A stretch of 64,000 nt of DNA from Syntrophales bacterium (GCA_963662405.2 CAXXKT010000001.1:992001-1056000), one strand, 5' to 3'. Positions 1-64,000 are shown, counted from the first letter of the stretch. The notes: generated by a model from the sequence alone, not told the origin. Made by a program: numbers and translations.

Positions 1-1304
1 TCCTCCACAGTTTTTCTGAGATGATGATCTCGTTCTATCATCTTTTTAATCTTGTTGTTCGAATAAATCACCGTAGAGTGATCCCTTCCTCCGATCTTTT
101 CACCGATATCCGGAAATGAGTGATTCGTCAACTTTCTTGCGAGGTACATGGCGACCTGTCGTGAGAGTACGAGATTTTTATTTTTTTTTGGCGATTTAAT
201 ATCTCCCACTCGAGTGTTAAAGTTTTTTCCAACGGCTTTTAAGATTTCATCGACAGTAATCTCCTGTTTTGCCGAGTGTTTAAGGATATTTTTAATAACA
301 TCCCGTACTATATCAATGGTGATATCTTTTCCGGTTAGGGAGGAGTAAGCGGCTATCCTCGTCAGGATCCCTTCCAACTCTCTGATGTTGGAATCGGCGA
401 CGGAGGCAATATAATGTGTCATCTCTGTCGAGACATCAATACCATTTTCCTGCGCTTTTTTTTCTACAATCGCGATCCGTGTCTCTATGTCAGGGGGTTG
501 GATGTCAGCGATCAAACCCCACTCAAATCGTGATCTCAATCTTCCTTCAAGATTTTGAATTTCCTTCGGAAACTTGTCGCTGGTAACAACGATCTGCTTT
601 CCCGAATCATGGAGGGTGTTAAAGGTATGGAAAAATTCCTCTTGAGTTCGTTCCTTCCCGGCAATGAATTGGATGTCATCTATCAACAGTGAATCTATCT
701 TCCGGTATTTTTCCCTGAAGTTCGACATCTTGTCATATCTGATGGAGTAGATAAGTTCATTCATGAACTCTTCTGCCGAGACATATAAGATATTTTTTTT
801 GGGGTAGAGAGAGACGGTATGAACACCAATAGCGTTGATTAGATGTGTTTTCCCCAGACCGACTCCTCCGTAAACAAACAAAGGATTGTAGTTACGAGCG
901 GGTTGCTCTGCAACCGAAAGAGCGGCGGCATGGGCGAACTGATTGGACGAGCCGACGACAAACCGTTCGAAGGTATATTTCAAATTGAGTGACGAGTGCA
1001 GACGGACGGGAGGACTACTCACCGTCTCATGAGTTCCTCTCTCGATTGATATTTCTTTCTTCTCTGGTTTCCTGATAACGAACTGGACATCGACATTGAG
1101 GCCCGAGATATCCGCAAGAGAATTACTGATCAGCTCAATGTAATTATCTACCAGCCAATCCTTAAAAAACTTATTCGGGACCCCGAGGAGCACATTATTA
1201 TCCTCCAGCGAAACTATTCTGATCGGTTTAATCCACGTATCAAAGTTTTGCTGACTAACTTTTTCTTTAATTATTTTGATACCTTCATTCCAAAATGATT
1301 CCAA
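1..1304 (-). CDS. dnaA: Chromosomal replication initiator DnaA (3' end runs off window start)
   Basis: Not in ORF track. Manual minus-strand reading from TTG at 1304 gives MESFWNEGIKIIKEKVSQQNFDTWIKP, then YNPLFVYGGVGLGKTHL (Walker A), IDDIQFIAGKERTQEEFFHTFN, RLRSRFEWGL and IGEKIGGRDHSTVIY (domain IV). Confidence 0.97.
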   Translation of the reverse strand, partial: MESFWNEGIKIIKEKVSQQNFDTWIKPIRIVSLEDNNVLLGVPNKFFKDWLVDNYIELISNSLADISGLNVDVQFVIRKPEKKEISIERGTHETVSSPPVRLHSSLNLKYTFERFVVGSSNQFAHAAALSVAEQPARNYNPLFVYGGVGLGKTHLINAIGVHTVSLYPKKNILYVSAEEFMNELIYSIRYDKMSNFREKYRKIDSLLIDDIQFIAGKERTQEEFFHTFNTLHDSGKQIVVTSDKFPKEIQNLEGRLRSRFEWGLIADIQPPDIETRIAIVEKKAQENGIDVSTEMTHYIASVADSNIRELEGILTRIAAYSSLTGKDITIDIVRDVIKNILKHSAKQEITVDEILKAVGKNFNTRVGDIKSPKKNKNLVLSRQVAMYLARKLTNHSFPDIGEKIGGRDHSTVIYSNNKIKKMIERDHHLRKTVE

Positions 1305-1316
1305 TTGCCCAACCCT

Positions 1317-1348
1317 TTATAAACAATGCTATCAACAGCTGTTAATAA
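1317..1348. promoter_or_regulatory. Three DnaA-box-like 9-mers upstream of dnaA
   Basis: TTATAAACA 1317-1325, CTATCAACA 1329-1337 and TTATTAACA (minus) 1340-1348; 1-2 mismatches to TTATNCACA, packed in the 74-bp parB-dnaA gap. Confidence 0.6.
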
Positions 1349-1378
1349 AAATATGAATTGCGTTCAACTGCTTCCGGT

Positions 1379-2254
1379 TCAATATCGATCATTTCCGCTC
1401 ATAATGGCATCTAATACCCGATCGAGATCATCGGCAGAGAGAAACCGTATCTCAATGACACCTCCCTTTCGGAGCGGCTTTATGTTTGTTTTTGCCATCA
1501 ATCGCTCCGAAAGTTTTTTTTCAAGATCTACGATGTGTATCTCCTTCTTAGGAGTTGCCTGCTTCTTTTGGGTGCGGCGGGACGCAAAGCTCTGTGCCAT
1601 CTTCTCAGCTTCCCTGACGCTGAGTTTTTTAGCGATTATTTCACGGAGAGCCGACCGTTGTTCCTCAGATGAAACGATGGATAACAGAGCCCGCGCATGT
1701 CCGGCGGAGATTTCTTTTTTTATGAGAGCGTTCTTTGCCTCCTCGGGCAGATGCAGGAGACGCAAGACATTTGCTATTGTTGAGCGTTCCTTGCCGACCC
1801 GCAATGATATCTCTTCCTGTGAGAGGTGAAACCGGTTTATCAGTGTTTGATATGCTTCTGATTCCTCAATTGGGTTCAACTCTTCACGTTGGATATTTTC
1901 TATGAGAGACAATTCTGCAATATCAAGATCTTCTGTTCCTTGACGAATGATGATCGGAACATCCTTTAGCCCGGCGGCTTGAGCGGCGCGCCACCTGCGT
2001 TCTCCAGCGATAATTTCATAACCCGGGCGGTCGTTGGGCTTTCTCACGAGTATCGGCTGAAGAATCCCGTTTTCTTGAATCGAATCAGAGAGTTTCCTTT
2101 GTTCTTTTTTGTCAAAGACCCTCCGGGGCTGAAAGCGATTCGGTGACAGTTCCTCGATCCCACACATGGCAAAGTGTGATTTATTGACGGAATCGTCCAT
2201 AAGATCCGGAAATATAGCGCCGAGCCCCTTGCCCAAGGCGTTTTTTTTAGACAT
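1379..2254 (-). CDS. parB: Chromosome partitioning protein ParB/Spo0J
   Basis: LGKGLGA N-terminus, PNRFQPR, IIAGERRWRAA arginine patch, ENIQREELNPIEE, HTH; 1-nt overlap with parA. Confidence 0.97.
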   Translation of the reverse strand: MSKKNALGKGLGAIFPDLMDDSVNKSHFAMCGIEELSPNRFQPRRVFDKKEQRKLSDSIQENGILQPILVRKPNDRPGYEIIAGERRWRAAQAAGLKDVPIIIRQGTEDLDIAELSLIENIQREELNPIEESEAYQTLINRFHLSQEEISLRVGKERSTIANVLRLLHLPEEAKNALIKKEISAGHARALLSIVSSEEQRSALREIIAKKLSVREAEKMAQSFASRRTQKKQATPKKEIHIVDLEKKLSERLMAKTNIKPLRKGGVIEIRFLSADDLDRVLDAIMSGNDRY

Positions 2255-3024
2255 TATATCCTTCCGTTCGTCATGATTTCCTGTGCCAGCGACATATACG
2301 AAACAGCCCCACTTGATTTAATATCGTACAGTATGATGGGCAACCCATGGCTGGGGCTCTCTGAAAGCCTCACATTCCTTGGTATAATGGTCTTAAAGAC
2401 ACTCCTCCCAAAAAAACTTCTCGCTTCATCGGCCACTTGGTGCGAAAGGCGGTTTCTCTGATCAAACATGGTCAGAAGGATACCAGCCAGCGAAAGAGAC
2501 GGGTTGAGCCGAGCCTGTACCAGCTTGACGCTGTGGAGTAACTGCCCCAGCCCTTCCAGTGCAAAGAATTCGCATTGCAACGGAATAATAAATGCGTCTG
2601 ATGCCACAAGGGAGTTAACAGTTAAAAATCCGAGAGACGGAGGACAGTCGATTATAATAAACTCATAAGCACTGTCAATTGTTTTCACAAAGTTTCTCAA
2701 CCTTTTTTCCCTGTCATTGAGAGATACGAACTCTATTTCAACACCGATCAGATCCCGATTTGAAGGGATGACGTCCAGCGTCTGAATATCTGTATGGCAC
2801 ACAAGATCCTGAAAGGGAGCATCCTGCACCAGACCATAGTAGAGATTTTTTTTCTGTACCACCGCTGGGTCGATTCCCACACCGCTGGTTGCGTTTCCTT
2901 GTGCGTCACAATCAATCAGCAGCGTTTTCCGCTCTGCGGCAGCCAGAGACGCTGACAAATTGATAGCGGTCGTCGTCTTACCGACGCCACCCTTCTGGTT
3001 GGCTATACATATGACTTTTTGCAT
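2254..3024 (-). CDS. parA: Chromosome partitioning ATPase ParA/Soj
   Basis: NQKGGVGKTTT deviant Walker A, DCPPSLG, IPRNVRLSESPSHG. Confidence 0.97.
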   Translation of the reverse strand: MQKVICIANQKGGVGKTTTAINLSASLAAAERKTLLIDCDAQGNATSGVGIDPAVVQKKNLYYGLVQDAPFQDLVCHTDIQTLDVIPSNRDLIGVEIEFVSLNDREKRLRNFVKTIDSAYEFIIIDCPPSLGFLTVNSLVASDAFIIPLQCEFFALEGLGQLLHSVKLVQARLNPSLSLAGILLTMFDQRNRLSHQVADEARSFFGRSVFKTIIPRNVRLSESPSHGLPIILYDIKSSGAVSYMSLAQEIMTNGRI

Positions 3025-3155
3025 GTTTTCAGGATTGTTCTTTCCGCACGCGCACCTTCAGAATACTGGTCGAGATGCTAGCACACAAGAGAAGATTTGA
3101 GAAGCGGTAATTTGGGGTAACGAGCAACAGAAATGGTGGGGTCTGAGCTCCTGTT

Positions 3156-3821
3156 TTATGGTAAACGCCTTCGAAAACAGAATAGCTTTCTGAATTCACC
3201 GGTCACGGGGAGGAGCAGCTCCCGAGACCCGGTCAACTCAAGCCCCATTTGTTTGATGGTATCCTCCGCATGGGCCAGTTCTTCGTCCGCACATTGTCCC
3301 TTCATGGCAATCAACATCCCATCCTCAGACAGAAAGGGTTCCCCGATGGTAAGCAGTTGGGAAATATTCCATGTCGCCCGCGATATAACCACATCAAACA
3401 CGCCGCGGTATCGGGTTTCCCGTGCGGCTGATTCTGCCCTGGTGTTGACTGCCGTGATATCACGGATACCAAGAGTCCGAATGACGTGTTTGAGAAAAGA
3501 GGTCTTTTTCCGGGATGATTCGATCAGTGTCACGCGCAGTCGTCCCACCCGAATCTTCAGTGGAATACCGGGCAGGCCGGCCCCCGTTCCGATATCCAAG
3601 AGGGTGGCATCACCTTTTGTGATCAGCGGAATCGGCGTCAGAGAATCGATCAAGTGTTTTGTGATGTCATGGGGGGACTTGATCGATACAAGGGACATCT
3701 TCGCATTCCAGAGAATCAGTTCCCGAGCATATGTCATCAGGAGATCGATCTGAGGTTTCGTGAGGAGAATGCCCATCTCCTGGCTGGTCTTGGCAAGGGT
3801 TTGTTCTGTTTTTTTAATCAT
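3156..3821 (-). CDS. rsmG: 16S rRNA m7G527 methyltransferase RsmG/GidB
   Basis: WNAKMSL, HLIDSL, LDIGTGAGLPGIPL, SRA and AMKG motifs; start placed at ATG 3821 (ORF track extends to 3950). Confidence 0.93.
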   Translation of the reverse strand: MIKKTEQTLAKTSQEMGILLTKPQIDLLMTYARELILWNAKMSLVSIKSPHDITKHLIDSLTPIPLITKGDATLLDIGTGAGLPGIPLKIRVGRLRVTLIESSRKKTSFLKHVIRTLGIRDITAVNTRAESAARETRYRGVFDVVISRATWNISQLLTIGEPFLSEDGMLIAMKGQCADEELAHAEDTIKQMGLELTGSRELLLPVTGEFRKLFCFRRRLP

Positions 3822-4027
3822 ATGGCCAAATAGCTTTATAAAAGAGATACGCCCAATCGCCCCCCGCACATCTCGAAGGTCTGGATATATTGTTACAACC
3901 GTCTCTTTTATATCCCGTGGAAGCTCCGCACAACTTGTGGTATACAGCACCCGATACCGATTCTAGGCAAACAATGCGGATTATGCAATACGAAAAGAGA
4001 CGCGGGTGGCATGTGGAACGGGCAAAG

Positions 4028-4786
4028 ATGGAAAATGTGACGATAGTGCTTAACAGGCCGAAATATCCCGGCAATATCGGTTCGATCGCCCGATGTGCCA
4101 AAAATATGGGAATACCCCGCATGATTGTTGTCAATCCCCTCAATCCTGATCGGGCGGTTATTGAACAGTTGTCGACCCACTTCGCTCTGGATATCGTAGA
4201 CACGATACAATACTCAGATAATCTGAAAGAAGCGCTTTCCCCTTTTCACTACGTAGTGGGGACCACCGGGCGGTCGGGAGATACCAGTCTCAAGAGATCG
4301 ATGGTATCTCCTCGCACCATGGCGGGAACGGTCGTTGATATATCCCACAACAACACGGTGGCATTGGTCTTCGGTCCTGAAGACCGGGGACTGACCAATG
4401 CGGAGCTCAAATTCTGCGATCTCCTGGTGAAAATACCGACATCTGACCACTTGAAATCCATCAATCTATCCCATGCAGCCATGATCATCTGCTACGAGAT
4501 CTTCGTCGCCTCGTCTGAACCCAGGACCGCTTTTACGCAAAAGCTGGCTACCGTAGCAGAGACAGAGGCAATGTATGATCACCTGAAAGAGGTGTTCCTG
4601 CGGATTGGATTCATCAAAACGCAGAACCCCGATTACTGGATGACGAATGTCCGGCGTCTCTTTTCACGGACGACACTCCTGGCCAAGGATGTAAAAATCA
4701 TACGAGGGATCTGCCACCAAGTTGAGCTGTACGGGCGAAAGAAAATCGTGAATGCTGATTCGGGAGAAGATCAGAAAAAAGCTTGA
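4028..4786 (+). CDS. trmJ: SPOUT RNA methyltransferase, TrmJ/LasT family
   Basis: PKYPGNIGSIARCAKNMG, LVFGPEDRGLTN, SINLSHA; start uncertain (GTG 4013 or ATG 4028). Confidence 0.85.
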   Translation: MENVTIVLNRPKYPGNIGSIARCAKNMGIPRMIVVNPLNPDRAVIEQLSTHFALDIVDTIQYSDNLKEALSPFHYVVGTTGRSGDTSLKRSMVSPRTMAGTVVDISHNNTVALVFGPEDRGLTNAELKFCDLLVKIPTSDHLKSINLSHAAMIICYEIFVASSEPRTAFTQKLATVAETEAMYDHLKEVFLRIGFIKTQNPDYWMTNVRRLFSRTTLLAKDVKIIRGICHQVELYGRKKIVNADSGEDQKKA

Positions 4787-4811
4787 CTTTGCCGGAGGCG
4801 GATTTTACCTT
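4783..4811 (+). promoter_or_regulatory. Putative sigma70 promoter for hldD
   Basis: TTGACT-17 bp-TACCTT. Confidence 0.4.
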
Positions 4812-4918
4812 AGTAGTTGAAACTGCAATATGATGTACTACAAGATCGTGTCGATGTGCCGGTGGCTTTTGCGGGATGTCCGTGAGGGCCTATCTACACG
4901 GGGCATGGGGAGAAGCAG

Positions 4919-5905
4919 ATGATTGTTGTGACGGGTGGAGCGGGGTTTATTGGCAGCGCTGTTCTGTGGAAACTGAACACACAAGGGGTTGATGATATCG
5001 TCGTGGTTGACAGTCTGGGGACATCTGACAAATGGAAAAACCTGGTCGGCAGCCGTTTTGCCGATTATCTCGATAAAGAGGATTTTCTGGAATTAGTTCT
5101 CGATGATGCTTTGCCGTTCGAGGTTGAGGCGGTTGTTCACATGGGTGCATGCTCCTCAACGACAGAGCGGGATGCGGATTACCTGGTGGAGAATAACTAT
5201 CGTTACACGGCCCAGATTGCCCGTTGGGCGGTCGAACGGGATATACGCTTCGTCTATGCCAGTAGTGCGGCAACCTACGGGAACGGCTCTCTGGGATTTG
5301 CCGATGACACAAACGTGAGCCAGTATCTGCAGCCCACCAACATGTATGGGTATTCGAAGCAGTTGTTTGATCTTTGGGTTCTGAGAAACGGGTTGGATCG
5401 GAAGCTGGCCGGGCTTAAGTTTTTTAATGTATTCGGGCCTAATGAATATCACAAAGGGGAGATGCGGAGCGTTATTCACAAATCATTCGAACAGATTCGC
5501 GACACGGGAAAGGTACAACTCTTTAAATCGCATCGGTCTGATTACCACGATGGAGAGCAAAAACGAGATTTCGTGTATGTGAAAGATTGTGTAGAAGTGA
5601 TAGCATGGCTCCTTGAAAGAAAAGATATAACGGGCATTTATAACCTCGGTACGGGACAGGCTCGAACGTGGAATGATTTGGTACGAGCGGTATTCAACGC
5701 TATGGGGATCCCCCCTTCAATTGAGTACATCGAGATGCCTGAGGAGCTCAGGCCACACTATCAATATTTCACAGAAGCCGCGATGGAGAAACTGACGGCG
5801 GCCGGGTGTCCCGTCCGGATCAGGTCGCTTGAGGATGCCGTATCCGATTATGTGAAAAATTACCTCGAACAAGATTCGAGATACTTGTCGAGAGAGATAC
5901 CATAA
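4919..5905 (+). CDS. hldD: ADP-L-glycero-D-manno-heptose 6-epimerase
   Basis: MIVVTGGAGFIGS, HMGACSSTTE, YASSAATYG, YGYSK, FFNVFGPNEYHKG, YQYFTEA. Confidence 0.95.
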   Translation: MIVVTGGAGFIGSAVLWKLNTQGVDDIVVVDSLGTSDKWKNLVGSRFADYLDKEDFLELVLDDALPFEVEAVVHMGACSSTTERDADYLVENNYRYTAQIARWAVERDIRFVYASSAATYGNGSLGFADDTNVSQYLQPTNMYGYSKQLFDLWVLRNGLDRKLAGLKFFNVFGPNEYHKGEMRSVIHKSFEQIRDTGKVQLFKSHRSDYHDGEQKRDFVYVKDCVEVIAWLLERKDITGIYNLGTGQARTWNDLVRAVFNAMGIPPSIEYIEMPEELRPHYQYFTEAAMEKLTAAGCPVRIRSLEDAVSDYVKNYLEQDSRYLSREIP

Positions 5906-5916
5906 GGAGAAAAGGC

Positions 5917-6726
5917 TTGAAAATTATAAGATTCCGCGCACCGGGAGGGGACGTGTTGCGTGGTTCCTTTGATCCCGAGACTCCGGACCGGGCCACGGTC
6001 ATCGACGGTGATATCTTCGGAGAGATCGTCCCGTCGAAGAGGGTGGAACGAGTCGAGGCCTTTCTCTCACCGGTTGACCCCCCGAATATCATCGCCCTCG
6101 GCCTGAATTACGGAAAGCATGCCGGTGAAACGGGGTTCCGTGGTCCCGATCGACCGGTTCTGTTCCTGAAGGCGGCCAGCAGCATTGTTGGCCATGAGGA
6201 ACCCATTATCCTCCCCGCGGCGGGGCCGGATGAAGTCGACTACGAGGCGGAGCTTGCCGTTGTCATCGGGAAAAGGGCAAAGAATGTGTCCCCCGCCGAA
6301 GCCTTGGACTATGTGGTGGGGTATGCCTGCGCAAATGACGTGAGCGCCCGTGACTGGCAATGGCACAAACAGAATGACCAGTGGGCGCGGGGGAAGAGCT
6401 TCGATACCTTCTGTCCCATGGGACCCTATCTTGTAACGAGAGATGAAGTGGAAGGCGCCGGGAAACTCCGCATCAGAGCGATACTGAACGAAGAGGTCAT
6501 GCAGGATTCCAGTACGGCCGATCTGCTGTTCGATATTCCTACGATTATCAGTGATATCAGCTCTTCGCTCACGCTGTTGCCGGGGACGGTCATATTAACG
6601 GGGACACCGGAGGGTGTTGGCTATACCCGAACACCTCCCGTATTTTTGAAGGAAGGTGACCAGGTGACCATCTCCATCGAACAGATCGGTGATTTAATCA
6701 ACCCGGTGATGAGAGAAACGGCATGA
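5917..6726 (+). CDS. Fumarylacetoacetate hydrolase family protein
   Basis: GLNYGKH, VDYEAELAVVIG, NDVSARDWQ, GKSFDTFCPMGP, ILTGTPEGVG; AGGAG before TTG start. Confidence 0.92.
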   Translation: MKIIRFRAPGGDVLRGSFDPETPDRATVIDGDIFGEIVPSKRVERVEAFLSPVDPPNIIALGLNYGKHAGETGFRGPDRPVLFLKAASSIVGHEEPIILPAAGPDEVDYEAELAVVIGKRAKNVSPAEALDYVVGYACANDVSARDWQWHKQNDQWARGKSFDTFCPMGPYLVTRDEVEGAGKLRIRAILNEEVMQDSSTADLLFDIPTIISDISSSLTLLPGTVILTGTPEGVGYTRTPPVFLKEGDQVTISIEQIGDLINPVMRETA

Positions 6727-6748
6727 TACACCGGTCGGTGTATCATGC
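6721..6748. repeat. Perfect inverted repeat overlapping the FAA hydrolase stop codon
   Basis: GCATGATACACCG-GT-CGGTGTATCATGC (13-bp arms). Confidence 0.85.
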
Positions 6749-6849
6749 TATGATGCATAACGGGTAACACCAGTGCGAGAACAGTGAGCACCGCCGGTAA
6801 TCAGCGGCGAGAAACAAATATGATGACAAGGAACAGGTCGGGGGTAACG

Positions 6850-8340
6850 ATGAAAGCTGACAATACACAACAAGCACGGCGTTTCATAGCGGTTCTGGGG
6901 GCGTTTCTGATAGGTGCCTTTATCCTTTCCCTGGCAGGGACGGTCCACTTTTCTTCTTTGTCCTTCGACCTCTCATCGCCTGAGGCTGTCGCGGCATCGA
7001 CAACGGAGGTGATCGGCGTCGCACCGGCATCCTTTGCGGACCTGGCCGAGCATCTGCGGCCGGCTGTCGTCAATATCAGTACAACAAAAACGATAGCCGC
7101 CGGCGGATACCGTTCTCCGTTCAACGATCCGCGGTTTGAGCGATTCTTCGGGGGTGATGAGTTTTTCAAACGGTTTTTTGGTGATATGCCGGAGCGGGAA
7201 TATAAGCAGAGGAGCCTTGGGTCCGGTTTCATAATCAGTGAGGACGGGTATATCTTCACCAACAATCACGTGGTTGAAAAGGCCGATGAAATTGTTGTCA
7301 AGCTGTCCAGCGGTAAGGAATATAAAGCGACGATTAAAGGGAAGGATCAAAACACGGATATCGCCCTCTTGAAGATAGAACCGGACAATGGCCTCCCGGT
7401 CGCCAAGTTAGGTGATTCTTCAAAGTTGCGCGTTGGGGACTGGGTCATCGCCATAGGGAACCCCTTCGGCCTTTCAGAAACGGTGACGGCCGGGATCGTC
7501 AGCGCCAAGGGGCGGGTCATCGGAGCGGGCCCGTATGATGATTTTATACAGACGGATGCCTCCATCAATCCTGGAAACAGTGGGGGGCCGCTCTTCAATT
7601 TGCAAGGAGAGGTGGTGGGTATCAATACGGCGATTGTTGCCCAAGGGCAGGGAATCGGGTTTGCCATTCCGGTTGACATGGCGAAAGATATCCTGCCCAA
7701 TCTGAAAGCCAAGGGAAAGGTGACGCGCGGTTGGCTGGGGGTTTCCGTTCAGGGCATCACGGAGGATATTGCCCAAAACCTGAAGTTGGAGACGGAAAAA
7801 GGGGCGTTGGTATCGGATGTCTTCGCGGGTGATCCTGCAGACAAGGCAGGGATCAAAACGGGAGACGTCATTATCAAAATCGATGGGAATGATATTCAAG
7901 ATACCCATGAATTGATCAAAATCGTCGCCGGTATCGCCGTAGGTGAAAAAGTCAAAATCATGGTGATTCGCGATGGTAAGCGCAAGATTTTTACGGTGAC
8001 GGTAACCGAACGCCCTGAGAGTGGAGATATCGCACGGGAGACATCTGATGAAAAGAGTGAAGAGCATCTCGGGATGACTGTTCAGGCAATTACCCCTGAG
8101 ATCGCCGAGCATCTCGGTCTTACCGATCCTTCCGGTGTGGTGATTGCCCAGGTCGAAAGCGGCAGCCCGGCGGACGAGGCTGGTTTACAGGGAGGGGATA
8201 TCGTCATCCAGATTAACCGGTCTCGCATTAGTTCATTGGAGGATTACCGGGACGTCATGTCGCGGGTGGTATCCAGTGACAGCGTCTTGCTTCTGATCCA
8301 GAGAGAGAAATCGAAGTTCTTTGCCGTGGTACGTAAATAG
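6850..8340 (+). CDS. htrA: DegP/DegQ (Do family) serine endoprotease with two PDZ domains
   Basis: GSGFII, TNNHVV, DIALLK, IQTDASINPGNSGGPL, two PDZ domains; start uncertain (6784-6850). Confidence 0.95.
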   Translation: MKADNTQQARRFIAVLGAFLIGAFILSLAGTVHFSSLSFDLSSPEAVAASTTEVIGVAPASFADLAEHLRPAVVNISTTKTIAAGGYRSPFNDPRFERFFGGDEFFKRFFGDMPEREYKQRSLGSGFIISEDGYIFTNNHVVEKADEIVVKLSSGKEYKATIKGKDQNTDIALLKIEPDNGLPVAKLGDSSKLRVGDWVIAIGNPFGLSETVTAGIVSAKGRVIGAGPYDDFIQTDASINPGNSGGPLFNLQGEVVGINTAIVAQGQGIGFAIPVDMAKDILPNLKAKGKVTRGWLGVSVQGITEDIAQNLKLETEKGALVSDVFAGDPADKAGIKTGDVIIKIDGNDIQDTHELIKIVAGIAVGEKVKIMVIRDGKRKIFTVTVTERPESGDIARETSDEKSEEHLGMTVQAITPEIAEHLGLTDPSGVVIAQVESGSPADEAGLQGGDIVIQINRSRISSLEDYRDVMSRVVSSDSVLLLIQREKSKFFAVVRK

Positions 8341-8445
8341 CGCATGCCGGTGGATGGGGAGCACCCGGAAGACGAAAGGGTCGTTGGTCCCCCGGTTGCG
8401 CATCTGACCGTCCGTGTCGCCCGCCGCGGCATGACAAGAGGGGGC

Positions 8446-9117
8446 ATGTCGATACAGGAAAAAATCTGGGCAATATATGAGACCCTGAATACATGCTTTG
8501 GTGATCTCCATTGGTGGCCCGGGGAAACCCCTTTTGAAGTGGTTATCGGTGCAATTCTGACACAGAATACTAACTGGAATAATGTAGAGACCGCTATAAC
8601 CGCCTTGAAAAAGGCCGATCTCCTGGATCCGCTCAGGCTCCATGAAGCTGACGACTTAGAAATATCCACACTTATCAGATCTTCGGGCTATTACAATATC
8701 AAAACGAAACGGATCAAGGCCTTTTTGGGTTTTCTCCATACGGTATATGCCGGGGACCTGGATGTGATGTTCAGTGAGGAGTGGGGAGTCCTCAGAGAAA
8801 AGTTGCTGGGTGTCAAGGGGATCGGTGAAGAAACTGCCGACAGTATCCTGCTCTACGCCGGTGGGAAACCAATATTTGTCGTCGATGCCTATACGCGCAG
8901 GGTGCTGGAGCGACATGCGATTATCGCTCCGGCCTGGGATTATCGGAAGGTACAGACCCTCTTTATGGAATCTCTCCCCTGCGACGTATCTCTGTATAAT
9001 CAGTATCACGCATTGCTGGTGCAGGTGGGAAAGCAATTTTGTCGGCAGGCCCCGCGATGCGGGGGGTGTCCCCTTGAACCCCTGTTTATGCGGTGGACCT
9101 CCGATCGAACTACCTGA
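8446..9117 (+). CDS. Endonuclease III-related HhH-GPD protein
   Basis: WWPGETPFEV, GAILTQNTNW, KGIGEETADSILLYA, FVVDAYTRR, C-terminal Cys cluster. Confidence 0.88.
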   Translation: MSIQEKIWAIYETLNTCFGDLHWWPGETPFEVVIGAILTQNTNWNNVETAITALKKADLLDPLRLHEADDLEISTLIRSSGYYNIKTKRIKAFLGFLHTVYAGDLDVMFSEEWGVLREKLLGVKGIGEETADSILLYAGGKPIFVVDAYTRRVLERHAIIAPAWDYRKVQTLFMESLPCDVSLYNQYHALLVQVGKQFCRQAPRCGGCPLEPLFMRWTSDRTT

Positions 9118-9143
9118 TTCGATACCATTCTCAGGGAGGAATT

Positions 9144-10202
9144 ATGGACCTCTATGATTACGCGGGGGTGATCCATCTCCATTCTGCCTATTCCTTTGAC
9201 GGACGGACGTCCGTTGACGAGATTGTAAGAGCGGCAGATGAAACAGGGACCGATTTTCTTATGATCACCGACCACTTCACCCTGGAAGCCAGGAAAAAGG
9301 GTCAGGAAGGATGGCATGATGGTGTCCTGCTCGTCGTTGGCCAGGAGATCTCACCACGATTCAATCATTACCTTGCCTTCGGTGTCGATGAAGAGATCAT
9401 ACTTGATGAATCCGACGAACACGCCTCGCCGCAGGAGTATATAGACAAGGTGCGACAACACGGGGGTATCGGGTTTATCGCTCACCCCGACCATGAAGGA
9501 ACGAAATTGTTTCACGTGAAACAATTTCCCTGGAAGGACTGGTCGGTCTCGGGTTATACCGGCATGGGTGTGTGGGATTTTATGACCGACTGGCAGTCCA
9601 CCCTGCAAAGTCTTCCCCGCGCCTTGGCAGGGTACCTCTGCCCCGCATATGTCTTGAGAGGCCCCCGGGAAATCACCCTGAAACGGTGGGATCGCCTTAA
9701 TCAACAGGGGAAAGTGGTCGGAATCGGTGAGCTGGACAATCATGATACCCCCTATACAATAGGGAAAATGACGATCGGAATCTTCCCTTTTCGCCGTGTC
9801 CTACGGCTTGTCAGAACCCATATACTGCTCGATAGTCCTCTCAGCGGTCAAGCGGGTGATGATATGAACCGACTCCTCCATGCCCTCGCGCACGGGCGGA
9901 CTTATATCGCCATGGAGCATTTTCGGAACGCCAAAGGGTTTTCCTTCATGGTCGCCGATGCGGATCGTGACTTTACCATGGGTGATGAGCTGGTATTGCA
10001 GGGAGAGGGCCTGTTGCAGGTGACCGTCCCGCATGCGGGACGGATACACATTATCCGTAACGGTCATTGCTGTGCGCAAAGGGTTGGGACGGAGATGAGA
10101 TATGCCATAAAGAAGAAAGGTGTTTACCGGGTCGAGGTATATGCCACGGTCTGGGGGCACTACCGTCCCTGGATATTTTCAAACCCCGTCTATGTTATAT
10201 GA
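9144..10202 (+). CDS. PHP-domain metallohydrolase (CehA/McbA-like)
   Basis: HLHSAYSFDG, TDH, AHP, DNH metal ligands; C-terminal YRVE..WIFSNPVY; GGAGG RBS. Confidence 0.85.
   Translation: MDLYDYAGVIHLHSAYSFDGRTSVDEIVRAADETGTDFLMITDHFTLEARKKGQEGWHDGVLLVVGQEISPRFNHYLAFGVDEEIILDESDEHASPQEYIDKVRQHGGIGFIAHPDHEGTKLFHVKQFPWKDWSVSGYTGMGVWDFMTDWQSTLQSLPRALAGYLCPAYVLRGPREITLKRWDRLNQQGKVVGIGELDNHDTPYTIGKMTIGIFPFRRVLRLVRTHILLDSPLSGQAGDDMNRLLHALAHGRTYIAMEHFRNAKGFSFMVADADRDFTMGDELVLQGEGLLQVTVPHAGRIHIIRNGHCCAQRVGTEMRYAIKKKGVYRVEVYATVWGHYRPWIFSNPVYVI
9508..9523. promoter_or_regulatory. parS centromere site
   Basis: Exact consensus TGTTTCACGTGAAACA within a 26-bp perfect palindrome 9503-9528; parAB about 7 kb away. 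Confidence 0.92.
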
Positions 10203-10206
10203 GATC

Positions 10207-10605
10207 TTACAGCAGGGTGACGATGACCTGTCGTGATGCCCGGGGTCCGTCAAACTCACAGAAGAAGATATTCTGCCACGTACTGAGAAGGATTTGGCCG
10301 TCCTGCACGGGGATGACTTCCGACGGCCCCACGATTCCCGCTTTGATATGGGCGTCACCGTTGCCATCAATCCGATCATGCAGCCACTGCCCGTTGGGGG
10401 CTATGGTCCGGAGACAGCTGAGCACATCAATCGGTATGTTCGGGTCCCAGTTCTCCTGTATCATTATGGCCGCCGTTGCTCCCAGCGCGTAGAGTGAGCA
10501 GAGCGTATGCCCGGCACCATGCGCGGATACGATGGTTCGAACCTTCTCCGTGATATCCACCAGCTCTTCCCGGGATGAGGTGCTGAAGGTGATGGTCGTT
10601 CTCAT
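10207..10605 (-). CDS. yjbQ: YjbQ/UPF0047 family protein
   Basis: QENWDPN, HDRIDGNGDAHIKA, LSTWQNIFFCEFDGPR. Confidence 0.92.
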   Translation of the reverse strand: MRTTITFSTSSREELVDITEKVRTIVSAHGAGHTLCSLYALGATAAIMIQENWDPNIPIDVLSCLRTIAPNGQWLHDRIDGNGDAHIKAGIVGPSEVIPVQDGQILLSTWQNIFFCEFDGPRASRQVIVTLL

Positions 10606-10720
10606 GATCTTCTCCCGTCGGTGGTCACGCGAAGGGAGATCGTGATCTGTTCGCGCGATTATGGTATTTCCCCTGCTCGGCCGGGGGAAAGTATACGAGA
10701 GAGGAAAACGGCGGTCAAGG

Positions 10721-12676
10721 TCAATCGTTACGCGTCATTTCGTCTATTTCTTCTTCAATAGCCGCCCATGTGTCGTACAGAGACGCCAGCCGGGAGGTTG
10801 TCTGGGTATATTCTACCTGGAGGGACCGGATGAAGGCATCATCCTGGTAGGTCTTTTGGTCTGAGAAGGCGCATTCCATCTCGCCTTTTTTCCGCTCATA
10901 GGCGTTGATCTCCTGCTCGATCAGTTCCTGCGATGCTTTCAACGGTTTCAGTTGCCGGTAGCGCTCCTGCCGACTCTCGGCTTCCTTCCGTTTCCGATCT
11001 TTCTGTGAAGAGGCCGGATTTGTCGTTCCGGAGAGGGTATCCGCCGCGGCGAGCGGTTCCTGCTGGTGGCACCTCTCCAGGTATTCGTCGACATTCCCAT
11101 GATACAGGTGTAGTGCATTGTCTTTCAGGACCGCTACTTTGGTGATAAGAGGAGTGAGAAAATCCCTGTCGTGAGAGACGATCAAATAGGCCCCGGGGAA
11201 GCGTTCGAGACTGCTCTGGAGGATGGCTTTTGACTGGGTGTCGAGGTGATTGGTCGGTTCATCCATGATCAGCAGGTTCGCCGGTTTCAGGATCATACTT
11301 GCGAGGGCGAGCCTGCTCTTCTCACCCCCCGAGAGGACGGAAACCGGTTTAAAGGCGTCGTCGCCCGAAAAGAGGAAACAACCGAGGAGCGTTCGCAGCT
11401 CGCCGGGGGCCTTCAGGGGAGAGGCGGCATCAAGTGTTTCCAAGATCGTCTTGCCCGGATCCAGTGCTTCCACGGTATTCTGAGCATAGTACGAGAGTAT
11501 GGCATGGTGTCCGGGCGTTCGGTGGCCGACCTGAAAGGTATCGATCCCGGCGATAATACGAGCGAGGGTCGATTTTCCGGAACCGTTTGGTCCGAGGAGG
11601 GCGATTCGATCCGTGCGTTCAATGGTGAGATCAACCCCCTCGAGGACCCGGTGGTCACCGTAGGCCTTCGAAAGGTTCTCGATTTCCATGACCACCCGAC
11701 CGGCACGGGGCGGGGCAGGAAAATCGAGGGACATGGAGTGCCCATCGCTCTCTATCTCAATCGTCTCCATCTTTTCGAGTTGCTTGATGCGGCTCTGGAC
11801 CTGCCGTGCCTTGGTGCTTTTGTATCGGAATCGCTCGATAAACCGGTTCGTGCTGTCGACCATGCGCTGCCTATTTTTGGAAGAAGCCTCGATGATCGCA
11901 CGACGGTCGGCCCGCTGGGTCAGATATGAAGAATAATTGCCGGAATATTCTGTCGCCATTCCCCTCGCTATCTCGATTACCGTGCCGACGAGGTTGTCGA
12001 GGAAACGGCTGTCATGGGAGACCAGGACGAGCGAACCGTGGTAGCCCTTCAGATATTCTTCGATCCACTCCAGTGATTCAATGTCGAGATGATTCGTCGG
12101 TTCATCGAGCATCAGGATCGTCGGTTCACGGAGAAGGAGTTTGGCAAGGGCTATCCGCATCTGCCACCCACCACTGAACTCCTCCGTCATACGGGAGAAG
12201 TCGGTTTCGGAGAAACCGAGACCGGTGAGGACCTGTTTCATCTTTACCTCGACGGTGTACCCCTCGCGCTGTTCCAGAATAGACTGCGCCCGCCCCATTT
12301 CGTTCACCAGTTCGTCCAGACCGGGAGTGCTTGATCCCCCGTGGGCGGTCATGGCTTCGATTTCAATCCCAATTTCTTCAATCCTCTTCTGGAGACGGTT
12401 CAGATCATCGAAGGCGGTTGCCGTTTCCTCAAGGAGAGAACGGCCGGTATGATATACGTGGTCTTGAGGAAGGTATCCGACGCTGTTGAAACGAGACCTG
12501 AGGATTGTGCCTCCGTCAGGTTCTATGTCCCCCAGGATGATCTTCATGAGGGTCGACTTCCCTGTTCCATTACGCCCGACAAAAGCGATTCGGGTCCCGT
12601 CCTCTATGTGAAGGGAAAGATCCCTGAAGAGATATTGTCCGCTATACTGCTTTGATATGTCCTGGAGAGAGATCAT
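10721..12676 (-). CDS. ABC-F family ATPase (ribosome-associated)
   Basis: Two ABC domains (GRNGTGKST/FSGGWQMR/LDEPTNHLD and GPNGSGKST/LSGGEKSR), linker KARQVQSRIK, C-terminal coiled coil, no TM segments. Confidence 0.93.
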   Translation of the reverse strand: MISLQDISKQYSGQYLFRDLSLHIEDGTRIAFVGRNGTGKSTLMKIILGDIEPDGGTILRSRFNSVGYLPQDHVYHTGRSLLEETATAFDDLNRLQKRIEEIGIEIEAMTAHGGSSTPGLDELVNEMGRAQSILEQREGYTVEVKMKQVLTGLGFSETDFSRMTEEFSGGWQMRIALAKLLLREPTILMLDEPTNHLDIESLEWIEEYLKGYHGSLVLVSHDSRFLDNLVGTVIEIARGMATEYSGNYSSYLTQRADRRAIIEASSKNRQRMVDSTNRFIERFRYKSTKARQVQSRIKQLEKMETIEIESDGHSMSLDFPAPPRAGRVVMEIENLSKAYGDHRVLEGVDLTIERTDRIALLGPNGSGKSTLARIIAGIDTFQVGHRTPGHHAILSYYAQNTVEALDPGKTILETLDAASPLKAPGELRTLLGCFLFSGDDAFKPVSVLSGGEKSRLALASMILKPANLLIMDEPTNHLDTQSKAILQSSLERFPGAYLIVSHDRDFLTPLITKVAVLKDNALHLYHGNVDEYLERCHQQEPLAAADTLSGTTNPASSQKDRKRKEAESRQERYRQLKPLKASQELIEQEINAYERKKGEMECAFSDQKTYQDDAFIRSLQVEYTQTTSRLASLYDTWAAIEEEIDEMTRND

Positions 12677-12722
12677 GGCTGGTCGAATACCCGGTGACAA
12701 GTGTCATCCAGATTGTTGATAT

Positions 12723-13217
12723 TCAAACGCTTTCCTTCTCGGAGACTTCCACGCTTACCATGCGGTCACCCTGTCGGATTGCATCGACCACATCTTGGCC
12801 CGTTAGTATCTCCCCGAATACCGTGTGGTGTCCGTCCAGGTGCGGCTGGGGCGAATGAGTGATGAAAAACTGACTCCCGTTCGTATGCGGCCCGGCGTTT
12901 GCCATGGAGATGACCCCCGTCTCGTGCCTCAAGGGGTTGTCCTGAATTTCATCCTCAAATTGATACCCCGGTCCCCCCGCACCGGTCCCGGTGGGGTCAC
13001 CGCCCTGGATCATGAAATCGCTGATCACCCGGTGGAACAGCAGGCCATTATAAAACCCTTCCCGTATCAGAAATACGAAGTTGTTGACCGTCTTGGGGGC
13101 ATGCTGGGGATACAGTGCCAACTCAATATCACCCCTGTCAGTCTTCATAGAGACCTGGTAGATCATTTCCGTATTGATCTGCATGGCCGGAGGATCGCTC
13201 CATTGGTGTTGATTCAT
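12723..13217 (-). CDS. Cyclophilin-type peptidyl-prolyl isomerase
   Basis: [46 protein letters not shown]. Confidence 0.95.
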
Positions 13218-13340
13218 AGGTTTTCTCCTTGTAATAATCGTATTGCCGCTCGTGTTTACATCTTGTTACGTCCCGCAACAATGGGGAAAGACTGAAAAAC
13301 GGAGACGTCGATTCATCCGTTCATGGTGGAAGCTCCTCCC

Positions 13341-14411
13341 TTATGCCACTGGGGATTTGAGCGACTCAGTCTGATAATGGGTGGTAAGGGTATCGATAAT
13401 CGTATCGATATCCCCATCCATAATATTTTCAAGATTATACAGGGTGAGTCCGATTCGATGATCCGTCATCCGACCCTGGGGGAAATTGTAGGTCCTGATC
13501 CGTTGGCTTCGATCCCCGCTTCCGACCTGCTGTTTTCTCGTTTCGGAGATCGCGGCATCGTGCTCCTCGCGGGCCTGTTCAAAGAGTCTGGCTCGGAGGA
13601 CCTTGAGGGCCTTTGCACGGTTCTTGTGCTGTGATTTTTCATCCTGACAGGTAACGACCAAGCCGGTTGGTAGATGGGTAATCCGGACGGCGGAGTCCGT
13701 CGTATTGACGCTTTGTCCTCCGTGTCCTGTGGATCGATAGACGTCGATCCGAAGATCGTTTGGATCGATATTGACCTCCACCTCCTCGGCTTCGGGAAGA
13801 ACGGCGACCGTGACGGCGGAGGTATGGATTCTGCCCTGTGCCTCGGTCAGCGGTACCCTTTGGACCCGGTGAACACCGCTCTCATACTTCAGCCTGCTGT
13901 AAGCGCCGTTTCCCTCGATGAGGAGGATCACCTCCTTAAATCCGCCGATACCTCCGGTGATACTGGAGCTGATCATTTCCATTTTCCAGTTGCATCGTTC
14001 CGCGTAGCGGGCGTACATCCTGTACAGATCCCCGGCAAAGAGTCCTGCCTCGTCTCCTCCCGTACCGGCCCGGATTTCCAGGACGACGTTTCGCTCGTCG
14101 TTCGGATCCTTGGGGAGTAAAAGGAACTTTAAGCGTTCTTCCAGGGCCTCCTGGTTTTCCTTGAGGTGGGGCAGCTCCTCTTTTGCCAGTTCCCGGAGTT
14201 CTTCATCGCCCTCTCGGAGGAGGCTTTTATTATCCTCTATCTGGGCGCCGACACGACTGTATGCCCGATAGGCCTCGACGATATCGGCAATGGCGGCGTG
14301 TTCCTTGGCATATTTCTGATATGAGTTATAATTGGCTATTATCGCGGGGTCACTCAGCAGACCTTCAAGATCCTCGTAGCGCTTTTCGATTTCTTTCAGC
14401 TTTGACAGCAT
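13341..14411 (-). CDS. prfA: Peptide chain release factor 1
   Basis: [21 protein letters not shown] (PxT), GGQ motif, RIRTYNFPQ. Confidence 0.97.
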
Positions 14412-14613
14412 GGTGTCTTTCCTGGGTTACGAGTGACGTACTGCAATGGGAGAGGTGGCGTTCGAAGATAAACCTTACAAGAAGACCAAAAACCCCGAAC
14501 CAAGCCAACCGGACGGGCGTGCTGATGGCACGGTTCACGCCATAGCATCACTTCACACCGAAGAATGTTGGAGAAGCCGCGGCTACACTGTACCGGGTTG
14601 CTGACACATGTCA

Positions 14614-14820
14614 CTACTTGCTACGGTCGCCATATTTGCGGTTAAATTTTTCTATCCGTCCCGCGGTATCCATGATCTTCTGCTTACCGGTGAAGAACGG
14701 ATGACACTTGGAACAGATCTCTACCTTGATATCACCTGCCGTTGATCTGGTTTCGATAATATTTCCACACACACACGTCACCGTTGAATTCTTATATTCC
14801 GGGTGAATATCCTTTTTCAT
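14614..14820 (-). CDS. rpmE: 50S ribosomal protein L31 (zinc-binding form)
   Basis: [12 protein letters not shown] and [26 protein letters not shown]. Confidence 0.97.
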
Positions 14821-14855
14821 GCTCGTACCAGCCTCCTCACAAATTAAAACTGCGT

Positions 14856-14883
14856 ATTATATCCATATCAAAATGGATTTCAA
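14856..14883 (-). promoter_or_regulatory. sigma70 promoter for rpmE-prfA
   Basis: TTGAAA-16 bp-TATAAT on the minus strand. Confidence 0.6.
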
Positions 14884-14906
14884 GAAAATAAATCAGTCAG
14901 AAGATA

Positions 14907-16154
<1,248 letters not shown>

Positions 16155-16515
16155 ATCTAATTCCTCTATATTGGGGTTTTCGTACCGACGCTTACTCGCT
16201 ATCACTTACACACGCTACGCGCGCACACAGGGCTCATGCGGTTCGGGAGGACAAACAGTGTATCTGACTGAAAACAATGGAATGCATACAAAGGCCTTGG
16301 AGACAATCCAGATCTTTCTTACGATACTCACTTCCTCACAACGGTATGGACCTGTTTGGTGGTCGTTATAGAATAATGCTTAAATTTATGAAGCATCAGG
16401 GCTTTCCAAAGGCCCTTTCATACAGGTTTTCCTGTGCAATGATCTCGTCTTCTTGGTAGCTAACACGGTCTCCTGAAAATCTTTAGAAAGGAAGGTTTTA
16501 GCACATGAAAGTTGC

Positions 16516-16544
16516 TTCCTATATGAAATCGGAGGGGGTGTCAA
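16516..16544 (-). promoter_or_regulatory. Putative rho promoter inside the pgeF 3' end
   Basis: Perfect TTGACA followed after 17 bp by a weak TAGGAA. Confidence 0.4.
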
Positions 16545-17415
16545 GTAGTTTTTTGCTTTTCATCAGTTCCGACTCCTCGTGCAGCATAAGGAAGCTGATC
16601 TGTCTGCCCGTGTTACCCTCCTCCGCCCTGTGCGAATAAAAGATGTCATGCCGACAGGAGGTACAGATATCAGCGGAGAATATGTTTTCCGGGGGAATCC
16701 CCGTGTGAAGAAGCTGCAAACGATTAGCTGCGGGCAGATTACACATCCATTTTCCCGCCCTTCTTCCCGGCGTGAAGGCGCGTTGTTGTGCCGGTGTATT
16801 ATCGAAGGAGTGAAAAACGGACGCATCCACTTCGTAACAGCACGGCCCGATGGAAGGACCGATGGCGACGATGATATCGGTCGGGTCGGAGGCGAATACG
16901 TGGATCATCCGCTCGATTGCGTTGGTGGCGATTCCACTGGCAGTGCCCCGCCATCCGGCGTGGACGACCCCGATGATTCTTTTCATCCGATCGGCAATCA
17001 GCAGCGGGACGCAATCGGCGGTCTTGATCCCGATGGCGATTCCCTGAACAGCGGTCAAGATCCCGTCGTATGGAAGATAAGCAGTGGAATCGAGCCGTTG
17101 CGTCGTCTCATCGATGATCAGAAGCCGGTCACCGTGCACCTGTGATACCGTTGCGGGATTATCGCGCGGAAGGTCGAAGGCGGTGCGAAGCCGTTCCCGG
17201 TTGTGTTCCAGGTGTTCTTCGCTATCGCCCACCTGCACCCCGAAATTAAAATCGGTCAGTCGCCCCTCGCTGGTCCCGCCCCACCGGGTGCAGAAGCCGT
17301 GGGTTATCGACCCACACTCCTCCAGTGCTCGGCACTCGATGTATCGCATCGTACCCCGGCGGGTGAGCATGAATGTACCGTTGGTCCCCCCGTGGTAGCT
17401 GGTATAGTCAGGCAT
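16519..17415 (-). CDS. pgeF: Peptidoglycan editing factor / YfiH polyphenol oxidase family
   Basis: QVHG, KTADCVP, HAGWRG, GPSIGPCCYEV, FYSHR. Confidence 0.92.
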   Translation of the reverse strand: MPDYTSYHGGTNGTFMLTRRGTMRYIECRALEECGSITHGFCTRWGGTSEGRLTDFNFGVQVGDSEEHLEHNRERLRTAFDLPRDNPATVSQVHGDRLLIIDETTQRLDSTAYLPYDGILTAVQGIAIGIKTADCVPLLIADRMKRIIGVVHAGWRGTASGIATNAIERMIHVFASDPTDIIVAIGPSIGPCCYEVDASVFHSFDNTPAQQRAFTPGRRAGKWMCNLPAANRLQLLHTGIPPENIFSADICTSCRHDIFYSHRAEEGNTGRQISFLMLHEESELMKSKKLLDTPSDFI

Positions 17416-18399
17416 GGCCGCTTCGCTCCTTCAAGGCCGAACAGACCCGGACTATATCATTCGGGAGCGGGGCCGAAAAGTGTCGTATCTCTCCGGATAT
17501 CGGGTGGTAAAAAGAAAGTTCGCTTGCATGAAGGGCCTGTCGGCGCATTTGTTTCAACGCCGTCTGCCCTGCGTTATCCGGTACCATGGCAATCCGTTTT
17601 TTTGAGTTTCCGTAGACGGTGTCTCCGACAACGGGATACCCGATCGCGTTCATGTGGACCCGGATCTGGTGGGTCCGTCCGGTTTCGATCCGGACGGCCA
17701 GGAGTGTTGCGATACCATACCGTTCCTCGACCTGCCAGTGAGTCAGCGAATCCTTCCCACGCCTGCTCCCGGTGGACATCTTTTTCCGGTCCACGGGGTG
17801 TCTCCCGATCGGCAGGGCGATGATCCCCTCCCCTTCCTGAGGCTCTCCATGCACGAGGGCTCGGTATAGTTTGGTCACGCTATGTTCCTTGAACTGGGTG
17901 GCCAGCCCGAGGTGGGCCGCATCCGATTTGGCGGTTACGATCAGGCCCGAGGTGTTCTTGTCCAGACGATGCACGATACCGGGTCTTTTAACCCCGCCGA
18001 TCCCTGAAAGATCGGTACAGTGAAACAAGAGGGCGTTCACGAGGGTCCCACCGTAGTTGCCCGCTGCCGGGTGGACCACCATCCCGGCCGGTTTGTTCAC
18101 GACAAGGAGGTGCGCGTCTTCGTAAATGATATCGAGGGGCAGGTCCTCCGGGGCAAGGTCGTATTCTTCCGGCTGTACCCGCTCGACGAGGATCAGATCA
18201 CCGCTCTTCAGGCGGTACCCCGGTTTTACCGGCAGATCCCCGACCCGTACCCGACCCTTCTCAACGACCCGCTTGATCTGAGAACGGCTTCCAAAGAGAC
18301 CCGTATACGATAGAAAGATATCGAGTCGTTTCCCGCCCTGATCGGGGGGTACCCTCATGGTAAACACTCTCTCATCTCCGGTTTGTGGCTGAATGGTCA
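17408..18399 (-). CDS. rluD: RluA-family pseudouridine synthase (RluD)
   Basis: S4 domain, VNKPAGMVVHP, IVHRLDKNTSGL, TGRTHQIRVH, QALHA; classic rluD-pgeF pair; start uncertain (up to 18484). Confidence 0.92.
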
Positions 18400-18480
18400 T
18401 GGTAATAGTGGTTGTGACGGGGAGCAAAGAACCCTTTCTGTGAGTCTTTTCCGTGAACGGGCGATGGAATGGACGGATCC

Positions 18481-19899
18481 TCACGCCCCGGCGGCTATCC
18501 GTGCCATACCGTCCGCGATAAAAACGAATTCCTCATCCGTGACGGTACGAAGATCGAGGAGGACCTTGTCATCATAGACCCTCGTAATAATGGGAATTTC
18601 TGATTGTCGCAATTTCTTTTCCAGTGCGCTCGTTGAGAGCGAGCGGGACTCGACGGCGATAACGATAGTGGGAATCTCCTGCGTGGGGAGAGATCCTCCC
18701 CCGGCCAGCGATGTGTCTGCCCGCGTGGTGAATGTCATGTCCGAAAGGGAACGGTCCTTCAGGAGTGCCACCAATGACCGTGCCCTCTTTTCGACCTCGG
18801 CAAGCGGTTCCGTCAGGGCACGCAGGACCGGTATGTCGGAGATCGCAGCGCCGAGATCAAGATAATGGATCATCGTTGCCTCGAGGGCCGCCAGGGTCAA
18901 TTTATCGATCCGGAGTGCCCGATTGAGGGGGTTCTTCTTGATCTGTTCGAGGATAACCTTTCTCCCCACGATGATTCCTGCCTGCGGTCCCCCGAGAAGC
19001 TTATCACCGCTGAAGGTGACGACATCAACGCCACTTCTGATCACCTCTTGGACCGTCGGTTCTCCTGCGAAACCATAGGAACCGAGATTCACGAAGCAGC
19101 CGCTTCCCAGGTCGTTCATCACCGGCACAGTCTTTTGCTTGCCGAGTGCCACCAGCTCGTCCAGGCCAATTTCTTCGATGAAGCCGACCACTTTAAAGTT
19201 ACTCGTGTGGACCTTCAGGATCAAGCCGGTATTGGCGTCGATGGCCTTTTCATAATCGGCGTAGTGGGTGCGATTCGTGGTTCCCACCTCCCTCAGAATG
19301 GCACCGCTCTTTTCCATCACCTCGGGGATACGGAATTCACCCCCAATCTCGATCAGTTCGCCCCGTGAAACGATTGCCTCTTTCCCCTCAGATAGGGTGT
19401 TGAGGGCAAGGAGGACGGCGGCGGCATTATTATTGACGATGAGGGCATCTTCCGCCCCCGATACGGCGCAGATGATTTCTCTGACGTGGTCGTACCGTAT
19501 CCCCCGTTTCCCCTGATCGAGGTCGAACTCGAGATTGGAATACCCTTCGCTGATGGCGGAGAGTCGATTGATGGCTTCCCTGCAGAGCGGCGCTCTTCCG
19601 AGATTCGTGTGCAGGATGATACCCGTCGCGTTGACCACGCGGCGGAGGCTTGGGATATAGAGGGATATCAACTCATTGCGTACCCTCTGGGCCACCTCAT
19701 CGGGCGAAACGGGAGGAAACTGGACTTTTTCCCCCTTCGCGGTCAGTATCGTCCTTCGCATCTCTTCGACCACCTGGCGACACTTCCTCACCACAATCTC
19801 ACGGGACATCCCCTCAAAGGAACCCTCTCGTTCGAGAATGATAAGCAGTTCATCAATCTTCGGGAGATTTTTCAGTAGATCGTTGGCCGTATCACTCAT
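18481..19899 (-). CDS. selA: L-seryl-tRNA(Sec) selenium transferase
   Basis: VVNATGIILHTNLGRA, YSNLEFDL, VNNNAAAV, SRGELIEIGG, FSGDKLLGGPQAG, RALRIDK. Confidence 0.97.
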   Translation of the reverse strand: MSDTANDLLKNLPKIDELLIILEREGSFEGMSREIVVRKCRQVVEEMRRTILTAKGEKVQFPPVSPDEVAQRVRNELISLYIPSLRRVVNATGIILHTNLGRAPLCREAINRLSAISEGYSNLEFDLDQGKRGIRYDHVREIICAVSGAEDALIVNNNAAAVLLALNTLSEGKEAIVSRGELIEIGGEFRIPEVMEKSGAILREVGTTNRTHYADYEKAIDANTGLILKVHTSNFKVVGFIEEIGLDELVALGKQKTVPVMNDLGSGCFVNLGSYGFAGEPTVQEVIRSGVDVVTFSGDKLLGGPQAGIIVGRKVILEQIKKNPLNRALRIDKLTLAALEATMIHYLDLGAAISDIPVLRALTEPLAEVEKRARSLVALLKDRSLSDMTFTTRADTSLAGGGSLPTQEIPTIVIAVESRSLSTSALEKKLRQSEIPIITRVYDDKVLLDLRTVTDEEFVFIADGMARIAAGA

Positions 19900-19987
19900 G
19901 CTGGTACGAACCCTCCCCGTATCGGAACCTGTCACCGATCAGCCACGCAAATAGAAAAAACCGTTCGAAATTGCACATGACAAACCC

Positions 19988-21253
19988 CTATTTGCTCAAG
20001 CAGAAATCCCTAAAGTTGTTAACGGCGGTGAAGAATTCCCGCATCATGATGACCCAGTAATACCGACCGCGGTCTGTCAGGATCAAGGATCCTCCGTGAT
20101 AGCGCATCCCTCCGGCCAGCATGAAGGCGAGGATCTCCTTCCAGAGATAGCGGAGGGCCCGGCCCCGGTATTTCCTGTCCAGGGAGGCGATTTTCATCTC
20201 CAGCCCGAACAACTGCATCAGGAAATCGTACTGTGCCTGTTGGGGGGGGGAGAAGTCGCGCGATGCCATCAGGGGAATTTCTCCCCCGTCGATAGTGTCG
20301 ATATAACGAGGAATATCGAAAGTGTTTGCGTAACACCTCCCGTCCATATATCCGATTGATCCACTACCCAGGCCGGCGTATTCATCATAATCGACGATGT
20401 ACTCGTCGACCATTGTCCCGCGTCGGGAAAAACACCAGGCCGAGGAAAAACGGTACGAAGGGGTAAGCCGTTCTGAAATGATCCGGTAAAAGGATCTCTC
20501 TTTCCGGAAGTCAACCCGTCCCATCGTTCGCTCCACCTGCTGTCGCGTCGAGTCCGATACCATGAGGGGATAATAGGTCACCTGATCCACACCCGTGTCG
20601 ATCAGGATATCCAGGTCCCGGGTCAGGACCTCTTCCGTCTGGATGGGAAAGTTGAAGATCATATCGGCGTTCAGGGTATCGAACTGTCCCGACATTTCCC
20701 TGATCCGTTGAGCGATCGATGAGCCGCTCCCGTATTTTTCGTATCTTCCCATCGCCTTCAGGAGGCCGTCGTCGAAACTTTGCACTCCCACCGAGAGACG
20801 GTTGACCCCACACCCCTTCAGTATGGTGACGTTGTGAGGAACCAGATGGTTGGGATTCGTTTCGACGGAGATTTCTTTGATACCGAAGCAGTCTGTCGCG
20901 GTCGCCAGTGTCTGTGCCAACTCGTCCATGAGGATGGTTGGAGTCCCGCCTCCGACGTAGAGACCGGTGAAATCATACCCTGCGTCGCGATACAGTCGCA
21001 TTTCCGTGCGGAGGGCATCATGATATCGCCGGCAGAGCGGTTGGTCCAGGACGACACGATTGAAAGAACAGTAGGGACAGAGGCTCTCACAGAAGGGGAT
21101 ATGGATATACAGGAGTCGGGCGCGATGCGCCCGTCCCTGAGGGAGGGAGGTACCTACCCCCTCTTCGAAGCGCATGGCGCGCGAAAAGGCCCGCTTCGTG
21201 ACTGCCGTTATAATCTGATCTATCACCGTAAATCCGTCCCTTTTCCCTTTCAC
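19988..21253 (-). CDS. HemN-like radical SAM protein (coproporphyrinogen III oxidase family)
   Basis: LYIHIPFCESLCPYCSF (CxxxCxxC), GGGTPT, RLSVGVQSF. Confidence 0.88.
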   Translation of the reverse strand: MKGKRDGFTVIDQIITAVTKRAFSRAMRFEEGVGTSLPQGRAHRARLLYIHIPFCESLCPYCSFNRVVLDQPLCRRYHDALRTEMRLYRDAGYDFTGLYVGGGTPTILMDELAQTLATATDCFGIKEISVETNPNHLVPHNVTILKGCGVNRLSVGVQSFDDGLLKAMGRYEKYGSGSSIAQRIREMSGQFDTLNADMIFNFPIQTEEVLTRDLDILIDTGVDQVTYYPLMVSDSTRQQVERTMGRVDFRKERSFYRIISERLTPSYRFSSAWCFSRRGTMVDEYIVDYDEYAGLGSGSIGYMDGRCYANTFDIPRYIDTIDGGEIPLMASRDFSPPQQAQYDFLMQLFGLEMKIASLDRKYRGRALRYLWKEILAFMLAGGMRYHGGSLILTDRGRYYWVIMMREFFTAVNNFRDFCLSK

Positions 21254-21360
21254 ACGTGCACTATCAGGGTTTTCATATTATTGCAATAGCGTTGAAATAA
21301 CACTTGGATGGTGTTATAGGAATATCCATAATACGGAAGGAAATGCCCCGATAAAACGCA

Positions 21361-21918
21361 ATGAAGACTTGGAAACTATGGGAAAACCAGAAAATTAATA
21401 AGGAGGAAACGCGTCTCCTGCGGCGACGCGCCGATGAGATCCCGATTCCCTTCGATGCCGAAGGAAAAAGGGATATAGAGATCCTGATCGATGCCTTCCT
21501 GAGCCGAGATGACGCCGCGGGGCTTGCCGCTCCGCAGATAGGGATCAGCAAGCGGGCCGTGGTGTTCAAAAACGGTAATTTCGGAGACAGAGAACCGCTC
21601 AGGAAAGGAGGCGGCCAGTACGACGTCTTGATAAACCCCCGGATCACCCAAATACGGGGTGATCGGGAAAAGGAACGGGAGGGGTGTCTGTCTTGTCCGG
21701 ATATCAGCGTCGATGTCGTCAGGGCCACCTCTATCAAAGTGAAGGCGTTTGATGAAAAGGGGAACAAGATCAACAAACGCTATACGGGATTCCTCGCGCG
21801 TGTTGTCCAACACGAGCTTGATCACCTTGATGGAAAACTGATCGTCGATCGCGGGGTAGCGGTCTATTACCCGAAAGAGAAAGCACCGTTTTTTGACGCG
21901 ATCTTCACGGGGGAATAA
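21361..21918 (+). CDS. def: Peptide deformylase
   Basis: GLAAPQIG, EGCLS, QHELDHL. Confidence 0.95.
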   Translation: MKTWKLWENQKINKEETRLLRRRADEIPIPFDAEGKRDIEILIDAFLSRDDAAGLAAPQIGISKRAVVFKNGNFGDREPLRKGGGQYDVLINPRITQIRGDREKEREGCLSCPDISVDVVRATSIKVKAFDEKGNKINKRYTGFLARVVQHELDHLDGKLIVDRGVAVYYPKEKAPFFDAIFTGE

Positions 21919-21945
21919 AAGCGTTTCGGATTCGGAGGTGTGTGG

Positions 21946-22521
21946 ATGGCTTACGATGCACCGAGTCGCTATTTTGAGGAGGCAGGGGACTCCAATACGA
22001 GCGACGTCCTCGATGCGGTCGCGCAATGCGCCGAAAGGCGTGGTATCCGAACGGTCCTGGTAGCTACCTGCAGCGGACGGACAGCGGTAGAGGCGGCTGA
22101 CCGGCTCGCTCACGATACACGGGTGATAGCCGTCACTCACTACACCGGTTTCGTCCGGCCCGATTATCAGGAGATGTCGGATGAGGTACGCCTGGCCCTG
22201 GAGGCCGCGGGGGTACGAGTACTGACCTGCCAGCACGCCTTTGGAGGTGTGGGGCGCGGCATACGGAGGGCCCTGGACACCTACCAGACCGAAGAAATCA
22301 TGGCCTACACCCTTCGGATGTTCGGGCAGGGGACGAAGGTGTCGGTTGAACTGGTGTTGATGGCCGCCGACGCGGGTCTGGTCAGAACGGACGAGGATGT
22401 GATATCCATCGGAGGGACCGCACGGGGGGCGGACACGGCCCTCGTGATTCGAGCCGCCAACTCATCCGACATTTTCAACCTGAAGGTCAGAGAAATCATT
22501 TGTAAACCATCATCATTTTAG
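21946..22521 (+). CDS. Pyruvate-kinase C-terminal-like domain protein (MTH1675/COG1751-like)
   Basis: YFEEAG.NT, VATCSGRT, VTHYTGF, TLRMFGQGTKV, MAADAG, GADTA, EIICKP. Confidence 0.8.
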   Translation: MAYDAPSRYFEEAGDSNTSDVLDAVAQCAERRGIRTVLVATCSGRTAVEAADRLAHDTRVIAVTHYTGFVRPDYQEMSDEVRLALEAAGVRVLTCQHAFGGVGRGIRRALDTYQTEEIMAYTLRMFGQGTKVSVELVLMAADAGLVRTDEDVISIGGTARGADTALVIRAANSSDIFNLKVREIICKPSSF

Positions 22522-22532
22522 AAAGATATCAT

Positions 22533-23735
22533 ATGCCATTGACACAAGATCATCTCGAGAGGTATGCGGACGCCCTGATATGGGGACTCATGAAGGCCCG
22601 GACCGGCCGGTTCAAGAGGGGGAACGTCATCCTGCTTCGCTATGATTCGGCAGGAACAAAGCTTCTCGAAGTCCTCTACGATAAGCTGCTTGACAGGGGG
22701 ATGCACGTGATTCCCCGTGCCGGTCTCAACGCGCGGATGGAACGCTCCTTCTTCGACAGGGCGAACGGGCGGCAGGTTGTCTTTCTCCCCCCCGGTGAGC
22801 GGGAGCTCCTCGAGACGATCAATGGGAGCATCTATCTCCATGCCCCCGAATCCCTGACCCATCTGAGGGACGCGGATCCCAAAAAGATTGCGAAGGCAGC
22901 GGTAGCGAGAAAGGCCCTGCGCGAGATCCTGGATCGAAGAGAGGAGGCGGGTGAATTCGGCTGGACCCTGTGCACCGTTCCGACGGACGAACTGGCGCAA
23001 AACGCGCACCTGACCATCGAAGAGTATACGGATCAGGTTATCAAGGCCTGTTTCCTGGACAGCGATAACCCCGCCGCCCGGTGGGAAGAGGTGTACCGGC
23101 AGGCGGGAGCGATCAAGAGGTGGCTGAACGGCATGGCCGTTTCGTATTACCACGTGGAATCGGATTCCGTGGATCTACGGATCAGACCGGGGAAACAGAG
23201 GCGGTGGATCGGCATTTCAGGTCATAACATCCCGAGTTTCGAGCTGTTCCTCTCCCCCGACTGGCGGGGAACCGAAGGATGTTATTATGCCAACCAGCCC
23301 TCTTTCAGGAGCGGCAACTACGTGGAAGGGGTCAAACTCGCCTTCGAGAAGGGACGTGTAGTGAAGGTCGAGGCCGAATCGGGCGAAGCCTTTGCCGTGC
23401 GGCAATCATCCATGGACCGGGGTGCCTCACGGGTCGGGGAATTTTCCCTGACCGACAAACGCTTTTCACGTATCGATCGGTTCATGGCGGACACGCTCTT
23501 TGACGAGAATTACGGGGGACAGTGGGGAAACTGCCACATCGCCCTCGGGGCGTCGTATTCGGATACGTATGATGGGAACCCGGCCGAACTGACCAAGGAG
23601 ATGAAACAAACTCTCGGATTCAACGATTCTGCACTCCACTGGGACCTGGTCAACACCGAACGAAAGCGGGTACGGGCCCGCCTGTCAAACGGGAAGATTA
23701 TCACCATTTATGAGGACGGTGTCTTTTGCCGTTAG
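22533..23735 (+). CDS. Aminopeptidase, M29 family
   Basis: NIPSFELF, VGEFS, TLFDEN, HIALG, FNDSALHWDLV. Confidence 0.88.
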   Translation: MPLTQDHLERYADALIWGLMKARTGRFKRGNVILLRYDSAGTKLLEVLYDKLLDRGMHVIPRAGLNARMERSFFDRANGRQVVFLPPGERELLETINGSIYLHAPESLTHLRDADPKKIAKAAVARKALREILDRREEAGEFGWTLCTVPTDELAQNAHLTIEEYTDQVIKACFLDSDNPAARWEEVYRQAGAIKRWLNGMAVSYYHVESDSVDLRIRPGKQRRWIGISGHNIPSFELFLSPDWRGTEGCYYANQPSFRSGNYVEGVKLAFEKGRVVKVEAESGEAFAVRQSSMDRGASRVGEFSLTDKRFSRIDRFMADTLFDENYGGQWGNCHIALGASYSDTYDGNPAELTKEMKQTLGFNDSALHWDLVNTERKRVRARLSNGKIITIYEDGVFCR

Positions 23736-23744
23736 GGTGACCAG

Positions 23745-24764
23745 ATGGCGCAACCAACCGAGATCACAGGCAAAACAAGCCTGAGAGGTGATGCCAATCC
23801 CCATGAAGAGGAACAGATCCTCCGAGAAGTCTTCGAGAGTTCACCGATCCCGACCTTTGTGATCGACAAAAACCACAAGGTTATTTACTGGAACAGGGCG
23901 CTGGAGGCGATGAGCGGTATCACCGCCCAGGAGACCATCGGCACAGGGGATCACTGGAAGGCCTTCTACCTTGAACCTCGTCCCACCATCGCCGACCTGA
24001 TCGTGGATGGATTTCACCATGAAATTCCGCGCTGGTATGCCGGGAAGTACAATCGGTCAAAGCTGATAGAAGACGCCTACGAAGTGACCGACTTTTTTAC
24101 AGTCCTCGAGGGGAGCGGCCGGTGGCTTCGCTTTACCGCATCCCTCTTGAAGGATGACCATGGTGAGGTACTCGGGGCGATGGAGACCCTTGAGGACATC
24201 ACGGACCGCAAGCTTGCCGAAGATGCACTGAGGGAGAGCGAGGCACGGTACCGGACCTTGAGCGTGACCGATTCCCTGACGGAGCTGTACAACTCGCGTC
24301 ACTTTTATGAGCAGCTGCAGCTGGAGATTGAACGGGCCGAGCGGTACGGCCACCCCCTTTCCCTCCTCCTCCTGGATATCGATAATTTCAAGCGATTTAA
24401 CGATACGTACGGGCACCTTGAAGGCGACAAGGTCCTGATCCGGCTGGGGGATGTGATCCGCCAATGTCTAAGAAAAACGGATTCCGCATACCGGTTCGGG
24501 GGAGAAGAGTTTACCCTTATCCTGCCGGAAACGGCCGGTGCAGCGGCGATTGTTCTTGCCGAACGGGTACGGGAAGAATTTGCGGATGAGACGTTTCATC
24601 CCGTTGATAGCCCGGAGACCGTACATCAAACGGTCAGCATCGGCGTGGCCCAGTATCTGCCTCACGAGGGGTTGCGCCCCTTTGTCAAACGGGCGGATTT
24701 CAACATGTACACTGCCAAGAAAAAGGGAAAAGACAGGGTCTATTACCAGCCGGTAACCTCTTGA
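23745..24764 (+). CDS. PAS-GGDEF diguanylate cyclase
   Basis: N-terminal PAS; TDSLT, DIDNFKRFNDTYGH, RKTD I-site, FGGEEF. Confidence 0.93.
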   Translation: MAQPTEITGKTSLRGDANPHEEEQILREVFESSPIPTFVIDKNHKVIYWNRALEAMSGITAQETIGTGDHWKAFYLEPRPTIADLIVDGFHHEIPRWYAGKYNRSKLIEDAYEVTDFFTVLEGSGRWLRFTASLLKDDHGEVLGAMETLEDITDRKLAEDALRESEARYRTLSVTDSLTELYNSRHFYEQLQLEIERAERYGHPLSLLLLDIDNFKRFNDTYGHLEGDKVLIRLGDVIRQCLRKTDSAYRFGGEEFTLILPETAGAAAIVLAERVREEFADETFHPVDSPETVHQTVSIGVAQYLPHEGLRPFVKRADFNMYTAKKKGKDRVYYQPVTS

Positions 24765-24858
24765 TTGCTCCCAGCCCCCGGCGATTATAATACTTGACAA
24801 GACAGTCTGCAGGCAGTATCGATCTGCTCTTCGGCGTCGAGCCGATGAAGGAGTGTAT

Positions 24859-26157
24859 ATGTCAGTTATCATGAACATCCCGGCCATCATCCGGATCCTC
24901 GTGGTCTTTGTCTGTATCCTGGTAGTCATCAAGAAAAAAATCTCGCTGGGGAATGCCTTTCTCTTCGGGGCGATCCTGATCGGTCTGCTCTTCGGGTTGA
25001 GGCCGAATGCAATGATCTCTTCCGCCGTCGCCTCGATCCTGATGCCGAAGACCCTTGCCCTTGCCGTGGTTGTCACCCTTATTCTCGTTCTCAGCAGCAG
25101 CATGGAAGAGGGAGGCAACATGGAGCGCCTCGTCGGCAATTTCCGTGGGCTCGTGACAAATCCGCGATTGAATCTCGCCATGTTCCCGGCACTCATCGGT
25201 CTTCTCCCCATGCCCGGGGGGGCGATATTCTCCGCACCCATGGTGAAGGAGCTGGGGAATCGAAGCGGTTTGAGGCCCGATCAGCTCAGCTTTATCAACT
25301 ACTGGTACCGCCATATATGGGAATACTGGTGGCCTCTTTATCCCGGGGTTCTTCTCGCGGTGACACTGGCGGAGATAGATCTCTGGGTCGTTGTGATGAT
25401 TATGTGGCCCCTCACCGTAATCGCCGTCTCCCTTGGTTCCCTGTCGATAAAAGGGACTGACCTGGAAAACGCGGGGAAGACAGGAGACAGAGCACACCCT
25501 GCCGGGCCGTTTTTAAGGGAACTGTTCCCCATACTCATGGTGATCTGTGGGGGGCTCGGTCTGGGGATGATCCTTACGGCCATATTCCCCGGTCTTGACA
25601 CAACGAAAGAGATCGGGTTGATTGGCGCCCTCATCGCGGCCATTATCTTTGTCTGGTTCCGGAGCAGTATGACGGGCACTTCCATCCGGAAGATCCTGTT
25701 CTCGCCGCACATTCTGAAGATGTTTTATATGGTCACTGCTATCCTGATCTTCAAGGGGATGCTCGAGGACAGCCACGCCGTGTCGGCCATCAGCGCAGAG
25801 TTTACAGCGCTTTCGGTCCCCTTGGTCCTGATCGTGGTCGTTCTCCCCTTTATCGTGGGGGGGATCACCGGGATCACCATCGCTTTCGTGGGAAGTACCT
25901 TCCCCATTATCATCCCGCTCATTCAGACCCTGGGGGAAGGGACCTTCATGCCCGCCTACGTGGCTCTCGCTCTTGTGAGCGGTTTTCTGGGAGTGCTCCT
26001 TTCGCCGCTCCACCTCTGCCTCCTCCTTTCCAACCAGTATTTTGGCGCCGCCTTCGGTCGCGTATACCGGCATCTCCTCCTCCCCTGCGGGGTTCTCTTG
26101 GTGACCGGTCTCGCTTACTTTTTCTTTGTGCACTGGGTGATGACCTGGCTCCGGTGA
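24859..26157 (+). CDS. DUF401 family multi-pass membrane protein
   Basis: ALIGLLPMPGGAIFSAP, NYWYRHIWE, LLSPLHLC motifs; many TM segments. Confidence 0.8.
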   Translation: MSVIMNIPAIIRILVVFVCILVVIKKKISLGNAFLFGAILIGLLFGLRPNAMISSAVASILMPKTLALAVVVTLILVLSSSMEEGGNMERLVGNFRGLVTNPRLNLAMFPALIGLLPMPGGAIFSAPMVKELGNRSGLRPDQLSFINYWYRHIWEYWWPLYPGVLLAVTLAEIDLWVVVMIMWPLTVIAVSLGSLSIKGTDLENAGKTGDRAHPAGPFLRELFPILMVICGGLGLGMILTAIFPGLDTTKEIGLIGALIAAIIFVWFRSSMTGTSIRKILFSPHILKMFYMVTAILIFKGMLEDSHAVSAISAEFTALSVPLVLIVVVLPFIVGGITGITIAFVGSTFPIIIPLIQTLGEGTFMPAYVALALVSGFLGVLLSPLHLCLLLSNQYFGAAFGRVYRHLLLPCGVLLVTGLAYFFFVHWVMTWLR

Positions 26158-26428
26158 GAGAAATGAGAGGACCTCACAACGACGGGGGATTCCCCTCGCG
26201 CCGTCGACTGAATCGCCTCCGGGGCCACCGGATCAGTGTCCGCCTGTACTCGACGAACCGGACACCCGGCGGACCTCTCCTCCCCTCTTCCATAGGCCTT
26301 TTCTATGGGTGGCGGACTGGTTATAGCTTATTTGCATTTGACTAATTCATCGTTTTTACGTAGACCTACAACAATAATGGATGAGGGACACACAGGAGAG
26401 GAAAAGGGTGCAAAGCCGGTCACATCGC

Positions 26429-27601
26429 ATGAACGGGATCATATACATGGATAACGCAGCTACGTCTTGGCCGAAGCCGAAGGAGACCCTTGCGGCGATG
26501 GCGGAGTTTGCGCAGAACGTCGGGGCGAACCCGGGGCGCTCAGGGCACCGCCTTTCCGTCGATGCCGGGCGCGAGGTCTTGAATACACGAGAGGCCGTTG
26601 CGCAGCTTTTTGGGATTCCCAATCCCCTTCGGGTAATCTTCACCAAAAACGCGACGGAAGGACTCAATATTGCCATCCGCGGCCTCCTGAAGCCAGGAGA
26701 CCATGTCATCGCCTCGGGGATGGAACACAACTCGGTCATGCGGCCCCTCCGGGACATGGAGAAACAAGGGGTTGCCCTGTCGGTTGTTCCCTGTTCCCCC
26801 GCCGGGGAATTGGACCCTGATGATGTCAAGCGGCACATACAAAAAAACACGCGGGCGATCTGTCTCACCCACGCCTCCAATGTCACCGGGACCCTGATGC
26901 CGATCTCCGAGATCGGACGGATCGCCCGGGAGCGGGGGATTATATTTTGCGTCGATGCGGCACAGACCGCCGGTGTCGTCCCGATCGACGTGAAGGTTAT
27001 GTCCATAGACCTCCTGGCATTCACCGGTCACAAATCCCTCTTCGGGCCCCAAGGGACGGGTGGTCTGTATCTGGTTGAGGGGTTGGAGAAAGATATCGAA
27101 CCGATCATGACGGGTGGCACCGGCAGCAGATCCGAATCGGAAGAGCAACCGGTCTTTCTCCCCGACCGGTACGAGTCGGGCACCCCCAACTCGATCGGTC
27201 TTGCCGGTCTCGGTGCCGGTATCCGCTTTATCCGGTCTGTCGGGATCGAGGCGATACGGGACAAAGAACGCGCATTGACGGCGATGCTGCTCGAAGGCTT
27301 CCATGCCATGCCGGAAGTCACCCTGTACGGGTGCGGCGACGCCGCACGGCAGACGGCGGTGGTCTCCTTCACGATTCCGGGGATGAGCACCGCCGAGGTT
27401 GCCATGATCCTTGATGAAGAATTTTGTATCATGTCCCGACCGGGGCTTCAGTGCGCGCCGGCCGCCCACCGGACGATCGGGACTTTTCCCATGGGGACGG
27501 TGCGGCTCAGCCTGGGATATTTTCTTGATGAAGACAACATCCGAACCGCCCTTGCGGCTGTTGACCGGATTATTTCTACGAAGAAAGGAGTTGCCTCATG
27601 A
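26429..27601 (+). CDS. Class V PLP enzyme, cysteine desulfurase / selenocysteine lyase family
   Basis: YMDNAATSWPKP, EHNSVMRP, DAAQ, FTGHKSL (PLP Lys), RPGLQCAP (catalytic Cys). Confidence 0.9.
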   Translation: MNGIIYMDNAATSWPKPKETLAAMAEFAQNVGANPGRSGHRLSVDAGREVLNTREAVAQLFGIPNPLRVIFTKNATEGLNIAIRGLLKPGDHVIASGMEHNSVMRPLRDMEKQGVALSVVPCSPAGELDPDDVKRHIQKNTRAICLTHASNVTGTLMPISEIGRIARERGIIFCVDAAQTAGVVPIDVKVMSIDLLAFTGHKSLFGPQGTGGLYLVEGLEKDIEPIMTGGTGSRSESEEQPVFLPDRYESGTPNSIGLAGLGAGIRFIRSVGIEAIRDKERALTAMLLEGFHAMPEVTLYGCGDAARQTAVVSFTIPGMSTAEVAMILDEEFCIMSRPGLQCAPAAHRTIGTFPMGTVRLSLGYFLDEDNIRTALAAVDRIISTKKGVAS

Positions 27602-28179
27602 TGCAGGAAATAGATGCGCGGGGGTTTGCCTGTCCCCAACCCGTCATCATGACCAAGAAGGCGATCGAGGAAGGGGACGATTGTGTCGTTATCGTCGATA
27701 ACGAAGCGGCCCGGGACAATGTGTGCCGGATGGCGAAGAGCCGGGGGTGTGAAACGAGAGTGGAGGAACGGAACGGTGCTTTCCGTATCCACGTGACCCG
27801 AGAGGAAGACCGGAAACCGGGAGAAAAACCTCTTCCCACCGTAGGTCCCACGGTGGTAGTCTTTCCCTGTGACTGTATGGGGAAGGGAGACGATGAACTG
27901 GGGGCGGTCTTGGTACGGGCATTCATACACACGCTGGGTGAGATCTCCCCGAGGCCCGACGGATTGATCTTCTTCAACGCGGGGGTCAAACTGACAGCGG
28001 ACGGCTCAGCGGTCATCGAAGACCTCCGCGCCCTGGAGGAGACGGGAATTCGTATCTTGGTCTGCGGGACCTGTCTCGACTTCTTCGGCCTCAAGGATAA
28101 ACTCCGGGCCGGCATGATATCCAATATGTACGATATCGCCGAGACGATGTTGTCCGCGGGGAGGATCGTCAGGATATGA
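27598..28179 (+). CDS. yedF: Selenium metabolism protein YedF (SirA/TusA + DsrE domains)
   Basis: DARGFACPQPV, MGKGDDELG, CGTCLDFF, SNMYDI; ATGA overlap with the upstream gene. Confidence 0.9.
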   Translation: MMQEIDARGFACPQPVIMTKKAIEEGDDCVVIVDNEAARDNVCRMAKSRGCETRVEERNGAFRIHVTREEDRKPGEKPLPTVGPTVVVFPCDCMGKGDDELGAVLVRAFIHTLGEISPRPDGLIFFNAGVKLTADGSAVIEDLRALEETGIRILVCGTCLDFFGLKDKLRAGMISNMYDIAETMLSAGRIVRI

Positions 28180-28406
28180 CGGATACGCAGTCCTTCTGGG
28201 TGATTCTCTTCGATTCGACAAGCGAGGCCCTCCTCGCCGAAAAACTGTTGAAAGCAACACCTGTTCCCCACAAGGTGATCCCGGTTCCCCGCAAAATCAG
28301 TTCTGATTGCGGTGTCTGTATCCGATTTTCAGCCCCGGATATCGAGCGGGTCGGCGCGATCCTCGACGGGGCCGTCCCCTTTCGCGCGATCACCCCCCTT
28401 GAATAA
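28176..28406 (+). CDS. DUF3343 putative Se/S carrier protein
   Basis: ILFDSTSEALLAEK, IPVPRKISSDCGVCIRF; ATGA overlap. Confidence 0.85.
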   Translation: MTDTQSFWVILFDSTSEALLAEKLLKATPVPHKVIPVPRKISSDCGVCIRFSAPDIERVGAILDGAVPFRAITPLE

Positions 28407-28413
28407 TTCCTGG

Positions 28414-28461
28414 TTGACAAGGCAAAAACGGTGCTTATTATATAATCGTATATTGACGATA
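28414..28461 (+). promoter_or_regulatory. Promoter with ArsR-type operator
   Basis: TTGACA 28414, TATTAT/TATAAT 28436-28446, followed by inverted repeat ATCGT-ATATTG-ACGAT 28445-28460. Confidence 0.65.
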
Positions 28462-28567
28462 GGCGATATCTGTGATAGTCCCCTCCGACGATATGAGGCA
28501 ATCAAGGCCTGGCAGGGAATTTTTTACCATATGAGAACTCTAAAATGGATAGGGGAATAAGCGATCG

Positions 28568-28933
28568 ATGGCACAAGGTGGATGTATCGGTGGAGCGCGT
28601 TTTGTAGATCTTGAAGAAATTGAAGGAATAGACCGAAAGACGTGCACGGAAATACTGGCTCGTCTCTCAAAGGGGCTGGCCCACCCCGCGCGGATCGAAA
28701 TTATCCGGATGCTGTACCATAAACCTCCGGAGAAAAAGTATATCTGCTCGGATATTGTCGCTGTACTTCCCCTGGCTCAGGCCAGTGTGTCCCAGCACCT
28801 GAAAATACTGAAGGAGACCGGCTGGGTGTACGGAGAAGTTGACGGCCCGCGCGTCGTATGTAATCTTGTGGGGAATATTGTTGAATATTACAAAGTAGTT
28901 GTGAGGAAGGCTGTTCAGGAGAATACCATATAA
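28568..28933 (+). CDS. ArsR/SmtB family transcriptional regulator
   Basis: KGLAHPARIEII, ICSDIV, PLAQASVSQHLKILK, GEVDGPRVVC. Confidence 0.92.
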   Translation: MAQGGCIGGARFVDLEEIEGIDRKTCTEILARLSKGLAHPARIEIIRMLYHKPPEKKYICSDIVAVLPLAQASVSQHLKILKETGWVYGEVDGPRVVCNLVGNIVEYYKVVVRKAVQENTI

Positions 28934-28948
28934 AAGGAGAAAGAAAAT

Positions 28949-29269
28949 ATGTTTACAGTTTCGGAAAATGCACAAGAGATGATCAAAAAAGTCCTCGAAT
29001 CGCGGGACGAGAAACTCCCGATCCGCTTGTTTTACTCCGGAGGCGGGTGAGCCGGCCCATCGCTGGCGATGTCTCTGGATGAGACACGGGACGGAGATAA
29101 GACGTTTCAGGAAGACGGGATCACGTTCACTATAGATGAGCAGTTGTTCGAAGAGGCAAAACCGATCAATATCGATTATATCGATTCGGTCGGAGGAGCC
29201 GGCTTTTCCATCACTTCAAACCTGTCGGTTGGCGCCGCGTGCAGCACGTGTGGTGGAGGGTGTAGCTGA
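28949..29269 (+). CDS. HesB/IscA-like selenoprotein (Sec at codon 34)
   Basis: AAGGAG RBS and ATG 28949; reads MFTVSENAQEMIKKVLESRDEKLPIRLFYSGGG-TGA(29048-50)-AGPSLAMSLDE...GAACSTCGGGCS. UGA sits at the conserved IscA Cys position; hairpin downstream; selA in window. Confidence 0.9.
29051..29090 (+). promoter_or_regulatory. Candidate bacterial SECIS element
   Basis: Hairpin UGUCUC-UGGAU-GAGACA 29070-29086 with G in the loop, 25 nt after UGA; alternative CAUCGC/GCGAUG hairpin 29058-29071. Confidence 0.65.
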
Positions 29270-29481
29270 TATCGGCATGGCTGAAACCGACCAATTATGT
29301 CTCATGACGACCACCTGCTCCAACCGGGAAGAAATCGGCCTGGTGCCGACAGCCCGATGGCGGCGGGTGGTCGAGTGAGAGGGCTGTGCTCCGGAAATCA
29401 TCCATATCCTCTGCACACGTGCAGGGGAAAGGCCGTTCGGAAGGAACGGAGACCGTTTTTCCAGAGGGGGGGGTATACCGG

Positions 29482-30717
29482 ATGCACGTTGTCATATATA
29501 TACTGAAAGAAATAGTCTTTTTTTTCAATGAAATAGCGATCTATCTTCTCTTCGGGTTTATTGTCGCCGGTGTTCTCCATGTCCTGTTTCCCGAATCGAT
29601 CATCCGGCGCCATCTCGGTCATAATTCATTTCTCTCCGTCATGAAGTCGACCCTTTTCGGCATTCCGCTCCCGCTCTGCTCGTGCGGAGTGGTGCCCATG
29701 GCGGCTTCACTGAAGAACAGCGGGGCCTCGAAGGGAGCCACCGTCTCATTTCTCATTGCGACCCCGCAGGTTGGTGCCGACAGTTTTATGATCACCTATT
29801 CCCTGATGGGGTGGGTCTTTGCCCTGTTCCGTATTGTCGCTTCGTTGGTGACGGCCCTGGCAGCGGGTATCGTGGTCAATATCATCGGGAGAAAGGAACG
29901 CGATCAACCGGAAGGTCTGGTGTCATGCGTCAACGGGTCCGACAGCTTTGCCGGGCGCCTGAGGTCGATTGTCGGGTATGTGGAATACGACCTGCTCGGT
30001 TCCATTGCCAATGCGCTTCTCGGAGGCCTGATCATTGCCGGGACCATAACGGCCTTCATTCCTGCCGGTTTCTTTGAGCGGTATCTCGGGAACAATTTTC
30101 TCTCGATGGTCCTGATGCTTGTTGTGGGAATTCCACTGTATGTGTGCGCCGCAGCCTCGACGCCCATCGCCGCATCCCTGGTCATGAAAGGCATTTCACC
30201 GGGGGCGGCCCTTGTTTTTCTCCTCACCGGTCCCGCGACCAATGCCATCACGATCACAACCGTCCTGAAGGTGTTGGGCAAAAAATCCACGGTCGTGTAC
30301 CTCGCGGCCATCGCCATCGTTAGTCTGGCCCTGGGCTACCTTCTGAATATCCTGACGGATTATTTCGGTTTTCAGAATATCATGATGCTTCATGATCATG
30401 GAGTGCTCCCGCCGTGGCTGAAGATCGGCGGGTCGGTCATACTGGCCCTCATGATCGGGTGGTATTATCTGAAGGTAAAGGTCTTGGACAAATCACGAAA
30501 GGAAGAGGCAATGGACAGTCAAAAAATAAGCCTGCCAGTTCGGGGTATGACCTGTATGCATTGTGCGGGAACGGTGAAAAAGGCGGTAGAATCGGTAGCC
30601 GGAACATCAAATGTCACGGTTCTCTTGGATGAAAACAGGGTGTCATTTGCACTAGAGACTGCCGACGACATTGAAAAAGTGAAACAGGCAATTGAACGTG
30701 CCGGTTATGATGTCTGA
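29482..30717 (+). CDS. DUF318/ArsP-like permease (SO_0444 type) with C-terminal HMA domain
   Basis: GIPLPLCSCGVVP, SFLIATPQ, PLYVCAAAS, LVFLLTGPATN; C-terminal GMTCMHC. Confidence 0.88.
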   Translation: MHVVIYILKEIVFFFNEIAIYLLFGFIVAGVLHVLFPESIIRRHLGHNSFLSVMKSTLFGIPLPLCSCGVVPMAASLKNSGASKGATVSFLIATPQVGADSFMITYSLMGWVFALFRIVASLVTALAAGIVVNIIGRKERDQPEGLVSCVNGSDSFAGRLRSIVGYVEYDLLGSIANALLGGLIIAGTITAFIPAGFFERYLGNNFLSMVLMLVVGIPLYVCAAASTPIAASLVMKGISPGAALVFLLTGPATNAITITTVLKVLGKKSTVVYLAAIAIVSLALGYLLNILTDYFGFQNIMMLHDHGVLPPWLKIGGSVILALMIGWYYLKVKVLDKSRKEEAMDSQKISLPVRGMTCMHCAGTVKKAVESVAGTSNVTVLLDENRVSFALETADDIEKVKQAIERAGYDV

Positions 30718-30798
30718 AGAATAAGCGATTGAACGTAAAAGCGTTTCGATTGCTTTTCCCTCCCGAACCCTGTCGGGCCGAGCCCATTTGTGGGGTTG

Positions 30799-30945
30799 TC
30801 ATATATAGGGGAGGAAAAAGAGGCTGATGATCGCGACCACAAGGATAATGACGCTGGCGAAGAATACCTCCAGATACGCGTCGCCCTGTGAAGAATATTC
30901 ATCCCAGTCGGTATCTTCAATATAGTGTTTGAATTTGAATAACAT
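30799..30945 (-). CDS. 48-aa single-pass small membrane protein
   Basis: Below the ORF cutoff; GGAG RBS; MLFKFKHYIEDTDWDEYSSQGDAYLEVFFASVIILVVAIISLFFLPYI. Confidence 0.6.
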   Translation of the reverse strand: MLFKFKHYIEDTDWDEYSSQGDAYLEVFFASVIILVVAIISLFFLPYI

Positions 30946-31257
30946 ATTTTTCTCCAATCACAAAAACTCATCCGAATACCTCCGGGCGCGTGGAATAAAA
31001 CGCTCCGGTACCCTTTGTATCGGTAGAACCGAGGACAAACTTCAATGAGTGTCCCATTCTTCACTGCTGCGGTTGAGCAATAACGGCGCCGGTCGGTTCC
31101 TGGTATGGTGGTGTATGGGGTTTCCGCGTTTTGGCATCGCCGCGATGAAGGAAGCGGCGCGTCAATATGTCGAGGTGCGTCACAATGACATGCCAACGCA
31201 GGCACTTCAAAAATCCGGTTGATATGCATCCTGGCTGACGGGTACAGACCCCCATGA

Positions 31258-31668
31258 ACCAAGAGCAAGGGGGGTGGGGAAATACTCAATATTGCCTCCA
31301 TCGGCGGGGGCATGCCCCTCGATTTCCTCGCCTGCTATGATGTCAGCAAGGCAGGAGTAATAGCACTGACCCAGGCAATAGCGATGTACATGGCCCGCTC
31401 CAACGTCAATGTCAATTCCCTCTGCCCCGGTATCATCAAGACCGAAATGGGGGTGAACAGGGTACACCTGCTCAGTGCTTCCCATCTTGTCTTTCGCGGG
31501 ATGGATTCCGAGGAGGTTTCCAATACCCCGGGAAGAAATTCTCTACGCAAGCGGCCGCCCCAGACGGCCGAAGGGAGTGGAAACGACGTCGTTTTTCTCG
31601 CTTCCGATGGGGGTAAAGAGATCATGGGTCAGGGGATCAACGGCTGCGGGGGGATGTATCTCAGCTGA
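31258..31668 (+). pseudogene. SDR oxidoreductase C-terminal remnant
   Basis: GEILNIASIGG, YDVSK (YxxxK), NVNSLCPGIIKT, FLASD..GQGIN; in-frame TGA at 31255 and no Rossmann N-terminus. Confidence 0.75.
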
Positions 31669-32018
31669 CGGGGCATGCTTTTTTCAATACGGTCATCACA
31701 GGTGACACCCGCACGGGTCAAGTCTCCGCTTGGCCCCTCTTCTTATGTGATAAGAGTCGATCCTGTCTGTATGGGAGGAAACGTAATCATGAGTAACACA
31801 CCGAATTCGGACCTTCTCCTTTCACCACGATCCAGAGTCGTTGTCCTGCGCTCCGGGGCAGAAACTGAGCAACAGGCAATGATAACGGGACATCCGATTA
31901 CCGAAACCATTCCCAGCGCCCGACCGGCATATGCCCGTGAATGGTACTCCCCGCAGAGTGCATAGCGTGATGTGAATCCTTTCAGAAAAAAACCGTCCGA
32001 CCGCGATCAAGCCCCCTT

Positions 32019-33446
32019 TTATTGCTTCGCCTCCAGCAGCACCTCTTTCTTTTGCAGATACCGATACTGCTGAAAGGAAACCTCCAGGGCCCGCACGGCA
32101 TCTTTGGCCGCGCCGAAGAGTGGCAGCCCCTTTTCCAGCTCCGCGACACGCAGTCTTTCCAGGGCGCTGAACGTGTACAGCGCGGCGGGCTTTTTGTGTC
32201 TCCGGCAGAGATGCGTCAGGGTCTCCATCACGTCGATAACGTAATCGCGCCAGAGATTCACCATGTTCAACACGCCGTCGACCTCATCCGCCTCGAGAAG
32301 AATCTTGTAGATCTCCAGATAGATGTCGGGCGGGGCGGGTCCGATGTCGACGGGATTGCCGGTATTGAAGACACCCGGCAGTCTTTTCAGTTTCGCCTTC
32401 GTCTCCGCGGAAAAGGGCGCCATGATCAGATCCGTTTCCTCCAGCATGTCGGCCCCGATGGTGCCGACCCCGCCGGAATTGGTAAAGACGGCGATGCGAT
32501 TTCCGGACAGGAGGGGCATTTCCGTGAAGATCTTCGGTAGGACGCACAGCTCTTCCGGCGAATGGAGTCGGATCATACCCGCCTGGCGGCAGGTGTCGTC
32601 GAAGACTGCGTCGTTTTGAGCCATCCCCGCCGTGTGCGACAGGATAGCCCTGCTCCCGGCTTCGCTTCTGCCCGACTTGAAGACCAGCACCGGTTTGCGC
32701 GTCCGCCGGACGGACTGCATCAGCTTTCGTCCGTCTTCCACGCCTTCGAGGTAGAGGGCGATGACCTTTGTCCGATCCGTACTGAAATAATCGATGAAAT
32801 CGGCCTCGTCCAGATCCGCTTTGTTGCCCAGCGAAACCAGCTTATTGATGCCCGAGATGTCTTCCATCAGGCGCTCCGCGATCAGTGCGGCGACGCCGCC
32901 GCTTTGGACGACGTACGAGACGAAGCCGGGATGCCGGATGACCAGAGGCGCAAGATGGTTTGCTCCGTATAAGGTGCTGAATCTGCTGTAGGTATCCAGA
33001 ACCCCAAGACAATTCGGGCCGAGAATGCGTATCCGGTGCAGGCGCATGGCTTCGTCGATTTCCCTTTGGAGCCGTCTCCCCTCGTCGCCCTGTTCGGCAA
33101 AGCCCGAGCTTTCGATGATGACGTTTCGAATCCCGGCCTCGCCGCACTGCCGGACAAAACCCGGAACCACAAAGGCGGGGGTAATGATCACCGCCACATC
33201 GATGGGCTCGCCGATATCTTCGAGCGTTCGGAACCCCCTGGCGCCGCATACATCCTCACCGGCGCGGTTGACGGCATACACCCGGCCGGGATAGCCGATA
33301 TCCTCGGTGAGGACTTTACAGATGGTCGCGCCCAGATTAAACGCCGCGTTGGACGCCCCGATGACTACCACGGAAGACGGATTGAAAAATGTATCCATAT
33401 CGGTGGTAACAAACTGCTTCGCCGCAACAGCATCGGACATACCCAT
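32019..33446 (-). CDS. ADP-forming acyl-CoA synthetase alpha-like subunit (CoA-binding)
   Basis: FFNPSSVVVIGAS, SSGFAE, LGPNCLG, QSGG, SLGNKADL, SHT (catalytic His), TNSGG, NPVD; no ATP-grasp domain. Confidence 0.88.
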   Translation of the reverse strand: MGMSDAVAAKQFVTTDMDTFFNPSSVVVIGASNAAFNLGATICKVLTEDIGYPGRVYAVNRAGEDVCGARGFRTLEDIGEPIDVAVIITPAFVVPGFVRQCGEAGIRNVIIESSGFAEQGDEGRRLQREIDEAMRLHRIRILGPNCLGVLDTYSRFSTLYGANHLAPLVIRHPGFVSYVVQSGGVAALIAERLMEDISGINKLVSLGNKADLDEADFIDYFSTDRTKVIALYLEGVEDGRKLMQSVRRTRKPVLVFKSGRSEAGSRAILSHTAGMAQNDAVFDDTCRQAGMIRLHSPEELCVLPKIFTEMPLLSGNRIAVFTNSGGVGTIGADMLEETDLIMAPFSAETKAKLKRLPGVFNTGNPVDIGPAPPDIYLEIYKILLEADEVDGVLNMVNLWRDYVIDVMETLTHLCRRHKKPAALYTFSALERLRVAELEKGLPLFGAAKDAVRALEVSFQQYRYLQKKEVLLEAKQ

Positions 33447-33501
33447 GGAATGACCTCCCGCCCCTTTCTCAGCCCGGATCCAGCCTGTTCCATACCGCCT
33501 T

Positions 33502-33544
33502 ATGAGAACGTTGTTTACATAAATAAACGGTGTTTATAAGTCAA
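33502..33544 (-). promoter_or_regulatory. Promoter with tandem palindromic operators (probable TetR sites)
   Basis: TTGACT-17 bp-TATGTA; ATAAAC-GGT-GTTTAT 33523-33537 and ATGAGAAC-GTT-GTTTACAT 33502-33520. Confidence 0.6.
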
Positions 33545-33579
33545 GTCATTTCTATCCCCCTGTAATGAGGCACAGGATA

Positions 33580-34185
33580 TTAAGAATGTATAAAGAGGTG
33601 CGCCAGATGGTGAGCGATTTTATGCCGGTGCTGCAGGACCTGCTCGGTGTTTTTCGCCGGATGGTTTCTGAACGTGGCCACAATGCCGGTCAACGCCGCA
33701 AACAGTGTGTGGGAGTGGTCGCGGATGTTGCCTTCCGCGTTCATTTTTTGGAAGATGATATCCAGGTGATCGAGAATCCTTCGTTCGATTACGGTGAGCT
33801 TTGCAAAAAGTCCGGGGTCCACGGCGGCGCTGAGGAAAAAATTCATCATCATCCTGAAATACTGGTCGTGATGGGTAAAGTAATCGACAAAGAGGGAAAC
33901 CGTATCTTCCAGGGCCCCGTCGGGTGACTCGTTGATGGTGGTGAATATCTTTTCAAAAATCTCGTGGGTCCCCTTCTCAAAGGTCTCGACGAACAGCGTC
34001 TGCTGATCCGGGAAATGCTGATAGATGATGGCGGGGGAGATCCCGGCGCGTCGGGCGATAGCTCTCATGGAGACGGTATCAAACGGTTTTTCCGCGAACT
34101 CCTTCTCCGCGGCATCGATAATAATATCGCGGCGGACCTTTCTCTCTTTCTCTTTCAGTTCGGACAAAACACCTCTGGTTTTCAT
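33580..34185 (-). CDS. TetR/AcrR family regulator
   Basis: IIDAAEKEFA, SMRAIARRAGISPAIIYQHF. Confidence 0.93.
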   Translation of the reverse strand: MKTRGVLSELKEKERKVRRDIIIDAAEKEFAEKPFDTVSMRAIARRAGISPAIIYQHFPDQQTLFVETFEKGTHEIFEKIFTTINESPDGALEDTVSLFVDYFTHHDQYFRMMMNFFLSAAVDPGLFAKLTVIERRILDHLDIIFQKMNAEGNIRDHSHTLFAALTGIVATFRNHPAKNTEQVLQHRHKIAHHLAHLFIHS

Positions 34186-34238
34186 GAGAACGCCTCAGTC
34201 CTTGTCTTGGTTTGTGTGAATGATTTCTCAGTCTTTGG

Positions 34239-34267
34239 AAGGTAGCATTGAAAAAAGGGAGTGTCAA
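34239..34267 (-). promoter_or_regulatory. sigma70 promoter for tetR
   Basis: TTGACA-17 bp-TACCTT with extended TG. Confidence 0.55.
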
Positions 34268-34535
34268 ATGCATAGATGTATAATTCGTGGGACACAAGCA
34301 CGCTGCTGCCTCAGACACGTTTATCGGGTTTTGTGAGGGAACGGGGGAGAGTGTGCGAAGAACGGCGAAACAGTTAAGTTGAAGCCAACACTCTCATTGC
34401 TCTTTGCCTGTTCTAACCTGATACTGCGGGATTGTTTGGTCGGGTTTAGGCAGTTCCCTTTCAACAATCCTGCAGTTTTCCCTCATTCCGGGGATCGAAT
34501 GCCATATGGCTGAGCGATGACATTATGGATCAAAT

Positions 34536-35513
34536 CACTACTGTCCCAACGTTATAATTGAAAAGTGCTATAACAATATGAAAGTAAACATTATTCAGCG
34601 AAAAATGTTATTAATCGATTTGAAATTTTCTCTTCCTGAATGTCAAACTCCTGCATCAATTAAGCAGGAGATGACATATGAACTCAGGAAAAACGATCTT
34701 TTCGCAACTAATGGAATTTTTTCCTCTCCACGAATTTCGCACATGTGTCGCGCGATACAACGGCAATTACAAAATCAAAAGCTTCTCTTGCCGGGACCAA
34801 TTTCTCTGCATGGCCTTTGCCCCGCTTACTTACCGCGAAAGCCTGAGGGATATTCAGGCATGCCTCAGGGGAACGAGACACAAACTCGACCATATGGGCA
34901 TCCGTGGGAACGTCTCCCGCAATACCCTGGCCAATGCCAGCAAGGTCAGAGACTGGCGCATCTACTGCGACTTCGCCCAGGTGCTCATCGGAAAGGCCAG
35001 GAGACTGTACTCCCACACCATCGACAAATCAACAGGGATTCAATGCGACTAAACCATTGTGCCCCAGAACTTCTATGCTCAAAAGAACTATCCGGAAAAA
35101 CTACGGAGAATCAGGTATCTCGATGTGAATACCAACAAAAGACTGGTCTTTCTCATCAACAATTTTACGCTTCCGGCAAAAACTATCGCAGAGCATCTAC
35201 CGATGCCGGTGGCACGTAGAACTCTTCTTCAAATGGATCAAACAACATCTGAGAATCAAGTCCTTTTACGGTACCTCGGAGAATGCTATAAAAACACAGA
35301 TCTGGATTGCAATTTCCGTATATGTTCTGGTAGCTATTATCAAGAAGGATTTGAAACTGGACCACAGTTTCTACACAATTTTACAGGTTTTGAGCGTCAC
35401 GCTTTTTGAAAAAGGACCAATTTTACAAGTCCGTACGAATAACGATTACATAAACCCAACCCCTGCCTCTTCTAACCAGCCGAATCTATGCGGGTAATGT
35501 TGGGACAGTAGTG
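34536..35513 (+). mobile_element. Internally deleted IS4-family element (978 bp)
   Basis: TIRs CACTACTGTCCCAACGTTA (34536-54) and TAATGTTGGGACAGTAGTG (35495-513), 18/19 match; no target duplication seen. Confidence 0.92.
34678..35497 (+). pseudogene. IS4 transposase pseudogene (DUF4372 + DDE remnant)
   Basis: MNSGKTIFSQL..LTYRESLRDI; premature TAA at 35050; YPEKLRRI; frameshift into RWHVELFFKWIKQHLRIKSFYGTSENA. Confidence 0.92.
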
Positions 35514-35636
35514 AAACAGTATGTACAATTGATTTTGAGGTTGATCTCAGATTTTTTGCTTAGAGCCGATTTATCCCAATATTGGTGTCATACATTGTAT
35601 GCGCCCCGGATAAATCCAAATATTACTGATACTCTT

Positions 35637-35674
35637 TGCAGCATGCCCCGCGGCTTACCGCGTGGTATGCTGCA
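35637..35674. repeat. GC-rich REP / IS200-IS605-end-like hairpin
   Basis: TGCAGCATGCCCCGCGG-CTTA-CCGCGTGGTATGCTGCA. Confidence 0.55.
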
Positions 35675-35904
35675 CTCACAGATCAAAGATTTTCCCCAGT
35701 TCGCGTTGTCGTTTCCCGTGACTCACTCCTGGTTCTCCTGTCACCCTGACAATCTGCCGCGATCCACGAATGCTTGCTTCACGATATCCGTTGTGGTAAC
35801 CACCACGCTCCGCCGGGAAAAATCACGATCATCTTTTCCTGAACGACCCCGGTGGGGCTATTTCGCAGGCGTAACACGCGCATACTATGCTATAGTGGTG
35901 TACC

Positions 35905-38187
35905 ATGATACGAAACCTGTTCAGACGAAGACCCGAGGCCGAACCGATGCAATCGGATATGCATGGTTTTGAAGCGATGAAGGAGGATCTCCTGAGGATC
36001 AATACGCAGGTCTTGTCCTGTTTCGAGAAGGCCAGGACCATCCCCGGCCTGTCCAGCTTTCCCTTCGAGGCGTGGGAAAAGGTGGGGCACAACATCGAGG
36101 AACAGGTCCATGAGGATATCCTGCGGGTGGCCGTTGTGGGGGCCATTAAATCGGGGAAAAGCACCTTCGTGAACGCCCTCTTGGGCGGCGATTACCTGAA
36201 GCGCGGTGCCGGCGTGGTGACGTCGATCGTGACGAGGATTCGCAAGAGTCCTCAACTGCGGGCGGTGCTCGATTTCAAGTCCTGGGACGATATCAATGCG
36301 GATATGCAACAGGCCCTGCTCCTCTTCCCCTCTCTGGACTGGCATCCCGCCGACGGAGAGTTTGACATACGCCGCGAGGAGGATCGCCGGGAGCTGGAGG
36401 AGGCCCTGGATTCGCTGAGCGCCGAGAAGCTGGTGGCGAACGAGACCCTTGATGTGAACGGGGTCCTCCTGACCTCCTATCTGAAGGGATATGACCGGGT
36501 CGGAGAGATGATGGCGCGCGGCAAGGGGTTGCAGAAATTCGAGAGGACGAATTTCACCCACCATAAGGATTTTGTCGGCGATGATTCGCTTGCCGTTTAC
36601 CTGAAAGACCTGGAACTGGGGATACCGGCGAGCCAAATCCTCGGCGAGAATATCGAGTTAGCGGACTGCCAGGGAGTCGATTCTCTCAATCCCCTTCACC
36701 TTGCCATGATTCAGGATTATCTCCTGCGCACCCATCTGATCGTCTATATCCTGAGCAGCCGGACCGGGATCCGTCAGGCCGACATGCGGTTTCTCTCCAT
36801 CATCAAGAAGATGGGACTCATGGAGAATATCTTCTTTGTCGTCAACTGTGATTTCAACGAGCACGAAGATGTCGACGACATGCAGGGGGTGGTCGAGAGG
36901 GTCAGGGAGGAACTGTCGGTTGTCAGGCCCCGGCCGAAACTCTTCGCCTTTTCCGCGCTCTTTCATCTCCTCGAAGAGAATTCGGATCAGATATCACCAC
37001 GGGATCGGGGGCGGATGGAGCTGTGGCAGGAGGAAGAGGCTTTCGCGAATTTCTCCCGTGATGAACGGGGGCGGTTCCTGTCGACCTTGTATGACAAGCT
37101 CAGTCATGACCGGTTTACGCTCCTCCTGAAAAACCATGTGGAGCGCGTCGGGATCATCGCGGCGGGGCTCCATGACTGGTCCCGGCTGAACTACGACATC
37201 CTGACAAAAAACACGGAGGAGGCGCACGCCGCGTTAAAGCGCATAGAGACCGCCCGGGAGACACTGAAACAGCAGCAGGAGCTGATAAAGAACACGATCG
37301 ACGGCACGGCGCACAAGACCAAGCGCGAACTGGGGAAGGATGTGGACCGGTTCCTCGATGCCCGTTTCAGCGAACTGGCCAGGGACGTCAACGGCTTCGT
37401 GCGGCGATACCAGGTCGACTATCGGAAGTGCGAGGACGATCTCGAGGAGGTGGGATTCTCGACGACGCTGTACATGATCTTTCAGGAATTCAAACGCGCC
37501 CTCGACCGGTACCTGGCGGAATCGATCAATCCCCGGCTGATACAGTTTATCAGGGATGAGGAGTTCAAGATCGGCGATGTCCTCGCGAAAACGGCCGCTT
37601 CCTATGACTCCCTGGTGCGCGATGTCCTGCACAAGCACGGGGAGACCCTGCGGCACCTCGGTATTTCGTCACAGGATCATGCCGGCGACGCGATATCCCC
37701 ACCCGACCTGGAGAGCCTGAAACGGAAGGAAGGGTTCAATGCCCCCCCCCTTGTCTCCTCGTTTCGTTACACGGCGAAGATCCGGACGGAGGCGATTGTG
37801 CGCCTCGGCGTGTACAACGCCATCAATTTCGTGAAAAAGCTGATGAAGAAGACGGTTCAGGAGGGAGAAATCGTTGCGTTGAAGGACGGGGTCGCGAGGA
37901 TCAGAAAAGAGACGGAAGATTCCATCTCCTTCCACCTGACCAATTATAAGGAGAACCTCAAGTTTCAGTATCTCTACCGCTTGGTCGATACGGTCGCGAG
38001 CGATCTCTATGAAACCCTCAGAGATCGGTTCAATGTCTTTACCACCGATATGTCGGAGATGGTCGGACTGGTGGATACCAATCAGTCGGCCCGGGAAGAG
38101 ACGGTCGCAATCCTGCACGGTCTGGAGGGGGATTCGCAGGAGATCATGGAACGGATCGATCTTCTGAAAGAGCAGGTCGCGGGTTAA
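35905..38187 (+). CDS. Bacterial dynamin-like GTPase
   Basis: LRVAVVGAIKSGKSTFVNALLG (G1), VVTS (G2), DCQG (G3), long helical C-terminus; start uncertain. Confidence 0.85.
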   Translation: MIRNLFRRRPEAEPMQSDMHGFEAMKEDLLRINTQVLSCFEKARTIPGLSSFPFEAWEKVGHNIEEQVHEDILRVAVVGAIKSGKSTFVNALLGGDYLKRGAGVVTSIVTRIRKSPQLRAVLDFKSWDDINADMQQALLLFPSLDWHPADGEFDIRREEDRRELEEALDSLSAEKLVANETLDVNGVLLTSYLKGYDRVGEMMARGKGLQKFERTNFTHHKDFVGDDSLAVYLKDLELGIPASQILGENIELADCQGVDSLNPLHLAMIQDYLLRTHLIVYILSSRTGIRQADMRFLSIIKKMGLMENIFFVVNCDFNEHEDVDDMQGVVERVREELSVVRPRPKLFAFSALFHLLEENSDQISPRDRGRMELWQEEEAFANFSRDERGRFLSTLYDKLSHDRFTLLLKNHVERVGIIAAGLHDWSRLNYDILTKNTEEAHAALKRIETARETLKQQQELIKNTIDGTAHKTKRELGKDVDRFLDARFSELARDVNGFVRRYQVDYRKCEDDLEEVGFSTTLYMIFQEFKRALDRYLAESINPRLIQFIRDEEFKIGDVLAKTAASYDSLVRDVLHKHGETLRHLGISSQDHAGDAISPPDLESLKRKEGFNAPPLVSSFRYTAKIRTEAIVRLGVYNAINFVKKLMKKTVQEGEIVALKDGVARIRKETEDSISFHLTNYKENLKFQYLYRLVDTVASDLYETLRDRFNVFTTDMSEMVGLVDTNQSAREETVAILHGLEGDSQEIMERIDLLKEQVAG

Positions 38188-38206
38188 TAGACGGTTTGTG
38201 AAAGTC

Positions 38207-38244
38207 AGGGGCTGCACCGGAGAACGGATGCAGCCCCTTTTTTT
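38207..38244 (+). terminator. Intrinsic terminator
   Basis: AGGGGCTGCA..TGCAGCCCCT stem followed by a T tract. Confidence 0.85.
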
Positions 38245-38256
38245 GTGTCTCAAACG

Positions 38257-39465
38257 TCATGCCGTCCCGCTCGAGGCGGAAAGGGAGGCCATGACCTTTT
38301 GTACGTACAGATCGGTCTGTGTCGCTGCCCGCTCTTCCAGGGGGACCGGGCAGTCATCCCCGAAGGCCCAGAGGATTTCTTCCAGGGCGTAATGGATCTG
38401 CATGTTCGACTTCCGGACGGGACCTCGGAGCTGCATATAGCATCCGGGGCAGTAACAGTTGAGGTCGCCGATCCCGGTCTTCATCACCTGGATCATCTTC
38501 TTTTTGACCTCTTTGACGCCTTGTCCCAGGTCGTAATTGTTGCGCAGGATGGAGACCATCCCGCAGGACAGGTTATCGAACCGATTATTCTCGAGTTCCA
38601 CGACCTCCATCCCCACCGCCTCATGCAATCCCCTGATCGCGTCCAGGAAGCCGTCTCCCAGCTCGCTGCTGTAACAGGAGTCGGTAAGGGCAACCTTCCG
38701 GTTGATCGGGCGTTCAACCCGGATTTCACCGTTCCGGTACTTATCCCAGAGCCACTCCCACACCGATACGATCTCGAAGGGGAGGGTGACGCCGTGATAG
38801 TTCGGCCAGATATTCCCCAGATAGTTGGCGCAGGAGCCGCAGTAGCAGACCAGGCGCTCGGTGTCGAGCTGTTCGAGCAACCCCTTAGTCCGCTCGACGG
38901 TCTCGCTGAAGGTCTGATAGTCCCCGAACCGGTGCGCCAGTTCGCCGCAACACGCGCTCCGGGGGGCGTATTTCGCAAGGCCCTCGAAGACGCGGGAATG
39001 TTCTATGCCGGAGGGGATCTGCCGTCCCATACAGCCGACAAAGAGGACCTCGGGACTTTTCGGAGGGACGATCTCCCATGTGTCCAGGATTTCCTGCTCC
39101 TCTTTCGTTTCCGCGTTATAGACATCAGAGAATATGCTGGAATCGGTCTTCCCGTTCATCTGGTAGTCGATGTATGGCGGGATGCCCGTGCCCGTCCGGC
39201 GATTCTTTTCCACGGCCCGCTCCATGATGAGGGAGTACGGCTTCAACCCGTGAGGACAGTACTTGTTGCAGCCGAAACAGAAGGTACACTCCGTGAGGAC
39301 CCGTTCGGTCTCTTCTCCTCTGAGGAGCCTTCCCATTTCCGCGCGGGCCTCCTCTTTGTCCATCTGCATCACGGGGCAGACCTGCAGGCACAGGCCGCAT
39401 GTTTCACACACCTTCTCGCTTTTTCCCTCCGGATCGAACGCGTCGATAAAGCTCTTTGCCGTCAT
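38257..39465 (-). CDS. Fe-S oxidoreductase, HdrD/GlpC-like (two 4Fe-4S motifs + CCG domains)
   Basis: CETCGLCLQVCP, CTFCFGCNKYCP, CCGE, CGSC, SCG, CPGC. Confidence 0.85.
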   Translation of the reverse strand: MTAKSFIDAFDPEGKSEKVCETCGLCLQVCPVMQMDKEEARAEMGRLLRGEETERVLTECTFCFGCNKYCPHGLKPYSLIMERAVEKNRRTGTGIPPYIDYQMNGKTDSSIFSDVYNAETKEEQEILDTWEIVPPKSPEVLFVGCMGRQIPSGIEHSRVFEGLAKYAPRSACCGELAHRFGDYQTFSETVERTKGLLEQLDTERLVCYCGSCANYLGNIWPNYHGVTLPFEIVSVWEWLWDKYRNGEIRVERPINRKVALTDSCYSSELGDGFLDAIRGLHEAVGMEVVELENNRFDNLSCGMVSILRNNYDLGQGVKEVKKKMIQVMKTGIGDLNCYCPGCYMQLRGPVRKSNMQIHYALEEILWAFGDDCPVPLEERAATQTDLYVQKVMASLSASSGTA

Positions 39466-39733
39466 CTTCTCCCCCCTTGGTTTTTTTGTTTGAATGCAGG
39501 CTGGTCATTGAACCTGATACAGTCATGACGCTGCCGGTGTGACTGAGCACATTCCTTCGTTTACTCATACCCGGGCGGATGCCTGATTGCCATCCATGCC
39601 GGGATTTCCATAACCGACGTTTTGAACATATCAGAAGGCCTGATATTCCAGTCAAAAATAAAGATACTGAATAAGAAGTCGATTTTTGTCAAGCCAAAAG
39701 GTTGCTGCGGTGATATGGATGTGTTGTGTTCCC

Positions 39734-40951
39734 TCATAACCTCATTAAGCTGTTCGTCAGTACCTGCATGGTCTGGGCAAATTGGCTGTGAGGGTGTGAT
39801 ATCATCATGGGGGTGAGAGACCGTACGCTGTTCTCTATCTCGATCTGCTGGGGAAGCGAACCAAGATAGGGAAGATTGATCGATAGCATCTTCTGTGAGA
39901 CATCCTGCAGACGTTTCACGACCTGGGGGGCATCGCATCGGCTGCTCACTCGATTAATAAGCAGCCGCGGTTTGAAATCATCGATCACCTCTTGGATCAG
40001 GCCGATTTGCTGAGGGTAATGTCTCCTGATTTCCATCATGAGACGGTTGATTTGTATCATGTTTAAATGATTCGATGATTTCGTAAATTTTTCGATAAAC
40101 TGTTCCAGGGGAATGTCTCTCTTATCTTTCCATGCCGATTCAGCCCCAAAGATCCTGTCGAGTTTTCTCAACAGGGCGACCTTGATGAAATTGTAGGCAT
40201 CAAGATAAGAGGCGGGGTCACAGGTTGTCAGGACAACCCCCTGATCCGCCATGAGGAAAAAATCGACAACGTTGAATGAGGTGTCTCCCCCTAAATCCAG
40301 GATGATGTAATCGGCCTTCAGTTCCTTTATCGCTTTCACCAGTTTGAGCTTCCGGGTGAAACCGATGTTGGCCGTTCCCAGCTGTGAGCTGTCACCGCCG
40401 ATCAGCGAAGGCCCATAGGCGGTCGGCACGAGGATTTTCTCGAGGGTAGGTGCTCGTTTGTTCAGATAATCATTGATGTTCCATTGCAGGTATGTCTTGC
40501 CGAGATACAAGTGGAGGTTTGCGCCGCCGAGATCCAGATCGACAACCACCGTTCTTTTGCCGCATGCGGCGAGATAAACCGCGAGATTGGCACTGAATAC
40601 GCTCTTGCCGATTCCCCCCTTCGCACCGCCAACGGCAATGATCCGGGCCCGTGGCCTGATCGTTGCCCCGGGAGATGCATCGGTTGCCGGGACGTGTGAA
40701 CGCAATACCCGATACGCCTGTTCTATCTTGACAAATCGCTCCTTTCTCTTCTCAATCTCATCGGGGTCCGCACTGTGATAGTGATCAGGGTGGTATCGTT
40801 TTGCCTTGATCCTGAATGCCGATTGTATCTTGGACAGGTCGAGGCTTGAGATGAATGCATCGTCCTTTGCATGGTCAATTGAAAAAAGATATGCCGAAGC
40901 CACTCGTATCTGCTGGAGCTCAGTTGTAGCCAGATCGTTTATGGATATCAT
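39734..40951 (-). CDS. J-domain + FlhG/MinD-like ATPase fusion
   Basis: AFRIKAKRYHPD...IEQAYRVL (J-domain), then IIAVGGAKGGIGKS, DLDLGGANL and ILDLG. Confidence 0.85.
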   Translation of the reverse strand: MISINDLATTELQQIRVASAYLFSIDHAKDDAFISSLDLSKIQSAFRIKAKRYHPDHYHSADPDEIEKRKERFVKIEQAYRVLRSHVPATDASPGATIRPRARIIAVGGAKGGIGKSVFSANLAVYLAACGKRTVVVDLDLGGANLHLYLGKTYLQWNINDYLNKRAPTLEKILVPTAYGPSLIGGDSSQLGTANIGFTRKLKLVKAIKELKADYIILDLGGDTSFNVVDFFLMADQGVVLTTCDPASYLDAYNFIKVALLRKLDRIFGAESAWKDKRDIPLEQFIEKFTKSSNHLNMIQINRLMMEIRRHYPQQIGLIQEVIDDFKPRLLINRVSSRCDAPQVVKRLQDVSQKMLSINLPYLGSLPQQIEIENSVRSLTPMMISHPHSQFAQTMQVLTNSLMRL

Positions 40952-41660
40952 GATTCTCGAACCGTACCTCGTATAAAATCGGGTTATATAACCCTTATAT
41001 CGGTCGGCGTTCGGAGAACATTAACATTTTTTTGTGATGGTAACCCCTCCGATGAAAACCGATTTTGGTTTCTTCCGTACCCATGCCGTGTGCCATAGAC
41101 GGAGAAAACTTTTTTCGTAACGACCAGAGAATAATCAGTATGACCGCCGTTTTTACGAGACAAAAATCACTTGACAACCGACGGGATATGCGGTACGGGG
41201 GCCGCGATTAGAAAGGATGGTAGCCGATAACATTTCATCCCCTGCCCGGGCGCCCTTCCGGCTCCGCGCGTTTGTTCTTGTGATGTCCTGACTGCTTTCC
41301 ATCCTACCGTGAAGTCGAGGTATCCTGATGGAATTTTTTGCATTGCCAACTACCCCCCCTGACATTTCTTGCGTGTTTTTGTTCCTGATGTTTTTTACCA
41401 TGTTGGAAGAGTCGTTGTGGCAGTAAGGGGTTCGAACCCCGGCATATTTGTTACAAAAGCTGTTTGTATAGAGGTCTCAAAACACATCGCCGCCGATCTT
41501 TTCCCTGCATTCCGCAGGGATGTCACGGTGCTGGTGTCTTTTTGGATCATACCGTCGGCTTGTTTCGATCGATCCTCACAGTGTCACAGAAGAATACACG
41601 GATGCGTGGCCTCCGGGGTCTCGTCCCCGTCCTGCAGGGGATGGTGTACGTCTGTTGGAT

Positions 41661-42416
41661 TTATACGGCGACCTTTCCCACCGGCGCGAGGTAGATCGTA
41701 AATTCTTCGGTTCCGTCGACCCCCAGGAACCGGTCCATCGCCTCCTGGTCGTACGCGGCGATGGCACAGGTCCCCGCCCCGATCGCCTCGCAGGCGAGAT
41801 AGAGATTCTGACAGACATGCCCCGCGTCGAGGGCGATCACCTTGTAGGCCGCCCCGCCGTAGCGCCACTCCATCCGGTACGGCACGGCCGTCCAGATGAA
41901 GGTGACCGCCGCCCCGCCCGGCGAACCCTGGCCAAATGCCGCTTTGACGATTGTTTCGGCCAGGCGGTCATCCGTATATTCTAAAAGGAGTTGGTGCTCC
42001 AGGGGGAGGTACCGGTACACCCCCCGATCGATCCCCGCGACATTCAGGGCGCAGAGATATGTCTCGATGGCGTGACGGCACCCCGCCGACGGGACCGTCC
42101 GGTACGTGTGCCCCTGATCGATCCGTTCCCTGATCCCCTGCGTCGCCCAGAGGAGGAAAGAGACCTCCTCGGTGGTGAGGGATTTATCCCCATAGATCCT
42201 GTGGCTCCGGCGGTTGCGGATCGCTTCAGCCAGATCGACCCCGTCGATGCCGCTCCCCGGCGACGGGAGGTCAACCCGTGTCGCTCCGTCCGCGAAGGGT
42301 TTTTCGATGGGAGGCGGGGCGATCCCCCGGCTCTGGTCTGTCGCGGCAAAATCGACGGTCTTGCGGACCGTATCCTTCAGAAAAAATCTTCCGTCCTCAC
42401 GAGATAATCGCGTCAT
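41661..42416 (-). CDS. SagB/ThcOx-like nitroreductase
   Basis: RRSHR, LLWATQG, RTVPSAG, WRYG, LDAGHVCQNLYL. Confidence 0.9.
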   Translation of the reverse strand: MTRLSREDGRFFLKDTVRKTVDFAATDQSRGIAPPPIEKPFADGATRVDLPSPGSGIDGVDLAEAIRNRRSHRIYGDKSLTTEEVSFLLWATQGIRERIDQGHTYRTVPSAGCRHAIETYLCALNVAGIDRGVYRYLPLEHQLLLEYTDDRLAETIVKAAFGQGSPGGAAVTFIWTAVPYRMEWRYGGAAYKVIALDAGHVCQNLYLACEAIGAGTCAIAAYDQEAMDRFLGVDGTEEFTIYLAPVGKVAV

Positions 42417-42486
42417 GTCCCGTTCCCCTTCCACATCTTTTTGTTATGAGATCCGTTTCCCGATCGGTCCTCTGATCAGAGACATA

Positions 42487-43863
42487 TCAGAAATACCAGG
42501 TCAGCCAGGTGTAGGCCGTGTCGGCCGGGGCGATGGAGAGACTGGTCCCGGGCGCGGCCGGGACGGGAAAAGGAAACGCCCAGCCGCCGTATTCGGTGCC
42601 GTCTCCTCCCCGGTTCAGGGTGCCGCCCAGGGTGATCCGGATGTCCTCGGTTATGTCGTATGTCACCCGGGGGAGGATCACGCCCGACGGGTCCTCCAGA
42701 TTGACAATGGTTGTCAGAAAGATATTGACCAGGGGGTGAATCTCCCACTGGAGTGTTCCCGCCGCGTAGAGGCGGCCCAGTGCGGTCAGATCGCCGCGGT
42801 CGAGTCGTTCGATAATATACGGGACGGTCGTATTCCGGGCGTAGTCATCGCTCATGAGACCGTTGTAATAGCATTCCAGGAGACCGTACCAGTTTCTGTC
42901 GGACCAGACCCAGGACAGATCGATATTGGCCACAATCGACACGTAAATTGAGTGTTCTTTCCGGTCTGTCCAGAGGGCGTCGTCATCGTCCGGGACGGTC
43001 AGGACGGTGTCCAGACGCCAGGCCGCCCCCCCGAGATACCCGACAACACCCGCTCCGGCGACGAAGTCGCGGCAGTGCAGCCCGACCATGGCATCCCATT
43101 CCAAAGCGCCCGTCGCCGCGTGGTATTTCACGGCAACCGAGGAAAAATCTCGTGACACGTGGTGATCGGCCGGGTCACGCCGCGGTACCACCAGGAGGTG
43201 CAGATGGCCGAAAGGGCCGGTCGTTTCGATGGAGAACATGTCGTCGCCGATCTTGTAGTCCCGCTCCACGTCGGTGGGCGCGAAGGGGTTGAAGAGGTCC
43301 ATGGGGTTGAAGATCATGCCGTTCCCCCAGGTCACGGCCTGGCGGCCGACCCGGATGTCGACCGGACCGGGATTCCAGGAGAGGTACAGACGGTCCAGGC
43401 GGTGATACCAGATGCAATCATCGTCTTCCTCCAGCCGGGTGGTCAGGTCGAAGAGACGGCGATCGTCTTCGGGGGTGGTCCCGGTGAACAAGGCTGAATC
43501 TTCCAATGCGGGAATTCGATCCAGGAGTTTCAATTGCTGCCGTCGGGAGTCGCCACCGGTCAGCATGTTTTCGTAGTGGATGGTGACGGTCATATTCCCC
43601 GGAAGAGCCGCTTCGTACTTGACCCTCAGTTCTGCTGACCCGTCGAGGAGTGTCTCGTCGTCGTTCTTCTGCGGGCTTTCCGCGGCCGGGTGGGACAGGA
43701 CACCGCGGAGCCTGATATGGCCGCCGAGGTCGCCGGGGGATAATGCCGCCCCGGTCTCTGCCGCGGCCGATACCGTCACCAGGCAGATGAAGAGGACCGT
43801 CGGCAGGATGGACCGCCACCTGTCAAGCGGCAGGTCCCATGGATGTGAATGCGGGTTTTTCAT
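42487..43863 (-). CDS. Putative outer-membrane beta-barrel protein
   Basis: Signal peptide ending AAA; RLDRLY, GRQAVTWG, FNPMDLFNPF; C-terminal WLTWYF beta-signal. Confidence 0.7.
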   Translation of the reverse strand: MKNPHSHPWDLPLDRWRSILPTVLFICLVTVSAAAETGAALSPGDLGGHIRLRGVLSHPAAESPQKNDDETLLDGSAELRVKYEAALPGNMTVTIHYENMLTGGDSRRQQLKLLDRIPALEDSALFTGTTPEDDRRLFDLTTRLEEDDDCIWYHRLDRLYLSWNPGPVDIRVGRQAVTWGNGMIFNPMDLFNPFAPTDVERDYKIGDDMFSIETTGPFGHLHLLVVPRRDPADHHVSRDFSSVAVKYHAATGALEWDAMVGLHCRDFVAGAGVVGYLGGAAWRLDTVLTVPDDDDALWTDRKEHSIYVSIVANIDLSWVWSDRNWYGLLECYYNGLMSDDYARNTTVPYIIERLDRGDLTALGRLYAAGTLQWEIHPLVNIFLTTIVNLEDPSGVILPRVTYDITEDIRITLGGTLNRGGDGTEYGGWAFPFPVPAAPGTSLSIAPADTAYTWLTWYF

Positions 43864-43882
43864 GGTCTTTCACGATCGTTGT

Positions 43883-44569
43883 TCAGTCCCGTGATTTCGC
43901 GTTGTCGATACGGCCATCCCTGATGTAGACCAGGCGATGGGCGTGTTCCATCACCATCTTGTCGTGGGTGGAAAAGACGAAGGTCACCTGTCGGTCCGCG
44001 TTCATCTGTTCCATCAGGGCCAGGAGACTCTCCCCGGTCGTGGAATCGAGATTGGCGGTGGGCTCATCGGCCAGGACAATGGCCGGGTTGGACACAATGG
44101 CGCGGGCCACCGCCACGCGTTGCTGCTGGCCGCCGGAGAGTTCGGCCGGACGCCGGTCGTACAGGTCTGCCAGACCCACTTCATCCAGGATGGCCCGCGC
44201 CCGGTCCCGGCGTTCCGATGGGGCAACACCCTGGAGCAGCAGAATGAACTCCACATTTTCCACGGCGGACAAGACCGGCACGAGGTTATAGGACTGGAAG
44301 ACGAAGCCGATGCGGTTGAGCCGCAGTTGTGCCAGTTCGGATTGTGACATGTCGTTGATCAGGTTTCCTTCCACCCGGACCGATCCCTCGTTCATGGTAT
44401 CGAGTCCGCCGATGATATTCAACAGGGTGGTTTTACCCGAGCCTGACGGACCGGCCAGGGCCATAAAATCGCCCTTTTGGATGTCCAGACTGACCCCGCG
44501 GAGGGCCTGTACCTCGACCTTTCCCTGATCGTACACCTTTGTCACGTCCCGTGTTTCGACAATGTTCAT
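43883..44569 (-). CDS. LolD/MacB-type ABC ATPase
   Basis: GPSGSGKTT, LSGGQQQRVAVARA, LADEPTANLD. Confidence 0.93.
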   Translation of the reverse strand: MNIVETRDVTKVYDQGKVEVQALRGVSLDIQKGDFMALAGPSGSGKTTLLNIIGGLDTMNEGSVRVEGNLINDMSQSELAQLRLNRIGFVFQSYNLVPVLSAVENVEFILLLQGVAPSERRDRARAILDEVGLADLYDRRPAELSGGQQQRVAVARAIVSNPAIVLADEPTANLDSTTGESLLALMEQMNADRQVTFVFSTHDKMVMEHAHRLVYIRDGRIDNAKSRD

Positions 44570-44597
44570 AAATGATGTTCCCCTTGGTTATGTATGG

Positions 44598-45824
44598 TCA
44601 TGCTCGGGCCAGCGCTTTCACCGGTGTGATGCGGGCGGCCCGCAGGGCCGGGTAGAGGCTGACGAGAAGACCCAGGATCAGGACCACCAGATTGGCGCGG
44701 ACCACTTCCTTCAGGTGAAGAGCCGGATAGATCACCCGGGGAATGGAAAACCGGTCCGCACCGGCCGCAAAAACGGAGAGATCGATGCCGTGCCGGGCGA
44801 GCGCCCAGATGCTGACATACCCGGTCAGGTTGCCGATCACGATGCCGATGACCAGGATCAGTATGGCCTCGGTCACTACCAGTGCCACGATCTGGCGGGG
44901 GCGCATCCCCAGCGATTTCACCAGACCGAACTCCCTGATCCGCTCCATGACCGCCATGAGAATAGTATTGATAATGCCGAATCCCATGGCCACGAAGACC
45001 ACCACGTACCACAGGATCATGAAGGTATCCCACAGCTCGATCATCGCCGTGATCAGCGGCATGAGTCCCCGGTACCCTGTTACTTCATACTCCCCGGTCG
45101 GTAATGCACGTCGAAGATCGGCAACCACCGGTCCGGTGTCCGCGCGATCCGGCAGGAGGACCGCCACCTCGGAGATGCCGGTCCCCAGCCGCAGCATGTC
45201 CCGGGCGGCGGGAAGGGTGACGAAGACGAAGTTCTTTTCCGTGGCTTCCATCCGGCCCTGATAGATCCCGATGATGCGAAAGGCCCGGGAGCGTATCTCC
45301 CCGTCGGTACCCTGGCTCATGAGGATGATCTTCTTGCCCAGGCCGGTTTCAAAGTCCTCGGCCAGGGCCCGGCCGATCACGATACCGTGGTCCTCCCGGC
45401 CGGTTTCCAGAAACCGCCCCGCTGTAACGGCACCGCCGATGAATGAGATGCGTGCCTCCCGGTCAGGGCGGATGCCGACCATGGTCACACCGGTGGAATG
45501 CCGCGCGTTCTGTGCGATCGCCGAGACCCGGACACGATCGGTCCAGACGGCGCCGGCGGGCAGAACGTGTTCCAGGGCGCTGTGTGCGGCCGTCGGGTCC
45601 TTCATGCTGTTGGCGACCGCCGGGTCGTTCCGATAGCCGGGGTGGTGGATCTGAAGGTGGCCGGTGAGGGTCGCCAGCTGATTTTCGATCATGGCATCGT
45701 ACATTCCGACCATGATACCCCCCAGAAAGATCATACTCCAGACGCCGATGATCACGGCAGTGAGGATCACCGCGGTTCGTTTGGGGTTCCGCCAGATGTT
45801 GCGCCAGGCCAATTGAAGATACAT
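44598..45824 (-). CDS. LolC/E (FtsX-like) ABC permease
   Basis: LAWRNIWRNP, periplasmic domain, NTILMAVMERIREFG, YPALRA. Confidence 0.9.
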   Translation of the reverse strand: MYLQLAWRNIWRNPKRTAVILTAVIIGVWSMIFLGGIMVGMYDAMIENQLATLTGHLQIHHPGYRNDPAVANSMKDPTAAHSALEHVLPAGAVWTDRVRVSAIAQNARHSTGVTMVGIRPDREARISFIGGAVTAGRFLETGREDHGIVIGRALAEDFETGLGKKIILMSQGTDGEIRSRAFRIIGIYQGRMEATEKNFVFVTLPAARDMLRLGTGISEVAVLLPDRADTGPVVADLRRALPTGEYEVTGYRGLMPLITAMIELWDTFMILWYVVVFVAMGFGIINTILMAVMERIREFGLVKSLGMRPRQIVALVVTEAILILVIGIVIGNLTGYVSIWALARHGIDLSVFAAGADRFSIPRVIYPALHLKEVVRANLVVLILGLLVSLYPALRAARITPVKALARA

Positions 45825-45846
45825 ATCGATTCCTCGTCAATCCGGG

Positions 45847-47091
45847 CTACGTCGCGTGCATTGCCTCCACCGGTTTGAATCGACGGACGCGCCATGCCGG
45901 ATAGAGCGCCGTCAGAAAGGTAACCACAAACACCACCGCCGGACCCAGGAGCAGAGACAGCCACGAAAGCTGGGGGCGCAGTGCCTCGGGCAGGCCGTAG
46001 AACCGGAGGATCTCGGCGGCGCCGGCAATATGAATGCCCGTGTGCTGGAAATAGAGGGTGAGGGCCGCGCCCCCGGCGATACCGGCGGCCATACCCACCA
46101 GACATATAAAGGAGGACTCCAGCATCAGGAGGCGGGTCAGCCGGGCATGGGAAACCCCCAGGGCCAGCAACACCCCGAATTCCCGGGTCCGTTCGAATAC
46201 GGCCATGAGGAAGGTGTTCAGGATACTGAAGGCCACCACGATGATCATGATGAGATAGAAGATGACACCGGAGATCAGATCGATCTTGATCCCCTGGAGG
46301 AGACCGGGAATCAGTTCCTGCCAGGTCCAGATCTTCAGGGGATACCGCATATCAAGTCCGGAAAGGGTTTGCTTGAGGGCTGCAGCAGCCGGCTTGACAT
46401 CAGCCAGTGACGGACAGACGGCCACGATTTCATGGACGGCGCCGCGCATGAAATAGAGGCGGTCAAAGGTATCCCGGGTGATCATGGCCACGGAGCGGTC
46501 CATCTCCTCCTGACCGGAAGAAAATATGCCGGCCACGGCGAGCATGCTGGCCGCCACCGAGCCGTCCCGGGCCTGGCCCAGCAGGATCAGTTCGTCCCCC
46601 ACATCGACCCTGAGATTTTCGGCCAGCAGGTCACCGATGATGACCCGGTTGGTATCCCCTGTTGCCAGATAATCGCCCTTCCGGATCACGGCTTCGATGG
46701 TGGTCAGCCTCGCTTCGCGGTCGGGGACGATACCGGTAATCATGGTGCCGTAGGTGCGTTTTTCCGAGGAGAGGAGAGAAAAAGCGTTGGATCGGAAGGT
46801 GTAATCCCTGATGTCGGGGCGGTCTTCGAGCCGGTCGGCCACGGCAGCGGGATCGGATATCACCTTCCGGATCTCCCTGTTTTTCTGGTAGCCCTCTGCC
46901 TTGATCTGGAGGTGGCCGGTATGGATGTTGAGGGAAAACCGGATCATGTCGGCGTAGGAGCCGAACTGGAAGGAGAGCATGAATACCAGGAGAAGACAGG
47001 CGAAGGCGATGGCCAGGATGGTCAGGATGGAACGCCGGGGGTTCCGCCAGATATTGCGCCAGGCCATGGTGAGTTCGATGCCCATGATCAC
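45847..47091 (-). CDS. LolC/E (FtsX-like) ABC permease
   Basis: MAWRNIWRNP, NTFLMAVFERTREFG, LYPAW. Confidence 0.9.
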   Translation of the reverse strand: MIMGIELTMAWRNIWRNPRRSILTILAIAFACLLLVFMLSFQFGSYADMIRFSLNIHTGHLQIKAEGYQKNREIRKVISDPAAVADRLEDRPDIRDYTFRSNAFSLLSSEKRTYGTMITGIVPDREARLTTIEAVIRKGDYLATGDTNRVIIGDLLAENLRVDVGDELILLGQARDGSVAASMLAVAGIFSSGQEEMDRSVAMITRDTFDRLYFMRGAVHEIVAVCPSLADVKPAAAALKQTLSGLDMRYPLKIWTWQELIPGLLQGIKIDLISGVIFYLIMIIVVAFSILNTFLMAVFERTREFGVLLALGVSHARLTRLLMLESSFICLVGMAAGIAGGAALTLYFQHTGIHIAGAAEILRFYGLPEALRPQLSWLSLLLGPAVVFVVTFLTALYPAWRVRRFKPVEAMHAT

Positions 47092-47840
47092 CTCGGCGGG
47101 TTCTTGAGGGCGGAACGGGTGAAGAGGTTCGGCGGGAGCTCCAGATCGAAGGTGACGGCGTCGACCACCAGGAGGGTGTACTCATCCGCGGCATCGGTCT
47201 TGGAGACCTTGAGCGTGCTCGCCAGCACCCGGCCGCCCATGGTCTTGATCTCCAGGGCCTCCATGATCTTGACCAGCGCACCGTCTTCGTCGAAGAATTC
47301 TTCTTTGAGGAGGACATTGTCTTCCCTGATTTCAAAACGGAGTCTGCCCCAGATCACCGGCGCCTCCGGTTTGGCCGGGCTGTCGATGATGTAGACCTTC
47401 TTGCCGTCCACCGTTGTGACATCCGTGAGCCGGTGGATGTAGTCCTCGACGATGGTGTCCGACTTGGCCAGGTCGTCGTTGGAGAAGTCCGATCCCATCC
47501 AGGACTGGGCCATCATGGAGGGGGGGAGCTTGATGACGCGGTTGACCTTGGGGTTGTAGGTCCACATCTCGTTGCCGCGCTTGAGGGTGCCGTTCCCCTC
47601 GTCCCTGGGCGGGGAGAGTACCCAGAAGATACTGTATTCCCGATCCCGGGTGTACCCCTCGATGGTCATGACACGCTCCCAGTCCGGGCGGTGAATGGTC
47701 ATGGTGTTGACGGATTTGCTGGTCATGCCGCGCATCTGGTCCAGGGCGTCGCCGATGATGCCTTCGGGGGATCGCTCGGCCGCGAAGAGGAGGGAAGGGA
47801 TCAGTACCAGAGATAATATCAGGAAAAAAGTCCGTTTCAT
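47088..47840 (-). CDS. LolA-like outer-membrane lipoprotein-sorting protein
   Basis: Signal peptide; MWTYNP, IKLPPSMMAQSWMGSDFSNDDL. Confidence 0.85.
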   Translation of the reverse strand: MKRTFFLILSLVLIPSLLFAAERSPEGIIGDALDQMRGMTSKSVNTMTIHRPDWERVMTIEGYTRDREYSIFWVLSPPRDEGNGTLKRGNEMWTYNPKVNRVIKLPPSMMAQSWMGSDFSNDDLAKSDTIVEDYIHRLTDVTTVDGKKVYIIDSPAKPEAPVIWGRLRFEIREDNVLLKEEFFDEDGALVKIMEALEIKTMGGRVLASTLKVSKTDAADEYTLLVVDAVTFDLELPPNLFTRSALKNPPR

Positions 47841-48189
47841 GACAACCTCCTGTCGGGATCGGCTCCCGACGGATCCAGGTGTAACACGGTCTGTGTTTGA
47901 TAGTATTGGGTGACCGCATCCGGATCGTTCACGGTATCGGATCTATTTGACCGATTGATTCATCATAGGAAGGGTATGGCAGTACTGTCAAGGATAAAGA
48001 GTCATCATTGAAAGGTGTTTTTGTACACGACAAGAGATCTGTCCTCGATATCGTGCCTGCCCGTCCCCCGCATGATTGATCCCGGAGAGGGATGCATCGG
48101 ATGTGTGCGGATGGATTTCCGCCTGCCCGCACGTTCCGGAAGAAAAAAGGGGAGGGGTGGTTGACCTGTGCGACAGGGACCGGTATATC

Positions 48190-48516
48190 ATGAAACCTCG
48201 GCGTGTGATCGAGAAAGTGGAAGCCGAGTATTTTATCACCGGCCACGAGAGGGGTATTCTCAGCAGGAAGGAGTTCCGGACGGGTATGGACCGCTACCTG
48301 GCGGTGATCGATAAACGGGACGAAAAGATCCTCTCCGTCATCTCATCGCCCCTTTCGCTGGAGGAGGTTGTTGACAGGGGACTCATCTACGGCAGGCGAT
48401 TTCACGTGGATGCCTGGGTCAACATGTGGGAATTTATCACGATTAAGAAACACCTCCTGAGAATGGAGCGGCAACAGAAGGTTTCCCGGATCGGCGACCG
48501 GTTCGTTGCCATATGA
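48190..48516 (+). pseudogene. C-terminal remnant of an MBL-fold hydrolase
   Basis: FITGHERG, YLAVIDKRDEKIL and winged-helix-like KKHL; no HxHxDH upstream. Confidence 0.5.
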
Positions 48517-48559
48517 AAAACCAAACACGTTACTGTGTTGTCCGAAGGAGAACGATATA

Positions 48560-48928
48560 ATGCCATGGGTCAGTGAAGAGTTATGTACGGCGTGTGAGAT
48601 ATGTGTCGAGGAATGCCCTGTCGGTGCCATCTCGATGGATACCGGTATCGCCTCTATCGATAACAGCGAATGTATCCGATGCGGGATCTGCCATGATGCG
48701 TGCCCGGTGGAGGCGGTCCGTCACGATGGCGAACGGATCCCCGCAGAGGTAGCGGACAATATGGCGTGGGTACAGCGATTGCTGACGCATGAGTACTATG
48801 CGGACGATCGGGACAAACAGAAGGGACTTGTCGATCGCCTGCGGCGCTATTTCACCAAGAATCGGAAGGTTATGGAACAGACACTGGAGTCCATCAAGAA
48901 CTTGGAGGATACCAGATACCGCGATTAA
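48560..48928 (+). CDS. 2x[4Fe-4S] ferredoxin with helical C-terminal extension
   Basis: CTACEICVEECP and CIRCGICHDACP; AAGGAG RBS. Confidence 0.9.
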   Translation: MPWVSEELCTACEICVEECPVGAISMDTGIASIDNSECIRCGICHDACPVEAVRHDGERIPAEVADNMAWVQRLLTHEYYADDRDKQKGLVDRLRRYFTKNRKVMEQTLESIKNLEDTRYRD

Positions 48929-49039
48929 CCGTGAACGGAGGTTTTGTTGCCATACCATATCGCGTCTCTCGGTCCTGAGATTCAGAGAGGTAGTACGGGG
49001 TCACCATCTCCTGGCTTCGAACATCATTCGCACACCGGT

Positions 49040-49627
49040 TCATTCCAACAGGGCGGCCAACTTTTTGTACTGTTCAGCGGTTTCGGGTTCGTGCGACGGG
49101 CTGTACAACAGAAATGACGGGTGCGGCAGCGGAAATATCGCCTGTCCCTCCGAGACGATCAGTGAGGCGTAGAGCGGGCGAAAATCCTCCCGCGCCGCCG
49201 GGGGATCGGCGTTATAGATCGTCAGGATGGTCCGCGTCGCATAGTAACCCAGGGGGACGACAACCCGGGGACGAACGATCGCGATCTCCCGTTCGACAAA
49301 GGGGCGACAGGCCTCGATTTCAGCCATTTTGGGGCGACGGTTCTTCGGCAGAAGGCATTTGATCAGGTTCGTCATGTAGATCCGGTCCCGGGTAATATCG
49401 GCAGCCCCGAGGAGCCTGTCCAGGACGGGTCCTGACGGGCCGATGAACATCCGCCCCGCGAGGTCTTCCTTGGTGCCGGGAGAAAGGGCAACAAGCAGCA
49501 ACCGGGCGTTGAGGGTTCCCTCGCCGCACAGGGAGCGGGTCCGGGTGGCCGCGAGACGACATCGCGCGCAGGTCCGGATCTCTTCGTTGAGCCGGTCTAT
49601 CGCTTCGCTCTTTGTATCGGTGGACAT
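49040..49627 (-). CDS. Uracil-DNA glycosylase family 4-like (variant motif A)
   Basis: CARC, FIGPSG, TNLIKC, EIEAC, HPS; ALSPG in place of GEAPG. Confidence 0.85.
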   Translation of the reverse strand: MSTDTKSEAIDRLNEEIRTCARCRLAATRTRSLCGEGTLNARLLLVALSPGTKEDLAGRMFIGPSGPVLDRLLGAADITRDRIYMTNLIKCLLPKNRRPKMAEIEACRPFVEREIAIVRPRVVVPLGYYATRTILTIYNADPPAAREDFRPLYASLIVSEGQAIFPLPHPSFLLYSPSHEPETAEQYKKLAALLE

Positions 49628-49662
49628 CGTGGCATCTCTCTCCGGCTCAGCCGTCGTCCGTA

Positions 49663-50517
49663 TCAGGCCTCCTCTTTTAAGGTGGACAGCCGTTCCTCAA
49701 GGTATCGGTGTATGGCGGAAAACAGGGTGTCTATCTGCCTGGATTGGGGCAGGGAGTCACGAATCATTTCCAGGTATCGTCTCGAGCGGACGGCACGGAG
49801 GGTCGGCTCAAAGTTGATATCGAAGACCCAGCCGATCTGGAGGAGTTTGAAGTCATTGAGCGTCTCGACATGGTTGATGTCGACGATCTTGCGCTGCGCC
49901 AAATCCCGGCACACCGCTTCGGAAAACCCTGGTGTATCCGGGAGATCCAGTTCGAGAGTCCCGTTTCGCGCGCCGTCCTTCCGACGGTAATAATCGGTGA
50001 CCACCCGCCAGATGTCCAGCTTGTCGGCATCGCGGAGCAGCTTTGTAAAGAAGAGGCACTCGTCCGTCTCGTTCCGGGGAAGGGTAGCGCGGTTGTGATA
50101 TTGTATGGTGCGACAGATCAGGTCCTGCAGCGGTTCTGCACAGCGTTCGAGGACCCCGAGCCGCTTCAGGATTGTGACGCCCAGTGTGGCGTGGTCTTCG
50201 GACCGCTGGTCCGAAAAGGTCTTGTACCGGGCATACTGTTCGAACCGACCGATATCGTGGAAGAGGGCGAGGACCTCGGCCAGCCGCAGCTCGCCATTTT
50301 GCAGGCCGAGCTGTGCCCCGATGGAGATGATCTCCCTGCAGACCCGCTGAGTGTGCTCCTCTTTCAGGACAATATTTTTTGAATCGTCACTATTCTCTCG
50401 AAAAGTCTTCACATAACCGGCAAGCCAATCCTTGAGATTGTCCAGCAATCCATTACTGATTTCTCCCACCGGTTCTCTTTCAGACAGTATCTTGGGTGTC
50501 ACTGCGTGTCCCTTCAT
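49663..50517 (-). CDS. HD-domain metal-dependent phosphohydrolase
   Basis: HTQRV, FHDIGRF, DHA, YHN, RDADKLD; start uncertain (ORF open to 50604). Confidence 0.88.
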   Translation of the reverse strand: MKGHAVTPKILSEREPVGEISNGLLDNLKDWLAGYVKTFRENSDDSKNIVLKEEHTQRVCREIISIGAQLGLQNGELRLAEVLALFHDIGRFEQYARYKTFSDQRSEDHATLGVTILKRLGVLERCAEPLQDLICRTIQYHNRATLPRNETDECLFFTKLLRDADKLDIWRVVTDYYRRKDGARNGTLELDLPDTPGFSEAVCRDLAQRKIVDINHVETLNDFKLLQIGWVFDINFEPTLRAVRSRRYLEMIRDSLPQSRQIDTLFSAIHRYLEERLSTLKEEA

Positions 50518-50979
50518 TCGTTTTGGCCTCGTTTCCCCCTCCCACCAGCCCTCATCAGTATTACTCTTCGTATCAGCACGGTGTTGTAACACACCGGACT
50601 TCAAATCACCAGGCCTCCTCCGTTTCTCCTTCAGGCACGGAGAAGGAACAGAACCGCGTCATCCGGTCAACGTAAACTTCCTGTTGCCGATTCTTCTCAT
50701 ATCTTCTTGTTATTACCTTATGACATGTACCTATATGCGTGCTGTGCGATGGAGGGGAGTGTAAATAAACGTGCGCACATTGAGGTATTGTCGGAGACTA
50801 TCGTCCGATATCTTTCCTCCGGGTTTCCCCAAAAAAACCGTATCCCGTTATCAGTATCTCCTGCAGATGCTTTGTCGGGCGATTTTATATAGTTGAAAAA
50901 CAGGCAGGAAGACCCTTCCGTTTTGCAAAGAGTGATCGTTGAACCGCCCCTGTCTGTCTTGAACGAAGGCGGTCCTTCG

Positions 50980-51013
50980 CTATCGCAGGAGCACGGCCTG
51001 TGCGGCGGCGAGG
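50980..51013. repeat. Direct repeat copy 1: orphan duplicate of the aminotransferase 3' end
   Basis: CTATCGCAGGAGCACGGCCTGTGCGGCGGCGAGG; 32/34 identical to 57474-57507. Confidence 0.92.
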
Positions 51014-51039
51014 GGTCGAGTTTTTCCCTCGACCCCTCG
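51009..51039 (-). terminator. Strong hairpin after glpV
   Basis: CGAGGGGTCGAG-7 nt-CTCGACCCCTCG; no T tract follows. Confidence 0.6.
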
Positions 51040-51070
51040 GAATGCCCGTGTGGTATGCACGACCGGGAGG

Positions 51071-52822
51071 TTATCTCACCCGGCCTTCCCGCCATGCCTT
51101 GATCAGTCCGTCATAGGGAACCGTTTCACCCTTCGGCTTCTCGTTCGCCAGTTTTGGTTTGGGCGATCCCGGCTTCTTCAGCCATTCCTCTTCGCTGCCG
51201 CACTTGTTCAGCGTGGGAGGAGCCACCTTGCACACCTTCGCGCGCTGCAATCGTTCCATGACACGGTCCATCTCGGCGGCGAGATTGTCCATGGCCCTGT
51301 CGACGGTCACCTCACCGGCAACCGCTTCCCCGATATTCTGCCACCACAATTGTGCCAGTTTTGGATAATCGGGGACGTTGGTGCCGGTTGGTGTCCAGGC
51401 CACGCGTGCGGGGCTGCGGTAGAACTCCACAAATCCACCCAGCCGCGGCGCCCGTTCGGTGAAGGATTCGTGACGAATATCGCTGTCGCGAATCGGCGTC
51501 AATCCCACGTGTGTCTTTTTCAGCGATGTGGTCTTGCAGACACAGAACTGCGCGAAGAGCCAGGCGGCCTTCCGGCGTTCGAGCGGCGTGCTGTACATAA
51601 AGGTCCAGGAACCGCAGTCCTGATATCCCAGCTTCATCCCCTCCTCCCAGTAGGGGCCGTGAGGGGAAGGAGCCATGCGCCACTTCGGGGTGCCGTCCGC
51701 GTTGACCGTCGGCCCCGGGGCGACCATATCAGGCATGAAAGAGGTGTACCAGAATATCTGCTGTGCCACCTTGCCGCTGGAGAGGAAGGGTCCGTAGGTG
51801 TAGAAATCCAGCCCCAGAGCGCCGGGAGGTGCGTATTTGCGAAGCCATTCCATGTACTTGCGTAAGGAATACTTGGCTGCGGGGCCGTTGGCTGCGCCGC
51901 CGCGGCAGGCGCTTGCGCCGACCGGGCGTGAGTTCTCGTCGATACGAATACCCCACTCATCAACGGGGACCCCGTTGGGGATCCCCGAGCTCCCCGCGCC
52001 AGCCATACACAGCCAGGCATCAGTGAACCGCCACCCCAGGTCCGGGGATTTCTTCCCATAGTCGCTATGGCCGTACACGGGTTTGCCGTCGATCTCCTTG
52101 ACGTGCAGGGTGAAGAACTCGGCGATGTCCTCGTATGCCGACCAGTTGACCGGCACGCCGAGCTCGTAGCCGTAGATTTCCTTGAACTTCTTTTTGAAAT
52201 CGGGGCGCTGGAACCAGTCATACCGGAACCAGTACAGGTTGGCGAATTGCTGGTCCGGGAGTTGGTACATCTTGCCGTCCGGGGCGGTGGTGAATGATTT
52301 GCCCATGAAGTCATCCACGTCGAGTGTGGGGAGTGTCACGTCTTTCCCGTCACCCGTCATGAAATCACTTAAGGGGACTACATACCCGTACCGCCAGTGG
52401 GTGCCGATGAGGTCGGAGTCATTCACCCACCCATCATAGATATTCTTCCCGGACGCCCACTGTGTCTGAAGCTTTTCTATGACGTCCCCTTCCTGGATCA
52501 GGTCGAACGAGACCTTGATGCCGGTGATCTCTTCGAAGGCCTTCGCCAGGACCTTGGCCTCATACTCATGGGTGGGGATGGTCTCGGAGACGACTTTGAT
52601 GTTCATCCCTTTGAAGGGCGTGGCCGCGCTGATGAACCACTCCATCTCCTCTATTTGCTGTGCCTTGGTCAAGGTTGACGGTTGAAATTCCGCTTCGACC
52701 CACTTCTTGGCGGCTGCCATGTCCGCGCCCGCCGGGGCGGCGAAGCACACACACAGTGCAGCCACGACCACCCCCAGGATGATCATCCCGGGGCTCCTCC
52801 TGAGTACGTCACGTACCATCAA
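51071..52822 (-). CDS. glpV: ABC substrate-binding protein, glycerol type
   Basis: Signal peptide; EFQPSTL, VVSETIPTHEYE, YQLPDQQFANLYWFR, TPTGTNVPDYPKLAQLWWQ; operon order matches the rhizobial glpSTPQUV. Confidence 0.8.
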   Translation of the reverse strand: MMVRDVLRRSPGMIILGVVVAALCVCFAAPAGADMAAAKKWVEAEFQPSTLTKAQQIEEMEWFISAATPFKGMNIKVVSETIPTHEYEAKVLAKAFEEITGIKVSFDLIQEGDVIEKLQTQWASGKNIYDGWVNDSDLIGTHWRYGYVVPLSDFMTGDGKDVTLPTLDVDDFMGKSFTTAPDGKMYQLPDQQFANLYWFRYDWFQRPDFKKKFKEIYGYELGVPVNWSAYEDIAEFFTLHVKEIDGKPVYGHSDYGKKSPDLGWRFTDAWLCMAGAGSSGIPNGVPVDEWGIRIDENSRPVGASACRGGAANGPAAKYSLRKYMEWLRKYAPPGALGLDFYTYGPFLSSGKVAQQIFWYTSFMPDMVAPGPTVNADGTPKWRMAPSPHGPYWEEGMKLGYQDCGSWTFMYSTPLERRKAAWLFAQFCVCKTTSLKKTHVGLTPIRDSDIRHESFTERAPRLGGFVEFYRSPARVAWTPTGTNVPDYPKLAQLWWQNIGEAVAGEVTVDRAMDNLAAEMDRVMERLQRAKVCKVAPPTLNKCGSEEEWLKKPGSPKPKLANEKPKGETVPYDGLIKAWREGRVR

Positions 52823-52941
52823 GACACCTCCTCTGGTTAGCCTTCAGTGGCAGTTTTTGGGTAAAAACCGTCTCTCTATCGGCGGTATTAAGGCCGCGAA
52901 CACCACGAATAGAGGACTGACTCCCCCCCCTTTTTTTCTTG

Positions 52942-53220
52942 CTATCCCCAACGCATGACGATGATCATCCAGACGGCCGAGAGAGGGAGCGCGATCCAGA
53001 GAGTGAGATCGGTAAGCCCGATCCAGACAAGATGAATGTAAGCACTCCCCAGCAATCCCAGGAAGAAACGGGTGCCACGCGTTGTGGGGACGATCAAAAA
53101 ACCGCGGCGCTCGATCGTGGGCGATATCAGCTCCCATGCGAGCATGCCGCACAGCATCAAAAAGATGGTAATGAAAAAGGTTGCCGTCGGTAGGGTCCAG
53201 TACATCCAAGCGAAGCTCAT
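52942..53220 (-). CDS. glpU: DUF2160 small membrane protein
   Basis: WMYWT, RRGFL..TTRG.R.F.GLLGSA.IHL.W. Confidence 0.8.
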   Translation of the reverse strand: MSFAWMYWTLPTATFFITIFLMLCGMLAWELISPTIERRGFLIVPTTRGTRFFLGLLGSAYIHLVWIGLTDLTLWIALPLSAVWMIIVMRWG

Positions 53221-53235
53221 GGTTACTCTCCCCTT

Positions 53236-54039
53236 CTACACCCGGCCCAGGGCGAAGCCCTTGGCGAGATGGTTTCGTACGAACCAGATCACCAGCGCGC
53301 CCGGCACGATAGTCAATATGCCGGCGGCGGCCAGGAGCCCCCAGTCAAGCCCTGTCGCACTAATGGTACGCGTCATGGTGGCAACGATCGGTTTTGCCTC
53401 AGTAACCGTTAATGTCCGGGCGAAGAGCAGCTCAACCCAGCTGAACATGAAACAGAAAAAGGCCGTCACGCCTACCCCCGCCCTGATCAAGGGGATGAAG
53501 ATGGTAATGAAAAATCGGGGAAACTTATACCCGTCGAGAAAAGCGGTCTCGTCGATCTCCTTGGGGATCCCGGACATGAATCCTTCCAGGACCCAGACGG
53601 CGAGCGGTACGTTGAAGAGACAGTGGGCCAAGGCCACCGCAATGTGCGTATCGAGCAACCCGATCGTCGAATAGAGCTGAAAATAGGGGAGGAGGAAGAC
53701 AGCCGGGGGGGCCATGCGGTTCGTCAGCAGCCAGAAGAACATCTGTCCGTCCCCCAGGAACCGGTACCGCGAAAAGGCGTAGGCGGCGGGCAATGCAACG
53801 ATCAGTGATATCGCGGTATTCATGGTGACGTAGATGATTGCGTTGATATACCCGGAGTACCAGGTCGGGTCCGTAAAGATCTTGATATAGTTCATGAATG
53901 TTATGTCGGTCGGGAACAGGGAGAAGGAGGCGAGGATATCGGCATTGCTGCGCAGGGACATATTGAGCATCCAGTAGATCGGAATGAGCAGCAGGAAAAA
54001 ATAGAACAACAGGGCAAGATAACGCTTGTGGAACTTCAT
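53236..54039 (-). CDS. glpQ: Carbohydrate ABC permease
   Basis: LPAAYAFSRY, TNRMAP, EIDETAFLDG (EAA loop), AKGFALGRV. Confidence 0.8.
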   Translation of the reverse strand: MKFHKRYLALLFYFFLLLIPIYWMLNMSLRSNADILASFSLFPTDITFMNYIKIFTDPTWYSGYINAIIYVTMNTAISLIVALPAAYAFSRYRFLGDGQMFFWLLTNRMAPPAVFLLPYFQLYSTIGLLDTHIAVALAHCLFNVPLAVWVLEGFMSGIPKEIDETAFLDGYKFPRFFITIFIPLIRAGVGVTAFFCFMFSWVELLFARTLTVTEAKPIVATMTRTISATGLDWGLLAAAGILTIVPGALVIWFVRNHLAKGFALGRV

Positions 54040-54917
54040 GCCTTTTCTCCTTTCCCCACATACAAGAGTGCCTGGTAGAATATGAAACTGAAGAGGAGCA
54101 CGATAAGGAAGTAAATCAGCGAGAATGCCGCGGCCGGTCCGAGGTCGAACTGGCCGGTGGCGAGCTTGACCAAGTAGATCGACAGGAACGTGGTGGAATT
54201 GCCGGGGCCGCCCCCTGTCAGGGCGAAGGGCTCCGCGTAGATCAGGAAACTGTCCATCCACCGCAGCAGGACGGCGATGGTGAGCACCCCGCGCATCTTG
54301 GGGAGCTGGATATACCGGAAGGTTGCCCACGGCGATGCACCGTCGATCTTCGCCGCCTGGAAATAGGCCTCGGGGATGGCCCGCAAACCCGCGTACGACA
54401 GGAGGGCCACCAAGGGGGTCCAGTGCCATACCTCCATTGCCATCAGGGTGATCCAGGCATAGAGCGGTCGTGCCGTGTGATCGAAGGTGTCCTCCAGGAA
54501 GCCCAGGCTGTTGATTCCCACCCCGAACAGGCCGATATCAGGCCGGGTAAAGACGATCCAGGTAGTCCCGATCACGTTCCAGGGGATGAGAAGGGGGAGC
54601 GCCAGGGTTACCAGGGAGATCGAGACCCCCCATCCCTTCTTCGGCATTGCCAGTGCGATCAATATCCCCAGGGGGATCTCTATCAGGAGGACGAGGCCGG
54701 AAAAGAGGAATTGACGCCACAGGGCATCGTGCAACCGGTAGTCGGTCAGCATTTCCTTGAACCACTCCGTCCCGACAAAGACGGTCTCCCCCGGGCCGAA
54801 GATGTCCTGCATCGAGTAGTTGACCACGGTCATCAGGGGGATGATGGCGCTGAAGGCGACAATCACAAAAACGGGGAGCACCAGAATCCACGCCCTGTTA
54901 TCCTGCCACTTATCCAT
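54036..54917 (-). CDS. glpP: Carbohydrate ABC permease
   Basis: PLMTVVNYS, WHWT, YFQAAKIDGAS, GQFDLG. Confidence 0.8.
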   Translation of the reverse strand: MDKWQDNRAWILVLPVFVIVAFSAIIPLMTVVNYSMQDIFGPGETVFVGTEWFKEMLTDYRLHDALWRQFLFSGLVLLIEIPLGILIALAMPKKGWGVSISLVTLALPLLIPWNVIGTTWIVFTRPDIGLFGVGINSLGFLEDTFDHTARPLYAWITLMAMEVWHWTPLVALLSYAGLRAIPEAYFQAAKIDGASPWATFRYIQLPKMRGVLTIAVLLRWMDSFLIYAEPFALTGGGPGNSTTFLSIYLVKLATGQFDLGPAAAFSLIYFLIVLLFSFIFYQALLYVGKGEKA

Positions 54918-54934
54918 ACACCGCTCCTTGTTGT

Positions 54935-56020
54935 CTATGTTACCACCCGGCCGTCGGCAAACAGCCTGATCCACTCCTTCGGGAAGTGGAGCCACACAGT
55001 GCCTGCGGAAACGGGTTTTCCTTCGGGTACCTTGGCGCGGAGGGTATGACCGGCCAGGTCGAGCGTCACGATCCGGTAGCTGCCCTGGTCTTCGATCATC
55101 GTCACGGCGGCCTCGACGCTTGCCTCTCCCGGTTCAAGACGCACATCGAGGTACATCGGCCGGATTCCCACTTCCAGTTTCCCCCGTGCCGCGCGGCCAA
55201 GGGCCGCGGTTGTTTCGTCCAAGGGGATTCCAACCCCGTCGACCCGCGCCGTATTCCCTTCCAGGGTGCACGCGAGAAAGTTCATCCCCGGGCTGCCGAT
55301 GAAGTATCCCACGAAGGTATGTGCGGGGTTTTCAAACAGGTCCTGGGGGGTGCCGATCTGCACGATCTCTCCCTCGACCATGATCGCGACCCGGTCGGCA
55401 AAGGTCAGGGCCTCGATCTGGTCATGCGTCACGTAGATCAGGGTCAGTTTGAGTCGTTCGTGTATCTCCTTGAGCTTGCGCCGCAGGGTCCATTTCAGGT
55501 GCGGGTCGATGACGGTCAGGGGTTCGTCGAAGAGGATCGCCGCCACATCGGCCCTGACCAATCCCCTCCCCAGTGAGACCTTCTGCTTCAGATCGGCGCT
55601 CAATCCGGCGGCCCGTCTATTGATGACGTGTGTCAGGTCGAGCATCTCGGCTACCTCGTTCACGCGCCGGCGGATCTCATTGGTTGCAATCCCCCGGTTC
55701 TGGAGGGGGAAGGCCAGGTTGCCGAACACCGTCATGGTGTCGTACAGAACGGGAAACTGAAAAACCTGAGCGATATTGCGCCGCTCCGGTGTCAATGCGG
55801 AGACATCCTCCCCATTATAGAGGATTTTCCCCGTGGTGGGCTTCAGGAGCCCCGAAATGATGTTCAACAGGGTGGTTTTGCCGCAGCCGGAGGGACCCAG
55901 CAGGGCATAGGCCCCGCCATCTTCCCAGACGGTGTCGATTCGCCGCAGGGCGTAATCCCTCTCCGCCCGGGGCCTTCTCAGGTAGCTGTGGGCAACGTCA
56001 CGCAACTCGATGCGAGCCAT
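54935..56020 (-). CDS. glpT: ABC ATPase
   Basis: GPSGCGKTT, degenerate LSADLKQK signature, FDEPLTVIDP, TOBE domain. Confidence 0.8.
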   Translation of the reverse strand: MARIELRDVAHSYLRRPRAERDYALRRIDTVWEDGGAYALLGPSGCGKTTLLNIISGLLKPTTGKILYNGEDVSALTPERRNIAQVFQFPVLYDTMTVFGNLAFPLQNRGIATNEIRRRVNEVAEMLDLTHVINRRAAGLSADLKQKVSLGRGLVRADVAAILFDEPLTVIDPHLKWTLRRKLKEIHERLKLTLIYVTHDQIEALTFADRVAIMVEGEIVQIGTPQDLFENPAHTFVGYFIGSPGMNFLACTLEGNTARVDGVGIPLDETTAALGRAARGKLEVGIRPMYLDVRLEPGEASVEAAVTMIEDQGSYRIVTLDLAGHTLRAKVPEGKPVSAGTVWLHFPKEWIRLFADGRVVT

Positions 56021-56029
56021 GTATGTCTC

Positions 56030-57130
56030 CTATGGGGGTTTCCTTTCAAGGGAATCCCCGTTCGGTGACGCGATAAGTGCGCCCGAATCATCGTACACAA
56101 AGAAGGAAGAGGGGTCGACATGGATCGTTATAGGGGCTCCGAGACGAAAGGAATGGACGCCGCTCGCCTGAATTACCAGGCGGATATTCTCATAATCGGC
56201 GTGGATGAATGTCTCCGATCCGTTTATCTCGGATAGCGCTACGGTTGCGTTGATGAGGGTGTCATTCTCCCCGGTTCGTGACAGGGAGAGATGATGGGAG
56301 CGGACACCGAACAGGTATTCCCCGGCGGTGAGGACTTTCAGGTGGTCCTTCAGGGGGATTTTAATGCCGTATCCGAGACGGGCGGCCCCTTCGGTCACGG
56401 TGCCGTTCAGGTAGTTCATGGGGGGGTCGCTGAAGATGTCGGCGACCCCCCGGGTTACCGGATTGTGGTAGACTTCTTCGGTGGGGCCGATCTGCAGGAC
56501 GCGTCCCTTGTCGATAACCACGGTATTTCCTCCCAGCATCAGGGCCTCTGCCGGTTCGGTCGTGGTGTATACGACGATCGCCTTGCGCTGCTTGAAGATT
56601 TCCTGTAGCTCGACCCGCAGTTCTTCGCGCAGTTTGAAATCCAGATTGACCAGGGGTTCATCCAGCAGCAGGAGATCCGATTTTTTGACCAGAGCCCTGG
56701 CGATGGCGGTTCGCTGCTGCTGTCCACCGGAGAGTTCAGCTGGGAGGCGGTCCAGCAGGGGATCGAGATGCAGCATGGCAGCGGTTTCACGGACCCGCCG
56801 ATCGATCTCCTTTTTGCCCTCCCCGCTCAGCTTGAGGGGGGAGGCAATATTGTCGTACACGGTTAGGGAGGGATAATTGATGAATTGCTGGTAGACCATC
56901 GCGATATTGCGTTTTCTGACCTTGACGCCTGCCACGTCTTTCCCGTCTACCAGTACCCGCCCGGAGGAGGGACGGTCAAGCCCGGCTATCATGCGGAGAA
57001 GCGACGTCTTGCCGGCCAGGGTGTGACCAAGGAGGACATTGCGTGATCCTGTCTCGAATTCCAGGTTGATGTCGTCGAGATGAATGTCGCGGCCCACTCT
57101 CTTGGTGACAGCTTCCAGCGATAAGAACAT
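56030..57130 (-). CDS. glpS: ABC ATPase
   Basis: GHTLAGKTS, MVYQQFINYP, LSGGQQQR, YTTTEP. Confidence 0.8.
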   Translation of the reverse strand: MFLSLEAVTKRVGRDIHLDDINLEFETGSRNVLLGHTLAGKTSLLRMIAGLDRPSSGRVLVDGKDVAGVKVRKRNIAMVYQQFINYPSLTVYDNIASPLKLSGEGKKEIDRRVRETAAMLHLDPLLDRLPAELSGGQQQRTAIARALVKKSDLLLLDEPLVNLDFKLREELRVELQEIFKQRKAIVVYTTTEPAEALMLGGNTVVIDKGRVLQIGPTEEVYHNPVTRGVADIFSDPPMNYLNGTVTEGAARLGYGIKIPLKDHLKVLTAGEYLFGVRSHHLSLSRTGENDTLINATVALSEINGSETFIHADYENIRLVIQASGVHSFRLGAPITIHVDPSSFFVYDDSGALIASPNGDSLERKPP

Positions 57131-57473
57131 GAGACGAGCACCTGTTGTGTGTCATGGACACGGAAGGCCGGGCTTGTACTCTCCACCCGGACCCCCCCCT
57201 GATCACTCCCTTCGCACGTTTCTATGCCGGGGGTGTCCATATCATTTCAAGCGAACGGCATCGTTTCCGGTTGGTGGATAGATGCCATGCCATTGAAGCG
57301 TGACGCGCTGCCTCGAGATGTTAAAAAGCCTGCGTGAAGGAGAGAATGTGAAAAATATCAGAATGATAGCAAGAGGACTCACAGAAAAGCAAAAGCACTA
57401 ACGTGAAGATACATACCAAATTATCCATTGCGCCGCCAGTGTTTTTTGATTGCGCCGGGTGCCCCTGCCTGTC

Positions 57474-57507
57474 CTATCGTAAGAGCACGGCCTGTGCGGC
57501 GGCGAGG
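57474..57507. repeat. Direct repeat copy 2: the current aminotransferase 3' end
   Basis: CTATCGTAAGAGCACGGCCTGTGCGGCGGCGAGG. Confidence 0.92.
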
Positions 57508-58640
57508 CCCACTCCCGGTTCGAATCTGTATCCCGTTTTCTCTAATCCTTTCTCTATTGCCCCCACGGTGGCGAGGATGTCGTTCGCGCCGACGACCCCC
57601 ATGTGGCCGATGCGGAAATATGTGTCCCTGATCTCCGCGTGGAGTCCCCCCGCGAGGATGACGCCGGCCTCGGCAATCAGGGGGAGAACGGTGCCGGTCA
57701 CGCCGTCGGGGAAGTAGGGGGCGGTGAGGGTGTTAGCCGCCTTGTCGGGGGTGACCGGGATCTGCTTGAGCCCCAGCGCGGTCATCCCCGCCTTGAAGGA
57801 GTCGCTCATCAGCCGGTGCCGGGCGAAGCGTTTGTCCATCCCCTCGGCGATGATCTGTTCGAGACTGACATTCAGGGCCCAGACGAGGTTGACCGCCTGC
57901 GTCCCGAAATAGGCGGCCTTACGAGCCTCGTATGATTCCATAATGGGAAGCCAGTTTGCCCAGTCGGAATAATAGCTCCCGACGGGGGTCCGGCGGTTCT
58001 TGAATGCCTCGATCGCCTGGGGGCTCGCCATGAGGAGCGCCAGACCGGGGGGGACGCCGATGGCCTTCTGGCAGGCGGTGAGGACGATATCCACGCCCCA
58101 TTCCTCCTGGCGCAACTCCTCGCCGGCGACGGAGCAGACCCCGTCCACGATGCTCAGGATGCCGTACTTGTCGCACAGGGCCGCCAGCCCCTTGACATCG
58201 GTGAGGACGGCGGTGGAGGTGTCGACGTGGGTGACCGTCATTACCGTGAAGTCGCCCTTCTTCATCACGTCCTCCACCTCCTCCAGGGAGGGGGCGTCTC
58301 CGATGGCCGCCGCCTTCACCTGGGTGACCTGTGCGCCGTAGCGTTCCAGGATGGCGGCGAAGCGGTCGCTGAAGTACCCCGTATTGATCACGAGGGCATT
58401 GTCCCCCGGTTCGATGACGTTACAGGCGGCCATATCCATCACCATCGTCCCGGACCCGGCAATGATAAAGGGTTGTCCGCCGGGGCAGAGAAATACGTCG
58501 CGCATCCGCTCGATTGATTCTCCCATGCAATCGGCGAAGGCGGGGGCAACATGGCTTGTGGTCGGCATGGCCATCGCCCGCATCACTTCGGGGGTAAACT
58601 CGATCGGCCCCGGAATCATCAGTAGTTTTCTATCTTTCAT
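57474..58640 (-). CDS. Alanine-glyoxylate / serine-pyruvate aminotransferase (class V)
   Basis: LMIPGP, GSGT, HVDTST, DGVCS, CQKAIGVPPGL, FRIGHMG. Confidence 0.92.
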   Translation of the reverse strand: MKDRKLLMIPGPIEFTPEVMRAMAMPTTSHVAPAFADCMGESIERMRDVFLCPGGQPFIIAGSGTMVMDMAACNVIEPGDNALVINTGYFSDRFAAILERYGAQVTQVKAAAIGDAPSLEEVEDVMKKGDFTVMTVTHVDTSTAVLTDVKGLAALCDKYGILSIVDGVCSVAGEELRQEEWGVDIVLTACQKAIGVPPGLALLMASPQAIEAFKNRRTPVGSYYSDWANWLPIMESYEARKAAYFGTQAVNLVWALNVSLEQIIAEGMDKRFARHRLMSDSFKAGMTALGLKQIPVTPDKAANTLTAPYFPDGVTGTVLPLIAEAGVILAGGLHAEIRDTYFRIGHMGVVGANDILATVGAIEKGLEKTGYRFEPGVGLAAAQAVLLR

Positions 58641-58707
58641 ACTCGATACCTCCCTTGCTGTCTATGAGGAATCGTCTCCTCACCCGGTGAATCGATTCAC
58701 GGTTGGC

Positions 58708-60114
58708 TTACGATCCCGGCTGCCGGGTACCGGAAGGTCCGATCACCCTGACGGAACACAGCCGATCCAGATACGATCCCTTTTTCGATCCCGCACCCAA
58801 TGACAGGTCCGTCACCGCCACGCGGTTGATCACACGGACCCGGTCACGCCACCAGGTTGGTTCCCGGTAACCCCAGGTACAGTGTATAACATAGGGGGCA
58901 TCGTGAACCACCCCGAGGAACAACATGATATGCCCCCGCAGATAGAGGAGGGTGCACCCCCCGATCGCCTGTTTTGAGAGGGTTTCCAGCTTCCTTTCGG
59001 GTACGGTATCGTCCGGATACTCGCCGATCAGCCGCCCCACCCGGGACTGCTTGGAGGAATTCCGGGGGAGCGATATCCCGACCGTTGCGAGGACCTCCTG
59101 GACGAACCGTGAACAGTCCTGCTCGCCGTACATACCTCCCCATCCGTAGGGGGCGTTGAGCAGCTTGAATGCCTGACGGATCACGGTACCGGGGGTATAG
59201 GGAAGATAAGCCTGGTGGATATCGTTCATCCTGATGTACCCCGTCTCTTCGGAGAGCGTCCCGTCATCCGCCCGGAAGGGCAGCCGAACAGCGGCGATTC
59301 CATTCTCACTCCCTGCGAGGGGAAGTCGTGTCCCCATCCGGGCGTACCCATGATATCTCCGCATCCCGGCGTCCCGGAAGAGGGCTCCCTTTCCCCCCGT
59401 CACGACGGCAAAGGGCTCCGCATCGGTAAAACGTTGCATCTCCTCACGGGTGCAGAGGGCCACTGCCTCCACCGGGACCCAGCCGGCGTTGAGGCGGTCA
59501 ATGACATAATACCACGTGCCCTCCGGCGTGGTGTGCGCCACCGCCACGGGGGTGCCGATGTCGAGGGCGCTGTTCTGCAGTTCGTCAAAGTCCCGGTCGT
59601 GTTTCTTCGCGTAGAGAGGTTCCGCGGTGGGGAAGACACGCTGGTGCGTGTAGCGGACGATAAGACCGTACCGCACATCGACCGCGGACGGAACGCCCTC
59701 CAGATTCATATACGGTATCATCGAAGCGTAAAAACCGGACGTAACGGTATCCCCGTTTGCATGGTAGAGACACCGCCCGGCATAATAATCGAGCATTTTA
59801 TTTATCTTCTCCAGCACTTCCTCTCCCGGGAAGGGGGACGCGAGACGGGTGATATCGCGGGTCAGCTCGAGCTCGTCCCCTATGTGCCGGTTCAGATCGG
59901 CAATCCCCTGCCGGTCGAGGATGACCCGGTCCGGAAAGGGGTGGTGCGCAATCCAGAAACCGGCGGTTTTCATCGGGGGGTCAACCCCCGGGAGGAGGGT
60001 CGGGGCGGCATAGTACCGTTGTTCCTTCACCGCGCATCCGCACAGAAAAGCGGCGGTCAGGAAACACAGGAGGGGCAGAAGAATAGTCAGGCGACGGGTA
60101 CGGGTCAGGTGCAT
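58708..60114 (-). CDS. SH3 + NlpC/P60 peptidoglycan endopeptidase lipoprotein
   Basis: Lipobox LCGC; PYGWGG, DCSRF, LPRNS, GHIMLFLG. Confidence 0.88.
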   Translation of the reverse strand: MHLTRTRRLTILLPLLCFLTAAFLCGCAVKEQRYYAAPTLLPGVDPPMKTAGFWIAHHPFPDRVILDRQGIADLNRHIGDELELTRDITRLASPFPGEEVLEKINKMLDYYAGRCLYHANGDTVTSGFYASMIPYMNLEGVPSAVDVRYGLIVRYTHQRVFPTAEPLYAKKHDRDFDELQNSALDIGTPVAVAHTTPEGTWYYVIDRLNAGWVPVEAVALCTREEMQRFTDAEPFAVVTGGKGALFRDAGMRRYHGYARMGTRLPLAGSENGIAAVRLPFRADDGTLSEETGYIRMNDIHQAYLPYTPGTVIRQAFKLLNAPYGWGGMYGEQDCSRFVQEVLATVGISLPRNSSKQSRVGRLIGEYPDDTVPERKLETLSKQAIGGCTLLYLRGHIMLFLGVVHDAPYVIHCTWGYREPTWWRDRVRVINRVAVTDLSLGAGSKKGSYLDRLCSVRVIGPSGTRQPGS

Positions 60115-60166
60115 GGAAGGTCCTCTTTTCCGGTAATACAGATTGCGTGTTACATCCTCGCCGGGA

Positions 60167-62056
60167 TCATCGTTTGCTCTTGACAGGGCCGCGGCAAGCG
60201 TGGTCCTCGACTGAGCGGTCCGCGGGAGGATGAAAATGATCGAATATCTTTTGTGCGGCATTTTCTCCTATTCCCGGTACTTTTTCAAGCTCTTCCCGTG
60301 AGGCTTCCGCGATTTTCCCGATATCCCCGAAAGAGATGAGGAGCGCCTTCTTCCGGGTCGCCCCGATCCCGGGAATCGTGTCCAGGACGGAGCTGAAATC
60401 CTCACGCGTCTTGACCGTACGATGGTAGGTGACCGCGAAACGGTGGGCCTCATCCCGTATCCGCTGCAACAGAAAGAGTGATTGCGGCTGTTTCTCGAGA
60501 TAGAGGGGATTTTTCCGGTTCGGCAGGTAGACACGGTCCCGATCCCGGCGCACCGTTGAGGGCGTCCCGGGAGAAACGATGCGGGCCTCTTTCGCCAGGC
60601 CGATGACGGCCACCCCGTGGATTTCCCGGTCGCGGAGGACGGAGAGGGCGATTCCCATCTGTCCCTTCCCGCCGTCGACGACGATCAGGTCGGGGAGATC
60701 ATCTCCCCCCGCGTAGCGCCGTTCCAGGACCTCGCGCATCATCCCGAAATCGTCGGCCTCATCTTTCGTGCGAATCCTGAAGCGTCGGTAGCGTGACCGG
60801 TCCGGGACCCCGTCGGAGAAGGCAACCATGGAGCCGACGGCGTATTTCCCGCCGATGTTGGATATGTCGAAGCACTCGATGCGCCGGGGCGGCCGTTCCA
60901 GTATGAGAACCCGCGCGAGGCCTTCGATGACCTCCCCGGCGTCCGTTTCCCGTTTTTCTTCTGCCCTGAGGGCGTTTTCGGCGTTGGAAATCGCCAGGGC
61001 GAGGAGGGCCTTTTTCTCCCCCCGCCGGGGGATGATGAGCGAGACCTTCCCTCCCCTCGTTTCGGCGAGCCACTGCTCGATGAGTTCCCCGTCTTCCACC
61101 GCCTCGGAGATGATGACCTCTCCGGGGACGGTAACACCCGTACTGTAATACTGCTTGAGGAGTGAAGAGAAGGCCTCGGCGGTCTCCAGCCGTGTCTTTA
61201 CCGGGGGGAACCGCCGCTGTCCGAGGATGGCCCCCTTCCTGACATGGATGGCGTAGATCTGGAGGAGGTTGCCTTCCCGGTACAGGCCGAAGATGTCCCG
61301 GTCCCGGAGGGATGCCGACACGATCCGCTGTTTTTCCAGTGTGGTCTCGATCGCGGCGATTTTGTCCCGCAGCCGGGCGGCATCCTCGAAGTGCATCTGT
61401 TCCGAGGCCTGTCCCATCCGGGTACGGAGTTGCCGGACGAGCCGCCCGCTCCGCCCCTCGAGAAAGAGGGTCGCCTCGGAGACGATCCGGCGGTATTCCT
61501 CGCGGGTCACGAGGTCGCAGCAGGGGGCGAGGCAGCGGTTGATCTGGTACTCCATGCAGGGGCGGGTTCGCGTCTTGAACTCGAGGTCCCGGCAGGTGCG
61601 CAGGGGGAAGATGCGGTGGAGGTAGCGGAAGGTCTCCTTCATGGAGGCGCTGGAGGAATAGGGGCCGAAATAGCGCGCGCCGTCCTTCCTGATACGGCGG
61701 ACCAACTGGAACCGGGGGAAATCATGGGTCATGTCGAGCCGCAGACAGTAGAAGTTCTTGTCGTCTCGGAGGTCGACGTTGTACCGGGGGCGGTGTTTCT
61801 TGATCAGGTTGTTTTCGAGGATCAGGGCTTCCTTTTCCGTCTGGGTGACGACGAATTCCAGGTCCGCGATGCGGGGGACCAGAAAGGGGATCATCCGCCT
61901 CCCGTCGGTGCCGCCGAAATAGGAGCGGACGCGGGAACGGAGGTCCTTTGCCTTGCCGACGTAGATGACCTTTCCCTCCGCGTCTTTCATGAGATAGACC
62001 CCCGGCCGCCGCGGCGCGGTGCCTATCGTTTCTTTCAGCGCGGCTCTGTCTCCCAT
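60167..62056 (-). CDS. uvrC: Excinuclease ABC subunit C
   Basis: PGVYLM..IYVGKAKDL (GIY-YIG), RIECFDISN, DGGKGQ, RDEAHRFA, HhH. Confidence 0.97.
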   Translation of the reverse strand: MGDRAALKETIGTAPRRPGVYLMKDAEGKVIYVGKAKDLRSRVRSYFGGTDGRRMIPFLVPRIADLEFVVTQTEKEALILENNLIKKHRPRYNVDLRDDKNFYCLRLDMTHDFPRFQLVRRIRKDGARYFGPYSSSASMKETFRYLHRIFPLRTCRDLEFKTRTRPCMEYQINRCLAPCCDLVTREEYRRIVSEATLFLEGRSGRLVRQLRTRMGQASEQMHFEDAARLRDKIAAIETTLEKQRIVSASLRDRDIFGLYREGNLLQIYAIHVRKGAILGQRRFPPVKTRLETAEAFSSLLKQYYSTGVTVPGEVIISEAVEDGELIEQWLAETRGGKVSLIIPRRGEKKALLALAISNAENALRAEEKRETDAGEVIEGLARVLILERPPRRIECFDISNIGGKYAVGSMVAFSDGVPDRSRYRRFRIRTKDEADDFGMMREVLERRYAGGDDLPDLIVVDGGKGQMGIALSVLRDREIHGVAVIGLAKEARIVSPGTPSTVRRDRDRVYLPNRKNPLYLEKQPQSLFLLQRIRDEAHRFAVTYHRTVKTREDFSSVLDTIPGIGATRKKALLISFGDIGKIAEASREELEKVPGIGENAAQKIFDHFHPPADRSVEDHACRGPVKSKR

Positions 62057-62074
62057 TGCGTGTCCCGCTCTTCT

Positions 62075-64000
62075 CTATTTCAGGTATCCGAGTTCCGTCT
62101 CCGCCCGTGACAGCTCCTTGATCTCGTCGCGGAGTTTCGCCGCCCGCTCGAATTCGAGGGCCTTCGCCGCCGCCTTCATCTCCTGTTCCAGCTTTCCGAT
62201 CATGGCGGGGATGTCGCCGGATATGTAGGCCTCCATCTTATCCTCGACGCTGACCGTGACATAGTCCGCCTCGTAGATGGAGCTGAGGATGTCGTTCATC
62301 TCCTTCCGGACGGATTCCGGGGTGATATGGTGCTCCTCGTTGAAGGCCTGCTGTATCTTTCTCCTCCGGCGGGTCTCGTCCAGACAGGCCCGGATGGCGG
62401 GGGTGATCTTGTCCGCGTACATGATGACCTGACCCTTGATGTTGCGCGCCGTCCGTCCACTCGTCTGTATCAGCGATCGTTCCGAGCGGAGGAACCCTTG
62501 CTTGTCCGCGTCGAGGATGGCGACCAGTGAGACCTCCGGGATGTCGAGTCCTTCCCTGAGGAGGTTGATCCCGATCAGGGCGTCGTACTGTCCCAGCCGG
62601 AGGTCCCGGATGATCGCAATCCGCTCGAGGGTATTGATGTCGGAGTGGAGATACGCCACCTTCATCCCGAGGTCGTGGTAGTGCTCCGTCAGGTTTTCCG
62701 CCATCCGCTTGGTCAGGGTGGTGACCAGGACCCGGTCCCCCTGTTCGGTCCGTTTCGTGATCTCGCCGAAGAGGTCGTCAACCTGTCCGGCGACCGGCCT
62801 GACTATGATCTCGGGGTCCATCAGACCGGTGGGGCGAATGACCTGCTCCACGACCACGTTTCCCGCCTGCTGCAGCTCATACGCCGCCGGTGTGGCCGAT
62901 ATGTACAATCGCTGGTTGGAGAAGGCCTCGAATTCCCCGAAGGTGAGCGGGCGGTTGTCGAGGGCGGAGGGGAGTCGGAAGCCGTATTCGACGAGGGTTG
63001 TCTTGCGAGAGCGGTCCCCTCTGTACATGGCGTTAATCTGGGGAACGGTGGCGTGACTCTCGTCGAGGATCACGAGGGCGTCCGCCGGGAGGTATTCCAT
63101 CAGGGTGGGGGGTGGGTCTCCCGGTCTGCGTCCGGTCAGGTACCGGGAATAGTTCTCGATCCCCTGGCAGTACCCCATCTCCTCCATCATCTCGATGTCG
63201 AAGAGGGTCCGCTGCTGGAGGCGTTGCGCCTCCAGCAGCTTGTTCTGTTCCTTCAGAAAGGTCAGGCGCTCGGCCAGCTCGTCGCGGATCCCCTCGATGG
63301 CCTGTTTCATGGTGTCACGTGTCGCTACGTAGTGGCTCCCGGGGAAGATGGTGGTCCGGGCGAGGGTGGATATCTTGACCCCCCTGAGCGGATCGACAAC
63401 AGAGATGGCTTCCACGGTGTCCCCGAAAAATTCCACCCGCACGGCCCGCTCCTCTTCGTAGGCGGGGAAGATTTCAACCACATCCCCCCGGACGCGGAAC
63501 GTCCCGCGGTGAAAGTCGATGTCGTTGCGCTCGTACTGGATCTCGACCAGCCGCCTGAGGAGCTCTTCCCGCCCGATCTCCCTGTCCGTTTCGAGGCCGA
63601 TCTGCATGGCGGCGTACCGGTCGGGAGAGCCGATACCGTAGATACAGGAGACGCTGGCCACGACGATGACGTCCCGTCGCTCCAGGAGGGAACGGGTGGC
63701 CGAATGGCGGAGCTTGTCGATCCGATCGTTGATGGAGGAATCCTTCTCGATGTAGGTATCGGTGCTCGGGATGTATGCCTCGGGTTGATAGTAATCGTAG
63801 TAACTGACGAAATACTCCACGGCATTGTTCGGGAAGAAGACCTTGAACTCGTTATAGAGCTGGGCCGCCAAGGTCTTGTTGTGTGCGATGACGAGGGCGG
63901 GACGCTGGGACTGCTCGATCACGTTGGCGACGGTGAAGGTCTTCCCCGAGCCGGTGACCCCCAAGAGGACCTGGTGCCGGTCCCCCCGCTCGACCCCCTC
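62075..64000 (-). CDS. uvrB: Excinuclease ABC subunit B (5' end beyond window)
   Basis: [35 protein letters not shown]-terminal UVR domain. Confidence 0.97.

Follow-up and report, generated by a model that had tools for sequence, protein, structure and literature searches.

The locus considered here occupies positions 28414 to 30717 of the window (viz. the whole stretch of 64,000 nucleotides of Syntrophales bacterium DNA that was analysed). The question it raises is why the gene for a HesB-like selenoprotein stands between those for an ArsR-type repressor and a permease, whether these genes are controlled as one unit and, if so, to what signal the unit would respond and what the selenoprotein would contribute to it. 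Every part of the operon belongs to a known family. What appears to be newer is the repeated presence of a selenocysteine (Sec)-containing HesB behind one particular group of ArsR proteins, and a lineage of this group that has kept its predicted operator but only one of its four putative sensing cysteines.

Gene content and organization of the locus

The locus is located directly after a selenium-relay (Se-relay) cluster (26381..28406, plus strand), which family scans identify as encoding an SclA/CsdA-like desulfurase, YedF and DUF3343. As stated in a first-pass annotation of this DNA, the two adjoin each other, 8 bp separating the DUF3343 stop codon from the start of the -35 box. Terminator and hairpin scans of the stretch from DUF3343 to the promoter gave no terminator, and thus read-through from the Se-relay cluster is possible. 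The promoter (28414..28441, plus strand) is of the sigma-70 type, TTGACA-16-TATTAT, with 11/12 consensus matches; its -35 box TTGACA (28414-28419) and -10 box TATTAT (28436-28441) are separated by a spacer of 16, and a second possible -10 box, TATAAT, is present at 28441-28446. These boxes line up across relatives, inclusive of 3 loci lacking arsR. The palindrome that had been described with this promoter (28445-28460, no strand assigned), ATCGT-ATATTG-ACGAT, was likewise located; it overlies the expected transcription start and is accompanied by an extra CGAT half-site at about 28463-28468. The arsR gene (28568..28933, plus strand) encodes a protein matching the ArsR/SmtB family PF01022 with 30.8 bits (cut-off 22), and the Sec-hesB gene, with its start at 28949, follows the arsR stop (28933) at a distance of 15 bp, in agreement with the earlier description. 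However, although arsR, hesB and the permease gene are all present in the order that had been given, a cutA pseudogene in the gap between the last two was overlooked. A terminator-like hairpin (30719..30758, plus strand, z -3.78), whose T-tail is short and which the terminator scan did not call, is found 3' of the permease gene. The arsR, hesB(U) and permease genes are intact and under purifying selection; their dN/dS values (about 0.13-0.20, 0.08 and 0.12-0.14, respectively; 0.08-0.20 overall, from at most 2 orthologs each) compare with about 0.12 for the csd control.

The HesB selenoprotein

The hesB gene (28949..29269, plus strand) encodes an IscA/HesB-like protein of 106 aa, which belongs to NF038090 (106.4 bits, cut-off 85) and is the only match to this family in the genome. 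Its codon 34 is an in-frame TGA (29048-29050, context GGGUAGP), and a bacterial SECIS-like hairpin, TGTCTC-TGGAT-GAGACA, is predicted at 29070..29086 (plus strand). All 33 HesB matches over the cut-off in 41 related genomes carry one TGA, and a SECIS-like hairpin with GG in its loop is predicted in 32 of the 33 genes; at one stem position the bases of these genes are G-C in 16, T-G in 9, G-T in 4, T-A in 2, A-T in 1 and unpaired in 1. The window also contains selA, and tRNA-Sec (selC), selB and selD are found elsewhere in the genome. The selD gene is split in the assembly, but one short-read contig (depth 4.1) lacks the extra base and the break is probably an assembly error. On these sequence features, the assignment of Sec to codon 34 of HesB is well supported. 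Natural Cys forms of HesB occur at loci L067 and L134. The final TGA of hesB was considered as a second Sec codon and rejected, as relatives end there with TAA, TAG or TGA.

The C-terminal end of the protein, CSTCGGGCS, contains C98, C101 and C105, and a Cys-rich tail is present in all 33 HesB proteins, inclusive of copies outside any metal operon. HesB over the cut-off is found in 31 of the 41 related genomes, often with unrelated neighbours, and HesB(U) is thus a near-core gene of the order. Second hesB(U) copies are located inside ars gene clusters in genomes G030 and G033, and in the HesB tree, whose support is weak, the linkage to ars genes requires 3 label changes, of which at least 2 are forced. 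A genome search with PF01521 missed even the known hesB and is uninformative on other carriers.

The permease and the cutA remnant

The permease gene (29482..30717, plus strand) starts at ATG 29482, in agreement with the N-termini of homologs; GTG 29386 was rejected as its start, as homologs start at the position of ATG 29482. The first-pass annotation had recognised a DUF318 permease with a GMTCxxC domain, and this is correct, as the protein matches PF03773 (formerly DUF318) with 158.7 bits and carries a fused C-terminal HMA domain (PF00403, residues 352-410, about 30535-30711) with the motif GMTCMHC. Within the ArsP/DUF318 superfamily it is a member of the SO_0444 family (NF033936, 357 bits, cut-off 300) and has the CSC motif (C66-S-C68). 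HesB and ArsR neighbours are absent from its full-length homologs at 54-64% identity, and at loci L038 and L039 in relatives the predicted regulator is a ZntR (MerR-type).

The 212 bp separating hesB from the permease gene correspond to a cutA pseudogene (29277..29460, plus strand), recognised by nhmmer and by alignments to relatives. About 19 N-terminal codons are recognisable (29277-29335, nhmmer E 2.8e-6), but a stop at 29376-29378 then closes the frame prematurely, part of the interior is deleted and the 3' part has decayed. In place of an intact 107-aa cutA ORF, the window has only a 33-codon remnant. The similarity of the 3' part is weak, its score being reached by 1 of 500 shuffles for two of the six templates and by 11 of 500 for one, and three are not significant. 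The intact CutA proteins of relatives themselves score 93-102 bits against NF041095, below its cut-off of 120. CutA is described as a copper-binding protein that influences copper resistance (PMC12685090). The possibility that the gap is a structured ncRNA or a repeat was rejected, as there is no Rfam match and no second copy in the genome, and so was a recent insertion of the permease into cutA, as intact hesB-cutA-permease loci exist and both cutA ends can be traced in the window. The remnant also contains a long imperfect RNA hairpin (29300..29385, plus strand, z -4.0), which could affect read-through into the permease gene.

Association of the palindrome with one group of ArsR proteins

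The exact pattern ATCGT-N6-ACGAT occurs 3 times in the 3.8-Mb genome, and the pattern by itself is therefore within chance; it is its conservation that establishes the palindrome. In a matrix search of the genome, the palindrome in the window is the only strong site (42.6 bits, the next being 11.7). In an ArsR scan of metagenomes, from which the best 80 of 174 loci were kept, the exact palindrome is found upstream of arsR (or of a leading arsM) in 64 of the 69 testable loci and, after 95% de-duplication, in 41 of 45, although these loci are related to one another and the counts overstate their independence. Within the same best 80 of 174, the 5 non-exact loci have one mismatch apiece, and all of the 66 exact matches in 354,212 bases sit inside promoter windows.

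An independent test was provided by the best 80 of 92 other hgcA matches from 301 phylum genomes, where the exact palindrome accompanies each of the 6 hgcA regions preceded by a four-Cys ArsR and none (0 of 74) of the rest; here the L237 ArsR (79 bits, under the 90-bit threshold) is classed as four-Cys by its cysteines, and the strict figures are 5/5 and 1/75. Three of these six regions come from one genus and four families are represented overall, and a few of the regions have short upstream DNA. Three more members of the ArsR group (L254-L256) also have the palindrome. In the genomes, loci with this ArsR show an exact palindrome in 6 of 8 cases and one mismatch in 2 of 8, and it is present at 0 of 9 hesB loci lacking the ArsR. 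On plasmids, of which 5 of 157 records were examined, all among ars-type genes, it is exact in 2, has one mismatch in 2 and is absent in 1. The ArsR group is itself uncommon (9 of the 301 phylum genomes at E 1e-24).

Judged by this co-occurrence, the palindrome is very probably the operator of this ArsR group. The window arsR has the ATCGT-N6-ACGAT palindrome upstream, a feature that we define here for such regulators, and its product in all likelihood binds DNA at this site. Neither this operator nor this gene composition is reported in the literature searched, which covered few subscription papers, and the terms 'operator' and 'palindrom' are absent from the accessible text of the preprint on ArsR2 of Pseudodesulfovibrio mercurii ND132 (bioRxiv 10.1101/2022.10.17.512643). 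Control by the window ArsR of the genome's own hgcAB (C2:138105-139498) was rejected, as no matrix site is found near these genes and they are located behind a MarR instead.

Lineage of the ArsR regulator

The window ArsR is predicted as a winged helix (structure model, pLDDT 89), and solved-structure and fold searches returned only distant ArsR/SmtB proteins (at most 32% identity in the fold search). It has cysteines at positions 6, 26, 60 and 98. Canonical ArsR proteins of the R773 type carry an alpha3 CVCDL site. The C32, C34, C37 cluster of this type is absent from the window ArsR, which has YICSD there instead, and alpha3-type ArsRs form the outgroup in the ArsR tree. A different site is known from ND132 ArsR2, which responds to As and SAH and has cysteines C47, C49, C86 and C88 (bioRxiv 10.1101/2022.10.17.512643). 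At the corresponding four-Cys positions 58, 60, 97 and 99, the window ArsR has Y58, C60, V97 and N99, together with a new C98, and it therefore lacks the four-Cys site, 3 of the 4 cysteines of its parent group being missing. In the tree, however, it groups with support 100/99 in a clade of 42 rows that includes 32 four-Cys proteins, with the hgcA-linked ArsRs of ND132-like spacing on the same side of the outgroup, and the reduced-Cys ArsRs, inclusive of that in the window, form a single clade (100/100, 10 rows) among the four-Cys ones. The branching thus indicates that the window ArsR descends from the CxC...CxC group and represents a reduced-cysteine branch of it.

Among the best 80 of 174 loci of the scan (L108 and L168, where no core was found, being left out of the counts), 78 ArsRs were scored, of which 62 are CxC...CxC and 16 reduced. 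The reduced proteins in this sample have C60 and C98 in 16 of 16 and C26 in 13 of 16; C99 is lost, and C58 and C97 are mostly lost, with L100 and L102 as intermediates that still have C58. For the neighbours, the hgcA, hgcB, arsM and acr3 references were verified, and the first recognised gene within 2.3 kb was counted. In the same best 80 of 174, this gene after a four-Cys ArsR (n=57) is hgcA in 18, hesB in 17, arsP and acr3 in 5 each, arsC and HMA in 1 each and another gene in 10, and hesB is found downstream of the reduced ArsR in 16 of 16. A Sec-HesB follows the ArsR in 33 of 73 loci of the whole group (four-Cys and reduced; best 80 of 174), and arsM is upstream in 22 of 44 four-Cys loci versus 0 of 14 reduced loci (same sample).

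Gene order in relatives

Among the same-genus relatives, hesB is present in 6 of 7, and in these six an intact cutA follows it directly in 6/6 and arsR precedes it in 5/6, but the permease is beside hesB in 0/6 and over the cut-off anywhere in 0/6. In a permease scan of species genomes (52 loci; the closest ten at 73-77%, three of them repeating loci already in the set), we found hesB-cutA-permease in L043-L045, hesB-permease in L046-L048, arsM-arsR-hesB-permease in L049, arsR-permease with hesB remnants in L041 and L042, and a Cys-HesB with a broken permease in L067. Of the best 80 of 174 ArsR loci, 5 have the complete arsR-hesB-cutA-permease order, a number that de-duplication reduces to 3; in three of the five, arsM precedes it. 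The losses are scattered: cutA in the window, L042, L047 and L049 (in the last three shrunk to a fused start/end scar); hesB in L041, L042 and L113; the permease in L004-L009, with a remnant in L017; and arsR together with the operator in L006, L016 and L020. The simplest history suggested by these patterns is that an original (arsM)-arsR-hesB(U)-cutA-permease operon has lost different parts in different lineages, and the window locus would be one eroded copy of it.

When the combination of ArsR, HesB(U) and DUF318 permease was surveyed, as had been proposed, the trio recurred in L049, L101, L112, L116, L118 and L136. The locus is real and conserved within a limited group. However, the trio is not an obligatory unit, as the 6 same-genus relatives with hesB lack an adjacent permease, distant permease homologs lack a HesB or ArsR neighbour, and among the 41 related genomes all three genes are together only in G000, the genome of the window. 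The csd-yedF-DUF3343 genes are a variable neighbour outside the operon core: of 14 reduced-Cys loci (best 80 of 174), 10 have DUF3343 and the other 4 DUF401 as the gene immediately upstream, and in L131 and L256 the Se-relay genes flank arsR-hesB in the opposite orientation.

Comparison with known systems

One close likeness is to ArsR2-hgcAB of ND132, which the group resembles in cysteine spacing (CxC-37-CxC, from published numbering alone). The cysteines of the hgcA-linked ArsR of L232 (26/47/49/86/88) have the numbering reported for ND132 ArsR2, and at 18 of 57 loci (best 80 of 174) an ArsR related to that of the window stands before hgcA. The window ArsR differs in having one of the four cysteines and in heading hesB and a permease gene, the hgcAB of its genome being elsewhere. 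The presence of ArsR beside hgcAB and arsM has already been published (including bioRxiv 10.1101/2022.10.17.512643). Shewanella oneidensis SO_0444, to whose family the permease belongs by score and CSC motif, is required for Zn and Cu tolerance, with a ZntR (MerR-type) protein as its predicted regulator (PMC3219624), whereas the window permease is found with an ArsR and next to HesB(U), and carries the fused C-terminal HMA. HesB-like selenoproteins with a UxGP motif and a SECIS are known from Syntrophus and other deltaproteobacteria (PMC1794560, PMC11097638, PMC13188914), and their function is described as unclear (PMC11097638). The window copy shares both features with these proteins (NF038090, TIGR01911) but differs in its ArsR operator and metal-gene context, which are absent from the accessible parts of those papers.

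The first-pass annotation knew of no characterised operon with this composition. This needs qualification, as the Bacillus sp. CDB3 ars1 operon (arsRYCDAT-orf7-orf8; PMC4562236, PMC5481582) is likewise headed by ArsR and contains a HesB-like gene, orf7. However, its partners are arsC, arsD, arsA and Acr3, with no permease of this kind, and in the accessible text neither Sec nor a role for orf7 is given. The SAO system also combines selenoproteins with an ArsP-family efflux permease carrying CSC (bioRxiv 10.1101/2022.07.06.499078), but the window permease scores 175.8 bits against the SaoE cut-off of 325, no other Sao genes were seen, and HesB and ArsR have 0 occurrences in the accessible text of that paper. 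The genes arsC, acr3/arsB and arsM, which are present beside relatives, are absent from the locus. By analogy, the locus would work like an ArsR-controlled metal(loid)-resistance operon, although it does not fit the definition of an ars operon, of the SAO system or of a four-Cys site.

Proposed mechanism and alternative explanations

A-type carriers have an established role in rebuilding damaged Fe-S clusters. The explanation that we consider reasonably likely is that of a partly eroded, autoregulated operon for stress by soft metals or metalloids; it builds on the genes, Sec recoding signals, purifying selection, ancestral gene order, ArsR lineage and operator-ArsR co-occurrence observed here. 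An ArsR dimer on ATCGT-N6-ACGAT over the transcription start would repress the arsR-hesB(U)-pseudo-cutA-permease transcript and would be released when a thiol-reactive ion binds its remaining cysteines. The permease would then export the metal, by analogy with Shewanella SO_0444 most likely Cu or Zn, collected by the HMA domain, and HesB(U), as an A-type Fe-S carrier with Sec and C-terminal cysteines, would most likely help to re-insert clusters that these ions have damaged. A single transcript probably reaches the permease gene, induction by a metal(loid) is slightly favoured, and a role of HesB in Fe-S repair, one of those originally suggested, is plausible but falls a little short of an even chance.

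The earlier proposal of a metal(loid)-inducible module thus stands in part. An ArsR-autoregulated module is supported, as the palindrome tracks the ArsR group, ars and hgc operons are led by members of the group and the trio recurs, but its inducibility is uncertain. As the window ArsR has only one of the four canonical sensing cysteines, Y58, V97 and N99 replacing the others, its sensing has perhaps been changed or lost, and the inducer may not be arsenic. Further points against the overall explanation are that the genome contains no acr3 and no close arsM or arsC, that HesB(U) is widespread in the order and often stands next to unrelated genes, that the same-genus hesB relatives lack the permease there, and that a strong hairpin is located just before the permease gene.

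If the loss of cysteines reflects a change of signal, then after the loss of arsM the lineage would have rebuilt its ArsR site, keeping C60 and usually C26 and gaining C98, to respond to something other than As(III), e.g. Cu/Zn, or reactive sulfur or selenium from the Csd-YedF-DUF3343 relay, which would tie selenium supply to HesB(U) synthesis. This we consider rather unlikely; in its favour are the single reduced-Cys clade within the four-Cys ArsRs and, among the best 80 of 174 loci, the constancy of C60 and C98 (16/16) and near-constancy of C26 (13/16), the L100 and L102 intermediates with C58, the contrast in upstream arsM (0/14 versus 22/44), the upstream DUF3343 (10/14) and an exact palindrome kept in all 15 reduced-Cys loci. 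Purifying selection on ArsR and the opposite-orientation relay genes of L131 and L256 point the same way. However, as one lineage is concerned, the cysteine change and the arsM loss count as a single event; 4 of 14 loci lack the Se relay (best 80 of 174); and ArsRs with fewer cysteines still lead ars operons on plasmids (L258, L260 and L261).

It is improbable that HesB(U) is, as the first-pass annotation alternatively suggested, a scavenger or chaperone, acting like ArsD or CopZ, a role in which Sec34 and the C-terminal cysteines would bind As(III), Hg or Cu for delivery to ArsM, Acr3 or the HMA domain. Consistent with it are the Cys-rich tail shared by all 33 HesB proteins, the HesB-like orf7 of CDB3 ars1 and the finding that hesB comes after the four-Cys ArsR in 17 of 57 loci, for the most part with arsM on one side and acr3 or the permease on the other (best 80 of 174). 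However, copies that are part of no metal operon have the same Sec and tail, and the varying partners (Acr3, SO_0444 or none) argue against a dedicated hand-over.

Quite improbable, finally, is a decaying relic in which ArsR is a blind autorepressor setting basal expression, hesB(U) a housekeeping Fe-S carrier and the permease a dispensable passenger: each member (cutA, hesB, permease, arsR with operator) is missing in some relative, HesB over the cut-off is found in 31 of 41 genomes, and disruption of a hesB-like gene in M. maripaludis caused no nitrogen-fixation defect (PMC11097638), but arsR and the permease have dN/dS comparable to that of csd (about 0.12), the new C98 is invariant across its clade, and several separate branches of the HesB tree include a hesB adjoining arsR or ars genes (3 label changes, of which at least 2 are forced).

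A further-reaching proposal gives Sec-HesB a regular but so far undescribed place, in metal(loid) defence, within the regulon of this ArsR group, to which hgcAB and arsM would belong as well. In this genus the repressor would have kept its operator but acquired a new cysteine site that answers to another signal, be it Cu/Zn or reactive Se/S supplied by the neighbouring selenium relay. This combined proposal is rather doubtful; if true, it would offer a first clue to the physiology of HesB-like selenoproteins, and a case in which a switch of ArsR effector can be traced. That HesB recurs downstream of a single ArsR group, in the company of arsM, acr3, cutA or a Cu/Zn exporter, in itself suggests a specific functional hypothesis. 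The reduced-cysteine branch with its surviving intermediates offers a natural series on effector change in ArsR proteins, and the predicted operator is a ready target for an ArsR type linked to mercury methylation as well as a sequence marker of ArsR-controlled hgcAB loci (6 of 80 regions, from the best 80 of 92).

Selenium genes and hgcAB in relation to hesB

In loci L131 and L256, the Se relay cluster csd-yedF-DUF3343 is convergent with arsR-hesB, and this layout is a second arrangement tying the Se relay to the selenoprotein HesB(U). The selD gene of the source genome G000 (C3:552135-553065, L262) is divided between two frames with the break at a G-run; however, as selD is in frame in one short-read contig, this split is probably an assembly error.

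The hgcAB genes of G000, located at C2:137500-139500 (L173:5502-7500), are preceded by a MarR-family gene. Among the best 80 of the 92 hgcA matches, a MarR homolog was found upstream of hgcA in 14 of the 80 regions, versus 6 of 80 for the four-Cys ArsR. In one locus (L043:1218-5242), marR-hgcA-hgcB are followed directly, on the same strand, by hesB-cutA-permease. Further, an ORF of about 110 aa, judged by eye to be DsrE-like, often lies between the arsR of the four-Cys group and hgcA (viz. in L121, L124, L130, L137, L138, L140, L167 and L190).

Remnants and conserved features around the operon

The cutA remnant, which separates hesB(U) from the permease gene, contains a strong predicted hairpin (window 29300-29385, z -4.0), which is present in single copy in the genome and could tune read-through. 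A 48-aa ORF on the minus strand (30799-30945) converges on the arsR-hesB(U)-permease operon; it is conserved, its homologs in 14 other loci showing 48-64% identity, and its C-terminus is hydrophobic. On the plus strand there is a 5'-truncated remnant of a short-chain dehydrogenase (about 31252-31668), the full-length counterpart of which is present in L005 3' of cutA, and a candidate transposase remnant of frameshifted ORFs (about 34578-35409), its likeness being judged by eye.

Other metal(loid)-type operons and neighbours

A second arsR operon of G000, arsR-arsP-thioredoxin-like (L002, C3:146500-148350), encodes a canonical alpha3-type ArsR. In two genomes of the same family (L038, L039), a different SO_0444 permease, lacking the HMA domain, is located downstream of a MerR-like regulator. 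Lastly, hcp (encoding the hybrid-cluster protein) and a nitrous-oxide-stimulated family gene are recurrent neighbours of hesB or the permease (L022, L044, L116, L055-L057), hinting at nitrosative or Fe-S stress.
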